NCBI GenBank assembly: GCA_965202585.1
Contig: OZ241827.1
Coordinates: forward strand, 27,466,001 to 27,530,000
DNA: 64,000 nucleotides
Reading direction: 5' to 3'
Origin: Thalia democratica
Taxonomy: Eukaryota
Position 1 is the stretch's first letter, and the number at the start of each line of letters is the position of its first letter. Shown piece by piece: positions 1 to 64,000 of this stretch. The notes below the pieces were generated by a model. It was not told the DNA's origin, made no database searches, and saw only the letters and a list, made by a program, of their open reading frames with translations. Both the position numbers and the translations under genes were made by a program.

Positions 1-2218
1 TAATTTTTTTTAATTTAGTTATAATTTTTTTATTTCCAAATGTTCTAGATTAATGGACTTGAATCTTTGCCGTTTTCAAAATAATATTTCAAAGATTTTA
101 AGTACCAGTTTTATAACTAGAATAACAAGCTATAATGCTCATAAGCTTGAGAAATATCACGTATAAAAGCAAGCAAAAAGACTTTGATATAAAATTACTT
201 TTGTAATAATATCAGCAACTAATAATAGTCTTTTGTTATATTGTTTTTACACGTGGTAAATGTGCAAAATATTAACAAAAGGTATATTTCATTTTAAGGT
301 ACTGAATAGGATGTCTTATGAAGTATAGACAGTATCAACAGCTTATTTTGTTTGAAAATGTCTTTAGATTTTTTTTTTCCTTCAGAACAAAATTTTCCTA
401 AATAACTTTTTTTTTTTGAATAAACAATGTAACTTTGCTAATTTTGAGAAAACACTAATATATAAAAAATCGTTAGTTTATGCTTCATGAGTTCCGTGGC
501 AAAACAAAAATTGTGTTTTTAAAAGACTTGTAAATATGTTAAAAACTTATTTTACAGGCGAGTATTCATTATGAATATTCGTAATTTTGATTTTTCTCAC
601 TACAATTTCATTTAAGCTGAACAATATTAAACAAACAAATACAAAGGCAAGTTAAAGCAGCAAAAACATAATATTAAGCAATACTTATTACAATTGTGTA
701 AAGCAATGTAAATATTGTTTTTCTACGATACAAAGTTCTTACAACCTCAGCTTTGCATTTAAATTAGATTTGAAAATAAGTTCAACTATTATGCATGTAT
801 AACAACTGAATTGTTATAAAATATTATTATTGAAATATTTGTAAATTTTTACTGTCCAAATTAAAATATTTCAAAAATTTAGAAGTTTTTACAGTCCTAA
901 AACTTTTTTTTGGAGTTTAAAAAAAAATTCATGTTTTAACATGATTGTATAATTTTTTGTTATTTATACTTACTGATTCTGTATTAGAAAAAAAATCTTC
1001 ATTGGTTATAATTTACTTTAATATATAGAATTAAACAGCAAAATAAAATTTTCATTATTTCTAACTGTTCCCAGATTTTTTGGCAGTTAGTTAATGTTAA
1101 ATTGTTGTATAAAAAATTGTTTAAGAACAAACAGAATTAAAGCTTTAAATACAATTCTAGTTTTATTTCAAATAAATTCAATGCCAAGTTTATATCAAAG
1201 TTGTAATAAAAGTATTATATTGATAATTATGAAGTTTTTAAATCATAATCAAAAATAAAAAACAAAAAGTAATTCTACTAAGTTAAATTTTACTAGTGGT
1301 CTTCTGAATTGTGCTGTTGTCCAACAAATGTTTAAATAGCAATCATACTATTACAATAGTAAATTCAAACAAGTTTGCAACAATAGTATTCATTCCAATA
1401 AAACATATAATTGTTGTGTACAAAGGTATAGGGGTAGTACTGCACACGGGCTTAAAAGAGCTACAAGAATGTAGTGTGTAAAAAATAATTAAAAAGGTTT
1501 TACGTCAAACTACAACTGCTAATTTTACTGACGAAGTTTATACACATACCTACAACAGTATTAAGCTGGTGCACAATTTACACGTAAAACACTTCTTTGA
1601 CAACTTTCAAAGCTAATAACAAAAATAACTAGACAAAGTATTCAGGGTTGATAGCTCATTAGTTCCGTTTCCACTATTCTAATGTAATATCTAAAACCTT
1701 CAGAAATTGTTATTATATAGCTTTAAAACTACAACAATAAAGCAGTTTTTATTTATTCTCATTACTTTTTAATTAGTTTATCTAACTACTTTAACAGCTC
1801 ATTTTAAGTTAATACTTACTTTTGTTTTTAATACTAGCAAATAGGTAGAGTAATGGTTTCTAAAATTTATTTAGTTTTTTATTTAAATCCTAAGAAAATA
1901 ATTTTTTGACATATAAAAGTTTAATACTAATAGATAAGATAGTCAACTTAAAGGTAACTTTTACATTTTAAAACGAAACTTACTGCTTTGAAATATATAA
2001 AGCTTTACAAAAAGTAAAAATAAAATAAGTCAACTCTTATAAAGTTATACAAAACTTTTTTTTTCTATAAATTTTTTCAACTTAAATCTAATTTATTTCT
2101 ATACGATAAAGTACATAATATACATATTCTAGTTTGTTTTGAAAACTCGAATTAAAAAGAAGAGTATATTTGTTTCATAAAAACAGTATGTACTGTTCTT
2201 TTTAATTCTTATTTTCAC

Positions 2219-2320
2219 AATAAACTATTTAAAAGCCCTACAAGCGGGCTCTGTTGGAGGTGATTTATTTAATCTAATGTATTGTTTTTCCATACATATT
2301 TCTATATATACATATGTATA
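2219..2320 (+). mobile_element. Relic 3' tail of a related PLE followed by a TA-rich tract
   Basis: AATAAAC..AAAGCCCTACAAGCGGGCTCTGTTGGAGGTGATTTATTTAATC aligns to the PLE tail at 30701-30765. It has the same AGCCC-N7-GGGCT hairpin and ends in TATATATACATATGTATA. Confidence 0.6.
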
Positions 2321-5300
2321 GTAATTTTGTTTTTAATAGTTTTCTCGAAAAACTTTAATCTTTTATATAAACTTTAATAAAGCATAACTTTTTTAACTTT
2401 ATTGTTAAAAAAAACTCAACTCTATAAGTTTTCATTGCTTGAGCTAAACTTTTGAAACATATTTTTGGACACTTTTCTAACCTTATATAAAAGTTATGAT
2501 AGTTTTTTTTCTTTATACTTAGTAAAGTAAACAATTATTTGAAATTTTAGTACTTATGTTTACATAAACAATAGCAAAAGGCTTTATAACCAAGTCAAAA
2601 TATTCAAAATCCTTTTATTTCACTACTTTTAAAATTTGAGTAGTATAAAACAACTCATGGAATATTATATACACTTTTTTGTATGCACTTTTGATTGCCC
2701 TAACTTTAAAAAAAAAATACTTCACAGCAGTTCTTTGACAAATACAAACTGTTGTTTATGAGATATTTTTGTTATGATGCATATTTTCTTAACTGTGTCT
2801 AGAAATTTGAAAGTACTTGAAAACTTACGTCTTACTTCATAAGTGGTTTATTTTAGTTTTAAGTCGATTATAGATAATTATTATAAACTTATTGTTTAAA
2901 AATAGTAAACTTGAACTATATTTACAACAATACTTTATAAATATGATGTCCTTAATAATCTTGAATAACTTTAAGTATGTTTATCTTAAAGTTTATCTAT
3001 TTTTATGCAATTCTCTTGACTTTCTTTTTGGTTTAAACTACTTTTTAATTGTAAGTATACAACAATATCCTAAATTTTTCAATACAACATAACATTTAAT
3101 TTGATACAGTTGTTTTTTGGAGATTCTATACCATATAGTTTTACCAGTTTGTCCGTCACTTTCTTATAAAAATATAAATCAAAAGTCAAATATTATAAAC
3201 TGTAAGTTTGTAATCACTTTAAAGGGATTAAATGTATTTTTCCATAAGGAGGTAACAAACACGAGTTGAAGAACAACTTAAACACATATATTTATTAGTG
3301 TATATACTGAAAATAGTTTTAAGCTTTAAATACAATAAAACATAATTTTGATTTTAAACATAAAACATTTTGTATGAAGAAAAAATACATCAAAACAAAG
3401 CTTTTTTTGCTTATTATTCAATTTACACATAAAAAAATGTTTTTTTTTTATTCTTAAAGTTGTAAGTATAATCTCAATTTAAAATTTACTATAAACATAG
3501 TCTTTATTAAATCAAAATGAAAACTTTTTTTATTTTTATATTAATTAAACTAATCTTGAAATAAAAAGTGTTAAAAATTTCATAATTATTAACTACTTAT
3601 TTTTGTCTGATATTTTTTTTGTATTTTTTTGTTTTTATTTAAAATTGCTACACTTTTGTTTAACTTTAGGCCATATATTTCAGTTATTTTTTCTTAAATG
3701 TTTTGAAATGTTTATTGTTTACCAAATACCACGGTTAATGATCCTTTTAAATATTAAAAAAATGTAGAAATATTCAAAATTACTATATTACTACAGATAG
3801 TATATGCCTCTCAACAACTTAAATACGATTTTACAGTATTTTAAAACGTTTTTAAAATACGTGGATTATTTTTATCATTGCATAGTACAATATAGTCAAC
3901 TATTAACTACATTTTTTTGGTTTTTCTTCTTCTTTACTTTCTTTAAAGTTTATCTAGTTTTTGTTATCATAAAAAACTATAATTTAAAACTATAAACAGA
4001 CTTATAGTTATTAAAATTTGCAAGTTTAGAAAGCTAAATTAGGAAATGATAAAAAGTCCTTTTAAAATACAATTTTTATTAAGTATCTAGAATATACAAT
4101 TTAAAATAAAATTGAATTCAAAAAAATGTTTGTTTTACAAAGCTAATAATTTAAATTAATACTTATAATTTTCATTTAATTTTACAAAAATTAAATATTT
4201 TAATTAACGTACTTTTATGCTACTTCAATTAAACTAAGACTTTCATATCTTATCTATATTATGGTTATTTTTTCTAAGATTTAAAACTTTAAAAATCAAT
4301 TACTTTTAAAATGTAAAAGTTTTTTATAGATGTAGTATTTTTAGATTTTTAGCTTTTTGTCTTTTTTTGAATACCTTAAATTGACTTTTAAAACTGAATT
4401 ACTTTAATTTTCAGGCAATTTGAAGTATTTTGATAATTGATAAAGCATGTTTTTTTCTATTTGGCTAAATTTTTTTTTTTTAAGCAACTTCGTTATATAT
4501 CTAAACTTCATCAAAAATACAAAAACAACAACAAATTTTGCTTAGCAATTTCTAGCTTAGTGTTTTTGCTTTTTTCACATTTTATTAGCTCAGTAAAACT
4601 CGGTTGTAAACGTTGAAACTTGCCTTGAACACAATTACAAAAGTTTCGCTTCCGTTTTGTTTTTAAAAGCTGTTGTTTTATTTTGAAGTTTATCCTATAA
4701 GTTTAGGAATTTATTTTAAGCACATGACTGGTTTAAACTGTTGCCCTCTTAATATATATATGTGTAGCAGAACAAAAACACCATTGTTAGTTATGCGCTA
4801 CATCATAACGTAATCAACAATGTACGCAATCGCCGCGACAGCAAAACAACTTTCAAGTAAAATATTTTGCATACGAAGAGTATTAAAACTAATTAATTTT
4901 GGATATCAAGAGTATGCAATTAGTTTTACTTTGTTTTATAAAATTCTTTTATTTATCAGTGGAAGGTGTTAGATTGCAGTTTGATAATAACTTTTTAAAC
5001 TTGTTTTAGATTGATATTAAGTTTAACCTTAAAGTTTTGTCAATAATAAACAGATATGGGTTAGACCATCAAAACCCGCCGAAAAACTGATCAATACTTC
5101 TGAAATATGTTATGCTGAAGTGAAAACGTTCTGGTGATGATACAACCTGCAAATTAGGAGTAAGGCTGCTCCTCACATTTCGTGGTCATGATTTGTCGGT
5201 GTTTTCCTTTCAAGTTTCGAAGGAATATCTTAACTTTTCGCACCGAAGTATTTTCAATGCGGTCTGAAAACCCATCTGAATTTTTTAAAGACAATTGAAC

Positions 5301-8300
5301 AACAAATAATCAAAAGTGCTATTTTAAAACTTAATCTTTGGGTTTTAAAAATACTCTTGCATCGACAACCTTTGCTGTTTTTGTTTATATTTGTTGATTT
5401 AGTAGTTAGATAACTTTATTTTACGCTTCAGTTGATTAAAATTTTATCTACACTTATTTTTGTATTTAACCCAAAGTTAAATAATGTAAAAATCAATGAG
5501 ACTAATGAAGCTGCCTGGTTTGTTAATACTTTCGGTAAAAAGAAATTTGCTTATCACTTGTAAGTTTGAAGAAACTCATTTTCTTAATACTGCCTAAAAG
5601 ACAAATCTATTTGTTTAACTTAACAACAGTGATTTACACAATTTTTGTAGATTAAATCGTAAAATGTGTTAACATTGTTCTTTTTCGCAGAAGTCCCATC
5701 TAAATTAAACACGTTTTTTTAAAACTACTACCTATCCGCATGTGTTCGAAATTCGAAAATGATAAGTTTACGAAAGGAAACATGAGTGTTGTATAACTTT
5801 AAAGTTACATAATGAGCGCCACGATTTGAAACAAACACAAAAAAAAGGTTTTTAATAATATCAGCAAGCCACTTAATCTTTACTAACTATAAACTAAACT
5901 TTTTCATATTTTAACTTGAGTAAAAGCTAAAAAAATACAAAATTGTAAACATATTTTTGAAGCTATACTTAGAAATCAAGGTTTTGTTGAAGAATTTGGA
6001 TACTCACGTAAACTTTAACTCAATGCAGTGAAACAATTGATCAAAAAATAATTAAAAAACCAAATAAAGTACAAAACAGTTTTACGCTGCATATCACAAA
6101 CCTAGTGTTCTTATAAACGAGTTTACAATTACTATACATTATCGAATAGTAAAAACTTGCAGAGTTATTTGAATAAAACTACACTATATTTCCATAAAAC
6201 TATGCGGTGCATTACCTTTACAAATGATGCTTAGTTCAACACATATAATTATGCTGAGCCCAAACTATGTATGAAAAATTTATACACCTGTTTGTTTTTT
6301 AGCATATCTTGTTTAAAAAAATATTTTAAAGCCTTTGTTTTCAACATGACCTGTAAACTTAGTAAGATTTAAACTGATAGAAAAAAAGTCAAGTGTAAAA
6401 TCTGCAACCTTGTGGAATGGTTAATTAAAAAAAAAACTTACTTCCATAGTAAAACGCTCTTGTCAATTATGGTAATTCTAATTCTGTAATATAGGAAGCT
6501 ATCAAGAGATTAAAAATGAAATTCAAGCAGGGAATATCATCAATTTTTGTCAAGATATGATCTGTAAGTATATAAAGTTCCAACTGAAGTATTTTTCAAC
6601 TTGGTGTATAGAATGATGTAATGGGGGTTGCCTTTACTCAGCATGTTTGCTTTCAAGAAAAAGTTTACATACTCCATTAAAGTTTATTCCAGCATGATCT
6701 CCAAAAACTACTTAGAATAATTAATTTTTTTAGAAGGTAGGTACACAGTAAAAAAAAATAACGTAATGGTTTATAAAAAGATTAGTGACAATGAAACGGA
6801 AGTCTTTAATTTAATACTGTTTTTGCTTTAAAGGATTACAATGAAGATTTACAATGAAACAATGGTGCCTGTGTTTCTTTTTTTTTTTTCAAATTAAAAC
6901 TGATGAATGCTAAGATGACAGTTTGAAATAAACAACCTTTTTGTGGTTTTATTTTGTGTATCCGATTATTTAAAGTGTAAGCTAAAAACTTGTAATGCTT
7001 TGTTAATTAGATATGTTATGTAAAAAAATTTGCATCTACAAGAAAAATTGCACGATTGTTTTGACCTAACTAGTATTAAAATATAAGACTACGTGAAGTT
7101 TTTCGGACTTTTGTTTAAACTTTGGCTCATAGTCTCAACTTCTAATAAGTTGTTGCGTAAAATAACATATCATAATTGTATTGACAAGGTAAAGAATTTG
7201 ATAAAACTTAAGCTTAAACCTTTATTACAAACTTTACCTATAATTACTTATTAAGAGATTGTATAAAGTACATGGTTAGTCGAGCAAGTCAACAAAACTT
7301 ACAGTAATGCTTGAAAAAATGGTTTGTTATGTAGAACTAAAAGTACATAAATTTAGGGGAGGATAAACTCAAATAATTTTTAAAATACTAGTCTTAAAAA
7401 AAAATAAAGCAACTTTGTATATCACTAGTTTTCAAGTTTTTTCTTATGATATTTTTGAAAAAAAATTAATACTATGAAGTTTTTTAACTTAATAGCTCTA
7501 AAAATAGATTTCAAAATATAGGGTGTACTTTGAAAAATTGAGAATGACATTAAAACATAATTTTGGTAAGGTAAAGTAATTTCAAACCCGTAGTTTTGTA
7601 TTGAATTTCAGACTAAAATAGAACGAAAACTGTAATTACCAAGCAAGCTATTTGAAATTTTATAACTATCTCGTGCAACCTAAAGTGAATTTATTTACCT
7701 TTAAAACGAACGGCTTTACTCATTAATAAGATATTGATTGATGGTTGATATCTTAATAAAAACTGAACAACTTCCCATAAACAGAGTACAAATAAACAAG
7801 AAGATGTATATAACTTGTTTTGATTATTTCGTAAACACTTTTCCGTACGTCATAAAAACATCAAACTGAATGCGAGGCAATTAGCCGCATTGCAGCAGAT
7901 TCTGGTTAATGTCAAAAGTGAACTGCGTCGTTTGCACATTTAATTGCGACCGCAATGAAAGTGATTTGTTTAACCTAAATAAATACGCAACTATTTTGAA
8001 TTTTGACAACAATAAATAAACGGTTAGTTTTACGAGTTAATTAAACAACGAGGTAGCTAAATTTGCGTTTGAAGTAGTTATGTTTAGTTATCAAAACTGG
8101 CTTGCTTAACGCTTAAAACTGAAGCAAATAAACATAAACATTTTTTTTTGTATTCATTTAATAATTTTTAAATTAGATAGTGTAACAAACAGATTTTTTC
8201 AATGAAAGAAAGTATATAGCAAAAAACTCCGTTGTAAACTATATAGCCAAAAAAAAAATTAAAGTAGGAAATTTTTAAAGCGAAACGTTTCTGTACACTT

Positions 8301-10099
8301 TTAATTATAAATATGTCACTTACTTTCTATTAAAAAAAATTCATCGTTTTAAAACTTTTGAACAAAAACTTTTTTTTCAAGTTGGAAACCCATTACTACA
8401 TACTCTGCTACTACCACAACTTATGATTGTTTAATGTTTACTAGATTAACCGTTTCACAAAAAATATTAGACGAATTAATAATATACATTGAGAGTTACT
8501 TGTTATAACTTGTTTTAATTCTAGATACTTATTGCAAATAAGATTATAAGGTGAACCGCAACTGATAAAAAGTGTAAATAATTTATATAACACGACTATA
8601 ATAACTTTCATTATTAAGTCCTGCTGAACTTTTTCAGAAACAAATTCCAAACTACGGCTTCAAGCAAAACGCGTTGAGAAAATCTTCAGCAATTTGAAAC
8701 GAAAGGCTTTTTGTAATCAGCAAATAGAAAGCTGTAATTTTTTTTTTCCAAGGAAGAGCTCTGAATGAGATGCGCTCTGTTTTTGTGGTGATCGGCAACT
8801 TTGAAGCTGGGAGGATGAAAATTTTTAACGCCCACTGAATATCTATCTCACTCTGTGGCGGGCCGAATTCTTTTGTGCGAAGATTTATAATGAGATCAGC
8901 TTGTACACATCACTCTTTTTATTGTATTTACACCGATAACTAAAGCTAAATTGCTGCACATAAAAACGCAGCGGCCTTAACAGAACCAGCAGCGTGACGA
9001 AATGTTTGAATAAACAAATGATTTGTTTTTTTGTGAATAGAGATAAGAGACCGCATCGCTTTAAAACAACAACATTAGTTTTGAATACGTAACTTTTTAA
9101 AGGCCCAATCGAAATTTGCCTGAGCGAAATCTAATGAATCATCTCAAGCAGAAAAAAATTGAAAATAGAAAAAAAACTGGAAAAGTAAAGTTCAAAAGCT
9201 ATGGTGGGCAGGCAATTTAATTTGACAGAAGGCATCATAATTTTGACGTTATTACAACAAACAGATGTTTACAATTTAATTTTTGTTACGCAACAATTTC
9301 GTCTAGTGGCAAGGGGTAGTCGACAATTAAACATGCTGTTCGTAACCTTATCAATTTCTCAGTAAAACCTTGATATTTCCGTGTTTAATTAATTTAAAGT
9401 TCAATCGCTATTACGGTTAAGTTTTATTAAAAAGTTAATAAAAAAATGTATGATTGCTTTTTCAAAACTCTATCTAAAACTGTTTAGCTTTTTGTTAATA
9501 AAGTAGAGTTTTTTTTTTATAAATAGTTATAAGTATTACTTTTTAATTGTTTTCCGTTTTAAACTAAAATTCAAAAAAAAAGCTGTTAATACTTGCAGAA
9601 GTAAAACTGACAAAAGAAAAATTCTAGGTGAAAGGCTAATTTTGCTGTTACATAATCAAGCAATTAAGCAATAAAAAAAAGATGATCTAATTCATTTTTC
9701 TTTTCACCTACTTTAGATAAGCGTTTTAAAAAAATAATACTTTAAAGTTTCTTGCTTAATTTTAAACATTCATTTTAACTTATGTTACATTTTGTTTGTT
9801 TTAACTAAAAATATTAAAAATATGTTTTCTACAGTTGCACAATACTTTTTACGCTTGACTATAAATACACTTCTAGATTAATAGATTACATTAGAATTAC
9901 GAGATTTCCTGTATCATGAAATCACAAGCAGCACAAATGCTCACTGAAAACTTCGAGATAAAACTTTTATTCATTCTGAACCTGAACTACAAAAAAAGAC
10001 AAAAATAGATTTACTTTAATCTTCATTATAGATTTGGTTTTTGATTAAACCTAATTCAAATCCTGTGCCAAGCTCTATTTTTTGCACATAATGTAATGG

Positions 10100-10650
10100 T
10101 TTTCTAATTATTCCCAATTAACGTGATATTAATGCGACCTTTGAAATCGAAAACCGCGGCACCTTCAGCAGCAAACGTCGCGCGCTTACTACTACGCAAA
10201 ATAGTTGACGTCATCAGGCGTTTTAGTTTACACACCGATACAGAAACAACAACAAACACGAAAGTTGCAACTTTACACACTGCCTGACATAACGCAAGTT
10301 TAAATTTAGACACTTTTCAACGGTTCGCTTCCAAAAGCCAAGGAGACGCCTTAGATGAAAATATCTTTACGCTTTGCTGGTCATATCTCCCACTCTCTGT
10401 GGTCGTAATGGAAATGATTGCTATGGAAAAATCTGTTGTTTTCTGCCTTTTCCACCTATAGAAACAAACACTCTACTTTGTGCGCCGGAAGCGAGTTGAT
10501 TGCACTCTAAACTGTGTGACGTAATAATTAAAAAAGTTTTCTGGTCTCTTGCTCCGAGTTTTATAAACAAAAAGCCTTAGGCATCGGAAATGCAAACAAA
10601 GCTACTGTGTAGTATTTCCTGTGTGTGGTATTTACAATATAAACAAACGC
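10100..10650. promoter_or_regulatory. Candidate cis-regulatory module 3' of ADAMTS
   Basis: GC/CpG-richer island with TGACGTCA (10206-10213), ETS-like CCGGAAG/TTCCTG/GGAAAT and Fox-like AAACAAA sites; no credible ORF. Confidence 0.35.
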
Positions 10651-11317
10651 GGTTTTTTTTTATATTTTGTTTTATTTTTTTACTTTTCATAAATAAAAAT
10701 GCAACAAAAGTGGATCGAAGTTTTGAAAAAGAACAAAAGAAAAACTATAATAAATAAGAAATGTATAATTGATTTAAAACTGAGACCAATTACGAGTTTG
10801 TGTAAAGTATAAATTTTAGCTTCAATTAACTTTTCAACAATTACTGTATGGAAAATGTATAGATATGGTTTAACACGATACACTTTTAGTCTCTATATTT
10901 GGAGCAGCAAAAGCAAAAATAGAAACTGCTTCAAAAAGACCACAATAAAAAAAGAAGGAAAGGCAGCGAAGACTATCGAACCAGCGATGTCTGAATGATC
11001 GATAAAAAAACAAATACACAGTGTCGTGAGAATTATAAATTAAAACTGCAAACAACGCAGTAGTAAACGTTTGTGTGTGCCAAAACGGCTTATATGCTTC
11101 TTTATAACTTTTTTTTTATCGAGAATAAGCAGAATTAAAAATAAAAACTTTTTTTTTATACCAGAAACTAAATTTGAAATCAAAACATTTTTTGTGAACA
11201 TTTTCTACACGTAAAAAAAGCTTCATATAATCTAAAACCGACTTTGCACTGGAGAGAAAACATTATAAATAAACTTAACATAAATAAGTTAAAATTGGAA
11301 AAAGAAGGAATTTAATT

Positions 11318-11591
11318 TCAGCAGTTCGTCACCCGGCAGCCCATCGACTCCGGCGGCTTCAGCGAGGCGGTGCACGACGAATCGGGCAATCCCCTGTTCC
11401 TCGCGTCCATGCACCGCACCTGCCGCCGCTTCATGCCCAGCCCGCAAGTTTTGGAGCAGGGCGTCCACCCGCCGTACTTCCAGCTGCCCGTGGTCACGTG
11501 GTTGTTCTTCTGCTGCGGCGGCGCGCTCCTGGTCGCCTTGCACTTGACGTAGCAGTTCTGCTTGCTCCTCGGCCTTTCTTCTTCCCGGCAG
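11318..11591 (-). CDS. ADAMTS: ADAMTS exon 8: end of TSP1-2, third TSP1 and stop
   Basis: Acceptor ttctcaacag. Translates CREEERPRSKQNCYVKC...WKYGGWTPCSKTCGLGMKRRQVRC...CTASLKPPESMGCRVTNC then TGA. Confidence 0.94.
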
Positions 11592-14500
11592 CTGTTGAGA
11601 AAAATAAACACAAGTTAGAAATTTGTAAAGAAAAGCAATGTATGTAGTGAAAGTGAGCTCATTAGCGGCAAGCCGCCTACAACAAAAACAACAAAGGCGG
11701 AGGTGACACTAAATAGAAAGGGGAAGGGGAGATGAATGAAAACAAAAATCATCAAAAAAGCCGCCCCTTTTAGACAATGGCTTACTTCCTACCAACAATA
11801 AAAACAATTAGACTTGATTAAAAAGTGCCGCCCCCCTTTGTCATTTAAGAGCACTTCAAAAAAAGTTGTTAATGGAAAGCTGACACTTACCTTGTAGAAG
11901 TTTGCTTTCCGCTTTTGCAAGTCACTGTTCTCTTCATGACTCCTTTGCCGCATTTAACTGAAGGGCTGTCCATTCTACACTTTCTCCATCTGCCGTTTAC
12001 CCATCTAGCAAGAGGATCGATATTTGAAGATCTCGAAGAAGGTACGTTTGATCTTGAAGAAGGGCTGAGGTCGTGACTGTGAACTGTAATCTTCTTGCCT
12101 TTTTTGTTCTTCTGTTGAAAAAAGTTCTAATTAAAATCAAGTTTTTACTTATTTTTTTCTATTTTTTTATTACATCATTTAAAAAAAAGTAAACTTAATG
12201 AATTTTTTTTCTTACCTTGCCACCCTTCTTTGATTTCTTTGGTCTTGGCATGTAGAATTGAATTTTAAGACGGGGATTGTAGAACTTGGGGTGCACTTTT
12301 TGGCTGAAAAGTTCTAATCTTAACTCTCTCGTCAGAGGCATGTCCGTTTTGATGCTTTCAACTTTTTCACCTACTCCACTGTACTGGATAACTCTACCTC
12401 CGTATGACAAGTCCTTGGAGCTGGTTTGTAGCATCATGTTGCCGTTTAACATAAACCTGCCCTGATCGTCTTTCAGTGCAAGATAGTGACCGTCATATGC
12501 CGATCCTCCTGAAGCTTTTTGGGTGATTCTTATCTGGCTAGCTCCCACTGGAAATGTGAACACGCTTTGGTATCCATAAATCTTTTCGTTGTATTTTTCT
12601 GTAAAAGTAAGTAAGAAGTTTAATAAAAAGTATTTTGAAGTTTTTTTCAGTTGGGTAAAAAACTACTGTAATTATTAATATTTTTTTTTTAATTGAACAC
12701 TTACTTTTGATTCTCTTGCAAGATTTTCTCGACCCCCCGCAAATTCCGCACTTGTTGAACTTGGTCTTCGAGTTCAAGATGTGGTCGCAGCCGGCTTTTC
12801 TGCACTCTCCCCTCACGCAAATGTCCGTGGAGTGGGCCGAGCACGGCGTCCCGTCCTGCACCTGGTGGCTCCACACCACGTACGTGCCCGTCATCTTGTC
12901 GATGCACGTCAGCTTGCACTGGTCCCGTGGTTTGATCTGGCTGTACTTGGGCTCCCAGTTGGTGGCGCTCGGGTACCCTCTCGGGGATTTCCCGTTGTGA
13001 GCGGCACACTGCTGGGCTCTGAAGTCGGCGTTGTCCTTGCAATCGTCGTAGTTGCAGCTAAGCACCCGCGACCTTTCGCCGATGCAGAACTTCCCTCCGT
13101 TTCTGGGAGCCGGGCTGTCGCAGTTGCGCGATGATATTTTTACTCCGCCTCCGCAAGTCCTAATAAAGAAAAAAACTTTAAATTAGCTGCTTACAACTTT
13201 TTTTTCAATTATTCTTTTTAAAGTAAAACTATTTATTAAAACCACGTTGTAAAACACGTGGCCGCTTTAAAATGACGGATGATCGGCACATCAAGCCAAT
13301 TAAATGCCGCATTCGCAGCAAACAGTAGCTGCATTTCAACTTCAAATGGTGGCTTAGCCTTAAATTATAAACTGCAAAACAATTTACTTTCTTTGTAGTT
13401 TTATAAACATTTATTTTTCAACCAATCAAAGGATTAAAGGATTTAAGTTTTCACAGGGTAAAACAAACTGTTTAATTTTTACTTTAAACTAAATTTACCT
13501 TGAGCACGCTCCGTATGAGCCCCAGCTCGACCACCCGCCGTCAACGGGCTCCGGCTTCTCCCTGGTCAGCAGGCACTCGCCCAAGTGACACTCCATTCCG
13601 TCACCACACGGCGTCCCGTCCGCTCTTTTGAAGTTTTTCGACACGCAAACCCTGTTGCCCGCGCCTTCGTCCTTTTCGCACCACAATATGCTGCAGGTGT
13701 TGTACTGCGGGATCGGGCAAGCCGTTGCCTTTTCTCCGAACAACATTTTGCACTGCTCGTTTGGCGAGTAGAACTGACCCGGCAGCTCCTCGGGGTAAAC
13801 CTGTACAAGTGGTAAAACACAGTTAAAAATTTGAAGCTTTAAAACTAATTTGTAGTCTTGTAGGTCAACTTACGTGAGGACTGGCTGTTGGTTTGTTTTG
13901 CAGGCACGAGCCTAAGCCCCTGTCGAAGAACGTTTTCATGTCGTGTCGGGAGCAGGCCGACCACGGCTTGCTAGGCACCACCTCGACTATGGTGGGCCGC
14001 ATGACGTGCGGGTTGGCGTTGTTCATGTAGTCGAGGCGCCTGCAGTGGGCGTCGTCGTCGTGGAGAATGTTGAACGTGTGGCCGATTTCGTGGGCGATGG
14101 TTATTGAGGTGGACAGCCCGTCGTTTTCGACGATGGCGCACGACTGGTCGGAGCTGCACATGCCTCCCATGTTGGCCATTCCCAAGGTCTCGGACTTGAC
14201 GCTGCCGTGCGCGAGGTCGACTTCAGTGAGGAGGATGGCTAAGTCGTAGTGGTCCGAACTTGTTTGGTCCGCGGTCCAGTAGTGTCTTTTCTGCCACTTG
14301 CAAAAGTCACTTAAGAGATGTTCGGCGCTTGTCTGCATCTGGAGGTCGCTTCTCTCATCAATTAAGACGATCTGATGTAAAGTCAAATAAGTTAAAATGC
14401 TCTTTTTATACATTTATCTACTTTTTTTCATTTGTCTTACCTTTGTAACAATTACTGAGATGACTAGACCTAAGCTTGGGTGTCTAAGAAGTCTGTTAGC

Positions 14501-15497
14501 TCCGCTCATAAGAGTAAGAATGTAATGTTCCAAATCACTTTCATAAGCATTGTACATTGACTTGTCAGCTACCACCATTGTCTCAATGAAGTGTTCTCTT
14601 GAGTTTATAGCATTTATTGATCTCTTTTGCCTAATAGATTCTTTCCTTACCTGAATAGTAAGAAAAAATTAAGTATAAGTTAAACATTTTTTATTTTAAA
14701 CTAAACATAAAATAATCTGTTAATTTTCGTTTCTTTGGTAAATAATTATTTTAAATATTTTATGTTTTATAAACAATATATAAGTTTATTTTGTTTTTAA
14801 GTTTAACAAACTCTAAGATATACATTTTGAATTTTAGTTTTTTAATTTATTTATTAAAACTACTTCATAAAAAATGTTTTCTACAAAATACAAAACTAAC
14901 AATTTCGTCAACTTGTTCTTGGGTCCACTTCCTTTCCGCGTTTTTGTTGCCGCACTTCCTAATTCGCTCCTTTCTCGCGTCTTTGGGGTCTCTTCTCCTG
15001 ATAATGTGCTCCGTCAGCCCCTCCGAGTCCAAGTTCCTGTGGAGGGGTTCGATAAAGTAATGGTAGGTGCTCGTTACTATGGACCCGATCAGCGACCCGC
15101 ATATCGACATGGAAACGGCGGACTCCGGATCACCCTCGACAAAGCCCTTGTAAAAACATTCCTTCGTCGGGATCCTGTTGGGGTTGCTGATGTTGTAGGT
15201 TTCGTTGGAGCCCGTTTTTTCGTAGGAAATAGTCAGTTCCGGGGATACGAGGTCGACGTCCGGTTCGAGAACGACGATCATTTCCCTGCCGAACGCGGTT
15301 ATGTTGTACTTGGGCCTGTCGAAGCTGTCACCGATTTGGTCAATGGACCTCCTTCTTCTGAAGTTTCCCGTATGTTTGAGTTCGTCTACCCTGGTAACTA
15401 GACTGGTCACTTCTTTATTGTCGTTGGTAGTCGGACTTGCTAAATGCACTTGTTGTGCAAACAAGCACATTAATGAAAGTAAACACAGTATGTTCAT
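11318..15497 (-). CDS. ADAMTS: ADAMTS-family secreted metalloprotease gene, ADAMTS1/8/15-like architecture, 8 coding exons, 979 aa
   Basis: Hand-assembled exons 15497-14901, 14650-14441, 14371-13874, 13800-13499, 13159-12705, 12598-12216, 12111-11891, 11591-11318. All introns are GT-AG, phases match (0,0,0,2,1,0,2) and the frame is open to TGA at 11318-11320. Zinc motif HEIGHTFNILHD, Met-turn HVMRP, furin site RQKR, one central and two C-terminal TSP1 repeats. Confidence 0.96.
11891..12111 (-). CDS. ADAMTS: ADAMTS exon 7: basic/Ser-rich linker and second TSP1 (absent from the ORF track)
   Basis: Acceptor tttcaacag, donor AG|GTAAGT, 221 nt. Translates KNKKGKKITVHSHDLSPSSRSNVPSSRSSNIDPLARWVNGRWRKCRMDSPSVKCGKGVMKRTVTCKSGKQTST. 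Confidence 0.9.
12216..12598 (-). CDS. ADAMTS: ADAMTS exon 6: spacer domain
   Basis: YGYQSVFTFPVGASQIRI, HYLALK, FMLNGN, YGGRVIQYSG, PLTRELRLEL, PRLKIQFYMP. Acceptor tttacag, donor AAG|GTAAGA at 12215. Confidence 0.92.
12705..13159 (-). CDS. ADAMTS: ADAMTS exon 5: central TSP1 and cysteine-rich domain
   Basis: [78 protein letters not shown]. Acceptor tattag, donor A|GTAAGT. Confidence 0.95.
13499..13800 (-). CDS. ADAMTS: ADAMTS exon 4: disintegrin-like domain and start of central TSP1
   Basis: LPGQFYSPNEQCKMLFG...LWC...ADGTPCG..MECHLGEC..VDGGWSSWGSYGACSR. Acceptor gtacag, donor AG|GTAAAT. Confidence 0.95.
13874..14371 (-). CDS. ADAMTS: ADAMTS exon 3: M12B/reprolysin catalytic core
   Basis: LLSDFCKWQK, HYDLAILLT, TLGMANMGGMC, CAIVENDGL, HEIGHTFNILHD, HVMRP, WSACSR. 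Acceptor catcag, donor CAC|GTAAGT. Confidence 0.96.
14441..14650 (-). CDS. ADAMTS: ADAMTS exon 2: furin site and start of catalytic domain (absent from the ORF track)
   Basis: Acceptor ttactattcag, donor AAG|GTAAGA, 210 nt. Translates VRKESIRQKRSINAINSREHFIETMVVADKSMYNAYESDLEHYILTLMSGANRLLRHPSLGLVISVIVTK, matching the ADAMTS R-x-x-ETxVVADxSM motif. Confidence 0.93.
14901..15497 (-). CDS. ADAMTS: ADAMTS exon 1: signal peptide and prodomain
   Basis: ATG at 15497. Hydrophobic MNILCLLSLMCLFAQQVHLA, RRRR site, prodomain motifs (YNITAFGREM..LEPD, CFYKGFVEGDPESAVSMSICGSLIG, YFIEPL), Cys-switch-like RKCG. Donor GTTAGT at 14900-14895. Confidence 0.93.
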
Positions 15498-15799
15498 TGC
15501 TGTTTCTTTATTGCATATAAGTTTTCTTTTCTGCTTACAAGGTTTAAAAAATTTGTTTGTATGCTTTATAGTATCTTATAATACCTGCAAAAATAAAAGT
15601 TGGTTAAATTAGTTGTTACATTGTAACAAAGCTAACTTGTATTTATATAAAGTTATAACGTTTACATAACTAAAACGTCGTACAAAGCTGTTTAACAAAA
15701 TCATAACCTCTGAATAGTTTTAACTTCCACAAAAAAAATTGTCAACAAAAAACTAAAACCACATTAGAATTAAACATAAAAACACAAAACGCAGTTTTA

Positions 15800-16700
15800 A
15801 ACAAAGGCTCGGCGAGAGACTTTTGCTCAACTCAACAACGCATTTGCCTTCAGGCGAGCTTAACCGGATGTTGCTACGGTAACGAGCGGAAGTAGCAACT
15901 TGCTTTACAGAAAAAGGCGGCGAAAGTAGAAGGTTAATAAAAAAAGAATACGTAATAATGGCCAGGAGCATTGCAGACAATTGAGCGCAGTGAAGCGCGA
16001 ACTTGCTTTGATGTGCCGACAACTTCACGTGACTTGAGCTCAAATTACTTAAGTCTCAACCTGCGCTTAATTCGATAATAAATTTAATCGCTCTACATGC
16101 TGCCTGCGCACTACAGAAACTGTTTTCGTCGCCTAAGCTGCATCTCTTCGAGCAAAACTCAAAATTCTAAATCCGTGTTCACAACAACTTGTCCATACGC
16201 TTTGAGAAACAAACAAACTCAAAAGCTCAATTCACAAAATGTTTGTTTTATTTAGTCAGCTAAAACCTTTTACTGCTCGTCAAGGTAAGTGTCAAAGGTG
16301 CGGCCTGTCGAGCTTTTATACCCGCCGCTTCTTTTTCCGATTTTTTTCTTTTGCTCTCGCCACTGGCGTCGCCGTTGCATGCGAGAGCGCGCTTCGAACG
16401 CGGCTTTTTCTTATTATTTGTCCGAAAAGGTTGGCTTTTAAGAAAAACTCGTTTCGGCTCTTGTGCGGACTTTCGGTCACATGGCGCCGCTGCAGCCACA
16501 TTCGAAGCGACGTGCTGCAACGAGATTTGAGTGAAAATTAAAATTTTGTAGGTGACGTTATCAGACGGTAGGCATGCGTCTGAGTGCATAGTGCAAACTG
16601 GTTCTAATTGCAAAAAATTACATTAGGTTTGTACGTGATTTGATCAGGTACGGTTAATTGTGCTCGGTTTGTTGTTGTAGGGCATTTGGAAAGTGGAATT
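15800..16700. promoter_or_regulatory. CpG/GC-richer island upstream of ADAMTS; likely promoter and 5' region
   Basis: Abrupt rise in GC and CpG versus the flanks, directly 5' of the ATG. ETS-like GCGGAAGT near 15886, E-box CACGTG near 16026. No convincing protein in any frame. Confidence 0.5.
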
Positions 16701-19700
16701 AGTATAGTTTTTCAGCCGATTTGGTATTTTCATAATTGCTGTAATATAAAAAAGCAAATTCTGGGTTTTTCTCGTTAATGTTTGTTTTTAAAACCTAATT
16801 TTATTGTGAACAAAAACTGTGAGTTTTGTGTGAATCAAGATTCTGTATGTCGAAATATAGGGATTAAATTACTACAATAAAAAAATGTAATTACTACAAA
16901 AAAAATAAATGTACTGAAAATAATTGGTGAAAATATTTGTGAGCTTACTTTTAAACCATGTGTATAAACTTTAGAATGCTATAAGAGGCATTAGATAAAT
17001 TGCGCTGAAAAAGAACAATTACAAATTATAACAGGCTCAGCAGTTAAATTCAAAGCGGAAACAACACCAACTTTTATTTCTTGATCAAAGACAAATATGC
17101 GGGGTTGGAATAAAATTTTGCTGATAATAGCCAAGATATAAATCCAAATGCTGTAATTTGGCCGTAATGATGCTAATTTCACTACTATGGGTTGGAGTTT
17201 TCACGGCAAGGCAATTTTGAAATTATACCGAATTTCGACACTCGGTTGCACTAGAGAGTCTCTTATTGTAGTACTTTTTGGTATCTTCAGGAAATTTTTT
17301 TATACTACAAACATTAAAAGCAAAACTTTTTACTGTAAATCAGATTATATTTTTTAAAGCTCTTTTTTTTCTTAAAATACACGTATACATTTTAGTACAA
17401 GTTTAAAATATTTAATGTAAAAATTATAAGAAAAAAATTTTTACTCCTTTTACAATTTAATTAGTTAATCGGGATAGAAATTTTACTTTTTTTAAGCTAG
17501 GTGTTTAAAGTTTTTTGAACCAAACTCACTACAATTTTAATGGTAGTAAACTTCCATTAGTAACATTTCGTATAATTTTGATAAAAAGTTGTGTACAAGT
17601 ACATACACTCATCAAAATTAAAAATAATATTCAAAAGACTTTTGGTGTATGATATAAATTTCAGCCTCAACTCTTGCATACATAAAAACCAGACTTTAAA
17701 AAAAAATTTATATCATGAAAAGTGCTCAGTCATCTAAGTCACATAAAAAACTGCAGATGTCGAATTAATTTATAAGAGTAATAAAACTGCTGCATTTTAC
17801 GTGTTGTTTTTGATCAATAGGTTATTTTCAAAGTTCCTTTTGTTTACCGAAAAATTTCTCAAACAATGAAAGTTCATTGAGGTGCCTCAAAAGCAGCGAA
17901 ATTTATAAGTTCCAACCCACAACACTTTTTTGATAAATGCAGTGAAATTCGTTGAAATTTTCCCAGTTACTTTTTGAAGTACGTATGTACAAACGTCATC
18001 AATTGATTTATCGGCCACATAAAACAATCTACAAGGTTAATCTCAAGTGTTTATTATACTTTTTTAAGATTGATTGAGTTTCGTGGACGAAAACCATTAA
18101 ATAGTTCTATTAAAATTGTCATTAATTGATCATGTCTGTTGACGCTTCATATAACGAAATCACGTATCAAATTCGAACTGCACACTAATAAAAAACTGTA
18201 AACTTTCTGACATTACATAAATAATAAAAAAGTTGATCGGGTTTTCCCGAACAAACACAAGTTTTTTTTATTTTTGTAAATACCATCAACAAAAATGTAA
18301 CCAATACTATAAATACTATTCTAACAAAATATGAAATATATTTAGTTACTAAAAGCAAGTTTTTTTTAGAAAAATAAAAGAAATATCTTAAATATCCAAA
18401 ATTTATTGCTATTAAAACTTTTTAAATATCTAAAATTCAATTACAATATGTTGTAGCCCAATTTATAAGTCCACTAAATAGCTTAGTAGTTGCAGTACAG
18501 CCAAAGTAATATTAAAACTACCTAAACATAAATTATATACAAAAAAGACTTTGACAAAAAATTACAACTGCATGTGATAAATAAACAAAAAAATAAACAA
18601 GATTAAATCATAAAATTTTCTAATTAGTAGCAGCATACAGTATGATTTTAATTTATCATTAAATTTAGTTTCAGACTTTCTCAAACGTAAAAAATTTAAG
18701 TAAAAATAAGAAAGTTATCATTGTATGAGTGAGATATTTAAAATGGTAACAAAATAGTATATTTGTTTTACTCAAAGGTAACCGAAAAAGTATAAATAGT
18801 TTATAAACTAAAAATGTAAGTAAACCATCAAAAAACCTAGGGTATACATTTTTTTATAAAATCTAACCCATGTGATTTCAAAATAAACCAAATTCAATAT
18901 TTCTATTCAAAATTTTCAGGTGTACACTTGCAGGTAAAAATTTCTACAAACAGGAGAAAGTACAGATGTACAGCAGCTATATGCGGCTCGTATTTGTATA
19001 TTAGTTTTTCGGCAATTTTTAAATGTAATTACATCTTAAAAGTAGTCTTAAAACCTGAATAGTTAGGATAGAATGAATATTTTAATGAGAATTTTTCTGT
19101 TGTGTACCTTTTAACGCTGATTAGGATTAAACTCTTAAGTTAAACACAAATTAGTCTTTATGTTCCAACAGTATGTGTTAAAAAGGGATCTAAATACACT
19201 TTTTATATTAAATTTTATATAAACTAATATCTGAGTATTCTACACTTTTATGAATTTTTAATTAATGTAGTTATAAAATTCTGCACTTCAAAAACAATTT
19301 CCTCTTTTAATTAAGGCAACAAAGCTATCTACTTATCTTGTTACTAATTTTCAATTTGAGATCAAACTTCAAACTACTTTTTAGTAATTCTTTACAATTA
19401 AACGAAGCTTTACTGTAAAGCAATCAATTTGACTTATCTATCATAAACTTTGTTTTCACTGTAATGCTGAATAAACAACGGCTTTCAATTGAAGCACACT
19501 TTGTACAAAAGTGCTAGCGTTCAAAACTCACAGCTAGCAAAATGTGTAGCAAACAACATCACAGATAATATTACGTCATGATTAACATTGAACTTGCAAA
19601 GGTGTTATATCTTTCGTAACCACATTTCATTTAAGCGAAGAGCCAACTTTTGAAAGGTGGACGGAAAAAGCTGGCGGGTTGCCACCACTTAGATCAAAGT

Positions 19701-20869
19701 TTTATTCTAATTCTACTTTAGTTTTGTTCCTTAGACTTGCTTAGTGATTTGTAGATTAACAACTTCAATACCACATCTGTTTGATTAGGACTTTGGCGAT
19801 TTATATGCTTTAATTATTTTCAACTGCAATTCGGACATATTAACAATTTCTTTTTTTAACAAAAGAGTTATTCTTTAAGATTTTTTTTCTGTTTTAAATG
19901 AAATATGTTTTGATGACAAGAATTTTTTTAAGTAGTTGTTTACCTTTTGTTGTCAGCTAAAAACTTTAAAAAAACATTTACATTTTCTTTAAATCAAAAA
20001 AATATTTCTCCTTAACCTACATCAATCTAAGCTTTCTTATCAACTGGGATATGCGATAAATAGTGCAATAAAACTTTCTTACAAAACACCACGTCACAAT
20101 GAAACCTTTTCCAGTCATTTTATGATGCACTTTGAGACGAAAGTGCGCAAACAAATGTTAATAAATCAACAAAACAAAAACTTTACACAGGAAACTTTAC
20201 GCTTTTCGCCGAAGGGAAACACCCTAAAACGCAAATATTTATTCGACTTAACTGCTCATTTTGTCAAGCTCGCGACCTTTTCACATTTTAAACTGTAAAG
20301 ATTGTTTGATTTCAGCGCACATCTGATACGCGCTTGTTCTTTATTGTATTGCAAACATTTCTTTTAATTTGTATATGTAAACTGGCTGTTTTTACGTCAG
20401 TGAGTGTAAACTATTTAAGAAGGTAAATGATACATGGAGAACAACAACGTGTGAAACATTGAAACAACAAAAGCATTTGAGTCATAAAGATATAGCGAAT
20501 TTTCAAGTAAGCTGTAGTAGAATTGGTTTTGTTTTTCTCCTGACATCTTATTAAAATGTCGCCCAAGCATAAACAATGCAAAACTTTAAGAAGACTTGAA
20601 AAACTGAATGGGTGGCATAAAAAACAATACATATGACATCATAACAAAAGTGTGGGAGAATTATCGCTGTAATTGTTGTCAATAAAAATAAGATTAGTGC
20701 ATATAACATAGCTATAAAAGCTGTAATGTTGCAAAAAAGCTGTAAAAAACAATGATTATATTACTAATAAATTTGTCTTTATAACGAAAAATTAAAAGGC
20801 AAATTAAAACTAAAGTTTAAAGCTTTTAAGACGCAATAGACCGTTACTTTAGAAGTTTAATGGATGTTA

Positions 20870-21240
20870 TTGAAACTAAATACACACACACAGACACCAA
20901 ACCAGTTCAGTTTCCCATGTCAGGGTCGTTTATGACTCATTTGATTTGACCATCATCAGACATCAACTATGACGTAATATTTAATTTCTCACCTTTTGCG
21001 TACGGCAGTAGGAGTCAAAACTAACAATGACGTAATAGTTAAGTATCGAAAATTGATTGCAGATTTTGCGCATTACATCATTTAGTCATCTTTTTTCAGC
21101 AGAAAGTTTGGAAGAAAGTTAAGGAGAGCCTTGCGGTTTGTGAGGCTTTCCGGAGGCTCGCATCAATTCGTAATTAGAAGATTTGATTACCGCGCGTTTC
21201 ATTAATCACTATAAAATACACGAAAATGTCATTACCTTTA
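20870..21240. promoter_or_regulatory. Candidate upstream cis-regulatory module
   Basis: Two ATGACGTAAT sites 58 bp apart (20969, 21027) and AP-1-like TGACTCA near 20933, in a GC-richer island. Confidence 0.35.
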
Positions 21241-24200
21241 TATAAACTTTTCGCTCTTCGCAAGAGATATTATTTCAACTTTTTTTAATTAGTGGTTGCT
21301 GCAAGATGAAAAAATTAGTTTTAAGAAAATTTGTAATAAACTGAATTTATTTGAGTTTATTTCAGCTCATAAGCTTTATCTCAAAAAATATAAGAATGTT
21401 AATTATTGCAAAAGCTGATACTTTGGGTAAAAATTCGGAAATTGAGTTTTTGACGTAAATCTTATTTTAAAAGAAATATCTATTCAAATAAAAACATCTA
21501 GATATTTTCATTTATTACTCGTCTATATTTCATTTATTTAGCAAATATACAAAAGTATATTTTCTCGTTACAATTAAATACATACAATTCCAACACTATT
21601 TTTTTAATTTTCTTTCTTTAAAAATCATTTAGTAAATAAAACATTCAATAGTTTTCGTGATAAAAAAAATCTATATAAAACTAAACACAAAAAATGCTCT
21701 ATTAATTTTGTATAAAATTATCATGTCACTGCGACATTTAAGTCATTTTAGTTCTTTTAAAGCAAAGTTTTGTTCTTTAAATACATATTCTCAATAACAG
21801 TATTAAGGAAATGATTTTTTTTTGGCTTAATATTTTAGAGCTAATCATGTTTTGCAATACAAAGTTCAGTTCTAAAACAGTCTTCTACTAGTTAATTAAG
21901 TACTTACCAGACAAAGAAAACTATGCTAATATATTTAATAAACTGCTGTCTAAAAGTTTAAACAGTTAAACTAGTTTATACTTTTTTATACTATTGAACA
22001 CATTGAGTTTATATATACGCCAAATTAAATTTCTGTGTATTTTATTTTTAGCTTTAATTCTTATATATAACAGTTTCTTATATTATATATTGGATTAAGA
22101 AAAATGCCTTATTTAAAGCTAATGTTTAAGATTAAGCTAATTTGTGTAGTTTACTCTAATATTATTGTAAAAATAAGCCGAATTATAGCTAACTTAGTAT
22201 TTGTAGTCTTAAGATTAAATTTTATGAAAAATTAGAACTTTTTATGTTGTTCCAAAAATCTACTGACAAAATTTTAACAAAGTTAATTTCCAAAATTTAG
22301 AAAAATCTTAATTACTTATATTTTTTTAAATCTCATTTTGTAATTTTTTACATAACAAAATTTAATTTATTTTAATCATCTTACTCTTTTTTAAAATGTA
22401 TATTTTCGACAGAATATATTTAAATTAACTGTTTTTTAAGAATCTGTTTACATCATAATTTAAAATTAATACACACCAACTGTTTTTTAATCAAGTTATT
22501 AAAAAAACAAATTAAGCTTAGTATGCTGTTTTTACGATAAAATTTTACCAACTTTTTTAAAACCATTTTCAATTGTGTTTATTTGAATTTTTTTATGTAA
22601 TTAGTTCAACAAACTATTATAAACTAGATATTTTTTGCACTTAATGCCCTAAACATTAGATACAAACTCTTAAAAGATAAACTTAAAATAAGCCGTTTAT
22701 AAAATTAGTTTTGTAAGTTTGAGAAGCAGAAAAGTTTAAAAAATATGAACTATCTTATTTTCACATCTAAACACTTAAATATTCTAGTTTTTTGAGTTTT
22801 GGTTAAATCGTTATACTTAAAAATCGTTATAAAGATATTTGACCGGGCTGTAGTTAAGGTGTTTAACACTTTTTTGTTTCAAATACAAATGGCATCTGCA
22901 ACTTTTCACATGACGTCATCAATTGCAATTAAAATGACGCACAAAAGTATGAACTTTCATTTAAAAATTTGTAAAAGCGATACTTAAACGATAAAAACTT
23001 GTAACTTCACATATGCACGTAGAAAAAGCAAGATTTCGATTTGTTTTACGTTTGTAGACATTTAATGCGTCAATTAAAGTCTCAGTGACAACAACCAGAT
23101 TTTTATAATTGTTGTACTCTATTTGCTAGTGTTAAATGCTTAGTATAGTTTCAGTTTTAATTAATTCTCATAGCACCACAATGCCTGTAAACTAATAAAA
23201 AAGTAATCTAGCAAATAAAGTAAGCCGTTACATGTTTTTTCAACACTACTTTATTTTTCAAAAATAACTTTTTTAGGAATTTTGTTATTGTTTGTTAAAC
23301 TAGTTAATACGATTACTTTGTGAGGTATGTATAACACTATTTAAATTCTTCTTTTTACAACATAAAGGCACTATTCAAAAAAAATTTATAAAGATAAGTC
23401 TATATGCGCTTGAGCTATAAAAACCTTTTGATCTAGAAACAAGAAAGCTTTGCTGAACAATCTTTAAATTTACTAAGAAATATCTTTAAAGCTTTTTATT
23501 GAAATATTTAGATCAACTAAAATTTTTTTTTTGATTTTTTTTAACTTTTTATATAAATTTATCGTAATCTCTTTTAAATCAAAACTTAAAGCATTAGTAC
23601 TCTCAATACTTAGTCAATTGTTGTGTTTATTTTTGGTCTTTTTTACTAAAGTTGTTTATTTGATTACAAATCTTAAAACAACCAGTTTAAAAGTAAAGCT
23701 GATGCATTTCTGTATAAAATTTAAAAGTAAGTAGCAAACATATTATTTTAATATAGGTTAGTTTTATCTGCTTCTTCTATGTTTCATAAAAGTAATTAAA
23801 AAAATATTATTATGAATTTTTGTACGCTCTCTTTGATTTTGGTTGTTTTGAAATCAAAAGCACAGGTACAGTTTTGAGTTCAAGCTGAGAGAAATGGTGC
23901 CACTCTGTACAATGACCTGAACTCTTAAGAGTGGATGTAACAAGTGACAAAACTGTTTACGACGTCATAAAGCAGCAAATCGTTGAAAGCTTTGCAGAGT
24001 TAATGTGAGAGCGTGGGAATTAAGATATGCTGTTAACTTTAAAAAATATGTAAAAACATTTTTCTGTTATAATACAAAATGTACATTTTTTTAAATAGTC
24101 TCTAATTGTAATGGTTTGTATTTCATCATTTAGTTTTTTAGAAAGTTCTAGTTTTTTAAATTTTAATGAGTTTTCTTACGCAAAAAGGTTTTCTTGAGAT

Positions 24201-27200
24201 TTTAAGTAGTTTAAACAAGTTTTGGCTTGTCTATAGTATGTGAATTATTTATATTAATTGTCATTATGTATGTTTTACATTATAAGTACGCAGCACAAAA
24301 AAGCACCAAATTGTGTTGTAATTACTATATTCAGAGCTTATTGTGCCCTAATGTTTTAGCAAATGTTTTCTTTTTAATTATAAATATTAAATATGTTTTT
24401 TTCTTAATTGTACAGTTGTTAAAATATTGTTCTATTTTAGTTTTAATTATTACAGATATTAAAAAATATATGTGTTTATCACGTCATGCACAGACTGTTT
24501 CAACGAGCAAGCTGTTTTTGTATTGTTTAACAAAAAAAGTAACAAAATAAAAGCTGTGTGCGTAGAAAATAGTTAATAAACTTATTTGTAAAAGTTCTTT
24601 TAATTTATTACAAAACAAAGTCATGTTTAAAAAACTACGTAAATTTAGTTTTGTTTTACATGGACGAATTTACGTACAGACTGAAACAAATAAGTAAAAA
24701 CGAAAAAAATGAAAAAAAATATTATACATTTTCTTTTTTGCATCTCACAAAAGAAATTTATGCGAACATTGTATTTTAAGTTCCTTTAATTGTTGAATTT
24801 TATACAGAACTAAGTAGTAATATATCAAACGAGATCTTGTAACATTATCTAATTAAACGAAGTCAGCTTTTTAATCAAGTAAATTGAAGTAATAAATTAA
24901 ACAAAATTAAATTGGGTTAAAAAGCTTCGGTTTCTGACACAGTTAATAACTTTATTTGGGTTAGTTATACTTAAAGATTCGGTAGTAACTTTTTTAAATA
25001 TACTTTTTTTGACTTGTTTCTTAAAAACTTTAATTAAGTAGTGTAAGACTATGAACTTCATTTAACTGCTATTAACTTTTATCTTACCTACAATCGCTAG
25101 TTGCATACAATACATTTAAATTCTTCACTAAAGCTAATTTTATACTTCTATTGAACTTTACTTTAACATTATTTCTAACTACACCTAATTAAAATAAACC
25201 CACAATGTATCATTAGCATTTTTTATATTAGATAAACATGGTTACTCAAGTATGCAAACTAAAAATCTCATCACTTTATAAGTAATTTTAAACTGAGTTA
25301 TCACCTTAAACGCTAAAAATTTTCCTAAACAGCTAATTACCAAAATTATTAAAGTCTCATTACTAAGCTTCTGGTTTTAGAGGAAAGTGAATCAGTGAAA
25401 TCATAACTAATATAAAAGTAATATATTCATCTATGTAATGCTTTAACTATTTTCTCATTAGTTTTAAACTCAATTTTTGTTAGTCAGTTTTGTTTAAAAA
25501 TATATAAATATATAAAGAGTATTATAGCTAAATACAACATTTATAATAAAAGTTTTTTTATAGCACAAAAATGAAATTATCTATTTCAGTATACGTTTAT
25601 AAATCTTTTTTTTTTTTTGTTAATAATATTAATTTTATCAAATAAAGGTTTCTAGTATTTTGAGGGCATATAAGTTGTAAGTCACTTTTTCTTATATTGG
25701 TCTCATTTTTAAAGTTTTAATTTAAATAACAGTTTCTTTTTACCTTTTTAGAAATTCAAATAAGCTTTTCAGGTGTAAGGGTACAAAGTTGGAGAGCTCA
25801 ACAGGTTCCTTATAAAAGTGCTGAGTTAAAAGATCGAACAGAAATTTTCTATAAAGCTTGACTTTAATTTTTACTTTAAGCTTTTGTATAAGAAACAATG
25901 TTAAATAAAGAATAACTTTTATTATTATATTTTACACAAAACTAACAACAAATTAATACTTATGCCATTGCGAAATTTAAAAAAATGTTTTTGTAAATTT
26001 GCAACAACAAGTTCAAAAGCTTTTTTTTTAAGTAACAACGTTTTTGTGTGCTATTACTAGCACAGTTCTATGGAGTTATTAAAATGATATATACTTAAAT
26101 CTATACAACAAAATTGTATATATATTTGTTGATATAGTTTTAACAATTCTAAACAGTATAAGAACTATAAATATATCTTTGGAGAACAATCTTTTATTTT
26201 CCAATTTAAACACAATCATTAGATTAAAGTGTGCACACTTATTCTTTTTTTTAATCAAAGTTGTTAAATACATTTTCTTTTTACTAACTCTTTGATTGCT
26301 TTACCTTCTTGTGAGAAAGCTGCTACGTAAATGTTGACAGTTCGTAGACAGTAATCGAGAAAGTAAATAAATGGTCAGTCTGTAAGTATTTGATGATGTC
26401 CAGATCTTTGTTTTTATTTTGATCTTGCTAATTCACTGTAAAGAAAAAACTTAGTTAAACTTTGAGGGCAGTTTTATTTCTTATATTTTCATTAAACTAA
26501 ATTAATTATGTTAGTTTTTGTAAATAGTTCTTAAACGTTAATAAAAAGATTTAATAAAAAACTTATTGCACATAGTATTTATTAACAATTTTTATGAGGA
26601 ATTCTTTACTTAATTTTTATAAAATAAATAAAATATTTTTAAATTCCAATTTTTTATTGTTAGTTAACAAATTTCAAAAATTAATAAATTCATTGATATT
26701 TTTAAGGACTCATTTATTTGATATTTGTTTTTATTTTTATAAGTGGTATAAGTTGTGAACGATTATAACAAGAAAAAGAGTAAATATTTGTTTTCTTTTG
26801 AAGTTTTATTAGCAAAGTAATCAAACTTAACACGTCATTTTTTCCAATAATTTTTTTTGGCTAATATTTAACACAAGTAGAAAGAAAATTAAATATAATT
26901 AACTCTTAAGTTTTTATGTTTTAAAGTTAGAGCTAAATATATTTTTTTAATGTAAACGTAATATTTTTTTATCAGAAATACAGTATTTTAAATTGTAAAA
27001 CTTGAAGTACATTTTTAATAGACACAATATTTTAAACCGACTATTTCTTTAAAAAACAAACTGTAAAGTTTTAAAACACCAAATCCTAAAATAGCAATTT
27101 TATTATAATTATATTTTACAAAAAGCAATAAGTGTTTGCACAAGCTTTGTACAACTTACTATGGGTAGTTCTAAGTAATAAGCAAAGTGCTTTACAAATA

Positions 27201-29588
27201 AGTGGGTAGATACATCCTGGAAATAAAAAACAGAAGTTCCTTGACCTTTAAATGTAAACAAAACTAGACAAACACTAAAAGTAAACTGGACATGAACGAT
27301 ATATAGGCGCGAATGCAAATAAATAGAAAAGGTCAAATAAAAGGTTTACAGGCTTAACACTGTGTTTATCAACTAAAAGCGCTATAAAATAATCACTGCT
27401 ACACGTGTTTGCAGATTCAGAATCTGCATAGGTATTTTAAGGTTTCATATTTTTTACTCATAGTTCAAGTGAATTTGAAAGTCAAAAATAACCTAATTGT
27501 TTGCAATTATCTTTGTATGACGTATTTGCTTAACGTCACAAATTTGATATGTCAAAATGTATGCTATTGTTGCTTATTCAAAACTTCCGCTGTTTTGAAT
27601 TAAATAAACAAAAATTTATGTTAAACAATTTTTTAACGACTTACTTTGTGCGTAAAGAAATACAATGTCAATTTTGTTTAACTTTGAAGTATAATAAATT
27701 TATTTTAGTCTAAAGCTTACATATTGGGAAACTTTCTTTTGCAAGTAAATATTAAAGTTTTATAATGATCAAATTAGTTTACAACTTCCATGCAAATCTA
27801 AATACTTTATATTACTGTTTCAAACAAATGAAAAAATTAGGAAATTTTTCAGTGCAGTGTTAATAAATTATTTATGTTTATAACTTACTTCTTTGTCAAA
27901 CTTTATAACTTGCATGTCTGCATTTTAAAGTACCTCGTGTTATTTTTGCACGGGATAACTTTGTTAAATAAGGTATATCGACTAAGATATAACTATTATT
28001 TATAGAAAACTTTAACTAGTTACTTTAATAACACATTTAACTTAAGTTTCCTTCTAAAAATAAAAATGTAAAAAAGTTTATTTAAAACCTGTTATAACTT
28101 TAAAAGCAAATAACAAATTTATTACGAACTTGGCTTTATAAATTATCTTTAAGATTCCTTTTAATCTCAATGGAGGTGTCAGTTTTACAAGTTTTGATCT
28201 GTGATTAGCATAAGTATTTTTATTCCAAAAACTTAATAACACAAGTGTTCGTTTTTAATTTTATTTTAGTCTAAACAATTATTTCGAAAAAAAATGTTTT
28301 TATTTTATTTTTAAGTTAACAAGAAGATATATATTCAAGCTTATAAGGATTATAAAATAAAAAATGTTGTTAAAAAGGTGTGTACTAAATAAAACTATTG
28401 TTTCGATCGGAAGTTTTGTTTTATTTTTAAAGTCTGTTTTCGTTTTACAGATATTTCTGTACTAGCGTTTACGCTTTTATGTTTTATTTCCAAGTATTAA
28501 AAATAGTACATGTTTATTACACATTTATTAAAGAAGATGATCTTGGTATAAATATTTACTTTAAAGGAGTGCACATATGTAGATTAGTACTAAATGACGT
28601 GATATGTCTTTACCACATAATTATGTTCTACTTTTTAGTTTTAAGTTCTAAACTTCTAATAACTAAAATTCGAAAATACTTTACTATAATCTTTTTCAAA
28701 TTTTAATCATTTTTAAAAATGGTAAACAATTTTTATTTTATTTAATTTGTGTTTTTTTTTGTACAACAACTGCTTAAAAATATACTTTTAAAATATTAAA
28801 CTAACTTTTATCAAGTTTTTTGATAAAAACTAACATATACTTAGATTTGCACATTTATATAGTTTTAAATTAATTCTAAAATCGTAAAAACTCTTTGCAG
28901 TAAAAGTTTGGTGATTTAAGTTACACAGTACTGTTGTAAAATAGTATAGTTATGGTGAATGAAAAATATTATTATTTTCTTTTATTTTACAAACCTTATA
29001 TATACTAATTGCTTTTGTTTTGAAAAAAAAAGTTATATTGTTCGAAACTGCAACAAACATCTATGATATATTTTTAAGAAATTTTAATATTTCTACAATA
29101 AAATTGTCTGTATAATGTTTTGTATTAGTGTTTTAATTAAGTAAAATGCTGATATGTTCTTTCTTGTACTCTACTACATGGAGGTTAAAAGCAGGAAAAA
29201 TTATAATTTGTTTCAAACAACTACAACGCAATACTTTTAATATGATGACCTCTGTATAGTATAAAAATTCTAGATAATTCTATAAGTGTACCATTTAAAT
29301 TAATGTGCCTATATTTCTAAAAATTATTGTAATTTTCCTTAAAAACGCACTTTTACTACTTAATGAATACAGCTCTTAGAAAAAATAAAAGCTTAAGACA
29401 TAGCAAAAACACTTTTAGACATAAGTTTTATCGCAAAAGTAAAGTTGTTAAGGTTTTTTTTTTTGTAATTTTCATGATAACTATCAAACTTAAACTAACT
29501 TGAAAATTTTAAACAAAAGTTTATTTTTATAAATAAAAAGTTTTGTTTTTTTTTTTTTAATTTATACAACCACCTATATAATATATAT

Positions 29589-30386
29589 ATGCCTTTTCTA
29601 GAAAATTTTCTAAAGACAAAAGATGAATATGAAAAAATAATTAAAAAATGCGGATACGATAATAAACTCAAATTTGAAAAACCTGAACAACAGCCAAAAA
29701 ATAATCAAAAACATAAAAGATAAAGAAATGTAATCTGGTACAACCCTCCTTTTAGCAATTCGGTAAAAACTAATATTGGAAGAAAATTTATAAATCTAGT
29801 CAAAAAACACTTCAATAAACAAAATCCGCTAACAGAAGTTTTCAACAAACATAATATGCGAATAAGTTATTCGTGTACGGCAAATTTAGAGAATATCATT
29901 AAGGCACACAACCAAAAAATTTTAAATCAAAACTCAGGAATTCGAAGTCAATGTGGCTGCGCTGGTAGCTGTAAATATAATTTGAAAGGGGGCAATTGCC
30001 GTTCAGAGAACATCGTTTACAAGGCCACAGTTAACTCTGGAGTTGAGACGAGGTTCTATGTCGGCTTATGCTCGACTCAGTTTAGATTCACGTATGCTAA
30101 TCATAAAAAATCTTTTAAAGGCGGCATATATGAAAATGACACTGAACTTTCGAAGTATGTTTGTGGCTTAAAACGCAGCGGCATCGACTTTGAAATATCC
30201 TGGGAAGTTATAAAAAGAGCACAGCCTATAGGTGACGGAAATAGCCCAATATGTAGGCTGTGTCTCAAAGAAGCAATAGCCGTTGTATATGCACTGAATG
30301 ACAAGAGATGTCTAAATAAAAGAAGCGATTTTGTATCGTCTTTTAGACATATAAAAAAATCGCTTTTAAAGTTTAACAAGTTTTAA
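29589..30386 (+). pseudogene. PLE ORF C-terminus (RT thumb end, Cys-rich linker, GIY-YIG endonuclease) with one nonsense codon
   Basis: One continuous frame: ENFLKTKDEYEKIIKKCGY...[26 protein letters not shown]...ISYSCTANLENII...CGCAGSCKYNLKGGNC..NIVYKATV...YVGLCSTQF..YANHKKSF...TELSKYV...CRLCLKE. TAA at 29721-29723 (likely from AAA). The supplied ORF 29856-30386 is the downstream part. Confidence 0.85.
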
Positions 30387-30642
30387 TTTCATCTTAAAAT
30401 AATCTAAATTTCAATTTGTATCTTAATTTTATCTTTATATCTTACAATTATCTGTCCTAATATATAGTTACTCACTGAAGTTTTATGAATTTTTGCCAGT
30501 TTATTGTCGATTGGTAAATTAATTTTTGCACAAGCCGTTTTGCATGATTTTTGATAGTTTCAAAATTACGTCATAATCTATTTATGCTAAATTTTTTAAC
30601 TTTCATTTGTGTGTTTTGATTTGTGCTTTATTTTAAACTTGT

Positions 30643-30687
30643 TTTGAAGCTGATGAGTGCATAGGCACGAAACTCGAGTCCTTTGAG
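30643..30687 (+). ncRNA. Minimal type I hammerhead ribozyme in PLE 3' UTR
   Basis: CTGATGA (30650-30656), stem II GTGC-ATAG-GCAC, GAAA (30669-30672), 2-bp stem III closing the palindromic loop TCGA, GTC cleavage triplet (30678-30680), stem I TTTGAAG/CTTTGAG with G-U pairs. Confidence 0.88.
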
Positions 30688-30711
30688 TTTTACATCTTGA
30701 AATAAACCTTT

Positions 30712-30863
30712 TTATTAATAAAGCCCTTAAGGTGGGCTCAGTGTGAAAGATTTAATTTATCAAATTAAATAACTTAATTGTATATGCATATATATATAGA
30801 ATTAAGTTATTTAACTTAATAAATTAATTTTTTTCACACTGAGCCCACCTTGAGGGCTTTATT

Positions 30864-30868
<5 letters not shown>
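30712..30868. repeat. Tail-to-tail inverted repeat of the PLE 3' end (arms 30712-30779 and 30800-30868)
   Basis: ~68-bp arms with 5 mismatches by eye, separated by a 20-bp TA-rich spacer. Confidence 0.95.

Positions 30869-30899
<31 letters not shown>
30869..30899. repeat. (TA)n microsatellite at the PLE right junction
   Basis: Perfect TA run directly after the inverted arm. Confidence 0.95.
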
Positions 30900-30902
<3 letters not shown>

Positions 30903-31915
30903 GGTGGTTGTTACACTTTTAGTTACTCTAAATTTATAAAGTAAATATGTAAGTGTTATATTCTAGAAAAAAAAATAATCTTTGAAAATGTAAACTACTA
31001 AAAACCAAAAGAAAGAATCTGATATTTTTGCTAACTTTTGCTTTATTTTATTTGTTAGTTATACAAATGAAAGTTTTTTTAATTTATAGAACTAAATTTA
31101 AGAATTTCTTAAGAAGTCACTAGGGCAGAAATATAACAGTTTAAAATACAATTATTAAGAATGTTATAGCTTTGTACATGATTTTTAAACTATACAATGA
31201 ATGACTTTGGAATAACTTGTAAATATTAAAACTAATTGTCAAAACAGCTTATATAAGTTCCAGCATTTAAGATTTTATTTTCAAAAGAATGTATCACTCA
31301 AAAAAAAAATCATCTGTTAACAATAAGCCTTATTCAAAAAGAGTAGATAAGATCTTATTATTAATAGATGTTCACTTTTGTGAGTGAAACATTGTTTTGA
31401 AAAAAAAAATCTTAAAATTTTTGAAGTCATATAATTCTCCTTATCAATAAGTTAAGATTTTTGAATATTAATTTTCAAAACAAAAGTTTTTTTAATAACT
31501 CATAAGTAGAATTTGCTAAAATAATAAACTATTCTGGTTCTGTTTTTTTATGCGCACCTATAAACTCATATTATTGTTTTTTTTTTTAATTTGACTTTGA
31601 GAGTAAAGCTTTTGGTAAAAACGATTATCAGTTAAAAGATTTACTTTGGTTGCAAATATGATATAAATATGCTAATAGATACTTAAAGCATTGAGATTTC
31701 GTATCAATAGTTACATAATCAATAAAGTAGTTTACTCTATACTTGTGTAATTGTAATATTGTTAATTTTCAGTTCTTGATAAATATTACATGTCAAATAA
31801 ACTGAGGTTTTATATGTTAATAAAATTTCTTTATACGCACATCATAGCTAAATCTAAATTATTAGTTTTTTATAAGTTCTAAGTTTTGTACTATTTTCAT
31901 ACGAAATTTTGTATA

Positions 31916-32012
31916 TTAAACGAAAAAAAAAAGCGCTCATATATTTGGTCCAAGGACCTGGTGTACGAAAATACCTTTCAGTTATCGAGTCATACACCGG
32001 GAAACAGTTTAA
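31916..32012 (+). repeat. Dispersed ~97-bp family, copy 1
   Basis: TTAA-ACGA(A)nGCGCTC..TTGGTCCAAGGACCTGGTGTACGAAAATACCTTTCAGTTATCGAGTCATACACC..ACAGT-TTAA. Confidence 0.85.
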
Positions 32013-33797
32013 AGTCATGTCCAGGACAATATCATAGTTTTTTTTTCTAAACTTTTTCAGGTTTGTATTTTATCAGTTACAGTTTTTAAGCCTATATTAA
32101 ACTAGTGTAACCGATTTTCGAACGTTTTAAAGTTTTAAATTCTTTTGATAATTGATCTTATGCTATAAACCAGAAGGTATTACTTTTACCATTAGTTTGA
32201 CTTTAGCTATTAACATTTAAAAGTTATTAAAAAATGACCATTGAAGTTTTAAATTCAATAAGTCTGAAAAAATTGTTTAATCTAACTATAGTTAAACTGT
32301 GTAAACTATACTATTAAAAGTATTAAGAAATCTTACCTTAAAAGTTTCACCTGTCATATTTATTATAAAAAAAATTGAGATGGAAATAAAAATTTTGTAT
32401 AGTATGAATTTTACAATACTGTTTATTTGTCATCACTATTGTAGCTTAAAAAAAGTTTTTTATAACTTAGATATTGAGTTTAGTTTACGCTTGTAAGCAT
32501 AGTTTGAGCTTTGTTTTTGCTATAATTAGTTTTTTTTAAACTGGTTTTACTTCGCCTACTTTAAACGTTTTTTTTTACATTCTTAAATCTATTTTTAGGC
32601 TAAAAGATTATCTGAAAGGTAGTACATGTAAAATACATGTTATAATATATTTACTAGCTTATCTAAAAAAAGTTATTAAAAATAGTTATAAAATTACGTT
32701 AATGAGTTTTAAAATTATTTATAATATACCATTTAAAGTTATTTAGGCATTGTGTGAAATTAAAACATTTGTAAGCAAACAACTATGTATCTCAAATCAA
32801 TTAAGTATTGTTTTTGTTGTCATTCTGTATCTAAAGTTACTGAAAATTAGTTTAAATACAAATTTTTAAAACATTATCATAGTACTCAAAATTGAAAAAA
32901 TTAAAAAATTAAAAATTAAAAAATTAGAAATTAAAAAAAGTCCGACAGACTTTTTAAAAAAGTCTGATGTTTATTTTCATACAAATCTGAAGAAAATACT
33001 TTAAGATCAGGTACTTTTTTTGAATAGATAAAAAGCATCATTATTTTCATTTTTGATAAAGTTTTATAATGACCTAAATTTTCTCAAAAAAATTAAACAA
33101 TTCATTAAATTTAATAAATTAAAGCTTCATCTACAGACTAAACAGTTTACTAAACTGCAGGTAAATATTCTTTTATTCGTACTTTTAGTGAACATATCTA
33201 AACTTAAAATGAACATAACAAACAGTTAGTCTTTACTTAATAATTATTATTGTATAACCAGACCAAGTTAAGTTTTATTCTTAAGTTTTTGATTTAAAGT
33301 TTCTTATCAAACTTTTTATAAAAGAAATATACAAATAAGAACTAATGTTGGTAAAGTAGCACCTCAATCAAACGATTTGTACATTGTACATACAGTTTAA
33401 AGTACTGAATTTGTGCATATAATTTGATTCATTCTTAACAAATTATTATTTTTAACTTGTGCGGTTTTAACACCACAATTTGAGTAAAAAGTCAAAGCTT
33501 AATATAAACTATACAAAGTTACTTAAGAGTTGGAAGTTTAGGTATAAAATGTTTGGTTTTAAATTACCATTTATTGTGTACAAGGTGTACATTTATTTTT
33601 CCGTGCAAGCCAATCATAACTTACTAAATTTAAATGCACAAAATAAAAATAGGAAAAAGTATAAATACATAAAAAGTTACTTACTGAGTTATAAGTTTAA
33701 AATTGAAAAACGTTCCAGATTAGAACAGTTAAGATTGAAATGAGCATGATTAAAATGGAGAGTTAGATAGGATAGTAAACTGGGAGCAGGTTAGAAT

Positions 33798-34134
33798 CGC
33801 ACGGCGTCAATATTGCAGGGTGCGTCATTTTGGCTTGGTGCGTCACTTTTGCATGGTGAGTCAATTTAGCACGGTGCGTCACTTTAGCACAGTGGGTCAC
33901 TTTTGCATGGAACGTCATTTTTGCACGGCGTCCCTTTAGCACAGAGTGTCACTTTTGCACACCGTCACTTTAGCAAGAAGCGTCACTTTAGCACGATACG
34001 ACACTTCTGCACAGCGTCACTTCATCGCAAAGTATCACTTTTGCACGGCGTCACTTTAGCATGTTAAGTCAATTTTGCACTTAACGTCACTTTTGCACGG
34101 CGTTAGTTTAGCACCGAACGTAATTTTTGCACAG
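33798..34134 (+). repeat. Tandem array of ~19-20 units of GTCACTTTWGCAC plus 3-5 nt; left arm of a foldback MULE-like element
   Basis: Units counted by eye; same core as the 57277-57766 element. Confidence 0.9.
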
Positions 34135-35583
34135 TTTTTTGTTCTTCTGTATATGCTTGGAGCGTTTTTTTTTTTTTTTTTTTTTTCATTTATCGTCATT
34201 TTTGCATAAACTAAACCTTTTTAAACCTTTATTTGAAAAAATTTCGATAATACAATTATAATTGTAAAATATATAAAACACGTCTATAATAAATTAAAAA
34301 ACTCAAAGTAAACACGTACAAGATTCGTAGAAAACACAAGCTTTATTTACAAATTTATTTTAGAACTATGTTAATAATTTTTAGAACATAGTACTAAATT
34401 GTTTTGACAACAGTGTAAAAGTATACTAACCAAAGTTTAATGAACAAAAGTGACTAAAAAGATAAATCAAACACTAGATTTTTTTTCGAACATGTAACTA
34501 GTTTTACTGGTAAAAGTATAAAAACAAATTATTATTAATTCAAGTCATTATTCAGTTTGTAAATTGAAAATAAAACTTTAAAGCAAAGTTAAATTTATAT
34601 TTGTCATTAAATTTCTTATTATATAGTTTTAAGTTTTGATAATAACTATTTAAACAAAAAAAAAACTTACTTTAATGTTTAAAAATTATAGTAGCTTCAT
34701 TCATTTGTATTAAGTACTTGAAAATTCAAGTTCATGGTACAAAAATTAAGAAATGCTAACCCAACTTTAATAAGTTTCACAGCTTTTCATATATATTCAT
34801 GTATTTAATGAAAAGCTCATTATGGAAATGTTGTAGAAATAATAAAACTAAAATCAAAGATATTATTCAAGAATATACAATAGAAATAAACGTTAAATAA
34901 ATAATTAATTTTTGTATATGTTAGTTATTTTCATTAACAAAATTTTTAAACTAAAAGTTTCAAGTGTTTTGGTCAATTTACTTAAATTTATTAAGGTTAA
35001 TACTTAAAAGCGTTTCTTTGTTTTACTAACCTTTCTAAAATAAAAATAATTAAAGCTCTAAAATGTTACAAATTTTATAATTCCATATGTTATAAAAAGT
35101 TTTTAGAAATACATTAATTACAAAATTAGTAAATGATAATACACTATAAGTCTCTAAAATCAAACTTTAATTTGTTTTTGAAACAGTTTTTCTTCTTTGT
35201 ATTCGTGATTTTTTTTTTACAAAGTTTTGATAAATCTCAGTTTTGTTTTGATATTTTTAATATACTATCGTATTGATTAGTAAATATTTTAAATCTCATC
35301 GTATTATTTAGTTAGTTAAAAATGTGTATGATTAATAAGTAAAAAATTTTATCATTTTTAGATTTGATTTTAAATAGTGTTAAAAATAATGCTATTACAA
35401 CTACAAAGTGCTAAATGATATATAATTTAGTTTTTTTTTTAAACTAACAGACTATTTTTTTTTCAAAGTTTTAGTTCAAGCTTAAATTTTACGAATTTAG
35501 AGTATTAACGTTTATTTTTAATTAATTGCATAATAAATTTTATAAATCCCCTATCTTAAAAAGCACTTTTAAAAGCTTTAGTT

Positions 35584-35701
35584 CGTGCTAAAATAACGCT
35601 CCGTGCAAAATTATCCCACAGTGCTAAAATGACGCCGTGCAAAACTGACCCCTAATACTAAGGTGATGCCGTGCAAAACTGACCTTCCGTGCTAAAATGA
35701 C
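35584..35701 (-). repeat. Inverted array of ~7 units of the same repeat; probable right arm
   Basis: GTGCWAAAxTGAC units, the reverse complement of the 33798-34134 array. Confidence 0.85.
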
Positions 35702-38700
35702 GATAAAAATTTTGGTAAACAGTTGTTAAACTTTTAAAATTTATAATATAAACAGCTTAGCAGTATAATTATCAAACTTTTCATATTAAACGCTACGTAC
35801 AATGTACATGCTAATACAACAACTTTAGTATAATAATGAGTGCATGTTACATTAATTACAACTTAAAAAGAAGTATTTATTACATAAGTTGTTAATGTTT
35901 CGAAGTTTTTTAAGTTCACCAAACACTAATATAAGCTGTATAGAAATTTATAGTACAAGTTAATGAGGAATCTAATAAAAGTTCCACAGCATAGCTGTTA
36001 TACTGCCTATGAGCGTCTCGCCACACTGTTTTTCAAAAATTACACTTTAAGTTAAAAAGAGACGTTTACCTGTGTTGATTGTTATACATGTTATAATTCT
36101 TAAATTATCGCAACCCTGATTTACAGTGTAAAAGTTAGGATTATTAAGAAAGGGTATGCAGAAACATTATTTAAATTAAAAATGTTGCTAGGACATTAAG
36201 TATGTACTGACAAAAACATAAAATCTACAAAATAACTTCTTATGTAATTAGAGCTTTTAGCAGAAGTTTAAGTAAATTACTTATATATCAAGCGGTAATC
36301 ATATTATAATTTAGAAAAATACAAAGCACATTGTTACTAGACATTAGATAACCTTGTCACATGACTATTCAAATTACAACAGTTCAACTTCTAACAGTTT
36401 TTTTTTTTTTAAATTAAAGGGCCAAATCTGAAAAAATAATTTATATTCGAAAAAAACAACCATGCGTAATTAAAAAATTATGACAGTAAAAAAAATAGAT
36501 AACTTTAAAAATCAATAAAATTAACTGGATTTTATAAACTTATTTTAGCCATATCTCAAAAAATATTAAAAATTTTGTAAAAATAAAAAGTTATTATGTA
36601 GGTCTAATCAATAAGATTACAACAGCACAAAAAAAAATTGTAAAATTGCTATTTAAAATTTAAAATTAATATAGTTTAAATTGTCAAAATCTGAATAGTC
36701 GTGCACCCAGATTACCCATAACTTTTTCATAAGGTGTTCCTATAATCTTCTAAAAGATTTTTTTTCTAAGTTTGTCGTACCTCTCAATTTTTATCACCCT
36801 TTCATTATTCAATCTATATATTCGTTTGATATTTATCATAAAGGGAAATATTTTACCTTATATAACTAGTATTCATAACAAAACACTGATTTGTAAACCA
36901 TACTATGTTGTTTATACGATATCAACACCTTTAAAGAACTCAGAATGTTTGTAATCGTGTTAAATTTCGCACTTTTTTATGTAAGCCTGATATTCTTTTG
37001 ACACCAGTTCAACGGAAACTTAAGACTATGTAACAATTTATATGTTTATACGTATCTCACAACAAAATTGAAACCACAAAAAGTGAATTTACGTAAGTTG
37101 ACAACATCAATTCATCTAGCTTTGATCCAAAAAAATGTTTACTGTTTCTAATTTACCGCTTTTTAAATGAAATATTGCTAGACTTTGAGTAGTTATAGTT
37201 ATATTAAGATCGTCGTAATGCTCTGAAAAAATAATTTTAAGCTCAAAAACTCACTTTAGTAATATCTAAACTTTGAAAATAAATTTGCAGTCATTTGAAG
37301 AAAAAAAAGGACAACAATTTCTACTGAAGTTTTTTTATAGTTATCAACCTTGTACTACTTATAACGTAATTATTATTTTTTATGAAACAAAACAAAACTT
37401 TATCTAAAAATAAACAAAAATTAAAAAAAAAAATTTTATACAAATTTTTGTTCAGAAATAACTAATTTGATACTAGTAGAATAATATGTTAAAAAAGAAT
37501 TTTGTTTATTAAACTTTGTTCATTTTATGACTTTTATACATTACTTAGAATTTTCCATTTGATTTGAATAAAGATCCAATATTACAAAAATTTTTTAGAC
37601 TAAAAAGTAATAAAATTTACATCCTTTTTTTAGATATGTTTAATTATAACAACGGATAATCATTAAAATAAGTTTTTATTTTATAATAAGTTTACATTTT
37701 TTAGAATTTGGTGCTCTTTATTTAGATCAATTACAGTGCTTATTGAAGAAACTTTAAAAAAAACTCGTAACTTTTTCATATATTTTTTTAATCATGATAA
37801 ATAAACAGTTGCTTATTTATCTAAACATGCACAAGTTTTAAACTAGCAGTTAAACGTTCTCTAATTTTGAACGATTATAAGCACTAAATTGTTAGTAAGA
37901 AAAATTTTTTTATGAAGCACAGTTTAAATTACACTTTACATGAACTTTTTTGACTAAACTCGAACTTTACATAACTTCGTACATAACACATTAAAAAAGG
38001 TAGGTTTTGTTTTATTTAATTATTAAACTTGATTTTTATTGATAAAAAGTTTACTACTCATCATCAAAAAGTTCCTCTTAAGTAAACCTTATTATAGTAT
38101 TTTTATAGATAACTCTAACAAAACAGAACTTTATAAGTTTTCCAGGTAATATTTCTTAGAGCTCGCTTTAAATTACCTATTGTAATAAGCATCAGGTAAT
38201 ACATTTGAAGTTGTGTAAAATCTGAAAAGTAATCCATTTAGAAAGTAAGAAGAACATGTTTTAATAAAATCATTTGTATTTTTTCACTTATGCTTGACAT
38301 TTTTATCTAATCAAAAATCTTAATACCGTAATATATGTCTTATTTTTGTGAATTTGTTGATAAAATCATCACATTTACTGGTATAATGATGTAACATTTT
38401 AGATTCTAAGCAATTTACTGTTTACCTTTAAACAAAATAGTGTACAGGTTTGAAAGTAAAATATTATTTGATTTATTCTGAAGCACTTAATTAACATTAT
38501 TAATTATTTAATACTTGTTAAATCTTGTCCTGGACAAGACGTTAAAAGGTATGCAAGTGATGTGCAATTTGATAATCGAAAGGTTTTTTGTGCACCAGCT
38601 CCTAGGACCAAATATTTTGAGAGAGTTTAAAAAACTTTGGTCATTAAATAAATCACTGAAGTCTTTCAATCTATATATAAGTCTGGTGAACACTTGTGCA

Positions 38701-41700
38701 CAGTAGTGTGTATAGAAATAATTTTATTGTGCAAAAAAAACAGTGAAGTAAAAAATTCTTTTAAATTATGTTTGTTTTGACATTTATGTGAATAAAAACT
38801 AATTATACCAAAAATAAAAAGCTCTTAACACTTATTTATATGTAAAGAGTTTAAAACACAAAAAAAAAGATTTTTTTGATAAGTGTAAGTGTTCAAAGAA
38901 TTTACAACCAAATGCTTTACTTTGCACAGCTATTAAAAAGGTGGAACACCGATGGATAAAATAAAAACCGTAAAAACTATAAGTCTTATAAAATTAATGA
39001 TAATTTACTTTTTCTTTAAAGTTATGTATCAAAATTAAAACGCATATTATTAAGCACAAATTTCATAAGCAATTTTTTATATTAAATAAAGTAACTTTCA
39101 AATACTGGATAATTTTTTCAAACTTTCTTTTATAATAAATCTTTTTTACTTATACAGTGTTTAGTTTTATGTTTTTGCTAGTTTTTTTTTAATAAAGTAA
39201 TTGTTTTTTTATCGCAAAAACAGTACTCTAATTAAAACAAGTTGTTTTTCTTCGTAAACTTAGTTCATTTGAAAATCAAACTATTTTTATCTAGTCGTTT
39301 TATGATAAATAATGTATTGAGGAACGTATTTTTTGACAGTGATATAGTTTTTAAAGTTTGCTTGCTGGTATTTTTTTTCTAATTACAAAGTATGCATAAG
39401 TATGAATAAAAATTAGAGCCTGTTACTTTTTTACATACACATTACGTAGTAAAGTAATTTAATACCTTTTTTCAAATGTACTTTGCATTTTTTATACTGA
39501 TTAACTTCATACTTAAATTAAATTAACTTAATTATTTATTTATGACATAATATTTTAAATCATACTTTATATAATGTTTTAAATCATGAGATAATATTTT
39601 AAAACATACTTTATTTTTACTAACAAAGCAAAAAAGTTGCTTAAAATACTTTAAATTTTTCTAGGTGATTTAATTTGTATTTGTTTTTCTTACATTTGGT
39701 CAAAAATTTTACTCAAAATAAATTAGCCGTTGTATTTTATGTAGAACAGAGAGTTCTATTCATACATGCGAAAAAAACATGAAAAACATACGCATAAGAT
39801 ACTGAATTAAAGTAATACATTTAAAAGATTTGTAGTTCAAACAAGTTTTTTAATAAGTATAATTCTACCTTTTTTTCCTAAAACGTCCTTTTTTGACTTT
39901 TTAAAAAACACTAATAATATTTATTTAGGCAATATTTTGCTCCTGAAACAAGTTTAATGTTACAAAAAGCTTTTTCTCAAAAACAGGTCGAGTAATGTTA
40001 CAAGAAAAAAAATATAAATATCAATTTTCAAACGTTTTTTAATAAAGTCTGTATATATATATTGAAAACTTGAGAAGCAAACTTTTAAGAGTAGGAGTGG
40101 TATGGGTTTGTCTCATTTACTTTGTTATAACACATGTCACTACCTAACATAAATATCAAAACAAGGTTTTAAATAAGCTAAAAAACAAACTTTTTTAAGT
40201 TCAAGTTTCTTAAATGAGAACAAACGTATATAATGACTTAGTTCTTTTTCGTACCATAATGTATAAAGTTTAAGAGAAAATATTAAAAACGTAAAAAAGT
40301 AGTTCACAGTTAAAAAATCTACAGTTAAACTTGTATCCACTTGTTAAAAATTATGTGAAAAAGCATCACGTCATTACAGCTACCATTCATGGGAAAAATT
40401 ACCGGATAAGTTTTTATATTTAATCCTAAACTAAACATTAGTAAAACAGTAAATTCCGTCTTTTTCTTAGTAAAGTTTTTAATGTCATTAAAAGGTCATC
40501 TAATACGATTTATGCATATTATAATAAAAAGTACATCTTTTGTTAATGCACTCTCACAAATTTGGTTCAGAAAACTCTCTGTTTTGTTTTATTTTCTCTT
40601 ATCAATGAACGCTCTCTTTGAATAATCACACATGTACAAAATATTTTTAATCACTTAATCCGTGTTAGGTGTTAGTAATGGGTTACATAAACCTTGTTAA
40701 CTAATTAGTACTAGTTAACACGTTGTTATGTTATCCTGTAAAAGTCTAAAGCCATAATAATTTTCTTATATTTAAAATACCTATTTAAAACACTTACCTC
40801 CTTTAATATCTAAAAACTAAGAAATATTCTTACTAGCTTTATGGTTCCTTAAAAAAATAATAATTAAAATAAACAGTAAAAAAGTATAAAAAAGTTATTT
40901 TTCCAGTTTTTATTATATTTAAAATAACTAGAATTAACATTTTTACACGCGATAAGAAAAATCAAAATTTAGGTTTTTGAAATATACTTAAAAAATTTTT
41001 AGTTGCAAATATTAATAAACTTTTGGGACTTTTCACCTTTTGTTAAAATATCGTAGTAATTTTTTTAACTTAAGTTTTATTTTGTTTTTAAGCTTAATAA
41101 AACATATATTTTATAATAAAAATATAGAGAAACTTTCCAAGACTTTGTTTGCAAAAACTTGAGCAAGGTTTATGCATATTAATAAACATCCATACACTGC
41201 TTTGAATACAATTCAACAAACATGTTAATCAAATGTACGTTTTGCTGGTTAAGAAACTATAAAGTTTTAATTAGAAACGTACTGAGTGTGATTATATTGA
41301 ACCAATCTCGTAAACTGTGCTTTTTTTTTGAAAAGAAAGAAAAGTACAAATAAATATAACAGTAACAAATACATTTTGCACATTTTTTTAGAAACCAAAA
41401 TTTTTCACTACAACCAGCTAAATCAGTAAAGAAACAGATTAAAGGCAATAGGTTTACCGATAACTAAAATATAATTAAAAAGTGAAGTAAAGTTAAGACT
41501 ACTGAAGAAAAATTAATTAAAATTATTCGACTTATGCTTTTTTACTATGGCGTTAGAAACCTTGATACATATAATTTTTACACCGAAAGAATATAATTTG
41601 CTAATAAATAAAACGTTAAAACTAAAACTAATAATATTTCTTAACAAGTTAAAAAGTATTTCAGTAATCATAGCTAGTTTTTACAAAATTTTAAAATTGG

Positions 41701-44700
41701 TATTTGTCTATATCATTTTAAGTTAAACTAATGTTATAGTTTAAATTTTGTAAATAATAAACATAAGCACATGCACACGAAGAACAATGTCTTTATTAGT
41801 TTTATCAGTTTTAATAGCAAAAGTGTAAATTCTAAGAATTAAAGCATAAAAGCTTGCTCAAAGAAAATAATAAAATTTCTAAAATTTAATAATTTTTTTG
41901 AAAAGGTTTTGTTGTAAAGATGAAGTCATTCAAAAAGTCCGCGCCTTAACCAGGCCTGCACTTAAAAAATCTTGAAAGTATTGAGATTAAAACTTGTAAA
42001 CAAAATGTTATTTAAACTTTAGTGTGAACATCATATTGTCCTAATTGCAATAATTTTTATGAACTTTGCTATTTTTTAAAAACAGATTTTTTATTAGAAA
42101 ATATTTGTATGCACAATTAAACTAGTTCTAAAAAAGTACTAATTATTTTTTTATTTTAATTAAGCTTTACAATATGTTAACCTTTTAATAGATTTGTTGA
42201 AAAAAAAAAGAAAAACTAAATAGTGATTTACCACAATTTATTTTAGCTCATTATTTTTAATACTAATTTTGAAAACCAATTGCTTTAAATAATCTATATA
42301 AATCTACATTTTAGACTAAAATCTGTACGTGCTGTTAGTTGATTAGTTACAACTAGGTTACTAAAAGTAAGAAGTTATAGATATGATCATTCATTATTGA
42401 ATTATTTTTTATGTTCTAAATATTTCTAAAGACTTCTTTTTACTAAGAACACGTATAATAAGTTGTTTATATTTCTTAATGTTTAAAAATTAGTTTAAAC
42501 CTTATTATAAAACTGCTTTAAAGAGCAAGTTTTCACACTTTTCTTACGTCATAATAAACTTGTGAACTGATTTGTTTTGATAATTAACCTACATTTTATA
42601 AGTTCTTAATAGACGCACATACCATTTTAACGAGTGGGTTACTAAAAAATATGTTTTTCATACACTTCCTATTGTTTTCCTTTGAAATTAAAATGCTTCT
42701 TGGTCATGAAAACGCATTAGTATTATTAATCTGTTTCTGTTTTAAAATTAAGTGTTTTCTAAAATGTAATTTTTACCGTGTCCTGAATAGTACTCACAAA
42801 AATTCCTGAATAAAAACTCATTTGACAGTTAAATTTTTTACTAAAGTCAAACATTAAAAATAGTTATAATAAAACTTACTTGATAAGCTTCTACTAAGTT
42901 TTATAATTTAAACGAATATTTATTTCTTCATGTTTTTTTAGTTGTTTAGATATTAAAGTTATAAAAATTTCTTTTTTACAACAAAAAATTTACAACAGTT
43001 GTTCTTTAACTATTTCATAATCACTAATTCTATGAAAAGTCGACCACTAAGTTTATACTCCTTTCAAAATTAAATAATATTTTGCTATGTCGGATTAAGA
43101 TACATTAAAATTTATTAAAAGCTTACAACAAAATAGAAAAGGAACAAAAAATAAAATATTATTTCCTACCACAACGCACATTTAATCACTCAAGAAGTTA
43201 AACATATAAATATAATAATATGAACACTAGAATTGTGCACATATTTACATTTTAAAATGTTTGGTTAACTGCAGATTCTGTAAATACGTTACTGATTTTT
43301 TTGATGCAAACATTTTCTTGTAAAAACTATTTTATTTTTCTATTAAACTCAAATTAAGTTATTTAAAGTTAAATAAAACTATTTACTTTAACTAAAACCG
43401 TGTTTTACATAAATTAACTACTATAATAAAACGTTTTAATTTATCTTTTAAAATATAAAATACTAAATCTATTTGTAACAACTCCAATTTTTTTTGGAGT
43501 AAGTAAAAGTCACTAATTTATGAATAGTTAAAACTAGGTTTCAAGTTCAAAGGCAGTAAGTATACATATTAAACATTCAACTGATATAAATAGTTTTGTT
43601 ATGTTAATTACAAGAAAAATGAAGTTAACATGCAGACCAAAATATTTGTATAAAAGTTTAAACATCAATTAAACTCTTGAAGAAAGTTTTTTTTATTTTT
43701 TAAATGTTGACTAAAATATTTTAACAAATATCAAGGTCAGTTGATAAATTACCTTCAACTTTGAAAAAATAGACTGTTGACCTTTTTAACACATAACAAA
43801 ACACTAAACAAACGCTTTTTTTTTTGTAAAATTAAAGTTTTACTGTAATGCTCATAAGTGAGCAGTGTTAAATTTTACGAATTAGTTTTGTAAGCTTAAA
43901 TATCTACTTGAAATATAATTAGTAACTTTTTTAATATAGATTTACCATGATGCTGGTTTTTTACTAAATTTTAAGCAAATTAATAAAAAAGTAACACTTT
44001 TAAATACTAAAGTTCTTTTTTATGTTTTATTATGCACATTCGTTTTTTTTTTTGATAACTGTTTTAAGATCTAGATTTTTTATAAAAACTTATACTTTTT
44101 TTAGTTTACTGTTTATTTTTCGCACACATTTTTAAGCTTGTATATCAAAAAATAGCTTTTTAAGTTTCGTTTGCAATTTTGCATCTACATTTTTAAACAT
44201 ATAAAATAACTAAAAATACTAAGAAATTTCTTTAAAACACTAGTTTAAAGAAAAAACAATTTGTTTTATAACGACTTTTATCATAAACTTACTTTAAAAT
44301 AAATAGTTAGTTGTTGAAATAATATAGTTCACTTAGTAAAACTTTAGAACTTTACGAACAAAACTGCAAGGTGAGACTTAACTTTTGTGATATAGAGAAA
44401 ACTGATTGTTATTATAATTGATAAGTTTTTGATTTTCTAAATCACAGTTTTTATCTTCGGCAAAAGAATTTGTATGTTTTATTTTTGCCTTAATGTTAAT
44501 GCAAAGGATAAAAATTTAATTTTAAGTTCCTATTTCACACTTTTTAGTTTTACTTTAATGTAAAAAAGTCTATTTTTTCTTAACTTTAAAGTACATTGAA
44601 TTTAAAGTAAATTGAATGTTATACTATTTTGAGAAGTATTTAAGACACTAAGCTTGAACTAGGTATTCTAAGATAGCTTCTACAAGTTATTCCTAAAATG

Positions 44701-47700
44701 TTTAAAACTATAAAGTTTTGTGTTACAACTTAAAGAAGGTATGACTTCAACGTGGTTTCAACATGACTTAAAAACTGTCAACTTATCTGAAACCATTGAA
44801 GTCATCTTGTGAGGTGGCAAATTGTTTAGTACGTCATCAAATATTATCTCAAGTTTTGCTTTGTAGTTAGACAAGTTACTATTACTGTGTGGGAAATACT
44901 TGTCAAAATTAACAATAAATGTTTGGTTTCAAACGTAAATTTTAAACAAAGAAAATTTGTTACTGCAAAAAAATCGGTTTTGTATGAAACTAAAACTTCG
45001 ATTAAAATCGCAATAAATCATTATAATCATGAAGATACACTCAAAAGTTTAAGAGCCACGAATAAATATTAATTTAATGAGTTTTTAAAATTTTATTGCA
45101 AAAAACAGGAATAATTGTATTCAAGTCCGATTGTTTTAAAATAGTTAAAAGTTGTTTTTATTTATACTTTAAGAATTTTTTTTCATTAAATTAGTTGTTT
45201 AACATAATAATATTGGTCAAGGACTTTAAATTTTATTTACTTTTAAACTGAAGTTTGCTTTAGTAGTTTTATGGTTCATTTATATGTTTTAAAAGTAATC
45301 AAAAATAAATTTATAAAAGCTTTAAAAACATAAATTCATAAACATTAGTTCGTAAAAATAAGTTCGTAAACATAACTTCATAAGTTATATTTAGTTCATA
45401 AAAAATAAGACAATGTGTTTAGTTTTAATTAGAACTATTAGCAGTTAATTTTTTTAAGAGTTATTATTTTAGTACACAAGAACGTCAAAATAAAAACTAT
45501 AAATTGTATAAATGAAATTTAAAACATTGAAATCTGTATTTTTATTTGTTAATTTCTAGTTAATAAGTCCATTACATAATAACATTAAAGTTTAGTTAAG
45601 AAACAAAAGCTAATAGTCGATATAAGTACATGCAAACTCACATACATTATTCAAATATAAGGTTTTCTGCTTAATTTTGTGACTGAAACTAGAGCTTTAA
45701 AGCTAAAACTATTCTTCAAGCATCATCTTTTTTTTAATTTAAAACTGAAGTGCATCAACTTGTGAGGCGCATGACGTTATTGTTTACAAAGCTCACAAAA
45801 TCACACAGATTAGCATGCACAGTTTGTAAACAAGATGTAGCAATTGCTCCTAATGCGTGGGAATCAACTGCGTTGCTTACATGTAACTTAAGTTTAAACT
45901 AGTTTGTAAGTTCATCAACCTACGTTCATTTTTTTTGTAATTGTAATATTGCAGTATAGTGATAATTTTTTTAGGACCATCGCATAAGCTTGAAACAACT
46001 TGTAAAAATATAAATTGTGTACTAAGTTTGAACGAGAAGTTTTATCAATCCAGTATGATAACTAAACAAGAAGTTCTTAAAAACCCAAACAAAATATTCG
46101 TAGTAAAACAAACAAAAATGTTTTTTTAACAAAAGTATCAAAAAAGTAGTGATTTTTGAAAAATTTCTTCTCAGCTAATTATGGACAAAATTTTATATTT
46201 ACTTTTAATTTCTTAAATGTTTTCGTATTTCATTTAGTATTTAGGTCCTGTAGAAAAATTCAATTTTTTTGTATAAAAATGGTATATGCTTCTAACAACA
46301 AAAGTTTTTTATAGTTAATGATATCAAAATAAGTTTTGTAGAAAATTGTGTAATAACATTATCTTTGGCACATTTTATTGTTGCTGCTTTGCGTCATCAT
46401 AACAATAATTTAAGGAGAAAATTAAGCAATAGCTATAAATAAAAAGCTTTTAAGGGATTAAGTGAAAACTTTAAAGTTATATAAAAAACAAGACTATTAT
46501 TAACCTATTTTTTGTTTAACTGTTGTAGAAAAAAATCTTACGGAAGCAGAATGACTGAATTATTGCTGTAAAACTAGCAACAAAAATATTATTCCTGATA
46601 AAAAACATTTAGCTAAACTATCTGTAACCTTTTCTTTTTAAGTTAAGTTTTACTTGCACTAAAAATATGCTAAAACTTGCTTGATAATAAAAGTTTAGTT
46701 TATAACCTAGCTTTTAGTTATCTTATTATGTGGTTTGTTGCTGTTTTTGTAACTTAAATTATCTTTGTTATGTCCTAATTCTTCTCCAGTTATGTATCTG
46801 CGTTGAATTTTAGTTTCAGTTTAAATTTTTAGTTTAGTATTAAATATAGAAACTTGAGTGTTTTTTATTTTAACACTACTTGTTGTAAAGCTTTGGTACA
46901 AAACAAAACTAAATAGTAGTAAGTAAATGAATACAAAAACTAATAAATGCAACAGTTTTAAAATATTTCTAAATAAATTTTTATTTAGTTGCTATAAAGT
47001 CAAGTTTAATATTTTTTTAAAAAGTTTATATTAAGTAAATAAGTATATAAGCTTTTTGTAAATGTAGTTTTTTAAAAGCTAAGCTATTTAATTAAAGCTT
47101 AAATAGTAACTAGTACAGAAATAAATGGTGGTGTAAAAGATATGATATGTAATTATAACTAAATAGCTGACTTAAAAGGTATTTTTGTACAACTATTTTT
47201 ACATACTTCAAATTCATAAAATTTAATGGTAAATATTTACTAACATACTTACTAGTGCTCTGTTAAGTACTACTTTACAAGGTTAAGAAGTAAACTTTTT
47301 GTTTAATAAATGTAAAGACAGTGCTATTATTTATGTTATTTAAATATTATTTCAGGATTTTATGAAACATTTTAATTAACAAATTATTATAATTTTTAAC
47401 TTTTAAAATTTTAAAGGTTTAAACTTTAGCTTTGCCTTAAGATGTTAAACAAGTGTATTTGAAAGATGTCACAAAAGTAGATCAAATAGCTTGTAAATAT
47501 TATAAAGCAAAAACACAAGTTTTTAATGTATAATTTATTGTCATATATTCCGTATTTGAAATATATCACAATGATTGACAGGAGACATTAAAAACACGTT
47601 AATCATCTTACATAAACTTTTTGTATCAACAGTCCGATAAATTCTTTTTGTTAATCTCTCATTAAAATTGTAATGTTGATTTAAATCCTCGTTCCAAAAG

Positions 47701-48517
47701 TTAAATAATGAACAATCATAAATTTTGCTCAAGTGACATTTATGGCAAATATAGAAAACTAGATTTATCGCTTTTTGTCACATAATTTCATAAACAAGCT
47801 TTCATAATAATATTCTACTTTGACGTTTTTTTTTTTTATTGTACCCATCTGCTTAAAATTCAGTTAGTGTTTCTTTTTAAAGTAATCTCTATTCAAAATA
47901 TTTATCGCAATAATATATAAATACCATGATAATATCCCAATTTGTTTTTAAACTATGTTTTAAAAAATATATACTTTATAGTCTTTAAACTTTTTGAACA
48001 ATTTTAAATCTTGTTTTTTAATATATAAAATTTTAAAATACCCTAACTGTACAATACTTGCATCAAAATATAGTATTTTGACAAATTCAAATGGTTGTTT
48101 TAATTAAGGTTGTATATAAGAAAATATTAACATCATTAGAACTAATAAAGAATTCATTATATCAATATTTATTTCCAAATTAGGTATGTGTAAATATTTA
48201 TTTAAACCAAGTTGTTAAATTTCAGAATTGCAAAATTTAATTAAAAATAATTTCATAATTATGATAAATTATTTTTTTGAGTCTAAATATTTTATATATA
48301 CTTATAAGTCTTCTGTTTTTGTATAGACTTTATATTTACTATACATGACAACTGCCAACGCATAAGTATCTAACAAATGACCTCATCAATTGTAACTATA
48401 AAGCACAATTTGTTTTAAAAAACAAAAAAATTGCTAGTATATGTTTTTTTTTCGAATAATAAACAAAGATATTTTCTTGTACAAGGAGAATCAGTACAAT
48501 ATAATTCTTCCTAGATT

Positions 48518-48815
48518 TTATTATGCAAACAGTGTTACGCTCAATGAGCTCATCAGTGCTTAAATTAAAGTTCTGAAAAAGAAATATTCAAAACATTTTT
48601 TCTAAAAGTTACGATTTCACCATTCATTACTAAAATAGTCAATTAACTTTAATTTTAAGATGATAATTTGATTTTTTTTTGGTTTTTAAAGTAAAGATTT
48701 GTTTGTTTTTCTTTTAAGATACCAGCATTTTAGCAATTTTCAATGACTTTTGAATATTTAATTTCACTTATGAGCGTTGATAAGCTCATTGAGCAAAACA
48801 GTGTTTGCATGGTAA
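48518..48815. repeat. ~298-bp element bounded by ~43-bp imperfect inverted repeats with hammerhead-like cores
   Basis: Arms 48518-48560 and 48772-48815 with about 8 mismatches. A patchy match (AAATATTCAAAA) continues inward. Confidence 0.75.
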
Positions 48816-49005
48816 AAAAAAATTTAATTAAGTAGTAGAAAAAAATTACCTAAGTATTCTTGAATTTTATTTTTGGATAAAATAAAAAGTCAAAATAATT
48901 TTTGACAACCTGTTTTCAGTTAAAAAAAGTATAAAATTGCTTTATAAACACTTTAAAACAAATTTATAATTAATGAGTATAAAAATAAAAGTTTTTAAAA
49001 AGATA

Positions 49006-49103
49006 TTAAACTGTACCCGTGGTGTATGACTCTACAACCGAACAGTTTTATCGTACGCTAGGTACTTGAACAAAAAATAAATAGCGCTTTTTTTGTCGTT
49101 TAA
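49006..49103 (-). repeat. Dispersed ~97-bp family, copy 2 (reverse strand)
   Basis: Reverse complement reads TTAAACGACAAAAAAAGCGCT..TTGTTCAAGTACCTAGCGTACGATAAAACTGTTCGGTTGTAGAGTCATACACCACGGGTACAGTTTAA. Confidence 0.8.
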
Positions 49104-52100
49104 CCAATTAAATAGAATAATGTTTAAATTATTTAGGATATACAACAAAAAATTGTTAGCTGTTTAGTACAAACCTAATAGTTTAGTAGAGAGTAGAGAT
49201 AACTCAAACATTTTGAAATACAAAACTTTTATCTTGGTTCTTAGCTTTCACATATGTAATAAAAAGCTCTAAGTTCATGTGCAGAAATGTAAATATTTCG
49301 TACAAAAAATAAAACTTTTTTTTTTATAGTGAGCTTAGCATAACATCGAAAATACACTGGTCACAAGCAAAAATTAATTAATTAAAGTTGTTGTTATTTA
49401 AAAATACCAACAGCTAAACAGATAATATATTTTATATTACAGGTTATTACAGCTATGTATCTTAAAGTGTGCATTTGTTTATCGTAGTATTTTTTTTGTT
49501 AGATTATAAAAATATTTTTTATGTTGTTATTTATTAAGTTTTTTTTCAGAAGCTGTTTCTTTACAGTTCTAAACAAGTTCTGGAAATTTTAAAATTACAA
49601 GTAAACTTTATTTAAATTTTAAAAATATAAAACTTTGTAAAAAAATATTTACAACTAGTTAACTGGTGTGTAAACTAATTTATAAATTTTCTGTGCAGAA
49701 ATCTTAAAATTTTTAAGAACCACTGGTTTAAAGTATTAAAAGTTTTACGTAAAATTTTGTGGTGAACTCTAAACAATGACAAAAGTATAAAACTATGATT
49801 AATATCTTCTTCAACGTAATAATTGTTTTACGTAAGTTCTTTCTTGCAATGTCATTTGCAATGTTTTTATTTCCTATTTATGCTCCTTTAAATTGAGTAC
49901 ACTCTTATCAATAACATATACCCTAAAATTTTTCATTAGTACTCTTTTAACAGTGTTTCTCTAAATATATACATCATTTTAAATGAAGACTTTAACTTGT
50001 AGTTGCCGTTATAGCAATAATGTTGTTTAAAGTATCTTTAAAATGTACTTTTGTTTACAAATTTTATTTCAATCTAATTATAGTTAATTCATTATAATTG
50101 AACAAAGTTTCTTTACTCTTTTACAAAGCAGTTACATCAAACACTTAATTCAAATTATTTTTGATTGAAAACTTTAAGCAAAATACACACCTCAAAACAC
50201 TCTTTTGTTAACCTGTTTTAATTTTAGTTTATGCTATATTAAATGAATTCAAAATTAAAGATTTTTGAAATTAGATTAGGGACATTGATTGGGAACCCAG
50301 CTTGATTGCAGATAAAACCAGATAAATAAAGGCAGTTTTGATATATACTTTACTCTTTCTACACCGAAGAAAACAATATCAACTTATTTTTAACAAATGA
50401 AGGTTATTTTGTATTTTTTAGTGATCTTGAAAAGACTAAAAGAGAGAAAAAACAACACTAATCTATGAAAATTAAAACTTAGGCAGACAAAAAATGAGAA
50501 TCAAAGTTAATTATACTTTATTTATTTTTAATTTATTTATTTACTTTTTTTATGAATTTATTACACCACTGTGTTTGTCCTTGTTTTTAGTGTTGTGTAT
50601 TCGGTGCACAATTAATTCATTGAGCACAATACGCACAAAATATTTTGGTTTCTTGTAGGTCTTTTATTGCCACTCAGAGTTACTAGACTTTTAAAATTAT
50701 TAGCGTTTTTACAATTTGTGTTAATTAAACTCTGAGCTTATTCACGCTCAAAACCTTAATTCATTTAATTTAAAAAAAAAAACTAATTTTCAGTTTTTGA
50801 CTTCGCTAATTTTCAAGATTCATTAAGTAGCTTAGTGATGTCCCTACTGTAATTATTGTAAATAAAGACTTTCGATTATCTTTTTTTTAGTTTATCTTGT
50901 TGAAGGTTCTAATTTTTTTTAATAATAATTCTTATATATTATGGTGGATTGAAAAACTACAAGCCTACGTTACACTAACTAAAATATAGTTCATTAAAGT
51001 CAAATAGTTGCTTGATTAGCTTTGAAATGATAACTTTATTAATGTTGTCTTTTATATAAATTAAAACGTAGCAATATTTTAATTTTATAAAACAAACAAT
51101 CATTTTTAATGATTTAGAACTTTTTATACAAATATCAATTTTTCGTTACATACATTTATACTTTGATATTTACAACTATTTTGATAAATTTAAAGTTTAA
51201 TAACTACGGTTACCATCTGGTTAGCACAACAAGTTTTGTAACTTCTGTGTTTCTCAGATCATTTCTTGTATCAAAACATAAAACTTGGAAACATATACAG
51301 GGTAGTTTCTGTGAAAAGTATTACAAATTACACAAACTTGTTTGACTCGATATACGATCACGACTTTTCAGTAACACAGAAAATATATTGTTTTTAAGTT
51401 ACACTTTTTCTACATCTTTTATTAAGTTTGGGATTTTGAATATAGCAAATAAGTGTTATATAATTTGTTTTCATAAGGTTTTTTTATCAAGAGTTTTACA
51501 GTCATTTAAGAAATTGCTATTATTTATAAGTTGATCAAAAAATGCGATAAAAAAATTTTTATTTAGGTTAAAAGTTATTTATTTTATGAGCGAAAAAAAT
51601 TTATGGTAAAAGATAAATGTATTTAATTTAATATATTTACAGCAAAGTTTTACAATAGGAAAAGTACTGTTAAAGTTTTACTTGTTTGAAGTTTAACGTA
51701 AAGTATTGTTTTTAAGTCTAGTTTATAAATAAAAGTAATATACTAAATAGATTACATTGTTAATAAATCTATCAAAAGTTTAAATACAGAGATCAATTTC
51801 TTTAGAGATATTAGTTCGTTACACAAAAACTTTAGTTTCTTATATATCAAATCTTAATTATTATAGGTAATTTTAATTTCAAAGCTAAAAACTTTTAAGT
51901 TAAATTAGAGAAAATTTTTACCTATTTTTTAAATTCTCCCTAGTTCTAACTAGTTTGTTTTAGTTGTACTGTACAATACATTTTAGTGGGTCAATGCTTT
52001 TAGTAAGCTTTTAATATAATGAAAAATTTATAGTACAATTACTGTTTGTGTATGCTTAAATTTCCTTTTCAAATATTTTTATATTTTTGTTTTGAAATTT

Positions 52101-54009
52101 AAAAAAATCTTAAAAACGATATAGTAGATGCTGCAGTTTTACACCAAAATTATACATTATAGTTGTAGGATTTCATATCTTACAGTTTTTTTTTTTTGAA
52201 ATCCTTTTTTTTTTTTGAATGCTGCAGCTGTAGTATAAGTTTACATTGAAATTTCTTTTTATTTTGTTTAGACAAAGTTAGCGTTGAACATAAATGAAAT
52301 AATTAAAAACGTTATCATAAAATCTAGGTACTTAATTTTGGATAAAGATATATGTAATCTATTTTAAATATCAAACACTTACATCTTTATAAAAAGAAGA
52401 CTGTTAAACTTTTAAACTACTAAAATAATCTATTTAAATAAAATTTTGACAATTAATAACGACTTGTACTGAAAACTCAATGTAAAAACTATTTTTCATC
52501 TTTATAAAGTTTAAAAATAACTTGTCATGTAGTTTACTTTAGAATTTTATGTAATCATAAATATTTCTAAGTCGAAGCTGTGTAAATCATGAAATCTTAT
52601 ACCCTTTTATTAGAACTAAAAACTAATACTTAAAAGTTTTATTTCATTAGAAACTATTTTTTGCAAAGTTAATCGAATCAAAAAGTTTCGCTCATTTTAA
52701 AACTTAAAAATTATCAATGGTCCTTAAATTTTTTTTTAACTACTTTTCAAACGTTGTACAACGAACGATTTTTTTTTTATTATTTTAATAGAGCTTTAGC
52801 ATTTTGATTTTTTATGAACTTTAATCAAGATTTAAAAGCAGTAAAAAGTTTAAAAACTAAACTAATTCTATTAAACATTGCGGTTAATAAGTTCATGTTT
52901 AAAAAGTTTGAAGAACTAATCGATGTTATCCTACACCTGTATACTAATTTAACTTGGTGATTTCGCAATCTATATTACTTAATAAGTTGTACAGTAGTTC
53001 AAACTAAATCTTTTTTAATTGAAAAAAATATGAACCAAAAGCTACCTTTAGTTATAAAAGCAACACAAAACTTTGAATATAAAAACTTTACAAAATTTAG
53101 TTACAATAGTTTTTTTGAGAAAACATTTTTTTCTACCAGTGTGATAGTTATAGTTATACTATTAATCTTATAAATGTTATGCTGGTGCAAATATTTTGAC
53201 AACAAAAGACTTCATAATAACTTTTTAACACTTAAAATACTTCGAATGAATAATCCCTCTAAGTTGTTTTCTTTTATTTTTACGCTATGAAAGTAATCAT
53301 TAGCACATAAAATTAAAAAACTAGTATATCATGTTATAACTGTTTTTAAATTCTGTCGTTTTTAACTTTTTAATTTCTTAAGATAAATTATTAAATTCTT
53401 TTTGTAATATTTTTTTGGTTCTGCTAAATTTTTTTTATTTAAATCATATAGAAATAAACTGGTTTACACATAGTATCTAAAAATGTATATGTTCCCATAA
53501 TGTTACTGTGCAAAACTTTTAAACACGTACTATAATAAGATAAGTTTATGCTCTACCGTTTAGCTTTGACGAAGGAGACATTTGACCTATAAAGGCTCTA
53601 TCATATATAATGTATAATTTCTAACAAGAACTAAAAAAATCAAGCCACAGTTTGAAATGTAAGATATTTGCAAAATTGCATTTCTTTGTACATTTAACAC
53701 TATAAGAGTTCGTTTTAGTTGTCTCGTATAAGATTACAAGGAAGTATTTAAGATTTGTTTGTTGTAAAAACAGTTAAATTTTTATCATTGTAAAAAAAAT
53801 CAATAAGCTACCACCTGTTTCTGTTTTGTAAATTAAAAAACATAAATTCAATAAAAAAAGACTTTTTTTAACAATATTCTTCATGTTTCGTTGTATTTTG
53901 AAGTATGATTGATTATTTTTTAAATAGTCAAGTTTAAAAATTATAGATATACTTACAAACATTTTACTAATAAGTCATGCTTAAAAATCAAAATACAATG
54001 TATTATTTA

Positions 54010-54103
54010 TTGAACGCTAAAAAAAGCGCTCAAAAAGTTTGGTCTAAGGACCTTGTGTACAAAGAAACCTTTCGGTTATCGAGTCGTACACCACAAAACT
54101 TAA
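54010..54103 (+). repeat. Dispersed ~97-bp family, copy 3
   Basis: TTGAACGCTAAAAAAAGCGCTC..TTTGGTCTAAGGACCTTGTGTACAAAGAAACCTTTCGGTTATCGAGTCGTACACC..ACTTAA. Confidence 0.85.
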
Positions 54104-54879
54104 AGTTAACCTATTATTGGAAAAAAAATTAAAATTTGATTTCAACTAAAGTTTGTTGCTTTGTTTTTAGAAAAGCTCAGCTGTTTTACACTTATGAAAG
54201 ATTATTTTATGAACTCAGTAAAATTTTCTATATAAAGACTTTATAAACTTAACTTAAATGGAGACACATTACAACAGTTTGTGCTTGTACATTTTATTAT
54301 TAAACCAAGCTCTATTTTTTTAAGTTGACTTAATTACAAATATGATCTATTATTAAAGTTTACATAAGTTCGCATTTTTTCTTTAAGATTGATGGCGGAA
54401 TTACACGTTTCAACTATTTTAAAAGTGAAGAAAAGTTTATATAGACAGAATATAACGATAGCTATCTAAAAAAGCAACTCTGGTTATAAAGTTTATTTTT
54501 TCTATCTATACTTATTTATAATTTTTTTACTCAGCATCTTTTGCTTCTTATTAAGTTTTTATAAAACTTAAAGTAAAACAAGTACTAGTTACAAACTTAT
54601 TTAAATCTTTATTCGACGCGAAATGTATAAAATAGTTATTAATGAAATGAAAATAAATAATCAAGTTTAAAAGATTTCAAAAAGTACGTACATCAAAGTA
54701 TAAGAACTTACAAGCAAAGGTAATCAAACAGCTCGAAATCAAATTTCAATACAAGCTATTTAGATTAAAAGGTGAAATACTTGTGATATTAACAACATTT
54801 TAAAATATTAATAAAAAGAGTCCGTTAAACTTTGTAACTTTTAATAAAACAAGTTTTAAAACTTTATCAACTCAACTTC

Positions 54880-55200
54880 TTTGTCAATGTGAGCATGCAT
54901 TTATGACGTAATTGAATGAAATTAACAGTGACAAGCACAGAATTAGTACATATTTACCAAAACAAAACTGACAAGCACGGTCACTCGGGAGGTACATCTC
55001 CAAACTGCATTGTTTATTTTGATGATAATAGCGCGTTGAGGTCATTTTTGTTTGTTTGTGAAAATAGTATAAACTGTTTACATTAAAATAAGCTTTTCGA
55101 AACTTTGTGTAATACTCTGATGTGCGATTAAATTCAAATTTACTCCGACTTTGATGTCTGTAATTTTGCAAATGAGCTTGGGTCAGCTAAGTTAAAAGCA
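54880..55200. promoter_or_regulatory. Candidate distal cis-regulatory module
   Basis: ATGACGTAAT at 54903, TGACAAGCAC twice about 40 bp apart, and AGGTCA/GGGTCA half-sites, in a CpG-richer patch. Confidence 0.3.
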
Positions 55201-56302
55201 GTCTAAAACATACAATGAAGTAGTACAGCTTTTTTTAAATCAGTAAAACAATTTTAGAACTCTTTGCCGAAGTTAACAATTGAAAGTAATTAGAAAGTTC
55301 AAATATATTAAAAAAGAGTCTGAATACAATGTTTAAAAACAATACTTTTTCTTTTTGTAGGTTTTAAAACTTTTTGATTATAATTAAAACAATATAAGTA
55401 CTTTTATAATTAAAAAAACAACAAGCTCAAGCTATGCTTAACTAACAAGTTAGCCATCAGTATTGAGCAAAATGAACAAATAAACAGTTTTATATTTCAT
55501 GTAGTTTTGCGATTTAATTTAGCAAAACTCTATTAGCCACGTAAAGATGAACTGCTAAGATGCTCATATAAATTTTTTACATGCCACTTCAAAGCGATAT
55601 GAACAAGACAAAGTGATTGTATTACTTCAAAAGTCTCTTTGATGTGATGTAGTTTGTCACTTTGATATAACTTCATTATTGTCTTTTAAGTTGATAAAAT
55701 TTGAAAATGAACATTATTTTCTTTCAAATTAAATGATAACTTCACAAGCTTTATTCACAATTGTATTTCTATAACAACAAGCAAAAAAAAAAACTACCGT
55801 TTATTATAAACTTCACTAACTTAAAGTATGTTACTCTAAATACTTTTAGTTCTGACATACTGACTTTAATTAGTTTTAGTAACTCTACTAAAAGATTTAA
55901 TTGAATATCATAATACTTCTTTTAAGTCATTTTTTCTTAGAGAAGTTTTTGTTCATCATAGCATAATAAACATTTTAAAAACTCAAAACACGTTTGATTC
56001 CAATGTAAAGTTTTAATATTTCATAAAAATAAAAAGTAGTTTCAAGTAAATATTTTTCTAATTAAAACAAACAATGTAAGAAAAATATGCAACTAGTAAT
56101 TAATGATATATTTATAACTATTTTGATTTTGTTTATGGTTTGGTAAAAAATAACGATAATATTCTACTAAAATAATTAACCACTAAAACTAAACTTTATA
56201 TCATATTTTTAATATATAAAAACTATATATAAGTAACGTAAAAAATACTTCACTTGTTTCTCATGTATTTAAAAAGTTAGTAATATTAATATTGTTTGCT
56301 TA

Positions 56303-56380
56303 TTGAAAGACAAAAAGCACTCTAAAATTTTTCTCTAAGCACTAAGGTCTAGCGTACGAAAAAAACCTTTTGGTTATCGA
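56303..56380 (+). repeat. Dispersed ~97-bp family, copy 4 (degenerate, 3'-truncated)
   Basis: TTGAAAGACAAAAAGCACTC...CTAAGGTCTAGCGTACGAAAAAAACCTTTTGGTTATCGA. Confidence 0.65.
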
Positions 56381-57276
56381 ATAACTATAGAGCTTGATAA
56401 CCTTTTGTATTTTCAAAGACTAAATCTTCAGAATCTATAGTAAATGAAAGTTTATAGTTTGTGTTATTTTATATATTTGTTGCTCCACATAGACTTAATA
56501 AACATATTTTTACTGAACTCTCGTAACTAAATTACTCAGTTCATTGTTTACTACAACACTTTAAATAAAAATAAACATTACATGCATTATCAACAGTCAA
56601 AATATTTTATAAAACTTAATAGTTTTTTAAACGAATAGCATTTTTTGATTTATAATTTTTAAGCTATAATATTACTTCCAATTGATTTAACTTTTTGTAT
56701 TATTTATCTTTTTTGAATAACGGGTTATAAAGCATATTTTAAATAAAATAACTTTTTTATAAATTTTACAAGGATCATTGTAAATATATTTTTAAATATC
56801 GTCAAATTTAGTACATTTTCTTATTTAGTTAATTGTTATACTGAGTTATACCAGAAAAACGAAAGTTTTATGATAGTGTTTAGCTTTTAAATTAATCTTA
56901 TTTCAGAACTTTTCAAACACAAACTTGTTGTAAATAATTTGTAATTAGTTTCTTTAGTTTATTTTTTTTGGTGAATATTTAAATTTTTACGAATCATTAA
57001 AAAAATATAGAACAAAAAGTAACATCTCTTAACTAAAGTTTTTTTTTATGTCAGTTCTTAATATTCAAATATATTAACCTGCCATGTGCTTAAGTATGTT
57101 GAACCCAGGCCAAAAGTGCATAATTATACGTAGCATCAAACTTTGGACTAAAATTACTTTTTAGCAGAATTAACAGTCATTTATTGCATAAATTAACTTA
57201 ATTATTATAAAGCAAATGTTTTGTTATAACAGATGAGAAAATTAGTTATGCTCTAAAATGTTATAATAATAAATAT

Positions 57277-57766
57277 GGGTTGGTGTCATTTTTGCACAAG
57301 GAACACTTTTTCACGGCGTCACTTTTGCACGAGTGGACGATTTCGCACGGCAACTCTTTAACACGAGCGTCACTTTAGCACGAGAGGTCATTTTTGCACG
57401 GCGTCAATTTTGCATGGAGGGTCACTTTTGCACGAAGACATTTTTTGCACAGGTTGAAAAAAAAATTTTTTGTTATCACTATTACCCTTAACCCTTACCC
57501 TCGGTCGGTATTTTTTTTTTCAATTTTTTTTTTTTCCGGTTTTTTTGATAAATTATTTTTATTAGGTATATGTTTTTTTTCTGTCACTGTTACCCCTACC
57601 CCTTACCCTCGGTCGGTAACTTTGTTTTTCATTTTTTATTTTTTGTTTTTTTTATTTCATATATTTTGTTTACTCTCGTGCAAAAACGACCCTAGGTGCA
57701 AAAGTGACGTTCGTGTAAAAGTGACGCCGTGCAAAAGTTTCCCCTCATGCAAAAGTGACCGTTCCC
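57277..57766. mobile_element. Non-autonomous foldback-type Mutator-like element (MULE MITE), 490 bp
   Basis: Starts GGG and ends CCC. Perfect 9-bp direct repeat AATAAATAT on both sides (57268-57276, 57767-57775). Inverted arms built of 16-18-bp GTCACTTTTGCAC units (about 10 left, 5 right). 9-bp TSDs and modular TIRs are established MULE/foldback features. Confidence 0.85.
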
Positions 57767-59295
57767 AATAAATATATATCATTTGTATACTTAACAAATA
57801 TAAAACAACTCAAAAGTATGGGATAAAGAGTTCATTGATACTTTTTCAGAATTATCTTAAAAATAATGTTCTATACAAAAAAACAACTCAAGATATGATA
57901 AAAGTAAAATGAAAACTTTCTTTGACATTTTTGAATAAAAGATTAATCTCAATTATTTAATTTAAAAAAAGTTACGTTTTCTATTAAGAAATTAAGAACA
58001 AAACTATTTCTAGATATATACTTTAAACATTTTTAAGTAAGCTAATTTTTATGTATTAAAACATTACAAACATTGTGGAGTAATTAGTAATGTTAAAAAG
58101 TATAATAAAATATTAAAAAATATTGATTTAAATGTAAACAAACTAAAACTGTTGTAAGGGACAACTATAAAGGTAATACATAAAGGTAATAATTAAGAAG
58201 TATAGTGATTTTTAAAATTTTTAACAAAATCTCTGAAATATTCTTTTTTTTTGAAAACATTTACTTGATCTACCATAAATCAAAAGCTTTAAGCCATACA
58301 TTAAAAAAAATACTAACTTAAGTTACCATGAAAATTAAAAATAATTAAAACTGATAACATTACAAAATTTTTATTTAATCTATATTTTACTATTTTTAAT
58401 TACTTTATTTATGATTTAACACAGTTTTAGAAAAGTTATGTGGTTTGGTAATTTCTAATTGGTAAAAAACAAAGAAGGGTCTTCGGTCACATTAAGAAAA
58501 CATTTTTTTAATCAAAATTTTAATTGTATAAACAAGGGATAAGAAAAGCTACAGCTATTTGAATAAAAACTCTGTTCATTACCCGAAAGTACAACAGAAT
58601 TAAATCAAAAGCTCATTAAATATAAACACAGGTGCAAAAAGGACTTAAAGTTGTGTTTTATCACCAAACAAACCTCGGTTTGTTTCAGCTTTCACACGAT
58701 GAAAAACTAACATCTTTTTACAGATTTATTTGATAAACTTTGTAATGTTTTGTGTGTAATGTAGTCACGAATACTGTGCTTGTCGTCAAAAGCTTTGTGT
58801 AATGGGGTTTTGATAGAATATTTAAAAAGGGTTAAAACGGTGTAAACAAAATAAACGTTTTCTTATCTAAATCATTATATTCTAAATTACTTCAAAAAAT
58901 AAAAGGAATTCAACGAACTTCCCAAGTGAAACTACGTTAAACTTATGTTAAATCACAAATTAATTTAACATACGTCAACCATTGTGAATAAGCAATAAGG
59001 TATGATAAATATCGTTTGTTTAGCTAAGTTAAAGTATTTTATTATCCAAAATTAATTTAACACAGTTATTTTAGTTATTTCTAAGTTGTATAATGTTTAC
59101 ACTACCCAAGAAAATTTATACAAAGTATTAAAGTTCTTTCACTTACTCTAATTGAACTTATATACTTACTATTCATAGTTTCATAACCAAAAAATTACTT
59201 ATAGTTTTGTTTCTTATAAGTTTTTTAAGTGCTTGTTTGATACTTTTAAATCTTTTTTTTTTTGTCGTTTTCAGTGGTTTTAAATTTGAAGTTTA

Positions 59296-59908
59296 AATAA
59301 GTTTGAAATTTTGATAACATTCTTTCTTTATCTTTTTTATCTAAAACCAAATAATTAAGTTTACTTTACAAATTAAATTACTATATTTATTCTATACAAG
59401 AATGAATAGATAATTCTTAGTAAGTTCTACACAATTGCTTTTTCAAGTAACTAGAAAAAAAAAGTTATACAAATAAGTTCCAAAAAATATTCTACAAACT
59501 AATAAGTTTGAAATTCTTTTAACATTCTTTTTTTATCTATTTTATCTAAAACAAAATAATTTAGTTTACTTTTAAAATTATTATTTTATCTGTTCAATAT
59601 AACATCTTATAGTTAATTCTTAGTAAGTTTTACACAAGTGTTTTTGTCAAGTTACTACAAAGAAAAAGATAACTTATACAAATAAAGTTCTGAAAAATAG
59701 TTTACATACTAATAAGTTTGAAATTATTTTAGCAATCTTTTTTAATCTTTTTTTGTTATAAAACAAATAATTAAGTTTACTTTACAAATTAAATCACTTT
59801 ATTTGTTGAATACAAATTCATATATTTAATTCTTAATGCTTTTTCAATTGTTTAAAAAACTAAACAATAATTTAAACAAATAAATTTCTGAAAAATATTC
59901 TACAAACA
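59296..59908 (+). repeat. Diverged tandem triplication of a ~205-210-bp AT-rich unit
   Basis: Units start AATAAGTTTGAAATT at 59296, 59501 and 59711. They share AAATAATTWAGTTTACTTT, AATTCTTA and AAAAATATTCTACAAAC blocks. Confidence 0.85.
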
Positions 59909-61353
59909 AAGTTCATCAAGTTATATCAACCTTATGCAAACTCTTAACTTATGATTTATATCAGGATCGACAAACTTTTGCCGTGGGGTAAAATCCAACC
60001 TGATAAAGTATGCAGTCAAACAATTTGCATTTAGTTTCAGCTAAATACATATTTTTAAAAAATTGATAAAAACTAACATTTAGACTAGTAATTAAGAAAG
60101 GATAATTACTAAGTCTTGTTTATTGCGTATTTTACTCCACTTTAGATTTTAAACAGTACTTTCTGTTGATAATTACAATTTTTGAAAAAAAACTGATGCA
60201 TGCTGCGGAAAGCTTTTTTCTATATAGGGCGGCCCGCGAGGATTTTTTATTAATAAAACCGTCCCCATCTCCTATAAAAGAAACCCTTAATTTGACTCAC
60301 ATACATACCCTGATCAATGACCACACTTTAAGTTTTCAACATAGCACTTTGTTAAAAGCTTTAATTAAATCCGATCCGCTACTTAAGATAAGAATACACA
60401 AGAACTTGGTGAAACATTTCAAATTTATTTTGTGCATTACAATGTGCTTCAATTAGTGATGTACCGGACTCACTATCCGGGTCCGGGTCCGGCCGGATAT
60501 TGCCATTTTTGTCTGATATCCGGATCCGGCCGGATTCTAATTTAAAAAAAAGTCGGGGTCCGGTTCCGGCCGGACTCTAATTCGAAAAAAAAGTCCGGAT
60601 CCGATTCCGGCCGGATTCTAATTTGAAAAAAAAATCCGGATCCGGTTCCGGCCGGATCTTAACAGAGATCCGGCCGGACCCGGATCTAGTTAGTATAAAA
60701 AAACATACTGAAAAGTATTTTTTCAAAAACAAACCCTGTGTATTTTAAAAAGAGTCACTTTCGTCAGTTAAAATTAAACACCTACCGTGATTGGCTCATT
60801 TTGTACACGTGACTAATTTACATTTGTTTACATTTAAACTATGAAATAAACATGACAGGCAGTTTATATGTAAGCAGTTAGTTAGTTTGATGTGCAGCTT
60901 GAAGCAACAAATATATTGAACTTTTTTGTGAATAAGTAGTGTTTTGTTTTAAAAGTGAATATTTCAACTGGTGTTTAATCGTTAAATAATTAAGCCAGGT
61001 TTAAAGTTTAATAGTTTATTAAAAATTTTACAGTTTCTTGTTTACTAAAAATTTTATTTAATTTTTAGTTTATTGTTTTAAGTCTTTTGATATAGATTTA
61101 AATAGCTTCCAGTTTTTAAAGTGTTACCAAAGTAATAAATAATTTTGTATATGCTAGTATTTCTTATTGTGTTTTATATAAAAGATTCATCACTCAAAAC
61201 TGTCGTGTCTGATTATAGAAAGTAGTCTCAGTTAGAATTTTATATTTATTAGATATTAATTAAATAAGGTAGGATTTAGATATGACGGGTAGTACTAATA
61301 AGTTAAGTGTACAACAATCAGTCCACAACTTTACTACCAAATTGTCAACCTTT

Positions 61354-61762
61354 GCTAGCTGTTCTACTGATTATTAGATTAAAGTAATTTTTTCAGTTTT
61401 TAAAAACCTCATTCTGACTCTAGCTAGTTTTATTGACTTAAACAGTGGCAACCCTGCTAGTTTGAAAATTTTTGGGAATTTTACTGAATTTTTTGGAATC
61501 TTGGACTACCTCAGGCTAGTTTAGTTTTTTATAAAAACTCAGGCTAGTTTTCTTTTAGATTTTGAATGAGTTTGAGCTGATCCAGTTTTCAATATTTTGT
61601 AATTTTCTAGTTATTTTTGTTCAAGAACATTTGATTTCAGATTTTTTATTGTAAATAACACCTAAGTTTGTAAACCTTGTGGCTAGCTGTTCTACTTATT
61701 ATTAGATTAAAGTTCTTCTTTTTTTCAGTTTTTAAAACCCTCATTCTGACTCAGGCTAGTTT
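61354..61762 (+). repeat. ~80-bp direct repeat inside the hAT element (61354-61430 and 61682-61762)
   Basis: GCTAGCTGTTCTACTxATTATTAGATTAAAGT...TTTTTCAGTTTTTAAAAxCCTCATTCTGACTC..GCTAGTTT occurs twice. Confidence 0.9.
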
Positions 61763-61766
61763 ATAC

Positions 61767-61977
61767 TAGTGATGTACCGGATTCACTATCCGGGTCCGGG
61801 TCCGGCCGGATATTGCCATTTTTGTGTGATATCCGGATCCGGCCGGATTCTATTTTGAAAAAAAAGTCCGGATCCGGTTCGGGCCGGATTCTAATTCGAA
61901 AAAAAAAGTCCGAATCCGGTTCCGGCCGGATTCTAATTTGAAAAAAAAAGTCCGTATCTGGGTCCGGTACATCACTA
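61767..61977. mobile_element. 211-bp MITE-like module with both TIRs at the right end of the hAT element
   Basis: Near-identical to 60454-60655 at its left end and ends in the right TIR. No TSD of its own (GTTTATAC vs GCTTCAAT). Confidence 0.75.
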
Positions 61978-64000
61978 GCTTCAATACACACAATTTATAT
62001 TTCCAAAATTTATTACAACAAACTCGATAGCTTTTACTTAAAAATTAATGAAAAACAACTTAAAACAGTTGAAAACGTACCTGTTTTACAAATTAAAAAC
62101 CTACACTGTTCTTACAAACATAAAAGAACTATTATGATAAAATATGCAATATTATAATGGTTGTTATTCATAATACTTTGTATATTTAAAAGAATTATTT
62201 GATTAAGAAATACTTTGTAAGCAGTTTTTATAAGTTTTGTATAAACAATTATAACTTAGGTAATCGTTTGGAATTTTCTATGTCAATCTAAATGAAAGTT
62301 CATGGATATATCGCGTCATACATGTTAATTACTATGTCATTTATAAACCTTTACATGCTAGATCAAAAAGTTTACAATGTAAAATATTTTTTACAAAATT
62401 TTGCTTTTGTATAAATTACATCATAAAATATAACTTTTAGAAATGTTTCTATCAATAATTTGAATTACTTGATTCTGTTTTAAAGCATTAAATACAACAA
62501 TGATGTTTCAAAAAATCACCACTCAAGTAAAATTGATGAGTTATTTTTTTGAAACTAATAAACTAATATTTAAAATATTCAATTGGTGATTACACTATCT
62601 AGAATTCTAGACTTTATACAAATGAAAATTTTTGTTGAAAACAAATTAAAGATAATTAAAAAATATAAAATATATAATAGATTTAGTTATTTTTTGGTTT
62701 GTTTACTTTCAGTTCGTTTACCTATATTAGAACATCCTATCTAGTAAAATTATAGTACTGGTGTCAATTAACTTCTTTTTTTTTTTGTTAGTTTGACGTG
62801 ATAAATATAAGTTGATAAAAAACATTTTATTTAAAATTCATTTTTGAACTTTTCAATTTATTGCACATCAAACGATTCCTTTAAAAGTCTAAATATACAC
62901 AAAGGCTGAGTTTACTCTTTATCACAGTAATTTTATTTGGATTGTACTGAAAGCTTTCCCATACTTTTTGTTTACAATAGTAACTGGTACTGAGTTTTAA
63001 ATGGTCTTTAATATTGTTTATTTGTATTTAATTAAATTTTTTCACTTATAATCTTTAATAATCTGTATATATTAATTCTGTAAAAGTAAGGATCTTTTTT
63101 ATAATGAAAAAAAATTAAGTAAATATTGCTGCTGTTTATTTGTTTTTTGCGAAACCAATTTTTTAAGTACACATTCAGTTTTTTTATTATTTGCTGTAAA
63201 TTTTATGTTAGTTTTTTTTTTTTAATCCATTATGATTTTTGTGAATGTTTTAGGTTTAAACTATTTTTCTATAGCTTCTTTTACTTATAATTATGATGGA
63301 ACGCTTTGGTATTATTTCGTAACAAATATTTTAACCCAGTTTAACTTCGAGCTGTATTCTTTGTTAATAAACTTACTATAGTAAACAACAACGCTCCATA
63401 TTTTAATTTGTTTTTACCCCTTAGCTATTTTGTATTACAGTTCAGTTTAACCTACTTTCTTTAAAAACAAAGTAATGTATTGTGATTTGAAACGTATTTG
63501 AACTTTTGTTGTTTAGAATTAATTTTAGAACACATCTATTATGATTATCGGTAACAAACGATTTATCAAAACTGTTTTTATCGTGTTAAAAACTTAATTA
63601 CACTAAACAATCTTGTTTAAAAATACCTTAAACTTCCAATTCATTGTTAAGACCAACTGCAAGTCTTAATTGTTTTGTATGTACGTTACTCTAACTTTTT
63701 AACAATAAGTTGTTTTTCAACTTCTTTATATTCTAAACTTTGCTTTTGAGCTTTATCTGTACAAACTATAACAACTAAACTTTATTTTAAACAAGCACAA
63801 GCATTCAGTTTTTATGAGAAACATTTGTAACCTTACAACGCTTTTTCAAAATACCACCAAGGCATTTTAATTGACAAAATAGCAATAATCAATAAAGTTC
63901 AAAACTTTTCATTCTTTTGTTTAAAGAAGAAAATAAATCATTAACTATGACAATTTTTATTTAAAATCTTTAATTTGTTCATTTTTTATTGTTCCAGTTG

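Follow-up and report, generated by a model that had tools for sequence, protein, structure and literature searches.

The integration of Penelope-like elements (PLEs) is still poorly understood. Members of the Hydra clade are smaller than 3 kb, always contain a hammerhead ribozyme and, in almost all families, insert into (TA)n (Craig, Yushenova, Rodriguez and Arkhipova, 2021, PMC8557442). The family described here resembles them in its unit of less than 3 kb with a single ORF for a reverse transcriptase (RT) together with a C-terminal nuclease of the GIY-YIG type, in the canonical hammerhead motif of the pseudo-LTR, in its partial tandems, in the adjacent inverted 5'-truncated copy with a tail at one end only, and in inserting into (TA)n without a recognizable target-site duplication; no family-level difference from the published elements was found (PMC8557442). 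For a PLE protein of the anole, it was observed in vitro that both strands of the target are cut and extended from two internal start sites of reverse transcription, and a dimer was predicted (Frangieh et al., 2024, PMC11167929). The locus presented here lies in a 64-kb stretch of DNA from Thalia democratica, which is referred to as the window throughout.

Inverted retroelement fragments at one site are reportedly also generated by L1 elements, via priming on both strands (twin priming; Ostertag and Kazazian, 2001). In twin priming, the 5' ends meet centrally and a target-site duplication lies outside, whereas at the present locus the 3' ends meet centrally, the arms originate from different source lineages, and the flanking repeat is inverted instead of direct. 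Snap-back templated insertions from polymerase-theta end joining and short template-switch mutations leave sharp-edged inverted copies, about 5-30 nt long, of neighbouring sequence at breaks or stalled forks. Template-switch mutations create perfect hairpins, and a TA tract, being self-complementary, is ideally suited to prime synthesis by folding back. The likeness of these systems to the locus consists in the short, sharp-edged inverted copy, a new making of the flanking 11-mer being putative here.

Layout of the locus

Two 11-mers that are exact reverse complements of each other enclose a TA tract, a long PLE fragment, a second TA tract, a short inverted fragment of the same family, and a third TA tract. 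The individual features are (window coordinates):

29566-29576, plus strand: left 11-mer ACAACCACCTA; single-copy flank DNA, not element sequence
29577-29589, no strand: left TA tract, 13 nt, imperfect; target-microsatellite remnant at the 5' junction of the long fragment
29590-29599, plus strand: a 10-base stretch TGCCTTTTCT at the 5' junction that lacks collinearity with the element
29600-30780, plus strand: Hydra-clade PLE copy with truncated 5' end, element positions 1415-2590 (on a natural full-length copy, 29600-30779 aligns with 1415-2589), with subfamily A states
up to 30386, plus strand: C-terminal ORF remnant of the long fragment, with an in-frame stop at 29721-29723
30716-30780, plus strand: 'tail' of the long fragment, which also has a 3' UTR/pseudo-LTR and an inner 3'-end site at ~30715
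30645-30686, plus strand: type I hammerhead ribozyme motif (Rfam RF00163) inside the 3' UTR/pseudo-LTR
30781-30798, no strand: central TA tract, 18 nt with one GC interruption, separating the two facing 3' ends
30799-30868, minus strand: solo 'tail' module, element positions 2522-2590, from the PLE family of the long fragment; states of subfamily B
30869-30900, no strand: right TA tract, 31 nt of pure TA and an additional T, at the solo tail's 5' junction
30901-30911, minus strand: right 11-mer TAGGTGGTTGT, exact reverse complement of the left 11-mer; single-copy flank

The two fragments are of very unequal length (1.18 kb vs. 70 nt), and mapping on the full-length copy confirmed that their element 3' ends face inward across the central TA tract. 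This had been claimed in the first-pass annotation, whose description of the flanks was likewise borne out: the 11-mers border the TA-bordered PLE fragments, complementarity stops at the next outward base on both sides (T at 29565 vs. T at 30912), and an ordinary target-site duplication is not visible beyond TA, as only TA repeats are common to both sides in direct orientation. The left and central TA tracts add up to 31 nt (13 + 18), and the right tract also measures 31 nt. Joined to the first bases of the element, the ten extra bases TGCCTTTTCT form the palindrome TTTTCTAGAAAA; upstream of the point matching 29600, all 29 other copies (29/29) carry a different sequence that is homologous among themselves. 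Other 5'-truncated copies, e.g. L023, abut TA tracts as well. An Rfam match to the microRNA MIR9555 (30723-30857) was rejected, as it merely reflects the tail-to-tail inverted repeat.

The element family

The element at the locus is a 2.6-kb PLE, assigned to the Hydra clade by its architecture and its target, with RT, C-terminal GIY-YIG nuclease, hammerhead ribozyme and pseudo-LTRs. Its full-length copy, L035, has a unit of 2590 bp and an ORF of about 710 codons, in which the RT motifs FDVVDYYPSI and YRDDG are recognizable by eye. Sequence searches against Pfam-A and the PDB yielded no RT or nuclease match for the family, so that a comparison of predicted folds was needed. Residues 1-127/167 align to the palm and thumb of HIV RT (Z 6.0-6.4), and neighbour clusters in the Atlas carry RVT_1; since Pfam RVT_1 itself gave no match, support for the RT domain is moderate. 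The predicted fold of residues 253-374 corresponds to the catalytic domain of I-TevI (Z 9.0, rmsd 2.5 Å, 90/92 residues) and also to T4 EndoII (Z 7.5) and the GIY-YIG domain of UvrC (Z 6.0). One homologue is labelled 'predicted GIY-YIG superfamily endonuclease' by its source, and the closest named homologue comes from a jellyfish.

The RF00163 match at the locus scores 25.5 bits (E = 0.0074), which is below the gathering score of 34; the hammerhead cores CUGAUGA and GAAA are present, and the motif is also found in the upstream pseudo-LTR of L035. Partial tandems (pseudo-LTRs) exist in L035, L012 and L003. A (TA)n tract directly follows the 3' end in about 25 of 30 copies and also precedes the outer ends of inverted partners. 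All three TA tracts of the locus are present because Hydra-clade PLEs insert into (TA)n (PMC8557442); they represent the known target preference of the clade and nothing peculiar to this site.

Alternative 3' ends and paired fragments

The 3' ends of the fragments fall into two classes, position 2590 (70 fragments) and position ~2525 (33 fragments), and the tail module of 65-70 nt is the segment between them. The short arm of the locus is this module and not a random truncation. Comparable solo tails occur in L036, L038, L039, L057, L062, L075 and L077; the recurring solo tails start at positions 2519-2524 and have TA on their flanks. In the PLE literature examined, no account of solo tails lying within microsatellites was found. 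The distance of 65 nt between the two 3' ends (~2525 and 2590) and the behavior of the intervening segment as an optional tail match the two internal RT start sites of the anole system (PMC11167929). The tail is longer here (~65-70 nt vs. 30-40), and in the anole element the start lies in an AC-rich stem-loop that has no homology to the target, whereas both sites of the present family lie beside TA-like sequence (PMC11167929).

Among adjacent fragment pairs, 46 of 68 are oriented head-to-head. Where both ends are visible, these pairs nearly always (24/26) have one end of each class, 2590 and ~2525; their arms are joined directly without TA and are of similar age, with a median identity difference of 2.3 points. 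The single-event products of this PLE family are head-to-head, with no TA at the joint, and the presence of one end of each kind is expected if both strands are cut and extended (PMC11167929). True tail-to-tail pairs elsewhere (n=6) all contain 16-50 nt of TA between the arms (6/6), which are of unequal age (median identity difference 8.4 points). This invariable separation by TA, together with the unequal ages, fits independent hits.

The locus and about 70 related loci constitute a consistent natural record for one Hydra-clade family, comprising two start sites of reverse transcription about 65 nt apart, single events that lead to head-to-head products, solo tails as minimal products, and TA microsatellites that gather repeated hits. 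The record agrees with the in vitro findings on the anole element and extends them to another clade. Nearly everything at the locus is ordinary behavior of its element family, the exception being the origin of the 11-base inverted repeat.

Separate origins of the two arms

The long fragment shows 95% identity to L002 and L013 and 92-93% to copies of subfamily B, and it carries subfamily A states, sharing all three diagnostic ones (3/3) with L002, L003, L006_1 and L008. The short fragment is 97.5% identical to the tails of L019/L020 and 88-90% to subfamily A tails; its diagnostic states (3/3) are those of the majority subfamily, B. Within the 75 nt common to both arms there are about seven differences, three of them at subfamily-diagnostic sites. 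Because the arms carry the bases of different subfamilies, they are neither copies of each other nor products of one RNA primed twice, nor an assembly fold-back. They derive from separate source lineages and arose independently. The right arm is not a reverse-complement copy of the left one, as a fold-back inverted duplication would produce, and the fold-back synthesis considered in the first-pass annotation is, in the simple form of a copying of the left arm, refuted by the diagnostic bases. A single mirror-symmetric or twin-primed insertion would have used one template and placed the 3' ends beside the flanks; the locus displays neither.

Origin of the inverted 11-mer

The 11-mer has two matches in the 64-kb window, where 0.01 are expected from shuffles and none of 100 shuffles reached two. 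No similarity beyond 11 bp, as expected of a longer, decayed palindrome, was detected around the two copies. Extended by TATA to a 15-mer, it occurs three times in the 800-Mb genome, the other two occurrences being unrelated and not near PLEs. Within the 2590-bp element no match was obtained at up to one mismatch, the 11-mer is missing from all 5' junctions examined within the first 30 loci, and a genome search with a 19-mer at up to two mismatches gave roughly double the number of control matches, with no family joined to TA tracts. Genome-wide, neither the left flank (28700-29576) nor about 350 bp of the right flank recurs; both being single copy, no paralogue or haplotig with an empty site was found, and a metagenome scan with the 20-mer of the left junction gave two unrelated chance matches only. 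A near match at L004 (one mismatch) was discarded, since it falls within an unrelated palindrome and does not exceed chance.

A census of inverted flanks, which covered about 300 kb of mostly PLE-linked loci and is biased accordingly, revealed PLE clusters inside inverted flanks at L013, L062 and L054, the last with an 11-bp inverted repeat around a PLE fragment and TA, and, at L029, an (AT)13 tract free of PLEs whose inverted flank measures 10 bp. The inverted flanks of L013 and L062 are the facing 3' ends of a second PLE family; a candidate 'palindromic MITE with a TA centre' around these and other loci was rejected for the same reason.

Probably, a (TA)n microsatellite that already lay between the 11-bp inverted repeat was struck twice, independently, by the (TA)n-targeting Hydra-clade PLE. 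The original target would have read ACAACCACCTA-(TA)n-TAGGTGGTTGT, with the 11-mers as the original borders of the microsatellite. One event would have delivered the 5'-truncated subfamily A copy of 1.18 kb on the plus strand, with ten filler bases at its 5' junction, and the other the 65-70-nt terminal tail of subfamily B alone on the minus strand. For the solo tail, reverse transcription may have begun at the outer start site (position 2590), with a nick in the TA tract as the primer, and have proceeded to the inner start site (~2522) with its TA-like motif TTATTAATAA, where the nascent end could have paired with TA repeats across the break before being joined. Since each insertion splits the microsatellite, TA would persist at the two outer junctions as well as between the facing 3' ends. 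We infer both that the inverted repeat predates the insertions and that the microhomology step occurred. The reading is consistent with an 11-mer that is beyond chance, absent from the element and not repeated with TA in the genome, and with inverted flanks at other loci, including the PLE-free L029. A sharp-edged, perfect 11-bp inverted repeat nevertheless needs an origin of its own, which the reading does not supply; the analogues at L013, L062, L029 and L049 are imperfect, and the equality of 13 + 18 and 31 nt of TA is not predicted.

The main rival, which is considered unlikely, assigns the right 11-mer to snap-back synthesis tied to the insertion of the solo tail, a narrower version, confined to flank and TA, of the fold-back copying mentioned above. 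With ACAACCACCTA-(TA)n-TACAC... as the target, a nick of the top strand within the TA tract would prime a copy of the 70-nt tail, whose nascent end TTATTAATAA would detach from the RNA and fold back onto the TA tract of the same strand, which is self-complementary, and extension through TA and 11 nt of flank would yield (TA)n and TAGGTGGTTGT, to be end-joined to the right side of the break, with the long copy entering the left TA tract later. Such a course predicts the 31-nt equality, although microsatellite lengths drift and the agreement may be a coincidence. It would also account for an inverted repeat that is sharp-edged and exactly adjoins TA on both sides, and it is in line with the TA-like 3' end of the solo-tail cDNA, with the 11-bp inverted repeat at L054, with the cutting and extension of both strands from two start sites by PLE RT/EN in vitro (PMC11167929), and with the self-priming propensity of PLEs inferred by Arkhipova et al. 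(PMC3846280). On the other hand, none of the other solo tails whose surveyed clusters had both flanks shows an inverted flank, the irregular bases beside the 11-mer differ between the two sides (TATAAT vs. AAATAT), and a set order of events, the loss of the TA tract's right part and a stop after exactly 11 nt are required. If the right 11-mer was made on insertion, the empty site would read ACAACCACCTA-(TA)n followed directly by TACACTTTT, without TAGGTGGTTGT. The inverted 11-mer informs the mechanism of integration only in that case and so far says nothing about it.

A single concerted, mirror-symmetric event, with two cDNAs primed by a PLE dimer acting on both strands of a target that was palindromic or cruciform, is improbable. 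The locus does have a palindromic site, and both-strand cutting and extension as well as a predicted dimer are on record for the anole protein (PMC11167929), but priming on both strands puts the 3' ends beside the flanks and the 5' ends together, whereas here the 3' ends face each other; in addition, the arms belong to different subfamilies and the tail-to-tail pairs elsewhere differ in age. From the corresponding proposal of the first-pass annotation, the palindromic, TA-centred target is retained as the best supported reading, and the two-strand attack in one event is not supported, in view of the head-to-head norm and the different lineages. Tandem and inverted PLE structures are known to trouble assemblies (PMC8557442), but an assembly fold-back or a chimeric read is very improbable here, given that fold-back artefacts give identical arms and these differ at about 7 of 75 positions, that six other loci have the same tail-to-tail layout, and that the flanking DNA is continuous and single copy. 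That the 11-mer is a leader derived from the element, as suggested earlier by its presence at both 5' junctions of the locus, or some other templated addition there, is practically refuted by the three genomic occurrences of the 15-mer, the absence of the 11-mer from the element and from the junctions examined in the first 30 loci, and the lack of a TA-linked family.

A tentative and rather doubtful idea is that integration of (TA)n-targeting PLEs is tied to hairpin or cruciform DNA, by either of two routes. The GIY-YIG nuclease could favor TA tracts in which the hairpin stem is prolonged by the flanks, or an aborted integration at a TA tract could be resolved by snap-back synthesis, through which some 10-11 nt of the flank are copied in inverted form (an 'inverted target-site duplication'). 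The inverted repeats of 10-11 bp at this locus, at L054, at L029 and, more weakly, at L049 would then be footprints of that step. The palindrome of L029 belongs to a repeat with at least four copies, and the inverted repeat of L049 rests on a self-complementary ATCGAT and a TG/CA compound microsatellite.

Structure of the insertion locus

The 11-bp inverted repeat around TA tracts and Penelope-like element (PLE) fragments, reported in the first-pass annotation, is exact at both positions, and the reported lack of an ordinary target-site duplication holds as well, with no direct flank repeat found at the window locus. The structure is real and comprises the following parts:

29566-29576: left 11-mer, ACAACCACCTA
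29577-29589: left TA tract, 13 nt, imperfect
29590-29599: filler of 10 bases, TGCCTTTTCT, foreign to the element at that point
29600-30780, + strand: long element fragment (left arm), 1.18 kb
30645-30686: type I hammerhead motif
30781-30798: central TA tract, 18 nt, between the + and - strand fragments
30799-30868, - strand: short element fragment (right arm), 70 nt
30869-30899: pure TA (31 nt) of the right TA tract, 32 nt in all
30901-30911: exact reverse complement of the left 11-mer

Besides these two, the window contains no occurrence of ACAACCACCTA on either strand; the shuffle mean is 0.01, which rejects a chance pair. The pairing stops sharply at 11 bp, and outward of the 11-mers no similarity was found past this length, so that a relic of a longer palindrome is rejected as well. 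The filler ends in TTTTCT and forms with the first element bases a palindrome (TTTTCTAGAAAA), which may be the footprint of a small fold-back or of microhomology at the 5' junction of the long copy. The left and central TA tracts (13 and 18 nt) add up to 31 nt, the length of the pure TA on the right, a match that may be coincidence. Some 360 bp beyond the locus on its right side, an inverted repeat at 31273-31408 (arms of 55 nt, 82% complementary, loop of 26 nt) looks like a MITE; its family has at least 246 candidate copies.

Identity of the element

Searched against the genome, the region matches more than 2,400 candidate copies, with identities of 91-95%. Other copies extend upstream of the point matching 29600 and are homologous to each other there, hence the long copy in the window is 5'-truncated at this point. 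The full unit measures 2590 bp, with all element mapping referred to one natural copy and not to a consensus. The natural copy at locus L035 consists of a leader (65 nt), an ORF of ~710 codons with one stop, and a 3' UTR (400 nt), with a partial tandem copy (pseudo-LTR) directly upstream. Pfam gives no domain in the ORF, Pfam-A missing both the reverse transcriptase (RT) and the nuclease. A protein model built on 30 homologues shows a C-terminal GIY-YIG nuclease fold (I-TevI, Z 9.0, rmsd 2.5 Å, 90/92 residues; T4 EndoII, Z 7.5), preceded by an RT palm/thumb (Z ~6). The protein family is widespread: most of its more than 1,800 relatives are unnamed, one is a jellyfish protein, and one is named GIY-YIG endonuclease by its source. 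Together with the hammerhead motif and the pseudo-LTR, these folds confirm the earlier assignment of the fragments to PLEs. Hydra-clade PLEs are described as shorter than 3 kb, with a single ORF, RT and C-terminal GIY-YIG domains, a hammerhead ribozyme, pseudo-LTRs, and TA targeting (PMC8557442, Craig et al.); the window element agrees with this clade description in size, ORF, domains, ribozyme, pseudo-LTRs, and targeting, and matches the clade. The window copy carries an in-frame TAA at 29721-29723 in place of the lysine codon of intact copies (KHKR*RNVIW vs KHKRKRNVIW) and is therefore dead.

Insertion patterns of the family

At about 70 loci, nearly all copies are terminated by a variable (TA)n, and the 3' ends of fragments form two classes, one at element position 2590 (70 fragments) and one at ~2525 (33 fragments). 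These positions are 65 nt apart, and the segment they delimit is equivalent to the optional 'tail' of published PLEs, which Frangieh et al. (PMC11167929) traced to a pair of RT start sites, one at either end of it. Neighboring fragments are paired as follows:

Head-to-head (5' ends meet), 46 pairs: direct joint, from a 15-bp overlap to filler of mostly <20 nt, without TA tract
Tandem, 14 pairs
Tail-to-tail (3' ends meet), 8 listed, 6 true: joint always 16-50 nt of TA

Where both ends are visible, 24 of 26 head-to-head pairs have their ends in different classes, one at 2590 and the other at 2525. Their arms differ by a median of 2.3 points in identity, those of tail-to-tail pairs by 8.4 points. 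We read the head-to-head pair as one event with both strands primed, in agreement with an anole PLE protein that cuts and extends both strands in vitro (PMC11167929), and the tail-to-tail pair as separate hits in one microsatellite. Fragments of the tail only (start 2519-2524, end 2590, TA on both sides), termed solo tails, occur at loci L036, L038, L039, L057, L062, L075, and L077. In part these loci were recovered by searching for the pattern of such junctions, and their frequency is therefore no estimate.

Origin of the two arms and of the inverted 11-mer

The short arm covers element positions 2522-2590 and is thus a solo tail, not a random truncation. The 75 nt common to both arms differ at ~7 positions, 3 of them subfamily-diagnostic, where the left arm shows the states of the copies L002, L003, L006_1, and L008, and the right arm those of the majority subfamily. 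The long arm is nearest to L002 and L013 (95%), the short arm to L019, L020, and L012 (97%, versus 88-90% to subfamily A tails, the subfamily of the long arm). These different states and relatives rule out that the left arm was folded back and copied into the right one, or that both were primed on a single RNA, and they make a fold-back error of the assembly very unlikely.

An element-derived leader, also considered previously, fails for the 11-mer: it is absent from the element, ACAACCACCTATATA occurs 3 times in 800 Mb, about the chance expectation, and the other two sites hold no PLE. A looser genome search revealed no TA-linked family, the assembly contains no second allele or paralogue of the locus, and metagenome matches to it were at chance level only. 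As an oddity of a single locus the inverted 11-mer is genuine, and either a pre-existing inverted repeat around a microsatellite or an inverted flank copy from repair or integration remains as its origin.

On balance, we favor two independent TA-targeted insertions into a microsatellite that would have been bordered by the 11-bp inverted repeat before either of them. The solo tail would have been primed at position 2590, and the other break end captured at the TA-like motif TTATTAATAA around position 2522, presumably through microhomology. Known Hydra-clade PLE behavior accounts for most of the locus. The main alternative, clearly less likely, places the inverted copy in the solo-tail event: the nascent TA-like 3' end would have folded in a snap-back onto the TA tract of the same strand and been extended through TA and 11 nt of flank, end joining would have followed, and the long copy would have arrived later. 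The equal TA lengths and the sharp edges of the repeat speak for such a snap-back; against it stand the several special steps that it requires and the other solo tails, which in clusters surveyed with both flanks all lack an inverted flank. One concerted event in mirror image is disfavored, since both-strand priming yields head-to-head products and the arms differ in subfamily; of the palindromic TA target attacked on both strands that had been proposed, the pre-existing inverted repeat is favored and the single attack judged unlikely.

Inverted flanks at other loci

PLE clusters within inverted flanks, which the first-pass annotation suggested looking for, are found elsewhere (L013, L062, L054), while the 11-mer itself does not recur with PLEs. 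At L013 and L062, the flanks consist of 3' ends turned toward each other that belong to a second PLE family with TA tails. A 149-bp repeat (L013:2848-3010; 1,342 candidate copies, 97-98% identity), also present in the flanks of L002, L018, L022, L036, L037, L046, L061, L062, L075, and L078, adjoins TA tracts at many loci, often as inverted pairs around TA. On first impression a palindromic MITE, it is contiguous with a related 'tail' upstream in L046, L075, and L078 and is therefore the 3' UTR end of this second, very young PLE-like family.

L054:1484-1574 shows an inverted repeat of exactly 11 bp (AATAACAGAGT/ACTCTGTTATT) around a TA tract and a short PLE fragment in inverted orientation, with sharp edges as in the window. 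At L029:1036-1081, (AT)13 is enclosed, without any PLE, by an inverted repeat of 10 bp that matches perfectly (TGACCATGAC/GTCATGGTCA); this junction recurs at three further genomic places with one mismatch and thus belongs to a low-copy repeat of at least 4 copies. L049:1333-2006 harbors TTATCGATTGT plus TA twice in direct orientation around a composite insertion (a PLE head-to-head pair and a ~400-bp repeat also in L029), and a third, inverted TTATCGATTGT after (TA)6. With an ATCGAT core and a TG/CA compound microsatellite, it is a weak example of inverted flanks and looks like a direct 11-bp target duplication beside a palindromic TA site. In the reversed-sequence control, flank matches reach at most 9 bp among 137 TA tracts and at most 7 bp among 64 PLE clusters. 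In this genome, TA tracts with inverted flanks are a real and repeated feature, seen in a small and biased sample that is silent on their order relative to PLE activity. A satellite with ~17-bp units (GATCAAAATCCACCCGC-like) adjoins PLE ends at L027, L030, and L035, in the last just past position 4739.
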